DNA of 62,430 nt, counting the filler, from Rhabdomonas costata (Eukaryota), in assembly GCA_019059605.1 (NCBI GenBank). It is 19 parts of 19 records of this genome, joined end to end, with 100 filler letters (N's around TTAATTAATTAA, not from the genome) between each part and the next. Parts side by side here need not be neighbours in the genome. Positions count along the whole stretch, not along the records: positions 16,538 to 19,718 come from JAHMHO010001210.1; 18 more parts are not named here. One strand, 5' to 3'. The position numbers and the translations under genes were made by a program. Under the pieces are notes generated by a model. That model was not told the origin of the DNA, made no database searches, and saw only the letters and a program-made list of their open reading frames with translations. Positions 1 to 62,430 of the stretch are shown piece after piece (within the stretch, counting starts at the first letter, position 1; each line of letters opens with the position of its first letter).

Positions 1-121
1 TGTGCTATATTTCCTTAGCGTCTCCCGTTATCTTGGACGTGACATTAGCGATACAATAGCAATGATTTGCTAACCTTCTATTGCATTGTATTGCTAGCCA
101 CGCAAAACCCAGAGATTTTTT
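1..121 (+). repeat. Terminal direct repeat of contig 1, left copy
   Basis: Bases 1-121 (TGTGCTATATTTCC...CCCAGAGATTTTTT) are identical to 3078-3198. Confidence 0.95.
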
Positions 122-2087
122 TGGGGGGGGAGCTATTCAAAAGACCATAACTTTTTTCGGTGAAAGACATCCACTGCGCGAGTTCAAATGGAGTAATTAC
201 CGCAAATTGGCAAAAAAAACCGTTACTGGCTGTATTTTGCACGCTCGCTCTGTCGCTGGCGCGTTTTGCCCGCCACACCAGTGTGACCACCAACCACAAA
301 AGCACGAAACCCTGGCGGAAGCCAAGGCGCACACCTAACACCGTCCCCGTTCCATATGTTAAAAGGCAACCGGCGTCCTAGGTCTGAAACCGGAGAAAAC
401 GGAAATGTCAGGGCTACGATTATTGGTAGCGAACGTTTTACAAAAGAATCTGCTCGGACCACCTTGACTCCCTTCGCCTGACCCTTTTTTAAAATGGTCG
501 CTTTCATTTTATTTCTTGTTCCGATTTGACCGTTGATGATATTAGCCGTCTGCATCATTGTGATCACGCGTGTCCGCCCCCAAAACAAACTATGTTGGGT
601 TGGTTTTCCTCCCAAACCCATCCAAGAAGGGCCATGTTGGGTAAAATGGGCTTTGAAGGTAAAAACGCCAAGTCGCTCGAACCGAGGTCTTCCAAGGGTC
701 GGCGCAAAAGCAGGAGCACAAAGAGGCCAGAATCTGTGAGAGGGACGCTTCTAGGAGAGGCGCGCGGGCAAACGAAGGAAACAGGCGGCCGGAGGCGCAG
801 GGAAGGGCAAAAAATGGGGCGCTTGGCGGGGACAAAAAATAGGGGGAGGCCGCAGGTCTCGCGCCAAAACGCGGGCGGCGAGAAAAGACAAAAGCCCACC
901 ACAGCAACGAGAACACAGACAGAAGCCGGAAAGACGAAGCACAGAAAAACAGGCACGCCAGGCATGGTCCAACAGCTTATACAAGGGAGGCGCCTGCCAA
1001 AAACAATGCGGAGTGGTGCGGGAAAATGGCGCCAAAAACAAAAACATTGCAGAATATGCAGGGGTGGCAGACGTGTGACGGAAAAGCTTGCCGGTTGTGT
1101 GGCCGCGGCGGTGTCACAAATCGGTCTGGTATCGGCTACATCCGGTTACCCGGAACTAACCCCCCGGGATGCGGACGGCTGCTTGGTTCAATCCGCGTCA
1201 AGTGATCGGGATAAAATCCCCCATAGCGTCGCCAATGGGACGAAGCCGCTCTTCATTCCAGGCGGCCGCCCGGGAGCAAAATGCAAGCATGAGAATAGGG
1301 CCGCAACAAGCCAGTCGGGCGCAAGGTGCCCTAGGTATGGAATGCCAAGCCCCTTGGGCAAAGAATTCCGGCCCCACCTGGGTATGGTGGGCCCGGAACA
1401 GAAATTTCAATGTCAAAGCGGCTCCATTTTGATCCTTGGCTGTGTTGTAAGTTGCCTTTGTGCTCTTTTGTGCTCTGTGGAGCGCTGTGCGCCCTACTGG
1501 TGGTCATCCGGTTTTGTTGCATTTGACTTTGTCTTTTTCAAGGCAATTCCGTGCCCAAATAAACTGGATAGAAGGGGTACCATGTGGCAAAGCCCCGCGA
1601 AAATGTTTTCTTATATTTTGAGCGCTCGAAATAGGTGCGTGTGGGTTGAATTTGCCTGAACCATATTATATTTTTGACTGTCGATTTTTGGGGCCAAAAC
1701 TGCCCCGAAAAGCACGAGCCCATGTAAATGCCGAGCCGAAATGGGCAGCTTTTGCGTTGTCTTAGGAGACACCTACAGCAGTTGATGCAGCCCCTTTGGT
1801 GCGCAGTGGTATGGAACCCTCAAAGCAAAAAGCAGCCTCTCTGAACTCAGTGTGCTCGTTCTCAGAACCCACCAGGCTGCTCCGCAGAAGCTTCGGTGCA
1901 AGATGCGGGAACCATCCTGGTGAAATGTCTCAGTCGCAAGGCTGCTTTCGGCACCAATGCACCCCCCTCCAGCAGATTTTGACCTGACTAGTGCAGAATA
2001 ACTCGTCTGGAGACGATTCAAAGGGAATCCTCAAGTGCAGCTAGAAACAAAACGCATCGTGATTGTTAGTCCACCACCACCTCAGCT

Positions 2088-2112
2088 GCACCGCACCGCA
2101 CCGCACCGCACC
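2088..2112 (+). repeat. (CACCG)n microsatellite
   Basis: Tandem CACCG units just upstream of the acceptor at 2131-2133. Confidence 0.85.
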
Positions 2113-2133
2113 ACGGGACACTGTGTCCCCTAG

Positions 2134-2845
2134 ATTGTCTCCAGCCCTCACTACGAGAGGCTGGTGCCTCCGGACCTCGTTGAGGACGAGTACCTGGCCC
2201 GCCTGGAGCTCGTGAACACGATCCACCGCAACAGCCGAGTCATCAAGTTCCTTTGGGCCTCCCCCGCGATGGAGGGCATGGTGCTAGTGCACCCCATGCA
2301 TGCGGATGTCTGGATGGCCAACCAGGTACTCTCCCCGTCCCCGCTCTTCTTCAATTGAGAGTTTTTGTTTGTATGATCGAAATGAAAAACGCTTTTAGCA
2401 ATAACATAAATTCGATCTTTTATTTCCGGTTACGGGGCATGAGTCAAAGTGATCAGGATTTTTGTGGTCATCACAACGTTTAATTACTGTGTTCCTTCCC
2501 ACGTCATGACCATTTTTATATCATTGAATTCACGCGTTTTTTTAAAAGGTTTCTTGAAAAAATGCATGCCTTACTGTGGGTCAGTTGCGTGTGAGTGATT
2601 CTGCGCTGGGTGTGTCCTTCCAGGCCAGCCCGTTCACGGGGCGGGTGGAAGGCCGAGACGTCGCGGTGTCCCCAAACCTGGCGGTCGCGCGCGTGACCTC
2701 CGATGACGTCCCGATGCCTACTTTCCCCGGCATCCTGGAGTGCCTGCGGAAGGGCATCCGGACCTTCCCGGAGCTCTGGGACTACACCCGGGCCCGGTTT
2801 CTGGCCCAGGAGGCCGCCAGGAACGCCTGGCGAAAGTCCTCATAA
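2134..2845 (+). CDS. Last two exons of an unknown protein (2134-2325, 2624-2845)
   Basis: GC3-rich codons; TAG|ATT...CAG|GTAC donor and TTCCAG|GCC acceptor, both phase 0; joined peptide ...HADVWMANQ|ASPFTGRVEG...NAWRKSS*. No family recognised. Confidence 0.7.
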
Positions 2846-3077
2846 GCGGGAGGTGGTTGTGGTGGTTGCAGTGGTGGGTGGCGGTGGTTGTGGTATGTGT
2901 GGAGAAGAGGCGTGGGTAGACTTTTAGGGCAGGTGGGGAAGGTTGCGGAGCTGTGAGGTCCATGTGTCCATGGTGTATATGGCCCCATCAGTCTGCCTGT
3001 ACTTGAGCGGTGCCCCAGGGTGTGAGTGAGCGAGGTTGACTGACGATGCGGATGCGCTGTTCGAGCCAGGGGTGGTC

Positions 3078-3198
3078 TGTGCTATATTTCCTTAGCGTCT
3101 CCCGTTATCTTGGACGTGACATTAGCGATACAATAGCAATGATTTGCTAACCTTCTATTGCATTGTATTGCTAGCCACGCAAAACCCAGAGATTTTTT
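3078..3198 (+). repeat. Terminal direct repeat of contig 1, right copy
   Basis: Exact 121-nt copy of 1-121, ending at the linker. Confidence 0.95.
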
Positions 3199-3298
3199 NN
3201 NNNNNNNNNNNNNNNNNNNNNNNNNNNNNNNNNNNNNNNNNNTTAATTAATTAANNNNNNNNNNNNNNNNNNNNNNNNNNNNNNNNNNNNNNNNNNNN
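3199..3298. other. Artificial contig linker, first of 18. Others: 6490-6589, 9858-9957, 13149-13248, 16438-16537, 19719-19818, 23007-23106, 26293-26392, 29576-29675, 32854-32953, 36142-36241, 39457-39556, 42739-42838, 46024-46123, 49305-49404, 52591-52690, 55871-55970, 59150-59249
   Basis: Identical 100-nt N-TTAATTAATTAA-N blocks carrying stops in all six frames. Confidence 0.99.
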
Positions 3299-6200
3299 AT
3301 AAATGGAAATCCGATTGGTAGCATTGAACATGGTAATCCTGGTATTGATTGTTCAAAGTGACAATCCGCGTCGAACAGTCATCAACCACCTTAACAAGTC
3401 GCAGAAAGCGGTAAACAACCATCAACTGAACCGTGACTTTAAATATCTTCATGGATAGTCTGAATTTGTGGGTTAAATGACTTTAGACAACACCTTTTAC
3501 TCCATCTGCTACTTCTAGTGGAAGAATAAGGCTGAGGTTGTTGACTTACAGATCAAATGTTTGACCAGTGGGTCAACAATTACGTTATCGCTGCAAACGT
3601 AGTCAATAATGGAGCCAACCAATGTCCACAGATAAGTACATCAGATGTTCAGGAGTAGTAAAATGTCCAGATTGCTTGCTCTGATATTGCACTGGTGCCA
3701 CAATATGTCTTGTAAGCGGTATGGAAATCTCCATATGGAGGCCACTAACTGGATGAAGTGCCTGAAAGTTCTGTAGATAGCTTATGGTAGCACATTCTTG
3801 AGGTCTTCGATTGGGTTTTCACTGCTTCTTTTGACATTTGTGGGAGCGCTGTGTCAAATGTGGTGTATTGAGGTGTGGATGAGTTAATTGTAACAGTCAA
3901 GCGACCAGGTCTGTTGGATAACACTTGCCGCTAGGATGATAATGTTTAACGGCCATCAACTTCGCTCCACTTGTGGTAACTTACTAATTCCCATACTTTG
4001 TAACTTACTGATTCTACCACAAGTTATACCACTACATTCACATCTTCCGGGGCATAGCAAAAAGCTGAAATATTACCATCATCAGTTCTTGAACCACATT
4101 ATGGCCTACGTCAAGCACATCTCAAAATCTTTCAGCAGAATCAGGAACTCTAAGTTCACAGTGCCAACCGTGGACACGTTGAACATCAGTTTCAGAAGTC
4201 AGTGGAAGTCGATGCGGATGAGCTCAAGTACTACATGTACGAGGAAAAACAACTACAACTCCACTATCAACTATATTAGTCTGTATTTGTGGTGAAACAG
4301 CCATCATTCTCAGAAGCAGAACAAGAAGCACCACGAAAAGCCGAATCTGAATACAGAACAAGACACCAACTTGCGGAACGACGAAACACGAAGCTACACC
4401 ACTGTAAGCGATGCATGCATATGTCGTGCCTGAGAGCGCTCAGAGAGGCGGGACAGACTGATGGGTCATTTCACTCAACCGGCTTTGTACATCGCCAGCT
4501 GCAGGTGTATTTTCAGCTGAATGGCAGTAAATACAGACAAAACCAGTCGACCGACTTACCAGTCATGATTCAGGACATGTTTAACCATCACTACCAGTGC
4601 CCGGTGATGTATAACACTCAGTCCAAAATTCAGTTTGACTCTTTTTGGATTGATCATTTATACACGGAGTACACCCAATACGCTGAGCTTCGCGCCAAAG
4701 TTGCCATCGAATACCAGCGACTACAATACGCAGATCCTCGGTTACGGAATATTCCATCATCCAATGTACCACGATCCACACAAGCACCACCCAAAGCTTC
4801 CGCACCTCACCAACATGAAGCATTTTATGACGCCATAAACTGGCACCACGCACACCAGCACAAAAGAAGAAGAGCAGGTTGTAGCAGGCTCCAAGGAACA
4901 CACACCAAAAATGATCAGCATGCCTAACAGCAAAGCGCCGCAAAGCAGGATCCTGGAATAACCATGGACAATGAGAGCAACAGCACCACATAAACACTCA
5001 TTAACTCCACGGAACACACAACTTTCACAGCTCATATGAGTAAACAAGTGAGTGACGCTTTGTCAGTACAACTTCCTACTTCATGCCTATTAGTTTGATG
5101 ACTTCGAAAATGACGATCCAGAAGAGATAACACATATTTCAACTTATTTCAACCCAGACCAACCCATGTTGGAGTAACAGGAAGTCTCAGAATATGAAGA
5201 CCACTGCGGCTGAAAGAATGGTTCAACCGGGTCACACTCTATTGAGCGTGCGTTATTTGACATCAAATCTGAGGAACGTTGCCTCCTGTTTAATCTGGCA
5301 GACGCCAGCTACCGTGCTTCCCAACACTAACATTAGAGTAAACACGGGCTCAAAAGCTTTGCTCACCAGCCTTAGATTTACTTCGACCACAACAAACAGT
5401 TCACTTTTGCGAGATGTTCTTAAGCGAGCATGTGAGATTCTCAGTTACCACTCTACTATCGACACTTTTGCGAGCCAAGCAAAGCCAAGGTGGAACGCTT
5501 CTTGATTGCAAGATACGCAACGAGACACTGCTGAGTTAAAGATTTCAACTACACCCGTTTTTCAGAGCGCTTGTACGCCAACCAACGTTTGTAGCTGATC
5601 CATGGTGTTTTGACAAGTGGAACCAAGAAATGTGATACCACCAGGAGCAGTCACTAATGATCAACTATCAACTACATTTGCTATTTGACAGCCTACCTTG
5701 AGCTCCGACCAACGCCAACGTGAAACACCCGCATTGCAATTGTTGGCGTGGCGCGATGTTTACACATATCGTCACCAGTAGAGTGTTATTTCGACAATAC
5801 GTGGCCTATAAATAACCTAACTGTTTGTAACAGCCGTAGCAGCGGTGGAGCTCTTACCCCAGAAAAGGTTTTGTTCAACACACATTAGACTCATCTGGTT
5901 ACCAAAGAACACGACTACTCAGTCACCACTGAGTGCCAAAACTCTTTGGGCCCCACGAGTTCGGACCCTATCGTTTCCATGGACGAGGTTTATCAGTCCA
6001 AGTTGGAGAAACAAAACCACATCCCAGGCCTCCTCGGAAGGTCAGAGCGACTCGGAGGTCGCTACATCACAGACTAATGATCTTGAGGAGTTACTGACAT
6101 CTCCACTCGCTCGCGTGAAACAAAGATTAGCCGACTGGTTCAGATGATGTAGCTCACAGACGCATTTGAGCGAACGTTTGTAACGGATTAGTAGCTCGCT

Positions 6201-6630
6201 TCGGTTTTATAGTCGTACTAGATTTTCTTTTTCTTGTGTTGTTCTAATTGGCATGTTTCTGTCAGGTCGAATCCACGCATCTCGTCTTGTCCACCACCAC
6301 GTCACGTTTGTCATCAACCACCCACAACCAACTTGCAACCACTAGATCACTACCACTGCGCTCACCAAACACAATCACTACCAGCCTGCACTCCAAATTC
6401 TGAAACGTGGAAGCTAACCAAAGTTGACACAAAGCTATCCAGCGTCACTCATTTAGTGCCAAACTCAGTCAATATTCAACACCCCCACANNNNNNNNNNN
6501 NNNNNNNNNNNNNNNNNNNNNNNNNNNNNNNNNTTAATTAATTAANNNNNNNNNNNNNNNNNNNNNNNNNNNNNNNNNNNNNNNNNNNNGTGTGGTTTTT
6601 CCACCTTCTTGCATATTCTCCTCACACACG

Positions 6631-6631
<1 letters not shown>

Positions 6632-6668
<37 letters not shown>
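6632..6668 (+). repeat. (CA)n microsatellite
   Basis: Direct reading of the sequence. Confidence 0.95.
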
Positions 6669-6671
<3 letters not shown>

Positions 6672-7026
6672 CTGTCCATACAAGATTGAGGGTGCACAAC
6701 TATCTTGGTTTTACAGATGTTCAAGTAACTCCTCTTTGATTCACCAGATCTGTCTGTTATTTTCACAATCATTCACCAACCAGCATACCTACGTAGCCTA
6801 CATTACCTACCTTACAGGTAGCTACGCCGGCAGGCAGGATGGAAAACATAACCGCTCGTAATCCCTCTCTTCATGGCACTCACCAGGCCTGGCTCCCCAA
6901 GTGAAGTGTGAGGAAAGCAGTCACCTGAATTTCTGGACTTCCGGTAATGCCCACCACGTCGGCCGCTGTTCCAGGACTGACCGTGTGGCTTGAAAATGTG
7001 GGAACTTCGTGTGTTGAACTGTGCAG

Positions 7027-8063
7027 ATGAACGATGACTACCTGCTTGCCAGACCGGTGGAACCCCGCCACTTTGTCACCGGCTCCGAGGGCAAGGTCTC
7101 CCAAGGCCCTGAGGTGGTGCTGTTCATGGGCCCGCAGAAGGTGGGGTTCTCGCTGTCCTCGCTGGGGCGGAATGTCACCCGGCAGCACTGGAGGGGTGCC
7201 ACGGCGAAGTCCTGGGCCCTGGTGGACCGCCGGTACGGCAACCACACCCCGCACCTCAGCCTGCTGCACAGCCCGTTCGTCTACCACAAAGGGGCGTTTC
7301 CCCACCTAAGGAAGATCTGGGGTACGCAGAAGTGCTTGGGTGGGAAGGTCTTTCACTCGCTCCATCCTTGTCCATCCTTGATCGGTGGAACCCCCGTTTC
7401 TGCTACTGTTTTCACAATATGGGTACGTTCTACTCGGTGGCTGATTTACTGGAATTGTCCTTACATCGGGCATGCACCCCTGTGTGTTTTTGTCAACGTC
7501 AAGCATCAAAAAGAAAAGACATCTCTTGCACAGGAGCATCGCGACGGTGAAGGGATCAGGTCTGAGGTAAAGTCATGAAACCTTGTATCTCGCAAACCAC
7601 AATTGAGTCAGAAGGTTGCACATTGACAAACCCTGGTTGGCAGACGACGGGGCTTCAGCCCCTAATGCGAACTGCCCCAACCGCTGTTTTTCTTTTTGCA
7701 GTCGATGATGCTCCCTTCCGTTCAGGGCACGAACTCACTGCCACCATGAGGCATCGATTTCGCAATTACGCCGACGTGATTGCGCCGATCCTGCACCACA
7801 GTTTTGTTCTCCACGAGGGCCGCTCCATGGGGCTGCCCGGACGGCTGGCCTCCAAGACGCACCTCCGGAAGGACCATCGCTACGTCGCCTTCAAAAGCGA
7901 CCTGCCCTCGCTGCAGGCTCAGCTGCAGAAGCTTCGCGAGGACCCCCCGCTGTTCCTCACGGTCAACGGGGCGTGTCAAGACGCAGCGGTAGCGCAGTTC
8001 TTCCTGCAGTGGCTGGAGGGGATGTTTCCGGAGCCTTCTCCGTTTGAGTTACGGCCCGGCTAA
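7027..8063 (+). CDS. Stealth-family hexose-1-phosphate transferase, 3' exons (7027-7321, 7726-8063)
   Basis: MNDDYLL (end of CR2), LLHSPFVY and RHRFRNYADV (CR3), FLTVN...FPEPSPFE (CR4). The phase-1 G|GTACGC...TTCAG|GG intron restores W-G-H-E-L. Confidence 0.88.
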
Positions 8064-8624
8064 GCCGGAGAAAGTTTGATCAGCCCGTGACTTTCTCTCG
8101 AAGCCTGTTCCTGCTCCCATTGCAGTCAAGGCTGTGGGACGATGGTGCCGGCCCGGTGCCGAGCAGCGCGGATGGGTCAGAGCGATCCCGGGGTGCCCCC
8201 CCCCCTCGCGAAATTCTGTCGTGCGAGCACAGGCCCGGAAAATGGGGTCAGGCATCTTCTGCAGTCGCAGCAAACGTGAACAAATGCGTGAATGAAATGC
8301 GGTGCCTGCGCGCATCTGATGTGTGCTGGGGCTTCTGGAAGATGGAGAGCAACCATCCTGGGACCAGTGTCCTTTCGCAACACCGATGGTTTCTCAGGTT
8401 CCGAGGCGGAAGAAGGGCCCCAGGACTTTTTTTTTACCAAACAAAACAACCGCCTTGGGATACACTTTGCGAGACAGTCTCCGTCTTTACTTCTTTCTCG
8501 CTGAGTGGAGAGTATAAACTCGGGTAGACAAGGTCAAGTGAGCGACCTTCTCTACATGCTTAAGTCCTTTTCTTTTGCTTTGCCATGGTGAGGAAAGGAA
8601 ACAGGGACAGGGAAATTAGAGCCT

Positions 8625-8882
8625 ATGTCGGGCATTGACCCAATCAGCTGCCTGTGGCATGCTCCCGTGCTCGGGGATATTGCCGTAGGTGCATTTTTAG
8701 GGGTTGTGGTTCTTTTGGCACGGTTCTTCATGGGAGTCATTTCGCACCTGGCGCGGTTTGTACGATTGCTCTTTTATACTCTTCCAGTGATATATATTTT
8801 CTTCGTACTGCCTGAGAGTTGGCATGCATACCTTACCCCACAGTGTTCTCAATTACTCGAGCAGGTAGGCACCGGCTGTTGA
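8625..8882 (+). CDS. Possible small membrane protein or exon (85 aa)
   Basis: ATG start and two hydrophobic segments; no homology recognised. Confidence 0.25.
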   Translation: MSGIDPISCLWHAPVLGDIAVGAFLGVVVLLARFFMGVISHLARFVRLLFYTLPVIYIFFVLPESWHAYLTPQCSQLLEQVGTGC

Positions 8883-9195
8883 AAGCGAAACAATCACACA
8901 TCATTTCAGTTCCGTTGTCATCCAACAGGTTAATCTACATTATTCAGGATCGTGAACCCAGCAAGTTTGGAAATGGGGAAAGTCCAGCTTTAACCTGCAC
9001 TTTCCCTTCCCCCGATTGAGGCGCATCACACTGGCACCTGTCCCTTTCATGCCTTTCTTTAGATCGCCTTTGCATTTCCCAGCCTGTTGATATCCATAGC
9101 TTTGCTGTGATTCCGAATCCTTTCCTTTTCTTTTGCTGCCTGCTGCCCTTCCTTCCATCCATCCTCCTTTTCTTGCTATCCCTTGAGCCTAAGCC

Positions 9196-9540
9196 ATGCC
9201 CGGCTACAACAACACCAACCGCAACAAGAGCTGGGACACCCGGCGCTGGCAGAACTGTCAGAAGGTGGCCCGCGCGGAGATGCAGCGCAACCAGGAGCTC
9301 CACCACGTCGCCGAGATGAAGCTGCAGCTCGCGCACGAGCGGTTCCTCGGTGAGTGTGCGCCTTCCACAGGGCTGGAGTGGATGAGGCCCCCCAACGCCG
9401 TGGCCCCCGCGGAGTCCGAGAAGCCACAGAGCAGCGCTGACCAGGGCCCTCCCCCAGGGGTGGAATCTGCAGCCATTGCTGTCCCCAAGGCGGAAGGTTC
9501 CTGTCTGGCGCAGTCGCCAAGGGGAGGGCTGCATCAATAG
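9196..9540 (+). CDS. Small orphan protein (114 aa), or a first exon ending near the GTGAGT at ~9350
   Basis: GC3-rich codons; long polypyrimidine tract (~9121-9185) and AG immediately before the ATG. Confidence 0.55.
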   Translation: MPGYNNTNRNKSWDTRRWQNCQKVARAEMQRNQELHHVAEMKLQLAHERFLGECAPSTGLEWMRPPNAVAPAESEKPQSSADQGPPPGVESAAIAVPKAEGSCLAQSPRGGLHQ

Positions 9541-9816
9541 TTCATCCTTATTTCCATGAACAAGAAAAATGGTTCTATGCGTCAACAGTGCAGTGCACGG
9601 GATTGTGCTGTGGGTGTGCTGCAGTCGAGTGGATATGTCGCGTCACGTGTCGCTTCTCTCTGTTTTTTCCGAGTAAATTTGCGTCATTCCGCAGTTCCAC
9701 CTATTATGACAGCAGAACCTAAATTCTGGCAAACAAACCAAATGTGGGCCCATCATTTAGGTGGTGTTTCCCCTCCGGCCCTTATGTTTTTTGTCACCAA
9801 GTCTGAGCCGGTAGCC

Positions 9817-9819
<3 letters not shown>

Positions 9820-9849
<30 letters not shown>
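9820..9849 (+). repeat. (GA)n microsatellite
   Basis: Direct reading of the sequence. Confidence 0.95.
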
Positions 9850-9853
<4 letters not shown>

Positions 9854-9957
9854 GGCCNNNNNNNNNNNNNNNNNNNNNNNNNNNNNNNNNNNNNNNNNNN
9901 NTTAATTAATTAANNNNNNNNNNNNNNNNNNNNNNNNNNNNNNNNNNNNNNNNNNNN

Positions 9958-10980
9958 TTTGGGGGGTGGCAGCGGCACTGGCCACTGACTTGGTTGAAGG
10001 CGCTGCGAAGATTCAACTTGCACAGCATAGTGGTGCGGAGGCCGTTTGACCATTCGTGAATCCAAGCTGATTCTTGGGGAGAAATTCCGCAATTGCTCGC
10101 TCGGTTTGATGAAGCACAAAGTGTGACACTAGCGAGTGCAGTGTCTCGAGCGCAACGGTGTGCGTGATGCCATCGTCCTTCGTCCGCAGTGGTGCCGGAC
10201 TGCCAGCTCCAAACCATTGCGTGATCTCTGATGGCCAGTGACCTCTAGCGGCCTTTGCAATAACTGAGCGACATGGCTCACGAGCTCGTCCTGGATGTTG
10301 CCCATGGTGCTATTGGCTATATGGTGGATGTGTTCTGCCCTGAGACCAGACGGTCCGGGTGCGGTGTCCGGGGCAAGTAGGTGTATCAGCTTGTCCGCGT
10401 CGTCCCCGGTGACTTCGAAGCTGACAGGTGTAGGTATATCAATGGGCTCGTTCCTTTTGTGGAATATGCCCTGGATGTTGTACAGATTCCGGCGGACGTC
10501 GACAGTCCCTCGTGAACAAAGCATTCTGCATCCACTACACGGACAGCCTTAGTCCACACATTGCGCTGCCTTCCTGAAAGTGGCGGCTTCCTGACTGACT
10601 TCGGCCCGGGACAGGTTGCCTTTCTTACTCAATACCAGAATGGTATCCTTTCACAGTCCGAGGATGTACCATGCCTGCATCGAAGAAACCGCTTGCGCAG
10701 GAGGCGGTCCAGGGCGCTTGTCTTGGAATGCCCTCTACGGACTGGGGCGGAGAGCAAAAGCGTCGAGGTGAGGTAGAGACGACTGAGGTTGGGTACGTCT
10801 GGACTGATGAAAAACTCACGCAGGCAATCCAGAAAAACGGTTGCCCATTGCTTCCAGTGTCCGTTGGGGATGTGCGTGATAGTTTGCCCGGGGGCTGCGA
10901 TCAATTTGTTCATAGAAGGCAGTTTGCCTTGTGGGGCCACTGGCGTCGAGCAGGGGCATGTCTGCTAGCGACCTGCAACT
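9958..10980 (-). mobile_element. Decayed CRE/SLACS-like non-LTR retrotransposon, N-terminal RT region
   Basis: Motifs in the expected order across frameshifts: TAPGPSGLRAEH; KDDGITHTVALETLHSLV (cf. KxDGGxRPIAVGETLRRL); LCKLNLRSAFNQV (cf. LKLDFxNAFNxV). Confidence 0.72.
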
Positions 10981-13367
10981 GATTATTTCGATGATTTGGG
11001 ACTTTATCTCGCCGGCCATGCCCGGAGTGAGCACGGAGTGGGCCTCGTCCACTGGGCTCCAGCCCTACCGCGTTCCAAGATTCTAGTTTCTGTGTGATTC
11101 TATCCTGTCTCTGTCATTTTTTATGTCCATTTTATTTCCCGCCACAGTTTGGATTTTCAAAACTAACACGCCACAATCCGTCTCCACATCTTACCGGTGT
11201 CCGCGGTACCGCTGTCTTGGTCTCTGGCTGCTCCTTTCGTAAACTTCGTCTCGGGATGGCGGACGTTGTTCCAATCGGTCTCCATGTGATTCCATTCTCT
11301 CTCTCTGTCCTGATAGCAAAATCTATTTTTGGGTAGTTGCGCGCGTATTGGAGCGGGCTCCGCTCATCTAGATATTTTCCGTGAAAGTGGGACTCTCTTA
11401 TGGCGCGTTCCATATATGTCAACTCTTTTCCTTCCAAGGAGCTGCTTGGACTCAGGCGGCGGCGGTCTGAAGGGCGCTCGTCCCGATGTCGGTAACTGCT
11501 GGCCACGGCGACGTTGGGCATTGTGGTTGCTCCGTTAATTTGAAAATTAGTAGTCGAGAGAGCCAAACAAGATCAAAGTCCATGAGTGGCTTGTGACTGC
11601 GCGGCGGTGTCCAAATCCATTGGAGTCTACCCCATGGCGGGGACTTCGGGCATGAGAGTTGGTGGTCTCACTGATGCAAACGCTGGCTGGGGTGGGGGCT
11701 GCGGTAGGCTGACCAACTTACGTGAATCGTGTGTGACCTTATGTTGGCTGGTGGTCAGGCTGGTCCCGACGTCTGGCGCGGGAACGTGGGGTCAGACATT
11801 GCGACATTCGTGGCGGGAAGTTGGCGCTGGTGACCAAGCGCCGTGCTGTGCACAGTGTGGCGGTGCGGGTGCGGTNGGGTGGTCAGGCTGGTCCCGACGT
11901 CTGGCGCGGGAACATGGGGTCAGACATTGCGACATTCGTGGCGGGAAGTTGGCGCTGGTGACCAAGCGCCGTGCTGTGCACAGTGTGGCGGTGCGGGTGC
12001 GGTAATGGCGTCGTGGCCACTGGGCGGTGGTATGCAAACCGGCACCAGAAACAGGCGCTGTGGCAACTGGGTGCGTCATGGACGCCGTCAGCCTGCAGCG
12101 AATGGGAATGGGTGTGGTGGCGGTTGGTGTCTCGGCGTAGGGAAGCCAGCGTGGTCCACCTACATCGGCGTCCTGTGATCAGGCGTGGAATGGTTGATGC
12201 CCAGAACATCCAGCTGGTCTTCGTCTGTGGGATCCGCTGACCAGCCTCGGACACGAATTCTGCCGTGCCGTGCCAGGGGGTGGCCGCCATCAGCCACACC
12301 GCCGTGGACATCGCGTTCCACACCTTGGCTTCCATATCCGCGGCGGTCTCGTTCGCATAGATGCAGCTAGTATTTAGCTACTTGATGAGAGTTTTTGTAA
12401 AAGAGATGGCCTGGGTTTTAATCCTCCATGCGTGTCCGCGGCCCACACGGATTAACTCCATCCTGCGTCCTGGTATCTCTGCAGGTATCTCCTATCCTAG
12501 TGCTGGTGTGTCTTGTCCAAAGGATCTTGGGCCCGTCACGGAGCTACCAGACCGTGAAGTAATTAGAAGAATGTAGTCGCCGTTGCTTATGAGCATCGCC
12601 AGATGTGAGGTGGACACCGCTACCATGGGTCGCTGATGCCCACTCAACCGTGTTTTCTACCGAGGCTGGCCTGAGGGCGTGCTGCCGTGGTGAGCGGAAG
12701 CCAGATGATGGTCTGTAGAGTGTCCACGCCATTATCCAGAATCAGTGTTATTGTTGATTACGGCCACTCATCGCTTGGTATTGCCTGTGTGGTGTGCTGA
12801 ATCCGACGGAGGCCAATGCATGCGTTGAGAATTTCCAGTTCCTGGCGGTGGAACTGCACATCCGTAAAGCTTGCCGGACACTGTGCCAGCTTTTGATGGC
12901 CGCGTCGGATGCGTGGTTGGGACCAGATGACAGCGGCGTCCACAAATAGGTGCGCTCGTAGTTCTGGTGGATTTATGGCACTTAACCAAAACCATGTGGA
13001 GCAGGAGCATGAACGCCGTAGTACAGCTCGCACTTGCGCTTGTTGATGTCCAGCCCGATAGTGGGCAGCAGCTCCTTGAGGTAGGGAAAAGCGCGTTCAT
13101 GCTCCTGCTCCACATGGTTTTAGTTAAGTGCCATAAATCCACCACAAANNNNNNNNNNNNNNNNNNNNNNNNNNNNNNNNNNNNNNNNNNNNTTAATTAA
13201 TTAANNNNNNNNNNNNNNNNNNNNNNNNNNNNNNNNNNNNNNNNNNNNGTGTTGGGTGTGGTTGGGGTTTTTGTTTTACCAAACCGGATGGTCTATCTTT
13301 TTGCTGGAAGTTGTTAATGGCATACCATGTACGCGGCGAAGGTCGATATTGGTTCATGTTTTCGCAG

Positions 13368-14941
13368 CTTCTGCGGGGAGCCGCAGCAGGGAAGAAGATG
13401 CTGGTCTTTGTGTCTACCAGAAAGCAGTGTGACATTCTGGCCTCCAAGCTGCAGAAGCTAGGATCAATTGTATGTTGCTCGGGCTCGCGCGGCTTTCCAT
13501 CCGTAGTGCTAAAAAAGACGGCCACCGGTGAGTAAAAGAAGAAAGAAAACGGAGGCGCTGGATCACTCATGCCTCCCCCCTCAGAGGGCGGCCGCATCCT
13601 TTTTCAGCAGGGGTTAGATTGCGGATCCCCGGACACTCGTTGTCGGGACTGATCCCCCCACCTCGGTTGCATTTGCTATCGGCCGTCCGATAGCGAATTC
13701 CAACGAGCTACATGGCATTTCTTATCTGGCCGCCGAGAACATATGGTGGAATGAAGGACACCGTTTTGGGGGTTGCTCTTCAGAGTTGGGGTTGAAAGGG
13801 TTTGAGCCCAGGGTTTGGGTGTGGATCAGGATTGGGCTCAGTGTTTTTGAGATGAGGGTTAGGGTGTCAGTGTAGGGCTGGTTAGTGTGTTCAGGTGTAT
13901 TCGGGTGTGTTCGGGGCTCGGGGTCAAATCACGTTGTTGCCGTTTGGGCTCATGAATCTGGATTGAAGCAAGAGACAGTAAGGCTGTGGTTCATGCGATG
14001 GCAAGTCACTGGTACTGAAACAGGGGATTTTTCATCCAGGCATCCAACACGCATGTGCCTTTTTTTTTGTCATTCGTGTTTCGCTCCAAGTTGTCTCCTG
14101 AACACTTCACCTTCTCTCCGAGACAAGTTTTCATTCAACGTTCCTGGGCATCAATAGAAGGCTCGCAGTATTGGTGTGCGTCTCCCTTCGTGCAGATCAG
14201 CTGTTTGCACAGTGACATGGTTCAGGCAGAGCGAGAAGCTGTGATGTCCACCTTTCGGAATGCCACTGCCGCGGTCTTGGTGGCCACAGGTAGCTGCAGT
14301 GTGCCTCTTGCATCCGCTTTTTTTTTCCGGCCTGGGGAATAAATCCAGGGATTGCATTTTTTGTTCTCAGACGTCGCGGCCCGTGGGCTGGATGTTGCCG
14401 ACATCGCCTTTGTGGTGAATTTTGACTTCCCGGATACGATTGCGTCGTACATTCACCGAATTGGCCGCACAGGGCGGGCAGGACGCCGCGGAGATGCCGT
14501 ATCTTTCATTAGCCCTGGCCACGCTAGGCTGGTTCCTGAGGTGTGACTCCTCTCCGCCGGCTTCCCACTTCACGACTCGCACCTCTTCCTCCTCACCCAC
14601 CTCTTGATCGCGTTCCAGTCTAATATTTCCGTTGCCAGCATCCTCCATCTTGTGATCAAGTTGATCGTCGTTCAATTTTGTTTGTTTGTAGCTGGGGGTG
14701 AGAGTTGATGTCCTTTGCTCTGTAGCTGATTCGGGTTCTTCGAGACTCGGGCTGTGGCTCTGCAGTGACTTCGGACTTGGTCGAGCTGGCTCGCAGTGTT
14801 AGTCCTCCAGAGACGGTTCAGGCCCCCTCCGGGGTGTCGAAAGCCCCGCACCTGCAAGAACATGGCAAGCAGGGCAAGCAGGGCAAGCACAGCAAGGTAA
14901 GGCCGACCACTTCAGGCAAGAAACCGAACAACCATCGCTGA
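13368..14941 (+). CDS. DEAD-box RNA helicase, C-terminal exons (13368-13469, 14196-14289, 14371-14540, 14726-14941)
   Basis: Motif IV ([10 protein letters not shown]), [11 protein letters not shown], motif V ([10 protein letters not shown]) and motif VI ([10 protein letters not shown]); three phase-consistent GT-AG introns. Confidence 0.93.
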
Positions 14942-15485
14942 CGTGTGCTGAGAGCTGCGGCGTTTTGCGGCTGTGCAGGGCAGGGGACCCGCCCCTCCCA
15001 GGAAAGGCATTTTATTAAGTTTAGGATCTAATTTTTTGTCACCTTAGTGACCTTAGTAGGAGAAAAAAGTGAAAAGGTTGTCTGAATCTTTAGCTTTTGG
15101 ATTTACATGGGGGTTTGGTGTTAGCAAAAAAGTCTCACGTTGTGAACCATGGCATGGTGTTGTGCATTGGATGCCCCTAAGGTTAGCCGGCTAACAGGTT
15201 ACTTTTTATGGGACACACCGAGTTGTGGGTGACATAAGTTTCGGAGTTATTCGCTGGAGTTATTCTGTCGCCACTTTTGACGCGGCCATGTAGAATTTCC
15301 TGGGTGCAGTTGTGATTCAATCGATAATGGGGTTATTCCTCACTCTTCAGGAAAGAAGCAGCTCCCATTTGGACCAGTTAGGCGCCCGTAACCGCAGCTA
15401 TTCGCATGGTTTGTGTGGTCCACGAGAAGCGTCTGATTGATTTCTTTTTTCCTTCTTGCACCATGCATTACAGAAGGTGACTTTG

Positions 15486-15783
15486 ATGCCATCGTTCCGG
15501 TTCTGGTTCCTCGCCACATTGCCCTGCGTGTTTGTGTTGGTACTGCTCTGCCGTGCCCTCTTCGTGGCTGTTTCGGAGCCCATCTCACCTCTAGAAACCC
15601 ATGACAGTGTTCAGCTCGATCCCATGGGGGCGCTGCCGAGTCATGGTGTGCACCCTAAGCCTGAATCTCTGGCGCGCTCGGAGCACTCGGACCGAGAGCT
15701 GGCTGTGCAATTGTTGCGGGAGCAGTGGCCGGGACTGAACGTGGACCCTCCGAAATGTTCCCCACCAGCCTCCACCTCCGAAG
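15486..15783 (+). CDS. Probable first exon of a type II membrane or signal-anchor protein
   Basis: Pyrimidine tract plus CAG shortly before the ATG; MPSFRFWFLATLPCVFVLVLLCRALFVAV hydrophobic anchor, then a Pro/Ser-rich stem; GAAG|GT donor. Confidence 0.45.
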
Positions 15784-16592
15784 GTGTTGTCGGAGTGCCG
15801 TGTTCGGCCGTTTTTTCAGTTTGATTTATATTCATTAAACGTTTGCCCAACCTCCACGTGAAGTTGTTGATTCATACACATTCATGCATGTTCAATAGTA
15901 ACTTCACGAAGAAAGTTGTCAAAGGGTGCCGATCGTTTCATCCCTTTTGGCTGTCACCCGCGTTGCGTTCGTTTACCCATGCTTTGGGCGTCACCGCCGT
16001 CCATTGTGATGATGCATACAATTTGCACAAGGCACACAAGATACGCTCTTCAGCTCACAGAGGGTGTGGAACATCCCTTGAACCTAGAAAACACAAAGAA
16101 GAAAGTTGTGGTGAGCCGCAAGGGTGCTGAAGCGCGTTGTGGACTCGGGGAAACCCAAGGGCACAGCGCGATCACACTCACTTGGCTGCCCCACCAGCGT
16201 GAACCCGGCCACCACCACAGAGCTGCCCAGCTTGAGATGAGGCGACTGGCCCTGCAAGGGGCACCGCGCGCGCAGGCCTGCAGTGTAGTTAAAGCTGCAG
16301 CTGAAGTCCAGGAGGGTTTCCGAGCACAGGGACTGCCGCAAAGCATGCACCTGGTGCGCGACTCCAGGCATCAGTGCAAGGGAGGGAAACCGGCACCTGT
16401 AGGACCCTGTAAACGGAGCGAACAGAGACACACACCCNNNNNNNNNNNNNNNNNNNNNNNNNNNNNNNNNNNNNNNNNNNNTTAATTAATTAANNNNNNN
16501 NNNNNNNNNNNNNNNNNNNNNNNNNNNNNNNNNNNNNGTTGGTGTTGCTCAGGGCGATAAGGACACAAAAGCAAGACCAGAGAAGGAGATAT

Positions 16593-16678
16593 AAAAGCTC
16601 TGAGCCGGCTTTCCCCTTGCCGGCAGGAAAAAAGCCGAATGGGGTGTCCACCGAAAAAATGATTACACTCAGTAATGG
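16593..16678 (-). ncRNA. Candidate spliced-leader (SL) RNA gene or pseudogene
   Basis: Minus strand reads CCATTACTGAGTGTAATCATTTTTTCG|GTGGACACCC. It shares CTGAGTGT and TTTTTTCG with the Euglena gracilis SL (ACTTTCTGAGTGTCTATTTTTTTTCG, recalled from memory). A GT donor, a hairpin (16606-16637) and a T-run follow. A second copy lies at 62387-62413. Confidence 0.6.
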
Positions 16679-19600
16679 GAAAAATGGAAAAACACGCAAT
16701 ACTGTACAAACCAGGGGCAACAAGTGGATGAGGGGATGAAAGGCGCAATGCAACGCAAGGGTACTCGAACCGAGGTGCGTGTTGTGGCCACTGCGCAGCA
16801 CGTGTGCAAGGAAAAGAAACAGCCATTCAAAAGAACTGTGTTGTGTCAAAGGTGGTGCGTTGTCCAGCCATGATTTGTCTCACAAGATAGATGAGGGAAG
16901 AATGATCGGGTGGAGAGAAAATCGGCATAAAATGATGATGAAGTCAAAAAGAGTGCAAGGGTGTCAAGCGGTAGGGTGATGGTAAACGAACTTCGTAAGT
17001 TTGACGAGTGGAAGGTAGGGCATTAGTCTGTGTAAATGACATACTCCGAGTTATCAGACCGGTTGGCATCCGGAGTTCCACGGCGGCGACCTACCAAGTA
17101 GGCCGGGCTCAGCGGCACCATGGCTGGCTGGCGGGGGCCGTGGAGCTCAAAAGCCCATGACGTTTGAAAAGACGACGACATCGTTAAGCAGCTTGAACGG
17201 CTAAATTTGTGGTCTAGAAAATCAATGAAAATGTAACAGCAAATAAAAAGAAGGGAAAGGGAAAAAGGCATGGACGCACAATGATTGCCTGTTTCCGTGT
17301 GTAGTACGACATGGCAACTACACAATAAGAAGATATCTAATTCTGGAGTTGCACCAACAAAATGCCACGACAGACAGCACAGATAAAAGAGAAACCAAGG
17401 TGATAGTATGTCAGGAGTGGTTTGTGGTTTACATTGAGAGGCAGAGGCTCAATGCAAGGGGTGAGGTGTGTTCTGGAACTCGGATAGTGGTTGCACACCA
17501 GGTTGTGCTGGGTGTATTTCGGCAATTGGTGTAAGTACAATGGTTTCGCTTTTTGTGGCGTATCGGATGTTGCCTTGCAATGAACTACTCGTCGTAATCA
17601 AAGAAATTTGTGGGAAACAAGTGATTGCGGTTGTGAGTAGGGATAATGAGATGAACAACAGTCAATTTGTTCACGTTGATAGGTGGAACATAATATTCGA
17701 GGACGGCGTAACCACGGAAGCGGTGATCCACACTGAAGCTGAAAAAATGGAGTTGGATGTCTAAGTGAAGCTGGTGTTTTTGAGAGCAGGTAATTATTTA
17801 CTACCATTTCAACTTTTTATTTCAAGAGCGTTGGGTGGTGTGGATTGTGCAGGGTGTGGTTCCAAGAGCAAATTTAGAGAGGTGTGACACGGAGTGGTGG
17901 CCACCGTTGGTTGACAAGAATTGTGGTGAGACTGTTTACCGTTGGTTGCGCGGAAAGGATGCAGTCCTCCAAGTTGAATTATAGCGAGCCTGGCTCTGTT
18001 AAAGTCAGTTAGTATTGGGAAAGACTGTGTGGAAATGAGATCGAGGTCATGGACTGGTTCAACAGAGAGTTAGCAGAGTTTCAAGACATGCAGCATGGAT
18101 ATGAAGTGGTGAGATACACGAGGCTGGCGCAATTGGAACAGTGTGGATCATGTAATTAAAGCAGCTAAACTGTGTAATCAGCTTCCAACGTATTCAAAAA
18201 GAAATGGACACAGTTGACACAGCGAGAGCGGTCGATGACAACCATCGTAGAGGTAGCAGAGAAAGAGTTGCATAGGTTAGTGGACACGTTGCTATAATAC
18301 AGAGCACTTGCAACCGATGAAGCACAGGTTCGCGAGCAACTGGGGGTCCAGTTGTTAAGTCAAGTTGTGTGTCAGTGTTGTTGTTGCAGATGGTGACCAA
18401 GATAGTTGAGAGATGTTCAGCAAACCTCGCCACAGAGCCATTTAGAGTTGCTTGCAGATAAAAATACGCTAGATGCAGTGGCGAAATGTTTAGACTAGAC
18501 CACTTCTGGTGTGTGTCATGATGCTAATGCATACTGGAAGGCTCAAGAGGAGTTGTCTAGTTGTGTGGTTATGTGATGAAGTGGCCAAAAAAGACAAGAG
18601 GGTACATTGCCTGCATATTTTTACCTTCATCCAGAGGCGGGTGAGACAGCAACTCCACGAGTGGTTATGATGCAAATGTGGACTATTGGCATATTCAGTC
18701 GCAATCCAGGCAACAATTTGGCATGTAGGTATCGAAGATTGAAGTTCGAACGTGGCGGAGTCACCCTTGGGTAAAGAACAACAAAACGGTGATCGGCTGC
18801 CAGCACCGAGAGTAATTGGGATGATGACAGAAGATGTTGAGGCAGTGGTCCACCAAGCTATGCAAGCTGCACAAGAAACAGGGAATGCTGTTGTGATACC
18901 AACCCCAGTGACTAGCTTGTTTAACACGGTACTAAGTGTGACAGAGGAATCAGGGTCAGGACTCTTAGTGCAACCATCAGTGATCGTAATTAGTTGTATA
19001 GTGGAAATCATACAGGCGCAGATAGTGGTCAACGAGAGAATCCTTGTGCACTTTTTGGAGCGGATACACAAAATGACCCACCGTGTGTTTTACTAGAGCT
19101 AAACCAAAGTCATAACTCGCCATGTTTTTTTTGTTCAGAAGCCATGTAAAGAAGTTAGGGAGTCGTTTTTGGTTTCTGTGGGAAAAACTAAAGCTTGATA
19201 TGAAGAGGCTGTTGACAATTCGGAGAATTATCACTCCAGAAAAGATGGTCTACTACATGGAAGACAACAAGCAGTACGCAAAAATGGCTGAGAATTTTTC
19301 GTACCCGAATGTGCATTGGATCACGAGAATGTTGAGACGTGGGAGTTCAGGTGCGCAAAAATGAATCAGGTGCGTGTGCTGTATTGGTTGACAATGCAAG
19401 AGGCAAGGGAGAAAATAGACTCCCATCCATACCAGTGGTGTTGGAGGCTCTGCTACTTGTCGTACATGACATATGTAAGTACGATTTGTAAATTATGGAT
19501 AAACAAAACGGAGCTGTTTGAAATGATGAGGAAGCAGTGAGGTGGTTTGAAGAGAGATGACCGTATGGTTCTTACAAGTGGGTGATGCAGCTGTTGATAC

Positions 19601-20953
19601 CTTCTTGCATTCATGAGTATTTACTGACCACAAAAATTGCGTTCAGTATGTACGCAGCATGTAAAGCCGTGAAGAGTCTGATTGTGATCATGGCGGAGAA
19701 GAAACATTCCCAAACAAANNNNNNNNNNNNNNNNNNNNNNNNNNNNNNNNNNNNNNNNNNNNTTAATTAATTAANNNNNNNNNNNNNNNNNNNNNNNNNN
19801 NNNNNNNNNNNNNNNNNNGGTGTGGTTTTTGGACTCAGTACTTCGTCAATTAGTAATTAGTGCAAACTTTCCTGTTTTCTGCTGGTTTTCTGGAGAGTCC
19901 TGCTGGTGAAGCGTTGACTTTGGCGACCATTGTTCTTTCGTGTGAAACAGCAGAGTAATACAGCATGCTGAGGTGGAAAAAGCCCATGCACACTGCCGCT
20001 GGGACGTTCGCGGATACAAGTAAACTGTTTGGGGGGTGGGGTTGAGCTGAAACTCCACCCCCGTGAAAAACCCTTGTGGTTCACGTTCGTTGAACAGTTG
20101 TTGCCGTGCATTGTCTTGTAGCGCACACGTTTTCCTCTGTTTTTCGGTTCCATTGGTGAAAATTACTGGTTGTTTCGTCGACCCCAGCTTTTTGTAGCAG
20201 TTTTGAGAGAAAAGGGTAGGTAACTTTGCTAAATAAATAACACTCGTGCATTTGCCAGTCATTTCTCGAACAACTGTGCCTGCACACTTTCCTGCTTAGT
20301 TGATTATTTTGAACGTGGTCGGCTCGAGTCTTTCAAAAGAAATTTGTATCTTTCCTGAAAACAAACTCAAAACTGTGCGAAATGTGGGGATGTGTCAAAA
20401 CACACCTTACAAGATTACAGGGTTGCGGATGTCTGGGAGCAAACTACAGTGCAGGGATGCAGATGTTAAAAAGCGCGTAAGTGGGGTGGGGATGCTGAAA
20501 AAATTACTTAGGGGTCTACAGTGCAGGATGCACATTTTAAAAAGCTCCAGAGGTGCACACACATGTGTCAAACTTGAGGGCATGGACTCTACGTGAACGC
20601 CGCGAGTGTGCGAGAGGCCTCTGGACACAACTATCCCCAGGAGGGGAAATCCCACTACTGCGGTTTCGAGTCTACGGAACACGTCTAGCGGCACGTCTGT
20701 ACACTCCTCTCTCCTCCTTCCTCCCTGTCCGCTTTACTATCCTCAAGACGTCTGGGGGCTTCCTCCAAGCTAATATATAGCTGATCAATTGTCGAATACA
20801 AAGCGAAAGATAAATATTTAAATTTGGGGAAACAGAGCAAACACAAGTCCGGGCGCATATTTGCATGTCCTACTTTTGGTTCTGTTATTGTTGTTCGTCT
20901 TTTCCGAGTGTCACGGTAATTCAATGAAAATAATTTTAACGCACAGGTATTTA

Positions 20954-21237
20954 CATTATAGGTTTGGGGGGTTCTCCGCCGTTCCTCTCAGCTCCAAATT
21001 GACCCAGAACAAATCCAACGCACGGTGGAGGAAGGGTTTCCCTTTCTGTGTGCAAACAGACTCAGAATTCAAAATTATGAAAAAGTACATCTCGTCACTC
21101 CCGATTTACAAAGGCTTTCACTGGAAAGCGAGATTGTCGGCCTCGCTTTTGGGGTGGCTCGATTCGGTCCAGGTGAAAATTTCCCAACCGTGTGACCAGC
21201 TCTTCTTCTTGTTGTTCGGCGGCAGGGCTTCAGGTTC
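20954..21237. repeat. ~290-bp direct repeat, copy 1
   Basis: Near-identical to 22411-22713 (CATTATAGGTTT...GCTTCAGGTTC), with small indels. Confidence 0.92.
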
Positions 21238-21965
21238 TCCAACCACAACTCCTTCGTCACTGCCCTGGGCGTCGTCGTTGGGGTCGTATATGGGGTCCAA
21301 GTAATCAGCGAACTTGTCACCCTTGTGGTTAAATCTCCAGGCCTGTGGGGTTGGGTTGGGTTGGGCTGGGTTGGGTCACATGTCAAAACAGGTGAATTGG
21401 CTACACGTCTTGCATCCGATCCGTGAACACTTCGGGGTTGTCCTCGTCAAAAGAGGTCCTTCCCTGAAAAATGTTCATACTCCGTCCCATCTTCTTGACA
21501 ACGCCGTGGACACCCTCAATCGTGTTCGTGTGCACCAAGTCACCGCTCGCGGAGCTTGTCACGAAGGTGGCACTGTGGTTCACCTGCTGGTGACTCATGA
21601 AGTTCTCTTCACATCCTGAGCCACAATGTTGACATTTCGAACCCGGCACCCTCCTCAAACACGTTTGAACCAAAAAGTCATACCGGTGTAGCCCTTCCAG
21701 CAGTCGGTTTGAAGGTGGGCGTGGCCACTCACCATCTCCTCCAGATTCGCTTCAAGGGTTTCCTTGGTTCGATCCGGGGCAAATCGAACCATCATTTTTT
21801 CGGCCTTCCTCTTCCCCCCGACTTCTTTCACCGACACTGCTGTCGACCACCACAGTATGCCTTCCTTTCTTTGTCGTCGTCCTCGCTGGTACTTTCTCTG
21901 TCCTGTGGCGGTTTCGTCGGCTTCCACAATCTCTCCATTTTCTCCCAATCGTGCATCCTCAACGA
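21118..21965 (-). mobile_element. Merlin-superfamily (IS1595/ISXO2-like) DDE transposase with two introns
   Basis: IVEADET (D1), RKYQRGR, PDRTKETL, QTDCWKGY (D2), VNHS..FV, HTNTIEG (E) and WRFNH. Introns 21616-21683 and 21343-21406 (GT...CAG) join these into one frame. Confidence 0.9.
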
Positions 21966-22410
21966 CTGATCAACTTCCGGAACCTTGGGAGGCCGAGAAT
22001 ATGACACGAAGAAAGGCAGAGGCCGGAAAGTATGTTGTTTATTTCACTGGCTCATGAGACCAGTCACGATGGAGATGGATCGCTGGGAAATCTAATTCAG
22101 TTGCAACTCAGCCTGCCGACAAGACGCTCACCTTGAGGCATCCATTCACACGCCTCACCTTGTCGTCCTCTTTCGGCGGCAGTGCGTCGCTCGCAGGGGA
22201 GAATTCTTTTCGTTCCTCTTCTTTCTATTCACTATTCAAGGAAACAAACGGGAACCATCTGTCCTTCCATGGCCTTTTGCTTCCAAAACCAAACCCTTTG
22301 CCTGAGCTTGTAAACTGGAAACATTCGAAGGGAGACATTGACTACATTCAAAATACAAAAGCAAGGTTGCATTAAATAAATATAATAATAAATGTTCTTG
22401 GGGTATTTGT

Positions 22411-22713
22411 CATTATAGGTTTCGGGGGTCTCCGCCGTCCCTCTCAGCTCCAAATTGACCCAGAACAAATCCAACGCACGGTGGAGGAAGTTTTTCCCTT
22501 TCTATGTGCAAACAGACTCAGAATTCAAGAAAAAAATAATGGATCAAAAGTAGGAAAAAGTACATCTCGTCACTCCCGATTTGCAAAGGCTTTCACAGGA
22601 AAGCGAGATTGTCGGCCTCGCTTTTGGGGTGGCTCGATTGGGTCCAGGTGGAAATTTCCCAACCGTGTGACCAGCTCTTCTTCTTGTTGTTCGGCGGCAG
22701 GGGCTTCAGGTTC
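22411..22713. repeat. ~300-bp direct repeat, copy 2
   Basis: Near-identical to 20954-21237. Confidence 0.92.
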
Positions 22714-23771
22714 CGCAGCCCAACGGCTTCTCAAAACAGGTCGCAGGGTGTCGCATTGGTGTTGGTGAGACTGAAAGAGAAATGTGTGGAAGTCGGTGTG
22801 AGTCAGAGTGGCGTCAACGCGGACATTTCTTTTGAAGAAAGCATTTCGACAACAACACCTACAGCAACGCCACAAGCCTCCAGCACACAGGAGTTACGGA
22901 GGAAAGGTACCCCAAAAGAAAACGTCCAGTTTCCTTCGGAAACTTCAGTTTATCCAACAGGGCACAAAGCATCACAGCAACAAGGCCGAGGGTCAGACAC
23001 CACAACNNNNNNNNNNNNNNNNNNNNNNNNNNNNNNNNNNNNNNNNNNNNTTAATTAATTAANNNNNNNNNNNNNNNNNNNNNNNNNNNNNNNNNNNNNN
23101 NNNNNNGTGTGTGTTTTTTTTTTGTGTATGTGTGTCGCCGGCGTCGATGTGTGGGAGTGCGGGAGTGTGCCCGGCAATGCAAATGGGTTGTCACTCGAGG
23201 GATTGAAGAGTGATGTTGCCAACACCTTGGATCGCCATTGGACCATCATTGTTATGTGCACGTAAAGTGTGATGCCTTCCGCAGTAGGGACACCGACGTG
23301 AGTTGCTGACTGCTGGCTCTATACACTAGTGCCACTGGTAACCATGCAACGTCAGCAATGTCTGCAAAAGTGACACCCCCGCTATGTACAGTGTTGAAGC
23401 AGCACCTGTGTGCCAGAAATCCATACTGCCAAAACATTGCACCTGGGAGGGGAGTGAGGGAGGGGGAGAAATGTTGATGACTTCGCTATTTTCTTGTAGG
23501 GAAGTACATACTCTGGTCTATAAGGTTGTTACAGCTTAAACTCAGGGTCCTTATTCCTCAGCTCTGTTCACGCGGAAAAACGCCTCATGCGTATCCACAA
23601 TTTGGGAGCGTTCCCAGGTTCAATGGGAAGAGCATACTAAACGGTGAGTTTTGGATTGAAACTACCTTATGACATGGACCAGAACCTCAAGAAATCTCTT
23701 TTGGAGAGTTTGTGCAAACCGCTTGGAGGCACTGTGCCTGTGGATTTGGAGATGTATCCCGTCCTGCTCAG

Positions 23772-25701
23772 CTCACGGGGATCATCGGGCTTGCCGAGCT
23801 GTTGACCCTGACCCCTCTGAGTGGGATTCAGAGGCAGTACACGACCTCCATTGGGCTGTGCGGGAAGTCCCTGCTCAGCGTGGTCAACGACGTGCTGACC
23901 TTCGCTAAGCTGGAGGCTTCGAAGCTCAGCCTGGAGAGCCGGTGGTTTGACCTCCGGAGGTGCGTGGAGAGCGCCGTGGCGGTGTTGCGGGGGGGCGACC
24001 TCACAGCAAAGCCCGTGGAGCTGGTGGTGGAGATCCCCCACACCATCCCCGCCGCGGTGCTGGGGGACGAGACCAGGCTGAGCCAAGTGCTAATCAAGTG
24101 TGCTCTGTCCTTGTGTCCTCGAAGCCGTTTTCCCCCTGAGGCGTTGCTGGGAAGCGGTGAGGTGAATTTTGTTTGGGATGGTTTCAATTGAGCCGCGCTG
24201 TCCCCTTGACTTCTCCTTGACAGAGGAATCGTTGCTTTTGGATGCAGTCCAAGCAACCAGCCCTTTTCCCGCGCTCCCGCGCGGGATATGGTCTACTGCA
24301 CCTTTTTCCCAAAATTCAAAACCTGTGACTTCCAACAAACTGGCTGAATCGCGCAGTAAATCTATATACCCATGCACTTTTTTCTCTAAAAGCTTGCTGA
24401 ACAATGCCTTCAAGTTCACCAGCGAAGGGCTGATCACTCTGTATCTTGAGCACCGCTCCTTCCAGAGGTTCGGCCTCCCAGCCGACGGTTGCCTAACCGC
24501 GTCTCCAGTCTCGCGACAATCCAGGTCTACCCGCGACGGCCCAGACCCTGAATTTGGTCTTGTTCCAGCCGCACGTGCAGTCAACACGACTGCCCGGAGC
24601 GTGGGAAGGATGGAGCAGGCTATTGTGTTCCACGTTCGAGACACCGGGCTGGGCCTCACCGCGGAGCAGAAGGAGCGCCTTTTTCAGCCTTTCAGTCAGG
24701 CCGATGTCTCCACGACTCGGCAGTTTGGGGGTACGGGTCTGGGCCTCAGCATCTGCAAGCAGTTGTCAGAGCTTTGGAATGGGGAGATTGGCGTCGAGAG
24801 CGATGGCCTGGGGAAGGGGTGTCATTTTTGGGTTGCTGTCCCGCTGTGCCCCTCGTCTGGGGTTGCTTGGGAGCATTCCATTTCCATCCAGGTGCCGGAG
24901 CCGCCACGGCTGCCTGGTGCAGTAGCCGTGATTGACGGGTTCCCTTTTCGAGAACGCGCAACCCGAGAGCTCTTCCAATGTTTCAGTTCTCGGGTAGAAA
25001 TTTTTCCCGACGCTGCTGGTCTATCTGTCGCTCGGCTGGCGCAGTACTCCCTTCTTGCGGTTTTTCCTGGCTCTGACTCCGCGCAATGGCCCGCGCTGCG
25101 AGGCCAGCTCTCAGCGATGCTGAAAACCCCTTGTGAGCAGCTCCGTGTGTTGGGCTTTGTGAGTATGGGGGAGCTAAAGAAGGCCGAGGAGCTATTCGGG
25201 TTCCCTGTGTATCCTAAGCCTGCGACATTTGCTCAAGTTGAAGAGTTCCTGAAAAGTTCTCAGAGCCCGGCAGCCCACCCCCGGGAAACAATCACAGACT
25301 GCTCCGAGAGCGCCATAGAGACTTCCTTTCAGCTTCCCAGGAGAGTGCTGATTGCCGAGGATATCCAGCTTAACCAGCTGGTGTTCACGCAGATGCTGAA
25401 GCAGTGGGGCATTCACTGCGACACAGCGGACAATGGCCTGCAGGCGGTCTCGATGTGCGCCCAAAACGCTTATGAGGCGGTGTTTATGGACTGCCATATG
25501 CCATTATGTAACGGCTTTGAAGCCACTCGGAGAATTCGCCAACTTCCAGGCTACGGCAGTATTCCGATTATCGCCCTGACGGCGGCCACGACGGAGGATG
25601 ACCAGGTGGCTTGCGAGCAATGCGGAATGACGCACTTCCTAGCAAAGCCGGCAACACTTGCCACCATGCGGGCCGTGCTGGAGCAGATTTCGATGATATG
25701 A
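23772..25701 (+). CDS. Hybrid sensor histidine kinase/response regulator, 3' exons (23772-24097, 24393-25701)
   Basis: HisKA second half ([11 protein letters not shown]...[16 protein letters not shown]); [21 protein letters not shown] across a phase-2 intron; [15 protein letters not shown] and GGTGLGL boxes; receiver motifs LIAED, FMDCHMP, ALTA and LAKP. The H-box exon was not found in this contig. Confidence 0.95.
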
Positions 25702-26791
25702 CCCTTTTCTTGTCTCACGCCACCCGACCCTAACGTGTGTTTCTATTGGTGTATCATGGGTCATCTGTGCCTGCCTATTTTGTATCAATTTACATCATTG
25801 TTGTGCTTGTTTTGTAATTGCATTGCCTTTACAACACACCTACACAAACAAAACCACAAACTCACCAGCTTGTTAGAGCTGTGGCATGCACAACACTCAG
25901 ATTTTCCTCGCTCCTGATAGTCTTGCATACCCAGAGCTTGTCGCACGTTGCTCCGGGTGACCGTTTGCATCGGTCTTCGTCTCTTCAGTATGTTTGAAGA
26001 TAATCATGCCTTTTTACATTGGATCTTGTGCACTTTTCATTCATTGATTTTCACATGATCTTCTGGCTGGCAGAGAGCAATGCACTCAACGGGATGAACC
26101 GTGGTCGTTAGATGATGTTGGCGACTGATCGTTCCTTTTTGCGATTGGTTGCACATATGCTATGATCTGCTCATGTGACTCTTCCTCATTCTTCAATGTC
26201 CCTTTATTTTACATTGCAGTTTCTCTGTTTTGTGCCTGTCTGTTTAGTGAAAAACGTGGTGCTTTTGTATCAACATACAGGCACAAAACCCCNNNNNNNN
26301 NNNNNNNNNNNNNNNNNNNNNNNNNNNNNNNNNNNNTTAATTAATTAANNNNNNNNNNNNNNNNNNNNNNNNNNNNNNNNNNNNNNNNNNNNGGTTGTGG
26401 TGAATGGCTGAAAGACTCTTTGCCAGGCGCTGCAAAGCCATCGGCATTGTGTACGGGTTTCCCTGCAAGCTTTTTCTCTTTGTTTGGGTTCACTGCTCCC
26501 CTGTTGAGTTGTTCCGTGCTTTCCGGGCTGCACGGATCGTTTCCGAAAGGGCTTTGACTTTTCCCTGGAAAACTCTCTTCGCACCCTTTGTATGCTACTC
26601 CCCGGTTTTCAATGATGCCAGCGGATATCAGCGATGCCTAACCCACGGAGTGCTCTTTAATTCACTAAAGTAGCCTCGTCACGCACGGACCCAGCTCGCC
26701 TTCATCTGCGGAAGACGCGCTGCTCGTAGTGCCAGGGGCGCAGTGAACTGTTGGAGTCCGAACGCCCCTGGCGGGTGCCCTTTGACCGCTG

Positions 26792-29575
26792 ATGACCTAC
26801 CACCAGGTCTTCTTTGGGCGGGATCTTCACGAGGTTCTGCGGTCTGAGGCTGCCGTGAAACTGCTTACCGAGGAGCTGGTGCGTCGGGGCAGTGTCCCCA
26901 ACCGAAGGGACAGATCCAGCCCCTTCGATTGGGAGACAGAAGACATTCCCCTGGCGGAATTTAAGGCGATGTTTTTGGTCTTCACGGCCTGGGCTGGCGC
27001 ACAGGTCCTCCCACACCCACACTTCCAGGATTCGCACTATGTATGTGTGGTATGCGCTGGCTTTGCACAATGGCTGACGTATAATGATATATTCTGCCTG
27101 ACCGGGCACCTGTCTGTCCCCCAAATCCAAAGCCAGAAGGCTGCCTCATTTCTTTACTTTGCACTTCCTTTTACATCATCGCATTCAGCGTCAGTTCGTG
27201 GGGATGAGGAGGGTTTCTGTCTCTGTGCAGGTTAGTCCCGAAGCCTTTCCCAGGTGGTTTGGTGAAGCAGTGGATTATGTGGCTCCACACCGTATTTTAG
27301 CAACGCTATGGAACTTCGCCCAGGTGCGCCCCCACACTTTTCATTTTCGTAATGCTTCGCCATGTGCAGCGAGCTTTTGGCAGCTTTGGATGACCTCTTT
27401 TGCTCCGCTTTTGAACAGGCGCAGTGGCAGCACCGATTCATCTGTGTTCAGCCCCAGGTCAAGGTCTTTCCGAAGCTCTACCTGGACGCCCAGACGTACC
27501 ATCTGCATATACTAGTCAACCCTGAGGTGGCTTCCCTATTTCCCGGACGAAAGCAGCCCTTCACCGCGCCTATGTCTGATGCCGCCCCAGTCTCCTTGGA
27601 CCCAAAGGCTCGGGAATTGGCTGGAATCCCGGAGCGCGCGCAGACCTACTGCTTTGCCTACCCCTGCCTTGGTGACTGTGAGACCAGGCGACTCTCCGCG
27701 CAGTCCTCGCTGTGGGGATTCCTGGCCCTGGAGGGCTTCTTTTTCCTGGACGACAGGAACCAGCTCGTGCAAGTCAGTGCCCTGCAGGAGATACCTGGAG
27801 AAAGGGAGATGGCTGCGTCTGCCAGGATGCTTTATCTGAACCTCGCTTCCCCCGTGAACCACGAGTTGCTGAGCCGGATCACAGTGCACCACGTGGCTCG
27901 GCCTTTTCTGGGTCGAGCCAAACTTTCAGGGATTGCATGGGTTTCGCCATGTGCTGCTGGTACGCTTGTTAACATCTTTTGCAAAAGCGTTTCGAATGTT
28001 GTGTATCGGATTGTGAAAATGTCTCTGGTCAGGTTTCTCTACCGAGTCCAGGGTGTGGAGTGATCGGACGCTACTGTATTCTAAAAAGTATATTGCCTCT
28101 CCTGCTTTTTCGGCACCGTCATTTTTAGGTGACTTTCGAATTTTTCATGCTTCCGCGCATTAAGATGGGTAGGTCGTCACACCCACTGTTCTGGAGTTGG
28201 TTCGGCTGTATTTTCCCGTTTCTGGAAGCTGGAGCGTGGTCAGCAGTGCTGCGTTGATGAGTGCTGCACTCTGGTTTTTCAGGGGAGCTCTCACTTGCTG
28301 TCCCTCATGGCGGTTTTGTGGTGACCCACAGCGACGATGCTGCTGCAGAACTGGTTCCAGTCTTCTGCAAGTCCCAGGGTTTGACTGCCTGCCCAGGGTC
28401 CGATGAAGACCAAATCAATCAGATTCTGCAGAGTCTTGCCAGCCGCCCTGAAAAGCATTTCGCTGACATCCCTGCGATGGATGAAGTCTGTCGCAGCCTG
28501 TTTTCCATATTCACGAGGAGCAATCCAAGAATTTCCAAGGATGATGTTTGCTTCTTGCTTGTTCACTTGGGTACCCTTCTCAAACGCAAGATGCAACCTC
28601 AAGATGTCGAGGACTGGCTTGACGACGCGCTGGAACCGGATGAGTCGGATCTGGAAGTGCTCCCATTTGCCTTTCTGCTGCGTCAATTTCTAATCAGTCA
28701 GGTTGCGTTGGACTGGCTGGAAGTCACTACGAGGGAGGCGTCACGGGATGACGGCAGTTCCTTAAGCCCTCTGGCTTCGCCCGTTGATGAGGCGGCAAGC
28801 ATCCGGGTTGTTTATCTTCGCAAAGACGTCAGCCTTCCCATTGCCACGCGAGACGGAGAGTACTTCTTCACGCAGGCCACCATTGAGGGGGTGGCACTTC
28901 CCCGAAATGCGGCCGGGCGGCTTTCCAGAGTCACCGCGGTCCCGGCGGATGTTTTGGAAAATGACAAAGCAGGGGTTCCTTACGATGCAGCTTGGTATTG
29001 CTTTGCGTACCCCATCCCTGAGGTGACGAGATTGCCCGATCTGAAACCTATGGACATCCCCGCCCATGCTTTTCTCGTGGCTGGAGGATTCCTCTACCTC
29101 GGCGAGCAGAACGAGATTCTTCAGGTCAGCGCGTTGAGTTTCATGGAGAGCAGGGCCTCCCGTCCACTGACGTTGTCCAGCCCGAAGGCTGTCTCAAGGG
29201 CTCTGATGCAGTCGCGGCCCACAATTGCAGCCTCCCACCCGTCGGCAATAATGGCTCGGTGCGTGTTTGGGATGGATTCGGTGGACAGCTTCCAGTGGAT
29301 CCCGCCCGAGTTAGAAGCGGAACACGGCATCCACGAGGAGTCGTCCCACGGAGCATTCTTGGTCTGTTGCAGGGCTCCGTCCCGCAGCTATGTCCTCTTC
29401 CGGGTGCTCTGCCAAAGAATGACGTGCTGCGGGAATCAGTGGAATGAGGCGTTTCTACAAGCCTCCAATTCCTCCGGAACCTCTGCCCCAACAGACCCGA
29501 ACCTGGGGCTTCAGCGGGCCGTGTCCTGCTTTCACAACGTGAACTTCTTTGACAAGGCGGATGTCCAGTTCTGGA
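26792..29575 (+). CDS. Multi-exon unknown protein with an internal ~200-aa domain duplication; clear exons 27370-27959 and 28283-29575, with 5' exons around 26792-27040 and 27231-27323 less certain
   Basis: Long open frames; phase-1 G|GTACGC...TTTCAG|GG intron; two copies of AG(I/V)PxxAxxYCFAYP...FLxxxGF...QVSAL...W(V/I)xP...HG(G/A)F(V/L)V. Truncated by the contig end. Confidence 0.8.
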
Positions 29576-29861
29576 NNNNNNNNNNNNNNNNNNNNNNNNN
29601 NNNNNNNNNNNNNNNNNNNTTAATTAATTAANNNNNNNNNNNNNNNNNNNNNNNNNNNNNNNNNNNNNNNNNNNNGGTGTGGGGGGTGTAAACGTTTACA
29701 CCCCCCCCCCCAATGCAATTGTCCCAGTACGGTTGGCGTTCTCTTCCAGGCGGGCTACTGATCAGTTCTCCTCCAATTGCACAGTTTTTCAGTTTGGAAG
29801 ATAAAATAGACGCTAAGGCACAAAAGAAACCCCCACGTGAATAAATGGCGATGGTTCCCAC

Positions 29862-31526
29862 CTGAGTCAAGAATCTCGAGCCCATAGGTCGATGCCGCCG
29901 ACTCACCCGCGATGACAGCGGTGTCGAGGAGATTCTTCTCCTTCACAATCTTTGCACTCCCTAAAAAGGAGCAAAAACCAATACCGAAACGTCAACATTG
30001 GCAAGGGAAGATAGGTACTCGCGCAAGGGTTTCTCCTTAATTCACGGAGTGGAACGATTGCAAACACTGCTTAACGCTTTTTGGCTTTTGTGGATTTTTG
30101 GAATTGTCGTTGCTGGGCTTTTGGCAGACAAATGAGACAAGATTATTTTAGGGGCAGAGACCAGTCCGCGCTGCAGCTATCTCTTAATGCAATGTAAACA
30201 TTTAATGCTTAATGTACGGGAAGCACTAGGCCGTCCAACGGCGAACACCACCGCCAAAACGACTACAGAAGGAACATAACGATGCATAAACGCATTAATC
30301 GCATTCAATGAAACCAACTGAGGCCTTTTGAATGACTTTCCAACAAATAGTGATGCACCTGCAGTATCGTAGGCAGGCTCGGGCTCCCAGCCATTCTTGC
30401 GGATATACCACTCGCACTGAGCGAGAGCCTGAGAGTGGCTGGTGACCTTTCGGATCTTGTCCCGGGTCACCCCCGGCACCACCATGAGGCAGTGCCGAAC
30501 CCGAAACTGGTGCTGTGAAACAGGGCACCGTAAGTGTGGAAGGGATGCAGATGACGGAATGTCTTTCAAACACACAGCATGTGCAACAGTTACAATATGG
30601 GCTCGCTTTATTCTCTGCGGGCAAGAGTGGTGCACAGGCGCCTCAGCCTGGGATAGTACCTGCGTATGCAATTGCATGTGTGAGCACCGCCCCAAGAACG
30701 CCGCAGCAAATTGCGCCGCAGCAAATAGGTTTTTTCAGTAAAAAAAAACGTGCCGAGAAACTCCTCTTTCCGCCGAGCATGACATGTCCTGATCCCATAG
30801 TCAAAGTTTCCCCTCACGTCTCTGAGAACGAGGAGATACGGTCCTAGGAAGGGGAAGGAGGCTGCAACAGAAGCATGTGCGGGGCATCATACACCAGCAG
30901 GTCGCATTCAAGCACAACCAGGGGTGGTGGTCCTCCCACACAACAATATCGTTCTCTGCTATCCCTTTCCCTCCTTTCCCGAAACCTCCGCAATGACGTG
31001 CAGGTTGTGACTCATGCACAGGTCATAGCTGGCGTGGATGCTCCCGCCTAAGGTGTTCTCGAAGGGCAGCAGGCCGTAGTCCACTTCAGCTTTCTCCACG
31101 GCGCCGAAGGCCGCAGGGAAGGACTCCCGGGGCACCGGCCGCACCCCGCCCGGGTAGCTGCTGAACAGCTCCTGCACGGCCATTTCACTGTAGGCCCCGG
31201 GGACACCCTGAGACGACCACCAAGGGAGAGGCGAGGGCAGTGACACGGTGTCCTACCAAAATCTCATTCCAAACCGAAGCGTTCTGAGTGTTTCATCAAA
31301 AACAGCCAGCAACGTATTTAGAGCCAGTAAAGAAGTCGTTTCGGTGCTTTTCTGGAATTCAAGGGTAACACACACACACACACAAACACTCACTCACACA
31401 GAGATTAGACAAAAGCAACGCGATTGTGAGAGGCATGTCAACAATCACCACTGCATCCACAACCAAAACAAAACCTGGTATGCAACCGTGGGGGGACCCT
31501 TGACCAGCGACGACGCGCTGGGGACC
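29862..31526 (-). CDS. pheA: Arogenate/prephenate dehydratase (PDT domain); exons 31526-31475, 31207-30986, 30512-30359, 29960-29862
   Basis: Spliced peptide TVAYQ|GVPGAYSE...LPFENTLGGSIHASYDL...E|HQFRVRHCL...SHSQALAQC...YDTA-G|SAK...TAVIA...YGLEIL; all introns GT-AG and phase-consistent. Confidence 0.93.
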
Positions 31527-33879
31527 CTGCAGCTAATGTTCAGATAAGGTTGCTGCATTGCTCGAGACAGCAGCGGTAAGGCCCGCAGAGGGCACAAAAG
31601 AGAGTCCCACAGCGTGCGGGCACTGAAAACCAAACACGGGGAACAACACGAAAGCGTACACGGCCGCTCGGAAAAGCCTGAAAACTACTTCTGGGTACAA
31701 TAGAACTTCTTGAAACCCAACCGGTGTGTGCCACTCGGAGACACTTTTTTTCAATTATTGTACCCCTACTTTTCCCATGAAGCGGAGGGTGTCCTGTCGG
31801 CACTCACAACCAACAAACGGGGCTCAACGCATTTGCATGTCATTTCCGGTCCCCAATTCCACCTTATGAAACACAGCACAGGCACAGGTACAGCACACGC
31901 GGGAAATTCTAACCTAAACAACAACTAAGTTTCCAAGTTGAATACTTACTTTTCGGCAACGCTATTTCATCATCAGGTTAAAGGTTACACGGGGGGAGAA
32001 AAGGGCAAAAAAAAAGTGGTGCCCATGAGTCTCCCGTAAATTTTCAAGAAAGCAGAGCCACCTCTCTCGCTTGCAAAATAATAGCCTCCCAGGAGCTTTC
32101 TTCCAACAGGTCAGCAGTTGTTGCACCCGGTTTCCTGAGGTGACTAAGAAAATTTCTCCCCCGCAACACGGGTAAGACCAATCGAAAACAATATCGCAGA
32201 AGTCCCTCAGATCACACATGCCCCACATGCCCCACAGTTGCCACAGCGGCCATGGGTAACAAGGGGACACCAACCGCTCACAGCCGTTCCCAGCCACTTG
32301 CCAGGACGGCCACTGATGCCGTTCAACTCACTTCGTGAGTGCGGCTGAGTATGGGTACGTGTGTGAGGCAGGGAGGAGGTGAAAAGGTGGAGAAGCGCGG
32401 TGGAGAACGCTCATCCCACCACATGACGGAGCGACCCAGGGCAGGAGCACTGTGAAAATCGGGAAGTGCGCACCCATGCATACACACACACGCACATAAC
32501 AGAGATCACTTCAATGGACTGGTCAACACCACGAGGGAACTGATATCGATAGTCATGCAGACTGTGAGTATAGGTGGGGAGGGGGAGGGCATAGCCTGCC
32601 CCAAAGGAGAGAAACTGCACTGAGACCCTTCCAACACTTTCAAACATCGACCCCTTCGTGCACTTCTTCGCGGAGCTGAGATATAAGGATTTTATCAGCA
32701 AACGAGGGAATCGTGTCGAGTTTAACCTTTTCATTCAGCACCCTCCACCCTCTCCTCCCCAATCTCGGGTAACCGAAGCTTACCTTAAACGTCCGTAGGA
32801 CGACCGGTCTACGCATTCTCAGCTGCCCAAGGGGAGCCCATGCGGTGCTAGTTNNNNNNNNNNNNNNNNNNNNNNNNNNNNNNNNNNNNNNNNNNNNTTA
32901 ATTAATTAANNNNNNNNNNNNNNNNNNNNNNNNNNNNNNNNNNNNNNNNNNNNGTTGTGTTGATAATGGAGGAGAAATGGCTGCAAGTGCATTTCCAGGC
33001 TCCCCCGCTCATAGGCCTGGAAATGCACTTGCAGCCATTTCTCCTCCATTATCAACCGAAACCACGAACTTCACATGAATTCCAGACGCTTATGAACATA
33101 TTTTGCAAGTGTACTCGCATAAACCTCGAGCGCAAACCAAACCAAACCCAAGTGAACACGGAAAGCCTTCCGAAGCAGCGAAGCAGGGATGGACGCGTCC
33201 ATCCTGTTCACAACCGGCTCAATTGGCGGGGGAAGGTTTCTTTCAGCAAGGTTCACACAGACACACACATACACACACGGATAAATGGTGAAATGAATGG
33301 TGGGCAGGTGAGAGAGCTATGGTAGCCAAGGGTGCTGCGCCCAGATCGGAGTTTTGAAAGTGATTCAAAACGAACCAAGGGTGAGAGCCCTGTCCACGGG
33401 AGTGGATTGACAAATTTGTGTTTTTAAGATTTGTACAGCGTTGAAGTGCGGCCTGCACTTGATGTGGAGGACAATGGAAGGACAGCAGGGTAGGGTACTG
33501 GGCGAGGACGGTGTGGGAATTGCTCAAAAAAAAAGAGGGGCATTGGTGGGATTGGAATACTGTCCGAAGGAAACGACACAAAACAGGAGAGAGGAACTCA
33601 CTTCCCTTTCACAATAAAAATAATCCATTCCAGATGCAACCTACAGTCTGACGCTAACCAAGGTTCAAATGCACACCTCAAATGCATACACATACACGAC
33701 ACAGCATAGAAATATGGATATGTCTTTTCGTTGCGCAGAAAACTCAACAAGCAAACACCTGTTCACTGAAAAGCTCACTAAAGACGCAAAACAGATCACT
33801 CTAAATTCAGCCAGCCCTCCAAACTCCAAACCGAAACCGCGCCCTGTGGCGAGGCTCTGCTTAAATGTCCAGAGACGGG

Positions 33880-35089
33880 CTAAACCTTCTCAGGGAATGC
33901 CACGATGTCATCACTGGGGAACCCGCCCCCAACCCCCAGCCCGCGGCGGTAGCAGGCCTGCAGAAATCGCGCCCGCCTCCACGGGGGCACCGCCAGCTGC
34001 TGGGACTGCAGAGAGTGGCTGGCCAGCCTGCACAGCGTGGCAATGGCCGCCCGCAGCCGCAGTTCTGTCCCCACAAAGGGCTCGGGGAGAGCCTCCAGAA
34101 GGGCCTGATAATTCAAGGCGGGAGCACTTCGTTGGGCGCAGACCCACAAACACCAATGAAGAAGCGCAGCGGCAGCGAGACAGGCATGGGCCAGTGCGTG
34201 CGAGTGTTCTACCTCAACCCGTCTTATGCATGGGAAGCGGGGGACCCGACAGTGACGGAATGGTGCCCACTACAGCACATGTGCATTCTATGGACTGAAG
34301 AGGAGACAACAGGGCACAACACAGAATCAGAAACACCTGGAACGCAGGCAGTGGCCGGGCCACCGCAAACAGCTCCCGGAAGTGGAAGTACACCACCAGC
34401 CCAATTTCAGATGAAGGGCCTGCCGCGCAGAGACCGCCCTCGCCGTGCGGCAGGCTCACACAGGAGCAGAGAGAAGAGCAAGAAGCGGAAGGGGAAGGGA
34501 AAGAGCAAGCGGCCGCGCCGGCCGTACAGGAAGGCGGGCAAGCTTTCCAGAAGGTGTGGGAGCCAAAGCTCTGGAACGCCGCGGTGGGCGGGCACAGCTG
34601 GTGCCGCACTACAGTCCACCCACACCTCCGCAGGCACTCCACAAACGCCGCCTCCACCACGGCCCCCCCGGAACAAGGGCACCACTCCCGCAAGAAGGCC
34701 TGCAGCTCCCTCCCCAGCACCAGCAGGCGGGCCTCGGGGTGGCCCTCCCGGGCAAGCCGGTGCAAAGGGGACAGCGGGGCAGAGAGGCCGCTGTCCTTTC
34801 CACCGACAGGCCTGGGAACGCATGGGCCTGGGCCTTGTCTTTCGGGTGGAGCTGGGCAACTGCCCCGCGGGCTCGCTGTAGTGGAGGGGGGCTCGGAGGC
34901 TGTGGGAGAGGGAGAGGAGGAGGGTACTCTGCTGAAGCCCTCCCTCATCGTGGGAAAGGGAGAGGAAGGGCTTACCATGAGTCCAAGGAGGCGCTTCGGG
35001 GAAGGCAGCCGAAAAGGAGGCCAACCTCTGGCAAGGTTGATGAGCAGTCGGCGGAGCGGCGGTGTGGGCAAAGCGATACTGGGGAGCAA
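33880..35089 (-). CDS. Probable multi-exon orphan gene (exon boundaries approximate)
   Basis: GC-rich coding-like blocks with ATG|GTAAG and CAG|GTGTTT donors and a TATCAG|GCC acceptor; peptides such as ARLLVLGRELQAFLREW and ALLEALPEPFVGTELRLRAAIATL; no family recognised. Confidence 0.45.
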
Positions 35090-35569
35090 TGCGCCATTTT
35101 CGCTCCGTTTCCAAGTTGCGTTAAAAGGGAAGAAAGGAAGAAATGAGAGGGGAGAAGTGAGCGGAGGAATGGTGGGGGTTTCTTGATGAGAAGGATGGAT
35201 CTAGGCTCAGTTCGTGTCGGCTTGTGTCGTGCAGAAGCCAAAAGAAAATGGAAGAAGCACAGGAGCGCAGTTTCGTCTTCTGTAACAGTCAGAAGCAGAG
35301 ACCCCAACCACCGCGTTGGCGACAAAAATTTTTTACTTTTTAACTGGCTGAAAGATTACCACTGTTCAACACATTAGAAACGATGGAATTCAAAACGAAT
35401 AGAACAGTTCTTTCTCTTAACGCTGTTCTGGGGGTTCTTTCAGGTGGGCTTATCTAGCCACTTCAGCCGATCTCCGGAACCTCACCAAGCGTCGGGGCCT
35501 CATCGGAAATAGGGGGGTGGGACCAATTAACTCGACCCAAAACCTCGCCCTTTTCGCTGGGTGACATCC

Positions 35570-35670
35570 GCCATGGTCACTCCCGGACCGGACCGGAGAC
35601 CTAACAACAACCTCAGAACTCCAGCAAGGTGACGGGTTGGGGCTCATACTTGGTGGTATGGTAGTACTCC
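35570..35670 (-). pseudogene. Possible degenerate 5S rRNA-derived sequence
   Basis: GGAGTACTACCATACCACC...AACCCGTC...GAGTT...GGGAGTGACCA is spaced like the 5' two-thirds of eukaryotic 5S rRNA; the 3' strand of helix I is missing. Confidence 0.3.
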
Positions 35671-38600
35671 TGAGATGAGTTGGTTGGCCACTTCCCGGCC
35701 TCGGACTCCTTCTCTACGCCGAGATATGGCCCCTTCACGGTCCCATTTTCGACCTCTTAAGGGCATTTTCGACTTACCGCATTTCCAAGGCCTGGTGTGC
35801 ACTTTTTGGACCTTTGCAGGCCTGCATACTGAGCCTAAGCTTTCGGTCGGGCTTCCTTAGCATTCCTAAGAGTAGAGCCAGGAGTACTTCATGCTGGCAC
35901 CGGAATGGGCCGGAATGCTTCGGTTCATAGCCACGCTAAAAGCCATTTAAGGGCCATTTTGGGGTGTTTTTGGGCCCTTTTGGGCTTGGAAGGACCATTT
36001 GTTTTTGCGCTGGCTTTACATCGAGCTTGGGCTTTGATCCGCGAAAAACTGTAGGCGCACGCCGGTGTGCCAGAAGCGATTTAAAAAATAAAAAAAAATT
36101 GATACATACACAGCTCGTGGAGGCACCTGAGACCACAAACANNNNNNNNNNNNNNNNNNNNNNNNNNNNNNNNNNNNNNNNNNNNTTAATTAATTAANNN
36201 NNNNNNNNNNNNNNNNNNNNNNNNNNNNNNNNNNNNNNNNNCTGAAATTCTATCGACTTCGCTTCATCTTTTCAATTCCCCCTCACCCCAAGAAATGATA
36301 TTTCCTGTTTTGCCCCTTACCAATTCCCATTCCCGGCCTCCACCCACCATGGTTCGAGTACACTACCGTTCCCTCATCCCAACGTTGCCCCTGTTTTGTC
36401 CCGTATTGCCAAAAACTTCTATCCTTGACCAAGACCCTGATTCTTGATGGCAATAGACCTACAAAGTTCCTTCCATGAACCCATCCCTTACAACGGATGG
36501 TTGCTCACCTGATCGCCGTTTTTCCCTTTACCGCGTTGGTTTCCTTGGGCCTTGCCCTTGGAAGGTTCTTGCCCTTCTCTCCACTTTCTCTTCTCTTGCT
36601 TTAGTCTTTTTCCTGGCCTTGTGTCTTATACTCAGGTTGTGTTTTTTCCGACTTGCCTCGGTCAGATGTTCTTATTCTCTTTGTCCTCAATTTTCTCTCC
36701 ATTCAACTGCTCCCATATATCTCCCGTGACTTCCTCCAATGGCTTTATCCAAATGCATTGCTGTTAGGCTTTCTGAAGTCTCATCTCACCAACAGAATTT
36801 GTCTCTGCTCTTGAATCGTTTCTGCCCTCATGCGCTGAATTTCCAATCTTCAGTTTGTCAACCATTCCTCTCTAATCTCGTATTTCGACCACTCTATTCA
36901 CTCCTTCAAACACGGCTGTGAAAATATTGACTATTGCGAACAGCAGTGTGTTCTTTATCTTTCTCTCCTACGTGACCAGGGCCATCCACATCCGTGGCAC
37001 TTTCCTAATCCGTAGCTGGGGTCCTAATGAGTAGCTAGAATCAGCCATTGGATGAGCACTGCCGGGTGGAGACCGTTTCCGTGAAAGCCTGTCGTCGCCT
37101 CAAGACTCAACCTGGTTTTATGCTGCACACAGCGATGCCCTGGGACTTCGCTTCTCGGCCGCTGACTTCCAGCTACTGTGTTTCAGCTTGATTGGTTTCC
37201 GTTTAGTCTCCTTTCAAGAAGCTGCAATTTGTTCTGCATGCGGCCTCTAAGTGGACGTCCACGGGCCCAATTCTCTTGGAGGCGCCGTGGTTTGCATTGC
37301 AGATGCCACAAGAGTCTGCTGTATGGTTGAGCAATGCGTCTCACAGGACTCCGGGCGCACATCTGGGAGACTAAGATCGCGGCGGAAATCTCGCTGTTGA
37401 CATTTTTGTGGTCAACGAGCTTCAGCTATTAGCCAACCTCTGCCTTACCTGCGGTCTCGCGTACACAGGAATGTGCGCCAATAATAAAGCCTTGTACTTG
37501 ATACCCTTACGCCAAAGAACGCGTGATGTTTGTTCCATTGGTGGGGTACACCTGCTGCAGTTTGTAAGCCTCTGCGGTTGCATTCCAGCACTGCCTGTTC
37601 CGGCGCTACCAGAAGCGGTCTGGTATTCCACTCGTAAGTGTATCCTTATCTGTGGGGCCTGGTTTTTTTGGGGCGTGCGCAAGCGATTGGCCGTATCTTT
37701 CTTTGGTGGGTTCCTCTGGTTGTGAATTCTATACCAGATTTTCCGGATATACCATGTACTGTGTTCCACAAATATCTTACACACACTCTTTCAGTTTGCA
37801 TCATTTGCTTTACGCCTCTTATTTTCTTTATGTTTGTCTCCAGTACACGCTCTGCTCTACTCTTTACCACTCTTTTTTCCATAACACTCTGCGTTAGTGC
37901 CATCATAACTGATCCGTTTGTCCCCGTAGTTTTTGTTTCCACNNNNNNNNNNNNTGTTGTTTGTCTCCAGTACACGCTCTGCTCTACTCTTTACCACTCT
38001 TTTTTCCATAACACTCTGCGTTAGTGCCATCATAACTGATCCGTTTGTCCCCGTAGTTTTTGTTTCCACCAACATGCACAATGCCCTTTTCACCCACTAT
38101 ACACATCGCACCCCATTGAATATTTCATTAAGCATCTAGCGCACAAGCAAGTTTTTTCTGCAGTACCCCACTCTTGTTATTGGTCTTTGTGTTCCCAGGC
38201 ATGGGCGTGGTGTAGGAAGAAATGCTATGTTGGGTCACAAGAACCATGGAGGTGGAATAATATGGACAAGCATGTATGGTATACTGCAGTTGCAGTGGTG
38301 GCGTAGCCTGCGGGTGACACAACGAGTGTATGAGGGTCCCTTGTAGCTGATCAGGTCAAGGTGGACCATAGGTGCAACATTCGGGGTGCAAACAAAATGA
38401 TAACGACTCACATGAGGCTTAGGGTCTACAGACATAAGAGGCAAAGCGCAGCGCACCAAATTGCCGCCGCAATCCATGCGGAATGCTCCCCACCACCGAT
38501 GTGTAAACTCTTGCCTGAAACAAGTCTACACAGTCTACACCTGTGGTGACTTCTAGCAATGTGGCTCAGCGCACATTGATGGAAGCTTCCAACGGAGCAA

Positions 38601-39974
38601 ATTTGTCGTTAATCCCACGTCCAGTTGATGTGCAATGTGGGTGCAAGCACGAAATACTGGGCCAGGGCCTCCGTATGTGCGTGCCAGGCGGTAGAGGTAT
38701 ATGCATGAAGCTGTACAAATAGGTCGGAAAGTCATGTCGGTGGTTCTGCCATATGAGAGCTACTGTTGGAAGTAGAGGAGGATTCCACGCATTAAGAGGC
38801 AACGAAGCCCCGCAGCAGGTTCAGGCACGAGCTAAAACCATAATCAATGTCAGAAGTACCGTAAGGACATACGGCCGAGGTTGATCCGCACTCGTCCAGT
38901 GGTATAGATTGGATGAGAAAAGCATGGCGTCCACAGGATCCTGGCGGTAAATCCAAAGGTGAAAATCCCGAGAGTACGCAACGGAAATGAGACGACACTC
39001 ATCCTGCGTAAGAGCTGAGGGTTCAGATTCAGTGGAGCCTTGAGACCACGTCAATCATGACACAATACGCACAGTGTGTCTTCTGGAGCTTGTAAGATGG
39101 CAGCTTCTGTTTTGACAAGCACCACAAAGTGACGTCAATTACTGGATAAAGCCCTCGCAGACCAGAGAGACAAACAGGTTAACCGCTGGCATGCCGAGGA
39201 GAAATGCGCAGGCCACTAGAACACCTGAAGGGAACAAAAATGTCAGTATGCATGGTCCGGAACAACTGAAAATGAGGAATAGCGCAGCAATAGAACCGAC
39301 AGAATCTCAATAAAATACAAGAGGTTTTCTTTACAATGGTTTACCACAAGTGTCCGCCAAGACCAAAGTCATGAATACAATAAACGCATCGAGAGTTAGC
39401 CAATTAGGTGTGGTACATTTGCGAGAAAGTACACGTCCAGTCCAAAGCATATAGAANNNNNNNNNNNNNNNNNNNNNNNNNNNNNNNNNNNNNNNNNNNN
39501 TTAATTAATTAANNNNNNNNNNNNNNNNNNNNNNNNNNNNNNNNNNNNNNNNNNNNTGTTTTGTGTGGCAGGATTCAATCTTGTCCGATCCCACGACAAC
39601 AGTTCCGCCGCGTTTCCCCCAAAATGGACCATTCTTTGGCTTTTCGGGGACAGCATTTGTCTGGCTTTTGTTGTATATTGTTTTAGTGCTCGAGCGCATT
39701 TGGGGTAATGTGATGGTCGCCTTTTCCTTACCTCTGAATCTCATTCTGAGTATTCTGCTGGGTGTATCGCAGCTTTGAGCGCATGTTTTCATTTGATCTC
39801 AATCCATCCAGTTCGTCGAATGGTAGAAACAGGAATTTCTCCCTGCTGTCTGCCTGCGGCGTGAACTTTCCCGTTTTCGCGACTTTGTTGACGCGTCGAT
39901 TGTCTCAATAAGGACGCTGTTTGTCGCAAAGCGACGACTTGTAATCGAGAATGTTCCTCACCACACTCAAACAG

Positions 39975-40541
39975 GTGTATCGCTTCCGACATGAGCAGCT
40001 GCAGCAGGACTACCTTCAGCGCCAGAGCATAATGCTGGCAGAGAAGTCCCAGGCTGCACTGGAGATCGCCCCGGTCAGCCCCGCGGTGACTCTGTGCCCC
40101 GAAGGAATCATCCTAAACCACGACCTGAACGAGGTCTTCCTCTTCCACGGCTGCGACACCAGGATAGTGCCGGGGATCCTGCAGCAGGGCCTCGACCTTC
40201 GCCTAGCCAAGGACGGGCTGTACGGCAGAGGGATCTACTTCGCACAGGAGGCGTGCAAGTCCCTGGCCGACTCCAATGTCGCCAACCTAGACGGGCACCG
40301 ATGTCTGCTGTACTGCCGGGTCACCCTTGGGCTGGTTGCTTATGCCACGGGAAGGTGCGAGGAGCTGAAGCGCCCCCCAGAAACCGGCACCGAGGGGATT
40401 CTGCATGACAGCCTTGTGGTGAACCCGGGGATCTCCACTGGAGTCGGTGGAGCTGCGGGTCTGCAGATCCATCGGGAATTCGTGATCTTTGAGAAGTCTC
40501 AGGCCATTCCGGAGTTCGTGATCTACTTCACATTCCGCTGA
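39975..40541 (+). CDS. PARP catalytic domain (tankyrase-like), final exon
   Basis: NEVFLFHG, GLYGRGIYFA..ACKS, HRCLLYCRVTLG and REFVIFEKSQAIPEFVIY motifs; H-Y-E triad present; phase-0 CAG acceptor at 39972-39974. Confidence 0.92.
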   Translation: MYRFRHEQLQQDYLQRQSIMLAEKSQAALEIAPVSPAVTLCPEGIILNHDLNEVFLFHGCDTRIVPGILQQGLDLRLAKDGLYGRGIYFAQEACKSLADSNVANLDGHRCLLYCRVTLGLVAYATGRCEELKRPPETGTEGILHDSLVVNPGISTGVGGAAGLQIHREFVIFEKSQAIPEFVIYFTFR

Positions 40542-41518
40542 CCGTCGATCCGCTGTCAATCGCCCGGAGCACCAGTGGTGCTGCTTCTTCCCATTGGATT
40601 GGTGTGGGCGGGCCACTGTCTCCGCAAGTGGCTTCCCTCCTCCCGCGGCCTTGCAACCAGGCTTACCCTCTCTTGATCTTCCCTACTTTCTTCCCCCGTG
40701 TACGAGTGCTTTGCAGATGCCGTTGGCTCGCGCCCCCTCCTGTGATAGATTCTTTGCTTTCGTAGAATGCCGGAAAAACAGAGCAGGCCTGAAGGATTCT
40801 GAACTACGCCTCGTTCTTGTATCCGGGAACTAGGTTGTGCTAGAAGTTAGTAGTTGTAGTGTACTGTTTGAGAAGTCCTTCTCGCCGCTCTGACACTTTC
40901 GAACGGCTTTGTTTTAGGGCGTGTGTATTTCTCTCTTCAGTGCTTTGGGGGATTGGCCCATCTGGCCTCTTCACGGCATGTGGATCCTAATTAGCACCGA
41001 TTATACGCCCATAACGTCATTTTGCGTGCATGGGCGACATTTTTTATTCTCTGCTGGACTGCACCGAATCGGAGACTTAGCGGCATTCGACCTGTAGTGC
41101 AGTTCGAGTCTGGGTGTTGGCGGTATGGTACTTCTGAGGTTGTCTACTTCTGGGTCCCGAGCACTTTGTTTGCCTAAACATAACGTTCAAAGGCGTAATT
41201 TTGGCCTTTAGGGACTTTTTTGCATCAACGAAATTCAGTAACCTGGGTATGTGCTTTTTAATTTGTGACTGCTTTTTGACCGTCGAACCGGACGATTACC
41301 GGGAGATTCTGATGTATGTGCTTCTCATCTTTGGGCTCGATGTGCATTGGGGCAATTTTTGAATGCTGCCAAGTGTGAACTTCCTAAGTGCGTCGCGTTG
41401 CAAAAGCATTACGGCGCCGGTCTTTCTGCATCTCCATTGCTGCGGTGTTCAGTGAGCTCGTGTTTGTGTGCCTGTTTGGCTCTCCGTCTGTCCTGCCACT
41501 GATGTCCTTGGGTTGTAG

Positions 41519-41660
41519 TGTACGTTGAATCGATCCCTGGCAGCCCAGGCACCGCGCTGTGGCTCGGTAGGGAGGATGGCCTGGTTGATGTCACCGCGGA
41601 GATGCGGCCGATCTTCGAGGACTTGATCTGGCGCACTACCCAAGCTGCGGCCAAGGGATG
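41519..41660 (+). CDS. Possible isolated exon of an unknown gene
   Basis: TTGTAG acceptor followed by coding-like YVESIPGSPGTALWLGREDGLVDVTAEMRPIFEDLIW; donor uncertain. Confidence 0.3.
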
Positions 41661-43518
41661 TATCCATCCAGAAGGTGCGTTCGGCGTGCAATTCGGGGTA
41701 GAGTCGTCCCACGCACATTCACATGCTCAGGAATTGAGACACTGTAATTCTGGCACAAAAAGTGTGTTTTTCCATCCGTACTCCTGATGTGTGTGTGCGC
41801 GCCGCTGCCGGCGGAGGATGTCGTGCATAGCATGCATAGAATGCATTGAAAGCCCTTTTTTCTCATTTAAAAAAACGAATGAGAACTGCGGTTAGTTCAC
41901 ACAAATTCCACTGTTTTGAAGCAGAAACCCTTTTTCATTCACTCACCCAGTAATCGATTATCCAAACCCTCTAAGCATAGGGAAGAATCTGAATAAATGG
42001 GAACGGCAAATGTGATATTGTGTCAGCTTCGGTTACCTGCATCTGCATTTGAACCCCCGGGCGAGCTCGCAGATTTTATCGGTTTCCTGGGCTTCCTTAA
42101 ACCAGCCTACCCGTTTTGTGTGAAAACATTAGCGCCCCACTTTCTGCGATCATGTGCCCAATGCCCGCAGTCGTACCCTGGCCTCCAAGAAAAACGTAGT
42201 TCGGGCAATCTAAGTCGTGACAGATGTTTATCCCAAGGTGCCCTACTTTAGTTGGTGGGAGCGCTTCAAGTAGCACGTTTTTGAGGTTTCGTCACGGAAG
42301 GCTACGCGAAACAGACTGGGCCTCTTGTATATATTTTTGGGGGGAGGCGTTAAACGATTAGCAATGGTGAACATTTAGTACTGCCAAATGGTAACAAATT
42401 CTCAATCCCCGCTCAAATCACCATATGTCTAGGGGTCGGAAAAAGTATCCCTAACCTCATTTGCTAAAATAAATGTATTTAGAGGTAGTTGACACAGTTT
42501 ACCCCAGTGTCCTAAAAATAACATCTGCAAAAATGTGCGTGATTGGTACGTTTAGCACTGCCAACCGTTAAATAGTGCTAAACAACCCATCCGCCCGCTC
42601 CGGCCGTGCCGCTTTGAGGTGCTGGCCTTCGCACCTAAACGAAAATCCTTTTTGTATTGCCACCTTCTAGGAACCATCCATCGCCCTTGCGCTCTGACCT
42701 AAACGTTTAGCGCAACCACCCCCCAAACACACCAACACNNNNNNNNNNNNNNNNNNNNNNNNNNNNNNNNNNNNNNNNNNNNTTAATTAATTAANNNNNN
42801 NNNNNNNNNNNNNNNNNNNNNNNNNNNNNNNNNNNNNNCTCTGATGTCTCACATCGTTCCGGCCTTGAAACACTGCTCCATGTTGGGCTGCCGTTTTACG
42901 CATTCCGCTGCGGGAACCCCAACCCACTCAATCCCCGTAGTAACGTGGAATGATCCCCTTGGATGATGAGGCTTAACGCCCCACATTCGCGAATTTTTCG
43001 TCAGTGAACTGCCCTCTGGCGAGTGACATATGGGACGCAAGTCCAGAAGTTCACTGGAATTTCAGCAACTGTTGACCTTGATAGACTGCCAGCCAACTTC
43101 GTGTGCAATGCTGAGTGGACGCTTCCACTCGCGTCCGCCCTGGCCTTGCTAACCCATGTCTTGCCCTTCCGGAAACAGTTCATCGAATGAGGGGAACGAG
43201 AAGCCCGGCATTGTTACGCGATGTCTCAGAAAAAGAACCACAAGATACCAAAAACCCAAATTTACTTTAATTGTAGAGAAAGACCTGATATATGACCATT
43301 GGTTGGCGTCACTCCACAGCTCCACCAAGAATAGTGGCCGACCTTGGGACCTTGTGTGGTCTTGTGTGGGGAAAGACCAACCCCGTGGGAGAGTATGTGA
43401 AAACAGGGTCCCCGGCCATGACCTCGGCCTCGAGGGGTCAACCACCACAACCGCCTGCACCGCCAACTCAACAAAGCAGCGTTGCAAGCAGGACAGGGCA
43501 GTGAGCAAGGCTTCACAC

Positions 43519-45694
43519 CTTGATGTAGACCGGGTAGTGCCGGGTGGAGGCCCGCACATCCCACACAATGGACTCCCCCGACTGAAGGCACATCAGGGGC
43601 TGCAGGATCCCTTTGGTCGCCGTGGTCTGCTGGACGCGAGCCCTTCCGGGGCGGCGGTGGGAAGTCGAGGCGTTGCCTCCGGAGCTTCCCGTGGTGCCAT
43701 TGAGCATATCCATCACCTCATCCGCCGTAAGGGAATACCTGGAAAACAGAGCCCTAAAACTCCCTCGAAGCAACCAGTGGCCAAAGCCAAGACCACCTCA
43801 GTACACAGAGACAGCTGTTTCGCACATGCCCCACACTGCTCTTCATACAACCCAGGAAGAGAGTTGGGTGAGCGAGGCATGAACGACATCTTTGGACCCT
43901 TTCCGGGGATTTCGGGATTGTAAAAAGGTCATTTATAGTTTTATAATTTTTATAATCTTTAATAATTTTAATAATTTGTGTCAGCTCATCACTCGAAAAA
44001 AAAAAGAAAAAAAATGAATCTGTCTGGCTGAGAACATACTTACCATACGCACCGTCGCGCAAGGCACAAGGGTACCAAGGGAGAGGTGCACAATAAACCG
44101 CTCTCGAGAAGGCAGACACCTTCCCAGCTGGCCGTCGGCGGACTGCTGGACGACCGTTAAGTTACAGCACGAGGAGGTGCAGCTGGCGCTTCCCGCAGTG
44201 ATCATGCTGGCGGGCACTGTGGTGGTAACCTTGGAGACGGGGTTGTACATCGAGACCACGCCGTGCATGGGGTCAAAGCAGACCTGCAGGGCGCGGGCGC
44301 GGCAGTCTGCGTTGCAGACGTAGTTCTCGTTGACGACCGTGTCGCACACGCATACCTACGAGGCAAACCGGAGCAAAAGGAAAAAGGAGATTAGGGTTAG
44401 GGTTGGGGGAAAGGAAATGGGTTACATTCATCCAATACAGCAAACGCTGAAACTTACACCCTTATTAACAGCTGGGGGTGATGTCCTTGACAGGGGTATG
44501 CGTTTATGGATAGGTGGTTCGCAGGTCCCAGACCCAGACCCAAACCAGTTCTTTTCCTTTTTCTTGCTGGGTTGGGTCTCCATTCTCTCCTTCCAACCTC
44601 TGAGCCTATGGGCCTCGAACCCAGGTGTCGGCAGACCCAAGGCAAATCACACACACACACACACCACACACACGCGCACTACCCCAGAAAGGATGTTGTA
44701 GGAGCCCTTGCCGTCGGGGCAGGAGGTCTGACCGCAGGTCGAGCCGCAGTTGCCGTCGGAGTCCCGCACGGTGCCCAGGGGGCAGCGGCTATAGACGATG
44801 GGCTGGCAGTCCAGGGCGGAATCTTGGTCGCTTAGCACTCGGTTCTGGTCGACAAAGTAGTATCCCGGCTCGCATACGCACGCCTTCGAGGTCTTCTGGA
44901 AGGCCCGATGGGTGCCGTTGCACACGCAAGTGGTGGCTCCCACCCCAGACCACGAGCTCTGTCCGCAGGGGAAGCTGAGCGCCGCACACCCACCATCCAC
45001 CATGCTTTGAGCGCACTTGGCGAAAAGGAATGCAAATAACCGCACGCGAGTAGAAGCACAGAGAGAGCGTAAAATTCCACGTGACCGATGCATCTTCAAT
45101 GTTATGAGTTCTGTGCTTGGCCCTGTGGCCTTGAACATATTCAAGCGACCACAAGCTTGTTGAACTCGTACACGACATGGCGCTTCAAACGGCCCTCCGC
45201 GGGTTAAAAGGCCTTTTTACTGAGCTCAAACTTCTCGCTTCCCGACAGGATGATGCACATTCCGGTGTCATTGTTGCAGTCAACTTCCCAGACTCCGCAC
45301 ATACACACAGACAGAGACAAAGAGAGAACATTACAACTGCTCTGCATTGGAAAACCTGGGTGAGCACTTATTCTTCGCGGCTGTTTCCCTGGGGTTCATA
45401 CTGACCCATCCTTCGAGCCTTTACCCTCGAACGGACAGCACACTGAGAGAAGCTGCAGAAAGTGATGACTGAGGGGTAAACAAGTGCTGAATATTCGGCA
45501 TCGGGGGTGAGACGTGCACAGGGCGGTAAACGTGGCACGCGGAGGTGCGTACCATTTTGTCTGGCTTTCGAGGTAGGTGAACGTGTTCGCGGGGCAAAGA
45601 TTGCATGAGGACAGCTCGGACTGGCCCACCTGGTCCCCGTAGGTGCCCACAGGGCAAGGGATCTCTTGGGTGATGCCAGCGGGGCAATAGAAAC
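43519..45694 (-). CDS. Giant Cys-rich surface protein with GCC2/GCC3 (ephrin-receptor-like) repeats; internal exons 45694-45553, 44974-44683, 44355-44120, 43738-43519
   Basis: GFYCPAG...CPVGTY...CxLCPANTF repeat, followed by CVCNGTHRAFQ..CVCEPGY, DCQPIVYSRC and GILQPLMCL...HYPVYIK; intron phases 2, 0 and 2 all match. Confidence 0.85.
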
Positions 45695-48600
45695 CTGAGA
45701 AACCCAATCGACCCCTCCCCATTTTGTAAACTCGTACGGACTGGGACTTGCGTGATCCAAAACATCAACCATAGCAGAAATCACGAAAAATCTAGGAACA
45801 CTGAGCGAGGCGAAGGAGTTTTCAAAATTCCTTGATCCAGCGTGAACGTCCCGATGTACCCCGAGCGCTGGGTCGAGCATTACCTTTACGGTGACGAGGC
45901 TGAAGTTTACACTAATCCCGACCTCAGCACTGATCCATGATGCATCCTTTCAAAACAAAAACAGAAAAAGCAGAAAAAACAGAAAAACACAGGAGAAGTA
46001 AATGAGAGCAGATGCCACCAACANNNNNNNNNNNNNNNNNNNNNNNNNNNNNNNNNNNNNNNNNNNNTTAATTAATTAANNNNNNNNNNNNNNNNNNNNN
46101 NNNNNNNNNNNNNNNNNNNNNNNTGGTTTTCCACAGCTGAAATGTTTCCTCTTAAAAACGCATGGTGGTTGATGGTAGTAGTGTGGGCGTAATGGTAGTG
46201 ACAGTGGCTCCAACAATCATCGCTACACCTAAGACACACCATTCTACCGTATGTGTGGAGGTGGAAAGGATGGCAGAGGTGCATCCAGCTAACCATGTTG
46301 TGCGTCAGTTGCTCCTCCATTTGCGTCCCTTTCTATCTGGTGGTAAGTGCCACAGAGGGATTACATGATAAGGAGTGATGCCATCACCCACCATGAGATC
46401 ATGCGAGGAGGGATGTTGATGCCTCAAATGCAATGGATCATCTTACATCTCTATCTCATACTACGTGTAAGATATGGAGGCTAAGGCATAAAAGATGCTG
46501 TGTCGTTGCATGCTCCTACGTAGCATGCTCATCATAGATGTGAAGTTTGTCACTCCACCGCTACGCGCTTCCGTTACTCACTCATAATCTCTTGCGTCCT
46601 CAATCCTTACGCTTGTTTGTCCTACAGTAATCATTGCGTTCTCGTCGCTAGCGCTCCTCGTTCTACCATCACACTCACAATCGCTATGCTCATGTTCGTG
46701 GGGCCACCTTTTGTGCTTGTTGGTCGCATACTCCTACGTTGTATGCTACCGAAATGTGCTGCCCATTACCTGACTCTATTGTGGTGTAATAATATCTTTA
46801 GTAGTAAGAAAGAGTAAAAATGCTCTTCCTGGTCGTATGATACGCATACTACCTAAATGTATAGTTCACTTGCCACCAGACTGAGCTCGTTCACAGTACA
46901 GTAAGAGGTTGAGGCCGAATGGAGATGAGGCCGACAATGAATGTGCATTTTGAGACTGATACAAATGCAATAAACGATCTGCGGAAGCCGCTGCTTGTTG
47001 CCCAGTTTCTGTCGGCCATTGAACTAAACCAAAGTCCGCCCAAGTCTACAGGACCATTCCTCAGAACCTGGACTTTCACATGTCTGCGAAGCTCCGAATC
47101 GCTGAGCCATTGTTTTAACGTTATATACCGCCTGGTTTTTTAATTTCAGGTGCTTTTTGCATTCCATTGGATTGTATGTTTCAATTGGAGCGTTTTTACC
47201 ATGTCCATCCAGATCAAAACTGCTACTGAGTGGCGGGCAGCCCACAATTCCATTGCGCGTACGAGGCTTTGGTTGAGCAATTTTGCTTTTTAATAGCAGC
47301 GTCATTGCATTTTAAAAAGAAGACGTTGTGTGGTTACCGACGGTTCACACTGGAAACGACCCACACACACCGTGGTTATTTCCAGGATAATATTCCATGC
47401 TGATGCTGGGTGCAAAGGCCACACCTCAAGCTTAACGGCGCCTCTTTGACAAAGCTCTAAACAAATAATAATAATTATAAATAAAAATTTAGACCTAAAT
47501 GCCACGTACTAGGAGGACTAGTTCAGCATGAGGCGCACGTCACTTCCCCAAGCAAAAAAGCCGTGCTGAAAGGCCCGGGCTCCGCATGCCAATCAGTTTC
47601 TCAATTTAAGCGCGCGCAATTCTACACATCTTCATTCAAAATCGTCAAAAACTCCGCGCTCACAAAAAGATTGGACTTTGCGTGTGAAAAACAAAGTTTG
47701 CTACTCAAACTCCTGTTTTGCGCATGATATTTCTCCTCAAAAGCACGATTTGTTTTCAACTCAACTGTGTGTTCCAAAACCCGCCCCACACCACCCGGCC
47801 ATACTAATGCTTTAACAGGTGTTTAAGTGAAAAGGTTTGAAACGGCAAGAGCGAAACAAAAAGAATGTGGACGTCCAAACACTGCGAATATTATAAATTG
47901 CAGAGCCAGACCAGCACCACTGTAAAAATGCAACAAATGCAACTAACTACGGGACGGTGACAAGGTCATTGAATAGGACCGGGCACCACGTTGAGCCGCG
48001 TCCAGAACAGATAATAAACCGGGCCATTTAAAGGCCATTAAAAAGACAGCATTTGATCCGTGGCATGGGTTGGGCAAAAGAAATATGATTTCATAGCGCA
48101 AGAGGTTGTTTTTCAGTGTAGGAAGTAACACAACGGCCAAGAAACACGTAAGACCACGGGTAACTCACAGGGGCAAAAACCATAGTAGTTACAGAAATAG
48201 AGAGCTAAAGGAACTGAACCACCAGAACTGTGTAATGGCGGTTGTGGGTATTAGGTGGTGAGGTGAGATAATGTGTGGAAACTCGGGTATGGGGGTAATA
48301 GGGTGGTAGGAAAATAGCGGGAGAAAGGGTATTCGGGGTTCTGGGCGGAGGTGATGAGAGCAAGCTGCACTTGGAGTCCATGCGCGAGGCAGAGCCAGTT
48401 AATGAACCGTAAAAGGCTCACACGTGCCACACACATCATGAGGATTTTACTGTTCGAAAAGTATGGTACGCCGCCGAGTTGTCACCAACAACACAAACTT
48501 TGGAAAGTCCTGAGAGAGACGCCTGACGCAGACAGGAGAAAATGCCATACAACTCGGAGGTCTGTTGAGACTAAACACATGGTGTGGTGGGCACAGCGAT

Positions 48601-49861
48601 AGTATATGAGAATGGGCAAACACACGCGGCCAGAAGCCATGGGTGCCGTCGCAAAACACCAGGGGCATACAGTGCTGGAGGAGACGGCGACAGGTGAGGT
48701 GTTGTAGAGAGGAGAGACAACAAATGAGAAAAGAGCACCAGGGGCGGAGTGGGAGGATTGTAATAGATGTTGGTAAATAGAAGCCAGGAAGGGTGCAAAC
48801 ATGGAGGAGGTGGCAACAAACCACTGGAGGAATCCAAGGAGGCGCTACAGAGAACGTAATGTCAGCGCTCGAGTGCGGAGACACCACAGGTGTTGGAGTG
48901 CATACGCGACACTAGAGGGCATGTTGGAGAGAGTCCCGTGGGAAATGTGCCTACCGATCCAGACAAAGGATTTGGTGGGGATTAATTTGGACTTGTGGCT
49001 CAGACAGAGCCCCGATGTGATCAGGTGAGCGCAGCAGCAAAGGAAAGGTAATAGTGGTCAGGAGAGGCAAGAAGTATGTCGTCGAGATATTGAAAGAAGA
49101 GAACATATAGACGAAAGAGGATGCGGGGTGTGTTGTGCACGTAGGAGAGACCAAGACCAACCGAAATGGAGGCGGTTGCGTCCAGAAGTTTGCTCCCCAG
49201 CTGACAGAGCAAAGCATCACTGTATTTTGTGAGGAAGACGCAAAGTCCAAAAGAAATTGGACACATCCAGTTTTGCGAACAACAACCCCACACACACCCA
49301 CCACNNNNNNNNNNNNNNNNNNNNNNNNNNNNNNNNNNNNNNNNNNNNTTAATTAATTAANNNNNNNNNNNNNNNNNNNNNNNNNNNNNNNNNNNNNNNN
49401 NNNNTGCGGGCCCAGCATCCACCCTCATCTACCCACCCACACATATACTCACCCACAGTGCACTGGCTGGTGATAAGGGAAACTCAAAACCTCTTGTCTG
49501 CCGTGAAAAAGCGAAGGGTATGTGCACAACAGATCTCGAATTAATCGATCTCAGATCAATGGAAAGCCAATCTATCGTCTCACCATGTTCATGGTCCGTG
49601 GTTTTTTCTTTGCCTATGGTTCTTCTCTCTTTCTCTTTCTCTTCCCGTGTCTGCGTTCTTGCGGTAAAGTGGTATGGTGGTGGTGGCAGTTCGGTCTTGC
49701 AGTGAAGCCCCTCCTCCATCCTGAATTCCCCCAGTGCAGGGGTGTTGGGTCGTGTCGTGCAGAATGTGCATATGTCTTTGCCCTCCCCCCTCTCATTGCC
49801 CTTCAAGTGTGGGTTGTTGTCACTCTGTTCACACGTGTGCTGTGTGTGGATGGGCCCGCAG

Positions 49862-50401
49862 GGGAACAGAACCTTTCCTCGTCGACGAGTGCCCTGGCCA
49901 GCGCGGTGGCCGCAGTGAAGCTGGTGGGGGTGCCCCACACGGCGACGGAGAAGGACGTGCGGGAGTTCTTGGCGGAGTGCATTCAGGGGGAGATCACGGC
50001 GGTGCTGTTCCAGCACGACCAGATGGTACTGCTCGCTTTTGGAGCTGCTGATCCCCTTCGGTGCAGAAATCCGGGCTGGAGTTCCAGGCCGAGGGTGAGG
50101 GCGAGTGAGAGCAGGCAATGCAGAGGGCTTCCTCTGCGATTGAGGGAGCGGGCTACCCATTGGACGTTATCGAAATGGGATGAGAAGCGAAAGCGGCATC
50201 CAAGAAGTGTGGGGGTGTTGGAGGAAAGGCGGGCGTATCTGTGTCCCACAGCGGAGGCCCACGGGCACCGTGTTTGTGCTGCTCTCACGAGAGTCCGACG
50301 CTCTGGCGGCACGCAGCAAGCACCGCGGGCAGATTAGCAGCCGATGGGTCGAGGTCTATCCCGTCACCCCGGCACCCCCGGCGGGTTCCGAGGCCCCCCA
50401 G
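49862..50401 (+). CDS. qRRM (hnRNP F/H/ESRP-like) RNA-binding protein; exons 49862-50025 and 50252-50401
   Basis: VKLVGVPHTATEKDVREFL...DQM|RRPTGTVFV...ALAARSKHRGQISSRWVEVY matches the qRRM pattern (VRLRGLP, GRxxGEAFV, HR..IG.RYIEVF). Confidence 0.85.
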
Positions 50402-51259
50402 GTACACCTTTACCACCCCATCTCCGCACCCTATCTCCCATCTGATCTCGGAATCTCTTCGCAGCTCATGTCGAAGGCTTCGAGACAGACAGAAAGGAAG
50501 AGAAATGTTTATTTTTATGTTTCATTCGCATCTCCTTCCTTGGGGGGTCATCTTGGCACTGCTTTGTGCGTGTGCGCACTGTGCCTGAAGCTTCCCACAC
50601 GGCTTGCACGCCCCCCCCCCCCGCAGGGCCCCTTGAACTCCGACAATTCGACTGCTTCTCACAAAACCTCACCACCATTACAAGTCGGTAGCCACCCGCT
50701 CCATGTGACACTTCCCGGCTTTAGCAGCTCTGCTGCCTTCTGAAACATTCCATTGTAAGTTCAGCAATAACCGCTCCTTTTCCTCAATCCTCGGAACACC
50801 GACGTCGACGCCGAAAGGATGGTGTTACTTCCTCTGCGATGTTCTTCAATTTGATGCTGTTTTTCCTCGTCATCCCTTGGCTGAATGTTGGCCAATCTCG
50901 GAGGGGACGTAACACATTTTTCAGCAGGAGCTTTGCACGAGGACTAGGGGTGACCTGTCTTCATTTACACCTCAAGGTCGAGTAGCAATTGGGTTTTTTC
51001 AGCGGCGTACCAACTCCGCCTGCCTTGCACGCTTTTTGTCGGGTTCTTTGCAAGTGTGGGGTTAAAGCTCAGCTTTTCGTGGGACCCCTCGTGGGACCCT
51101 GAAATGCGGGGTTGTGCGATGTGGTGTCCCAGGCGCGGGGTAAAGGGGTGAGCGTGCGTAGGGTGTAAGAAAGAGGTGGAAAGAGAAGATAGACAGGAAG
51201 AGGGAAATCTATCCAGAAAGAGAGAGAACGAGTTAGAGAGAGACTGCCGCTCGCATCGC

Positions 51260-51992
51260 ACTTCGTGAGCCACCGTCCGAGGACATCCGAGGCCGAGGCC
51301 TTCACCACACGAGCGGTTCCACTGGAGGCCTTCACCACGCGGCCCTCCCGGCGCTGTTCCCCCCCGATGGAGGACACCGAGGCCACGCGGTACGGGAAGC
51401 CCCGGCCAGATCGCTGCCCCCCAGAGCCAGCCCCATCTTCGGAGCACGACACCCCGGAGCGGGCCTGCAGCCACAGGAAGGAGGAAGGGTGCAATTGTCG
51501 TTGGGGATAAGGGAGTGGTATCGGTTACCAGAACTAACAGAAAACTTTTTTTTTCGGTTTTAACAAGAGTGAAGCGAAATTTTGGCAGCACCCCGAAGTG
51601 ATTATGTACAGGTATCCTAATACGTCAAGACAAAAAGTTGGCCCAACTGAACTGCAGAAATTTTTGCGGTTCTTGTGCTCATCAAACAAAGAATATCGCC
51701 TATGCATACCACCACGAGGCACGATGAAGCGGATAACACTGCTTCAGCGTATATCAATGGAAAGAATCGAAAAATAGGCACCCGTACTAGCGCCGAGCAA
51801 AAGATCCCGGACCACATATGCGTTCTCGAATTAGCGGACGTAAAAAAAAAGTTGAACAGACTCGAACCGAGTTCATCAGGTTGCCATCTGCTCCCGGGGC
51901 GGTGGATGACTGCACGCTCCGAGCCGTGCTACGACCGGTGAGACTGCCACTGCCGCTGCTGCCGCTGCGGGCGGACAGCATCCTTCCCGTGC
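51260..51992 (-). CDS. Possible low-complexity Ser/Gly/Arg-rich exons of a convergent gene (~51992-51885, ~51465-51260)
   Basis: Two CAG acceptors on the minus strand, the downstream one after a clear pyrimidine tract; GC-rich open frames; no homology recognised. Confidence 0.3.
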
Positions 51993-52351
51993 TGCGTGCG
52001 GGACACACAGACACACAGACACACCCATTCACACACGCACGCGAACGCATGCGAAGCTTTTACACATAACATGCAGTCACATGCCCACATTCACGCTGCA
52101 CTCCGATGCACGCCGCGCTCCGACATTTTGAAGTGCTCCATTATTCCTTCTCTTGCACGCATGAAGAATGTACGGCGTTACTTTAGAATTGTACCCACCT
52201 CTGTCTTCAGGTTTTTTTTTCTTTTTTGAGATGCTTACGCTTCACGATCTTTTGGAAATTGTTGGAGATGACAAGAAGCGAAGAAAATGGATGTAGACGG
52301 CTACCTTCAGTGACATGTGTTTATTGGCTTCTTTGACGTTACCTTTGGGGG

Positions 52352-52381
52352 TTAGGGTTAGGGTTAGCGTTAGGGTTAGGG
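52352..52381 (+). repeat. Interstitial telomere-like (TTAGGG)5 with one TTAGCG variant
   Basis: Direct reading of the sequence; a shorter run lies at 44391-44402. Confidence 0.85.
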
Positions 52382-52699
52382 TTCCTGGCCGTGGGTACAA
52401 TTCTAAAGTAATGCCGAATGTACTTGCTCGATTGCACGCGAGGAATGGAGAGGCGATATCACCTGAACCCAGAGAGAAATCAATTGGGGACTTAAGCCAA
52501 AGTACAGGAACCGGCTGCGTGAACCCGAACCCGGCTTCGTGTCCGTTTGCGGACATTTAGAACCTGCACTGGACGAAACAACCCCCAACCNNNNNNNNNN
52601 NNNNNNNNNNNNNNNNNNNNNNNNNNNNNNNNNNTTAATTAATTAANNNNNNNNNNNNNNNNNNNNNNNNNNNNNNNNNNNNNNNNNNNNTGTTGTGGG

Positions 52700-55619
52700 T
52701 AGGCTGTCGAACACCTCCCCGTCAATCTCCTCCAGAATCTCCTGATGGTTTTTTTGATGGTCTATTCTTTTCAACACTTCGGACGGGGCCATGAGGTCAT
52801 TTGGCTGCATCCTGTACACCCTCAGTTCCAAAAGGAAAGTCACTAACGGAGCGACGGCGCATCGGTGAACCATATTTGCATGAGAGCAAGAAATGGCCTG
52901 GTCCGAATACTGTACCGCGGTTGAGAGTCAGCAACGACCATATCATACATGCGCTGGAAACACCGTTGAAAAAGCAGATCCTCTTTCCCAACGACAAGCG
53001 GTCAGAAACCAGACCAGAAAAATCCACGTTGGCACGCTGCTTGTCAGGGGTAGGAGAGGGAGACGGGGGACCTGGAGAGAGTTGAGGATCATCACTGTGT
53101 GCTTCGGCTCGTTGGGCAACACGCAGCTGAGCACTCTTTTCAGGAAGGACGATGCCAGCTTGAAGTGACGGTCTGCCTCCAGCTTGCGCATGAACATCCG
53201 AATACATAGCTGACAAGGGCAAGAGAGAGAAAATGTATGTGTGTGAGCGAAGCAACTCGCTGTCAAGCACCGCTCGCACAAGCTTCGGCTTAGCGATGCA
53301 GAGCACAGGCTTGCTTTGGTCTGTCTCTCAGCTCCTCACTTGCTGTTGATGTTGACAAGGGGGGGAGGGGAGTGGCGGCTGTCAATCACATTCTGCCACG
53401 CTGCGGAAACATCCAACACAACAGACATCAGGATTGCATCGGGCAAAAAGAAAAAAGAAAAGAAACGTGCGACGAACTTAATGCAAACGCCGCCAAACTT
53501 TCTGGAATCAATGGCAAACATCGGCGGTGGTTAAGTGTAATACGTCATTACCGGACCACAGCTGGCGTTTCCGCCTCGGCCGACTGCTCGGAACCACGCC
53601 GCGAGCTGGTCCCCGCCCCGAAACCAATGCTGTCCCATCGTTCATCAAAACCCGCAATGGGCAAGCCATTAACCAGCAGTTTTTTTTGGAGCCCTGGGAT
53701 CACCCCTTAGTGCACAAGAAAACTCATTTGGTCCTATAGCACAATTACCATAACCTCCCTAACCTCCCTACAAACCCTAAACTCCTTACAAAAAATAGCG
53801 AGGGTAAGTGCTGTGCACACCGAAAGGGGCTTGTAGTAGGTGGACATCACGCAGGTCATCTCGTCCAGCATAAACGATGGGCGATGAAGTGGAGCCAAAA
53901 CCTGCAGTGCCGCATCCCTCTCCCCAATGCCACAACTACCGAAACGCATACAAACACAACTGAGGAACCTAGGAGCAAAATTAAAACACAACGCCTGCAC
54001 AAACAGATATCAGCTGTTGACATCTGGGGCACTGCCGAGGTGTCATCGAATGCATTCCTCTTTTTACCAGGCAAGCAAAATTGGTCAACATCTGCCTCTA
54101 GGTCATCTGCAACATTATGAAACATGATGAAATATTCCTGCCCAACCGGAGCCAGCATGAAGCACTGCGGTGGCGGTGTGCCGAGCAATTAGTCTGGGTC
54201 TGGCACTGAGATCTACCTTTCACCTATCACCTACCTTTCACCTGGTCTCATTCATTGGCATCGGTTACATCGACATTACCCTGGGGCATCTTGCTATGCG
54301 TTTCGAAATCTGTCTCAGAAAAGCTAAGAATCAGTATGCAGGATTGAAAAGGGACACTTTCGGGAAAAAAGGCCAAAAGTCGAAAGGAATGACGATCGAA
54401 TCTTGGCACAGAGAAGACAAAGAAAAACGGCCAACCAAGTCGATGCGGTCTCGGGTATCCACTCTGTATTTATCGACAGTGCCCGTGGCCGGCGCATTTA
54501 CGAGTGGTCAAACCCTACACACACTTACGGACCTCGTTGAGCATGTGCTCGTGGTCCAAGGAGATGGGCTGCTTCAGTCCGGCAATAATGGGCACCAGGA
54601 TGTACAGCAGATCATTGATCGCGGCGTGGCTGCGGTTCTTGCCCCACCCGAAGGCGCTCAGGGCGTTAGTAACCTGTAGCCAACAACGGTGAAGAGACAC
54701 GCTCATTTGCGAGTTTCGGGACGTTTCAGAACGAACAGAAAAGAAGTCAGCTCACCTCATAAATCGGAGGTCCGTTGATCATACAAAAATTTCCAAACAC
54801 ACGGCACACAAAGGATTAAAAAAAAGGGACCTTACCAGACCCCGAAATCCCACCTGTTGGATCAAAGGAACCCTCAGCAATTTCTGCTCAATGACCACTC
54901 CCGACCAAAAGGGTGCTAGCTCTGGTTCCACCACCCGACTCGTGCAAACCAGGGAAAGGATCTGCTGCCGCAGCGGCGGAAACTTCCTGTAAATGGTGAG
55001 AACAGCCCCTCGGATCAGCTGCGTGGTCTTGTCCTCGAGCTCCTGCGCACAATACAGCACGAGTTGAAGGGCACCTACCCCAATCCTACCCACTGATTGA
55101 CGTTAAATGCACTGCTTCGTGCAACTTTGGAATAATCCCAATTATGTCCAATGACGCACAGAAAACCTCGGATGAGGAAAACTGGAGAGATGTGCAGGCA
55201 TAACACGGGAAGCCGAAAGGTGGTGGGGACAAGTTTGTGCAGCCGTGCGGGAGTTGGAAGAAGGAAAAGAAGAATGCCAGAGGCGGGGTTACTTATTGGA
55301 AAATGCAGATGGGGACCACACAACATGACTCCTCCATGGCTTTTCCACTCACGCGTCTCTGCTACCTACGGGTTTCCTTTCCCGCCACAGCCAGGGTGAC
55401 TTTTTTCCGTGGAAGACTCGTGACACACACAGACACACACACACAAACGGACACCTCAGAGGCAAGGAGGGTTGTCAGGAGGTGGGTCTGCAAAGGGTAC
55501 TCCCTCTCCAAGGGACGTCCCACGGCGATGCTGAACCCAGGGTCGTGCAGCATGGCGTCGACCTGCTGCGTCACCACTTCCACACACAACTTCCACGTCA
55601 TGTACACCTCCAGCAACGC
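52700..55619 (-). CDS. Divergent PP2A regulatory subunit B56/B'-like protein; exons 55619-55455, 55042-54950, 54673-54533, 53901-53821, 53209-53072, 52741-contig end
   Basis: Spliced AVLTIYRKFPPLRQQI...AINDLLYILVPIIAGLKQPISLDH..L.E|VLAPLHRP...VMILNSLQ|EILEEI parallels B56 (TVLHRIYGKF..LR..I...[31 protein letters not shown]...VMFLNELEEIL); all five introns are phase 0. Confidence 0.8.
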
Positions 55620-56049
55620 CTGAGAATAGCCCCACCCAAGACACAACTCAAAATCATCTTCCTCTCACGAAGTGGTGGTGAACGTGGGAAGGCCCAGCAA
55701 CAAACCCAGAAAAAGAGTCCGGTTTCGCCACGGAAAAAAAAAGTCAAAAGTCAAAGTAACAAGATTCACGGTCAAGTTTTCCCTTCCATCAACGGGTATT
55801 GGGGTGGAGGCGGAGGGGAAGTGATGTGACAGAGCCGGGGTGTGGGTGAGAGAGAGAAGAAACCAAAACANNNNNNNNNNNNNNNNNNNNNNNNNNNNNN
55901 NNNNNNNNNNNNNNTTAATTAATTAANNNNNNNNNNNNNNNNNNNNNNNNNNNNNNNNNNNNNNNNNNNNCAGATCATCCATGTCTGCTAAACCTCCAAA
56001 CTCAGCTAGTTTTTCATCGCTTCAGGATGGCAGTTGTAAATCACTCTGG

Positions 56050-56700
56050 TGGCAAAGACGATCATTACGCAGTACAATGACTTGTCTGTTTCAGGCCAAT
56101 GTGAAGCCAATCGTACTGTATGCATGATAGTGAGACTGTACGTAGTTAAAAATCTCCTGATTCTAGCGCCGTTGTTGCAGTACTTGTGTGGCATGTCCTC
56201 ACACAAATGCACAACATCACACGGAACAATTGGATATGCCCATGAGGCATTGGAAGTGCATTTCATCAACGTTGAATAACATGCCAAAGATATAACGGCA
56301 CAGGGGCATATTTACCACAAGTACATACTTACATCAACATACGGTGCTTTAAAGAATTTGATATTGATTTTATACTCTTACAATTGAAAGCACACCAACT
56401 GGCACAGCTGTTTTTGCACGAGGTGTTACACCACATGGAATACGTGGCATCATTTACAAACCACGTTGACGAGCGCGTTTTTGGAGGCGCTGTGTAGCAT
56501 GATAGAATTCAAGTAGCGAATTTCTTCTCAGTTCTATCCGCAAACAAATGGCTCCGCGAAGAAAGCAAACCAGAAATTGATGTCTATTGTGCTATACAAG
56601 GCGCGTAAATTAATTTACGTGAGAATTACCAACTGGCTTCGCCTGCTGGAATTTATTGAGATCTACATCAACAACACCACACTATGAGGCGCACAGCTCA
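56050..56700 (+). mobile_element. Heavily decayed Ty3/gypsy integrase
   Basis: FYPQTNGSAKKANQ (cf. YHPQTDGQxERxNQ) followed by NWLRLLEFIEIYINNT (cf. W...L...EFAYNN); many stops and frameshifts. Confidence 0.65.
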
Positions 56701-58539
56701 TTGCATACGTACTGAACACCGAGTACAACCATATCAGCGGTACTAATCACTCGTTATTGGATTCCGTGTTTCCTGACGGAGCCGTTATCCATGTATCCGC
56801 TTACCCAGCCGTTTTTTGACAAAATCGTCCGCGACAACAACAGCATATCAAAAAAGTCACATTTTACGGTTTGTTTCAGAGGCTGCTTATCAACGTTACA
56901 GCTTCGTTCCAATGCCCAGTCAAGCGGACGTTACCACCAATGTGTCTTGGATGCAACAGAGTTTGCAAAAAAACTATTAGTAATGGCTAACATGGTTTTT
57001 TCTCAACCACGGCATGGGCAATTTTCGGCGCGCCACCATCACGTCCTCTTTGCAATCAAGCACTGGAAATATTTTAATTTCAATCGTTTGTACAACCATA
57101 ATCTTCAACGCCTTTTTCACTTTCACACCAATCATAGGTTAAACTACAATATGTAGTCATATCAAGTCTCCACAGTGAGTGGTTCTTAGTCGCAAATCAT
57201 CAGCGGAGCGTTATCAGTCACAGCATCCGACCACACTTCAGCTTCACCATGGAACGTCAATGTCATTACTTTACGACAGGTAAAGTCGCGTATAATTCTT
57301 CCGGTAGCTCTAATAATTGCCTGACGCCATACTTCAGCTTTCGGTGGTTGATTCATCACTGATAACGGCGCAATGTTCAGAGAACTGCTCAAATTAACAT
57401 TCAATACAACACACTGGCATCCGGAAAAACCACTAGCTAACCAGGATCATATAAAAGCAAAACCACGAGTTTGCAAGCCCAAAATGCTCCACACGCGCGT
57501 TCGCCTTACAAAGGCCGTTATTTTGGAATGGCCAAAAACTCACACAAAAATGTAACTGGCACGGATTACGTGGACTACTGGAGACAACTGCACTCACATC
57601 ATACGACAGCGGCAGACCGTGGTAGGAAAACGCAAGATCTTTTTGATCTGATTTACGTCGACCACAAGGCGACGTGTGTACCGCACTTTTTAATCTTTAC
57701 CATAACAAATTTCAGCTACAATCAGATAATCTTCTATACTCATCTTATCTCAAGAATGTCTTGCCAGCGGAACTGTGAAATATGCGACTCCAACCACCAT
57801 GCACAATTGACCTCCAGCGACTGAGCTCCTTACTTTGCGTATTGTCATTGGAAAATGATCCAGGATGCGGAGCATAAGTACGAATTTTCACGTGAAGTTA
57901 TGAAAGGGTCCAAATAAATATAACAGCATTGACGTTCAACCCGCATCAGGTGGAGGTTGTCACAAATTGGATGTGGTGCTCCACTCGCTCAAATTAATTG
58001 CCAATTCAGTCTTGTTCAATCCATTTACTGACCACGCCGCCTAAACAGCACATTATCCCAGCACTTAATTACAAAAAGCAACGTTGGAGGCATCAGCCAA
58101 TGTTGTTTAACGCAAAAACATTCACCGGTGTGAAAAACGTTGCACACTGCGGAAGAACCAAAGCACCAAGAAGCATCACCGATCCAACGGAGTGAAAGCC
58201 AAACTTGTTTTTTGACGAGTCTTCTTCTTTTTCTTTTCTCAAGCTAGCTCGGGTCGTCGCACCACGGCCATTAGTCACTGCGAGCTTGAAAAAACCACGG
58301 TAAACATAAATAAAAACTAGCAAGTGGGGAACCAGCCCATGGCTGTGCAAACACTGCAAGAATGCAGGAATCTCGCTAACAAGAACATGCCCTAGGCGGT
58401 CAAATTCTCCTCTTAATAGTTGAGTCCCACGGAATAAATGGAGAGATTGTGTGTGCGCGTGCGTGTATCAGTGAAAAAATAAAAAGAGAGTTTGTCCCCG
58501 GCCAGCTTGTGCGCTTTTGTGGTGTTAGGAGCAACATTT

Positions 58540-59149
58540 ATTCGGCTCTAAATAGTCTGGGCAGTGGTGCGCGATTGCTGACGACCAGCTCAGCTGACTT
58601 CGGTACCTAAACGCCAACATGAAGTGGAGTCACGACTGAGGATACGGACTCCAGCACTCTACAGTGGAGGCACTTTGAAGCCAAGCGCCTTCGAAGGGTG
58701 TCTACTATGGCAATGGCCCTGAGTCCGTTGTTACGCTTGGGGAGGCTACGAGACTTGAAGCGGTGAGCAATCTCATGAAATCTGTGGAAAAGTGGTCGTT
58801 TGCCAAATCACTGCAAAAATAGGACAATGCTTGCACAAGGCGTTCAGGATCTTGACATGAGAAACTCCTGTAGATTGCGCTGTCTGAGGCCTGGGGGCCG
58901 CATCCACTGGACGTGTCAAAAGAGTGTACGCTGGAAGCGACTCTGCTTTTATCAAAGTCAAAGCTCCCTGAAGGTGCGTCTTCATCATAAGGCAGCTCGT
59001 CAGTGGGATGAAGCAACTTCAATTTCTCGATGACGTTGTATGGCTCAGGAAGCGATGCCACGAGCAACAGTTTACATAATTTGATAGCGACTTGTACCGC
59101 ACCGCGTTGACGACGAGGCGCTCTGTGGTTGAAAAAAGACCATCGCTGG
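58540..59149 (-). mobile_element. Second decayed CRE/SLACS-like reverse transcriptase fragment
   Basis: LKLLHP...SSGCGP...LTASSLVA, then after a frameshift GLRAIAIVDTLRRRLASKC (cf. GxRPIAVGETLRRLAxK) and TPLHVGV. Confidence 0.65.
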
Positions 59150-59842
59150 NNNNNNNNNNNNNNNNNNNNNNNNNNNNNNNNNNNNNNNNNNNNTTAATTA
59201 ATTAANNNNNNNNNNNNNNNNNNNNNNNNNNNNNNNNNNNNNNNNNNNNGGGTTGTGGGCAATCCCATATGTTAACCAACCAGCGCTTGTACGGGAAGTT
59301 CTGAGTTTGCGAGCTGACCACACTGGCTCAGACCTGGTGGCTGAAAGACAAAAACTTCCGAAACGTACGTCTTCTTGCCCGCCCAATTGAGCAGGGTTCT
59401 GGACATTGTTCCTGTCAGTGCATGTGTTAAACGTCCGAAATTCACCACGTCAGCGATGGGCTCCTGGATGGACGTTTTAGTTAACAGGAAAAAAACACGA
59501 ACGACCTTTTTGTTTCGGGACAATGGCTTTAACGGGAGGGGAGGGTGTAAATATATAACACCGGAACACAATGCAAAAACTTATTTTCCGAGCACGTAGG
59601 ACACATGAACGCTGTACCGCTACCTACCAGATGATGATATTTTATCAAAAGGAGGGCCGGCTGTATTGCGCCAGTTCGCTCGTGGTGACCAAGTTTAAAA
59701 TTTATCGACCCTTAACACCCACCCGCAATAATTGAGAATGAGCCCCTTTGTTTTTGCTGTGCGGTCTAATTTTTATCCTGCTTCGCCTTTGTCAAGGGAG
59801 CTGACTAAGCTCTCCCTTGCTTTTGGTGTGCTGCGCCCACAG

Positions 59843-61334
59843 GGAGGTTCCGGGTCGACCTGTGGCCCAGTCTCTCCGGTGAAGACTACGCCTTCATGAT
59901 CGCCTCCATCCCCTCCTCTCGGTCCGGGGAGTTGCTTTCCTCCGTCATCTTGGCCCCCGGGGGGTCCTACGCGGGGCTGTTCACGGGGTCCGCGGACTAC
60001 CCCGGCACCACCCTGGCCGCCCAGTGGCTGAGCCAGAATGGCTATGCCGCGTTTGAGCTGATGTACAGGTTGGAAAACTCCCCTCTTCAGGGTTTCGGGG
60101 TCTTCTTCTTTTCTCTTTTGGGAGAGACCAAGTCCACATTCAGTCTGGGTGTCCCAGCAGTCCAGACACAACAACGTGCGCATGCAGTTTTCTGAGCATG
60201 CAAAGAGGCGGGTTTGCGGCTCGAGGTGGAGCAGGTCTAGATGACTCCCTTGGCAGCCCGTCAGACTGCCTGGTTCACGGCCTTGGTGGCCGTCCTCAGA
60301 GCTGTGTGCCGCCAGCTGGAGCCTCCCCCCACCAGACTCCTCGAGCTGTAGTCAAGTTCTTTCCCGGCCTACCAAAAGCAGACGCTTACGTTGAAAAGCA
60401 GCTAAGGAATTAACTCGACGGAGTGCGCCTTCCCCAGTCGCCCCGCTGTCAACGCACAGCACTTGCATTCTTCATACAACTCATAAATTCCTTCACTCCT
60501 AGCTGACATGGAGGTCGCCATTTGCTCGCAGTATCTGACGCAGTGCAATCTGAGTGCTTTCGCTTTATCCCTCCATCCATCGCAGTGGTCTCTTCCCTGC
60601 CGACGCCCACGTCTATGTTGTGCTTTCGTTTTTTGTCTGTGTTGTTGGGTGCGGAAGACCGCCTTAGCGGGTTCCTCACCTTGCCCGTTTCTGGTTAATT
60701 CGTTTTGAACGAGTGAGGGCCGGGGGTGTGACGACCCAAAGCAAGCTTTCAAAAAAACAAAATTAGTAATCCCACATTCACAATTCAATGAACGGCCTCC
60801 AATAGTCTGAAGCAGAAGCCAAGGAACGGTTCTCGGACATCTAGCTGTACACGTTTTTCTCTTTCTTTTTGCCGGAAAAGCTTCAGGTGTGTGCGTTCGA
60901 TGGAATGATAAACAGGTTGGAAGTCTCTCCTCATCACGCTTTCTGGATCGTTTACCTTGCTGGAACCAAATTCAACTTTCACAACTTAGCATATGACGGA
61001 GACTACGGAGTTAGGGGCGCTTTTTTGGAGGAGTTGCCCACCCAATAACCTTCTCCATTGAGTCCCGAGAAGGGTGAAGGGTGAAAGGTCCATCGTGGAG
61101 TTGGTGGTGTGGCCCTTTGCGGCTGCTCTCGCTTTTCGGTGGACACGTGCAGCTTCCGTCGCAACCCTAAAAGGGATGAGGAAGTGTGTTGGAGGTGGTG
61201 GGGGTGCTTTGGCGCAGGCTTCCCGGGGTTCACGGCACGGATGCCCCTTTGCAGGACGGCACTCGGGCGGTGCAGCTGGTGAGGCAAAACGCCACGACGT
61301 GGGGCCTGCACCCTAACCGCATCGTCATAATGGG
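59843..61334 (+). CDS. Alpha/beta-hydrolase (bacterial acetyl-esterase/BD-FAE-like); exons 59843-60068 and 61218-61334
   Basis: DLWP...VILAPGGSY...AQWLSQNGYAAFELMY-R|LP...APLQDGTRAVQLVRQNATTWGLHPNRIVIMG; the phase-2 intron restores YRLP. The nucleophile exon (GxSAG) was not located. Confidence 0.85.
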
Positions 61335-62386
61335 GTGTGCGCGTGTGTATTTGGGGGTTGTCCTCGTTTGTATGTGTATGTGTGTGGAGTGTGCTCGTGC
61401 TGCCTTTCTCAGGTTTCAAAGCAATTTGTTTTCACGTGTGGTAATCCTCACTGCAGCGAGTTGAGGATCATCGCTTGGATTCTGCGCACGTGGGTACGTT
61501 TGATTGGGCAAGTAATCGCCCGACACCAGCAAAGGTCGCACACGCGGCAGACTAGCAACTGCCTGAGGACCGTGACAGAAACGGCACATCGGACATGCGC
61601 CATTCTCTAAATCCACATGCACGTACACAAACAGAAGTTTCAGGAACACCATTTGGAAAGGTCACAAGCAAGGTACAGACCCACGATGCCGACAAGGACA
61701 CACGCACGCGCACACACCACAGTAGTTGTGGCAGTGGCAGCCCATTGTTGTGATCGTTGTCTTACGAAGTCTGTAGCGAACCTCACGCACACACTTTGCA
61801 AGCTCTCCCACAACGGTTATGTTGCCTTAGGTCACCTTTGCTGTTGTAGCCTTTGTGCAGGCTGGGAAAAGTGATTAGCATTTCGCATTTTCCTCCTTTT
61901 CTTTTTTGCAATTTCGACCCCTCGGAAAAGTTGTTTTGCCTTTTCGCCGGAGACGCAATTCATCATTCAGACATGAAAATGCTCCTTTTGCACAATGGGG
62001 TGCCTTTTTTTTTACCCCAAGTGGAATTTTTTCCCTTTCGGAACTGGTTTGTGGGCCCCCACGTGACCCCTACCGAAGCAAACGGAAACCCTTCTCAGGC
62101 CCCTAGAATATGATCCTTGTGATGCAGAAACAATGGGCTCGAGACGAAACTTCGACGTGTAATCAAAGTGCGTTGTTTTCTTTCTTTCTTTCCTTCTTTT
62201 GGGCGAAAAGCAAAGCACGGACATTCATCCAGATAGCGGCAATCATTAAAAGAGTGTCCTGCTGTGGCCGTTTTGGAAATTCCGCAAACAATTGACAATA
62301 GAAATGGTGCGGCCTACCCTCTTCAAAAAGACTAATATAATATATGGGTTTGTGCTGGTTTACGGGTGCCAAACCCGAAAAAAAAA

Positions 62387-62413
62387 CCATTACTGAGTGT
62401 AATCATTTTTCCG
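62387..62413 (+). ncRNA. Second SL-exon-like sequence
   Basis: CCATTACTGAGTGTAATCATTTTTCCG matches the reverse complement of 16652-16678 at 26 of 27 positions; the flanks are unrelated. Confidence 0.55.
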
Positions 62414-62430
62414 GGTTTGGCACCCACAAC

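Follow-up and report, generated by a model that had tools for sequence, protein, structure and literature searches.

We read positions 16678–16590 (minus strand) of the stretch analysed here, with considerable confidence, as a spliced-leader (SL) RNA gene copy from a heterotrophic euglenid of the Rhabdomonas type, whether R. costata itself or a near relative; on this reading the A at exon position 10 is most likely the true base of the leader, and the leader sequence at 62387–62413 is a relic. The preliminary description of this DNA had proposed a candidate SL RNA gene with a variant exon, and that proposal is supported by a 25/27 match to the published R. costata leader, a GT splice donor, homology of the adjoining intron and translated leader ends. 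Judged from sequence, the variation is small, amounting to two bases relative to the published leader. Euglenid SL RNA genes and trans-splicing, those of R. costata included, have been known since 1991–2000; with the family known and the leader published in 2000, the existence of an SL RNA gene here is in itself no surprise.

The window, by which we mean the whole stretch of 62,430 nucleotides that was analysed (positions 1–62430), consists of 19 contigs of 3178–3268 nt each, separated by runs of N and a TTAATTAATTAA linker, and amounts to 60.8 kb once the Ns are excluded. Features separated by a linker are not genomic neighbours. The SL RNA gene and its parts are the following, where L005 and L007 are environmental SL RNA genes described below.

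16538–19718: contig carrying the SL RNA gene, 3181 nt; the exon starts 141 nt from the low-coordinate end and points towards that end.
16652–16678, minus strand: SL exon, 27 nt, RNA positions 1–27, defined by the window sequence and the match to the published leader.
16650–16651, minus strand: GT splice donor, directly 3′ of the exon.
16590–16649, minus strand: intron part of the SL RNA, RNA positions 30–89, defined by homology to L007 and L005; together with the GT it makes up the conserved RNA positions 28–89.
16637–16627 and 16616–16606, minus strand: the hairpin of the preliminary description, RNA positions 42–52 with 63–73, which competes with nested helices.
16593–16596, minus strand: T-run, RNA positions 83–86, inside GCUUUUAU, at the end of the conserved unit.

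Other contigs of the window carry protein-coding sequence. A hybrid histidine kinase extends over two frames at 23673–25701 on the plus strand, with HisKA at 23673–24191 and HATPase_c and Response_reg at 24166–25701, an arrangement that suggests an intron or a frameshift between the frames. An open frame at 39945–40541 (plus strand) encodes a PARP catalytic domain (E = 2.5e-15).

The 27-mer first described on the minus strand, followed by GT, is present at 16678–16650. Allowing up to three mismatches, the 27-mer occurs at two sites in the window, 16652–16678 (minus strand, 0 mismatches) and 62387–62413 (plus strand, one mismatch), and separate searches with the two exon halves, again with up to three mismatches, revealed no fragments in the window beyond these two copies. 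None of 100 shuffled windows contained any match to the 27-mer. The R. costata leader published by Frantz et al. (2000), in the form quoted in PMC8219788, is likewise 27 nt long and is identical to the window exon at 25/27 positions; at position 1 the window has C where A was published, and at position 10 A where G was published. The published leader also has the same CATTTTTTCG 3′ end and the same ATTAC/GTAAT self-complement (16676–16672 and 16666–16662 in the window), so the exon hairpin, initially regarded as an oddity of this copy, is not peculiar to it.

In the supplement of PMC8219788, three R. costata proteins begin with CNHFFG or VIIFS, which are translations of the 3′ part of the leader, 15–17 nt in length. 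The leader, through this 3′ part, therefore sits on the 5′ ends of R. costata mRNAs. On these comparisons, which are comparisons of sequence, the exon is the leader of the Rhabdomonas lineage. The E. gracilis leader, as quoted in PMC6242988, resembles the window exon in its CTGAGTGT core and in a T-run ending in CG, but the bases flanking the core differ; the E. gracilis SL RNA likewise has a GT donor, and its exon is 26 nt long as against 27 nt in the window.

By analogy with the SL RNAs of Euglena, kinetoplastids and nematodes, the gene would be transcribed into a capped RNA of ~85–90 nt, the first 27 nt of which the spliceosome would join to pre-mRNAs at their 3′ splice sites, in place of the outrons. 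The T-run at 16596–16593 would, again by analogy, lie at or near the 3′ end of this RNA.

We scanned metagenome contigs with a 21-nt exon pattern that allowed A or G at position 10, and obtained nine matches at eight loci (L001 to L008). In 9/9 matches the pattern continues with TCG, and in 7/9 (L001, L002, L003 twice, L004, L005 and L007) a GT comes next; the leaders of L006 and L008 run on into mRNA-like sequence without a GT. Across six aligned genes, the window gene included, exon positions 3–27 and the GT are invariant. Scanned with the same pattern, viral contigs gave no match and prokaryote genomes gave a single one, at 501–521 of L009, from a Flavobacteriaceae MAG. We rejected L009 as a leader and consider it a chance match, since it has G at the degenerate base and lacks the TCG-GT continuation.

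Likeness between the window gene and its environmental relatives extends past the exon. The 62 nt after the window exon are identical to those of L007 at 44/62 positions and to those of L005 at 38/62, with scores that none of 500 shuffles reached in either comparison; the scores against L004 (37/62) and L001 (32/62) were reached by 9/500 and 48/500 shuffles, respectively. The flanks are far less alike: the scores for the 70 nt upstream and for the 50 nt downstream were reached by 33 to 495 of 500 shuffles, the best being those of the upstream flank against L005 (33/500) and the downstream flank against L007 (38/500). The conserved unit is made up of the exon and ~62 nt, or ~89 nt in total, near the ~85 nt estimated earlier. 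A sequence-only model of the intron (R1), built from the introns of L007, L005 and L004 with the exon and the window excluded, found no match in the window with default filters. With filters off, and over both strands of the 62 kb, its top match was 16650–16590, with a weak score (10.4 bits, E = 0.061; runner-up 5.8 bits); this match covers model positions 2–62 of 65 and lies exactly beside the exon.

Because the exon, the GT and the intron are together homologous to environmental SL RNA genes, the locus is an SL RNA gene and not a stray repeat. The L009 match illustrates that in very large collections a 21-mer such as this can turn up by chance, and one might on that account take the window exon for an ordinary dispersed repeat, or for a fortuitous resemblance, unconnected with trans-splicing. 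We give this explanation practically no credence: L009 lacks the TCG-GT that continues the euglenid-type matches in the proportions given above, and the dispersed-repeat alternative for the 27-mer is refuted by the empty shuffled windows, by the match to the leader quoted in PMC8219788 and by the intron homology.

The relatives fall at different distances from the window gene. L007, L005 and L004 have in common with it exon positions 3–27, the GT donor and the intron start GTGRAC.CC.CC, as well as AGCCG and CAG(A)G blocks and a U-run. They differ from it at exon positions 1–2, which are AC, TG and GG, respectively, as against CC in the window gene, and in their inner hairpins, the sequences of which are unrelated to that of the window gene. 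L001–L003 have the A10 exon and the GT donor of the window gene, and a 5′ ACA as in the published leader, but their intron is barely alignable to the window's; they are laid out as in textbooks, with two hairpins, the canonical Sm site AAUUUUUGA and a hairpin at the 3′ end, an arrangement that the window gene does not have. In L001 (minus strand, RNA positions 58–95) this region consists of a GGAAGC-UCAA-GCUUCC hairpin, the Sm site and an ACCC-GCAA-GGGU hairpin. The comparison shows an invariant exon common to close euglenid lineages and differing SL RNA bodies, one with a textbook Sm site and the other without.

The environmental contigs also show other arrangements of the leader. Positions 636–826 and 880–1070 of L003 form a 191-nt perfect inverted duplication at the contig end, in which the 5′ parts of two SL RNA genes face each other head to head at a distance of 53 nt; the duplication could be real or an assembly artefact. 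L004 holds at 910–928 a second, shortened leader-like sequence, ATTACTGAGTGT followed by TTTCGGT and without the AATCAT part, whose start lies ~66 nt past the donor of the complete SL RNA gene on that contig. L006 is an mRNA-like contig with the leader at its very end, where leader positions 9–19 have an 11-nt perfect complement 24 nt downstream (971–981 versus 1006–1016), so that a 5′-UTR hairpin involving the leader is possible. In L008, a leader without GT (938–964) lies between same-strand open frames at 2–946 and 995–1606, neither of which has a Pfam match; assembly chimerism, retro-copying or a tandem arrangement could account for this leader.

At the level of RNA structure, two pairings had been proposed for the unit. 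The first, between ACACCC and the exon's GAGUGU across the donor, is partial as stated: RNA positions 32–37 can form 5/6 pairs with exon positions 9–14, with a mismatch between A10 and C36. The second, a CGGCTTT...AAAGCCG hairpin, exists but had been given too short, as it comprises 11 consecutive pairs (42–52 with 73–63), three of them U–G. The nested helices of the window RNA are H1 (26–29/70–73), H2 (35–38/63–66) and H3 (41–45/55–59). Independent minimum free energy (MFE) folds of the first 85 nt of the window gene, L007, L005 and L004 gave the same nested three-helix topology in 4/4 cases, with an outer helix that pairs the donor CGGU (26–29) with the conserved (A)GCCG at ~70–73, a middle helix of CC(Y)CC with GG(R)GG, and an inner hairpin whose sequence is different in each of the four genes. 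In the model alignment there is one compensatory exchange in the middle helix, where the window has C–G at intron position 9 and the others U–A. RNAalifold, applied to a MAFFT alignment, prefers a stem of exon positions 4–11 with 24–31 that includes the donor; this stem is invariant, so no covariation signal is possible.

Within the ensemble of the window RNA, the hairpin noted earlier has a core probability of 0.64–0.66 and the nested helices 0.15–0.34, and the MFE of −24.5 kcal/mol changes to −23.9 kcal/mol when that hairpin is enforced. L007 keeps 7/11 pairs at the same hairpin columns. The fold of the 89-nt unit does not exceed that of shuffles in stability (z −0.99), as 34/200 shuffles fold at least as well.

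An Sm-binding site, of the form R-A-U(n)-G-R and placed in single-stranded RNA, is a feature of SL RNAs known from other phyla. No canonical site had been seen in the window gene, and we find the same: no R-U(3–7)-G-R motif lies 150 nt or less from the start of the exon, the nearest candidates being GCUUUUAU (RNA 81–88) and GCUUUUGU (RNA 105–112). The TTTT reported to follow the hairpin was found at 16596–16593, and U-rich stretches with ...UUUUAU...-like motifs lie at a comparable distance in L004, L005 and L007; possible roles for the T-run at 16593–16596 are a transcription stop or a non-canonical Sm-like site. Among the relatives, L001–L003 have the Sm motif, an AUUUUG in L007 is confined to a predicted loop, and L004 and L005 are without the motif. 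Since these last two genes lack it as well, the absence of the motif looks like a trait of the lineage and not like decay.

The gene had been described as solitary, with no tandem array or 5S neighbour, and it is indeed the single SL RNA gene in its 3181-nt contig: no second copy was found in the 3.1 kb upstream, and Rfam at gathering score reported no family, and thus no 5S gene, in the whole window. The eight environmental loci, searched in the same way, gave no family and no 5S gene either, and for the window gene, relaxing the threshold to E up to 10 in a 363-nt region produced three weak unrelated matches and no SL RNA family. Euglenid SL RNA genes are multicopy, frequently arrayed in tandem and in some cases linked to 5S rRNA genes. 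In E. gracilis, SL RNA genes occur in tandem arrays with 5S rRNA genes, according to the title of Keller 1992 as cited in PMC10679874, whereas neither feature is visible within the 3.2 kb in view here. L004 and L005 are likewise isolated: the ~0.6–1 kb of flank on either side contains no further full copy.

A solitary gene with no 5S neighbour and no canonical Sm motif is what one would expect of a silent orphon or pseudogene, that is, a dispersed, once-functional copy of an SL RNA gene whose working counterparts lie elsewhere, perhaps in arrays collapsed by short-read assembly. The A10–C36 mismatch, where the relatives pair, and the C at position 1, where the published leader, L001–L003 and L007 have A, would fit the same explanation. 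We nevertheless hold it to be unlikely, given that nothing is damaged in the exon, in the GT donor or in the first 11 bases of the intron, and that all 62 nt of the intron can be aligned to the relatives. L004 and L005 share both the isolated position and the missing Sm motif (with the AUUUUG of L007 confined to a predicted loop), and A10 and the 5′ CC are common to both copies of the leader in the window.

The second of these copies, and the structure in which it lies, are as follows.

62387–62413, plus strand: exon-only leader copy, 26/27 identical, with T to C at position 25, found by the 27-mer search.
62364–62425, unstranded: 62-nt hairpin enclosing the second copy, with 20-nt arms at 62364–62383 and 62406–62425.

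The 27-mer had been said to recur on another contig with homology ending at the exon edges, and so it does, with one mismatch. The second copy is preceded by A9 and followed by GG instead of GT, and has no intron homology; the 17-mer after it has no other occurrence in the window. Both window copies share CC at the 5′ end. The arms of the surrounding hairpin are 95% complementary and the leader's own ATTAC/GTAAT pair forms its tip, giving a DNA fold of −21.7 kcal/mol (z −5.9) that none of 200 shuffles matched in stability. The contig ends 5 nt past the hairpin and 17 nt past the leader copy. We considered a simple foldback, produced by amplification or assembly, as the source of this hairpin and rejected it, though not fully, as complementarity stops past the 20-nt arms and the arms are imperfect. 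The sequence at 62387–62413 is best read as a putative leader-only relic inside a hairpin, not as a gene, and it may have arisen by retroposition of a spliced RNA.

That the 60.8 kb without Ns contain the leader twice, one of the copies being leader-only and both lying near contig ends, would also be in keeping with an SL-headed retroposed RNA or small mobile element, in which a leader joined by splicing to some RNA is subsequently copied into the genome. An SL-headed small mobile RNA had been among the possibilities raised at the outset. For the copy at 16678, however, such an origin is very improbable: the homology runs on into the intron, the GT and the SL-type intron that a spliced product would have lost are retained, and no poly(A) tract or target-site duplication was seen. 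The preferred reading of that copy accordingly remains an SL RNA gene.

Genes of dinoflagellates carry relic spliced leaders derived from mRNA recycling. Like the second copy, these relics consist of the leader alone, without the SL RNA intron, in ordinary genomic DNA; they are 5′-truncated, whereas the second copy is full length and lies inside a 20-nt inverted repeat. Two copies in 60.8 kb correspond to a Poisson 95% range of 4–119 leaders per Mb. It is conceivable, if rather doubtful, that leaders are scattered through this genome at tens per Mb and that some, like the one within 62364–62425, are DNA copies of trans-spliced RNAs or of SL RNA fragments. If true, this would be a dinoflagellate-like mRNA recycling in Euglenida that makes use of the leader's own ATTAC/GTAAT foldback.

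We return to the base at exon position 10, at which the window exon departs from the published leader. It is A in 9/9 environmental matches, where the pattern allowed G also, in both window copies and, at the equivalent position, in the E. gracilis leader as quoted in PMC6242988; in our scans G appeared only in the bacterial chance match L009. Table S1 of PMC8219788 gives the share of 93,852 R. costata transcripts that have, at one end, n or more bases of the published leader. This share declines smoothly, being 20.2% at n = 7 and 1.615% at n = 17, and is exactly 0 from n = 18 onwards; over the same range, the values for the five other euglenid transcriptomes in the table drop gradually, as in an E. 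gracilis set that goes from 4.93% to 1.33%. The main text gives 17/27 nt as the longest part of the leader found.

The 18th base from the 3′ end of the leader is position 10, and a mismatch between the query and the real leader at this base would explain the cliff at 17 nt. We infer, provided that the transcriptome is from the same strain as the window, that the mismatch of A10 with the published query is what stopped the transcriptome matches at 17 nt. Because A occurs in 9/9 environmental matches and the transcriptome stop falls exactly at position 10, the leader that mRNAs carry probably has A10 as its true base, the published G probably being an exception or outlier.

Peptides that would reveal position 10 (ECNHFF, GCNHFF, SVIIFS and GVIIFS) have 0 occurrences in the available part of the PMC8219788 supplement, in which the leader-derived peptides end short of that position. 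A literature search with the exon 21-mer that includes A10 gave no match, and one with the 17-mer of the exon's 3′ part matched a single paper, PMC8219788; for 11-mers around position 10, there were only unrelated primer lists among the matches listed. In the possible exon–intron helix, A10 of the window gene faces C36, where the relatives have A10–U36 and where the published G would pair with C36. The A10/C36 mismatch could mean that the window gene is a mutated or variant copy, and is the strongest point in favour of that view.

The useful outcome of this analysis is a correction of the leader, the genomic exon having A in place of G at position 10 and starting with C instead of A. By inference, the correction accounts for the fact that the published transcriptome search never exceeded 17/27 leader bases. 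The corrected leader would make it possible to recognise full-length leaders, to mark complete transcript 5′ ends and to estimate the share of mRNAs that are trans-spliced.
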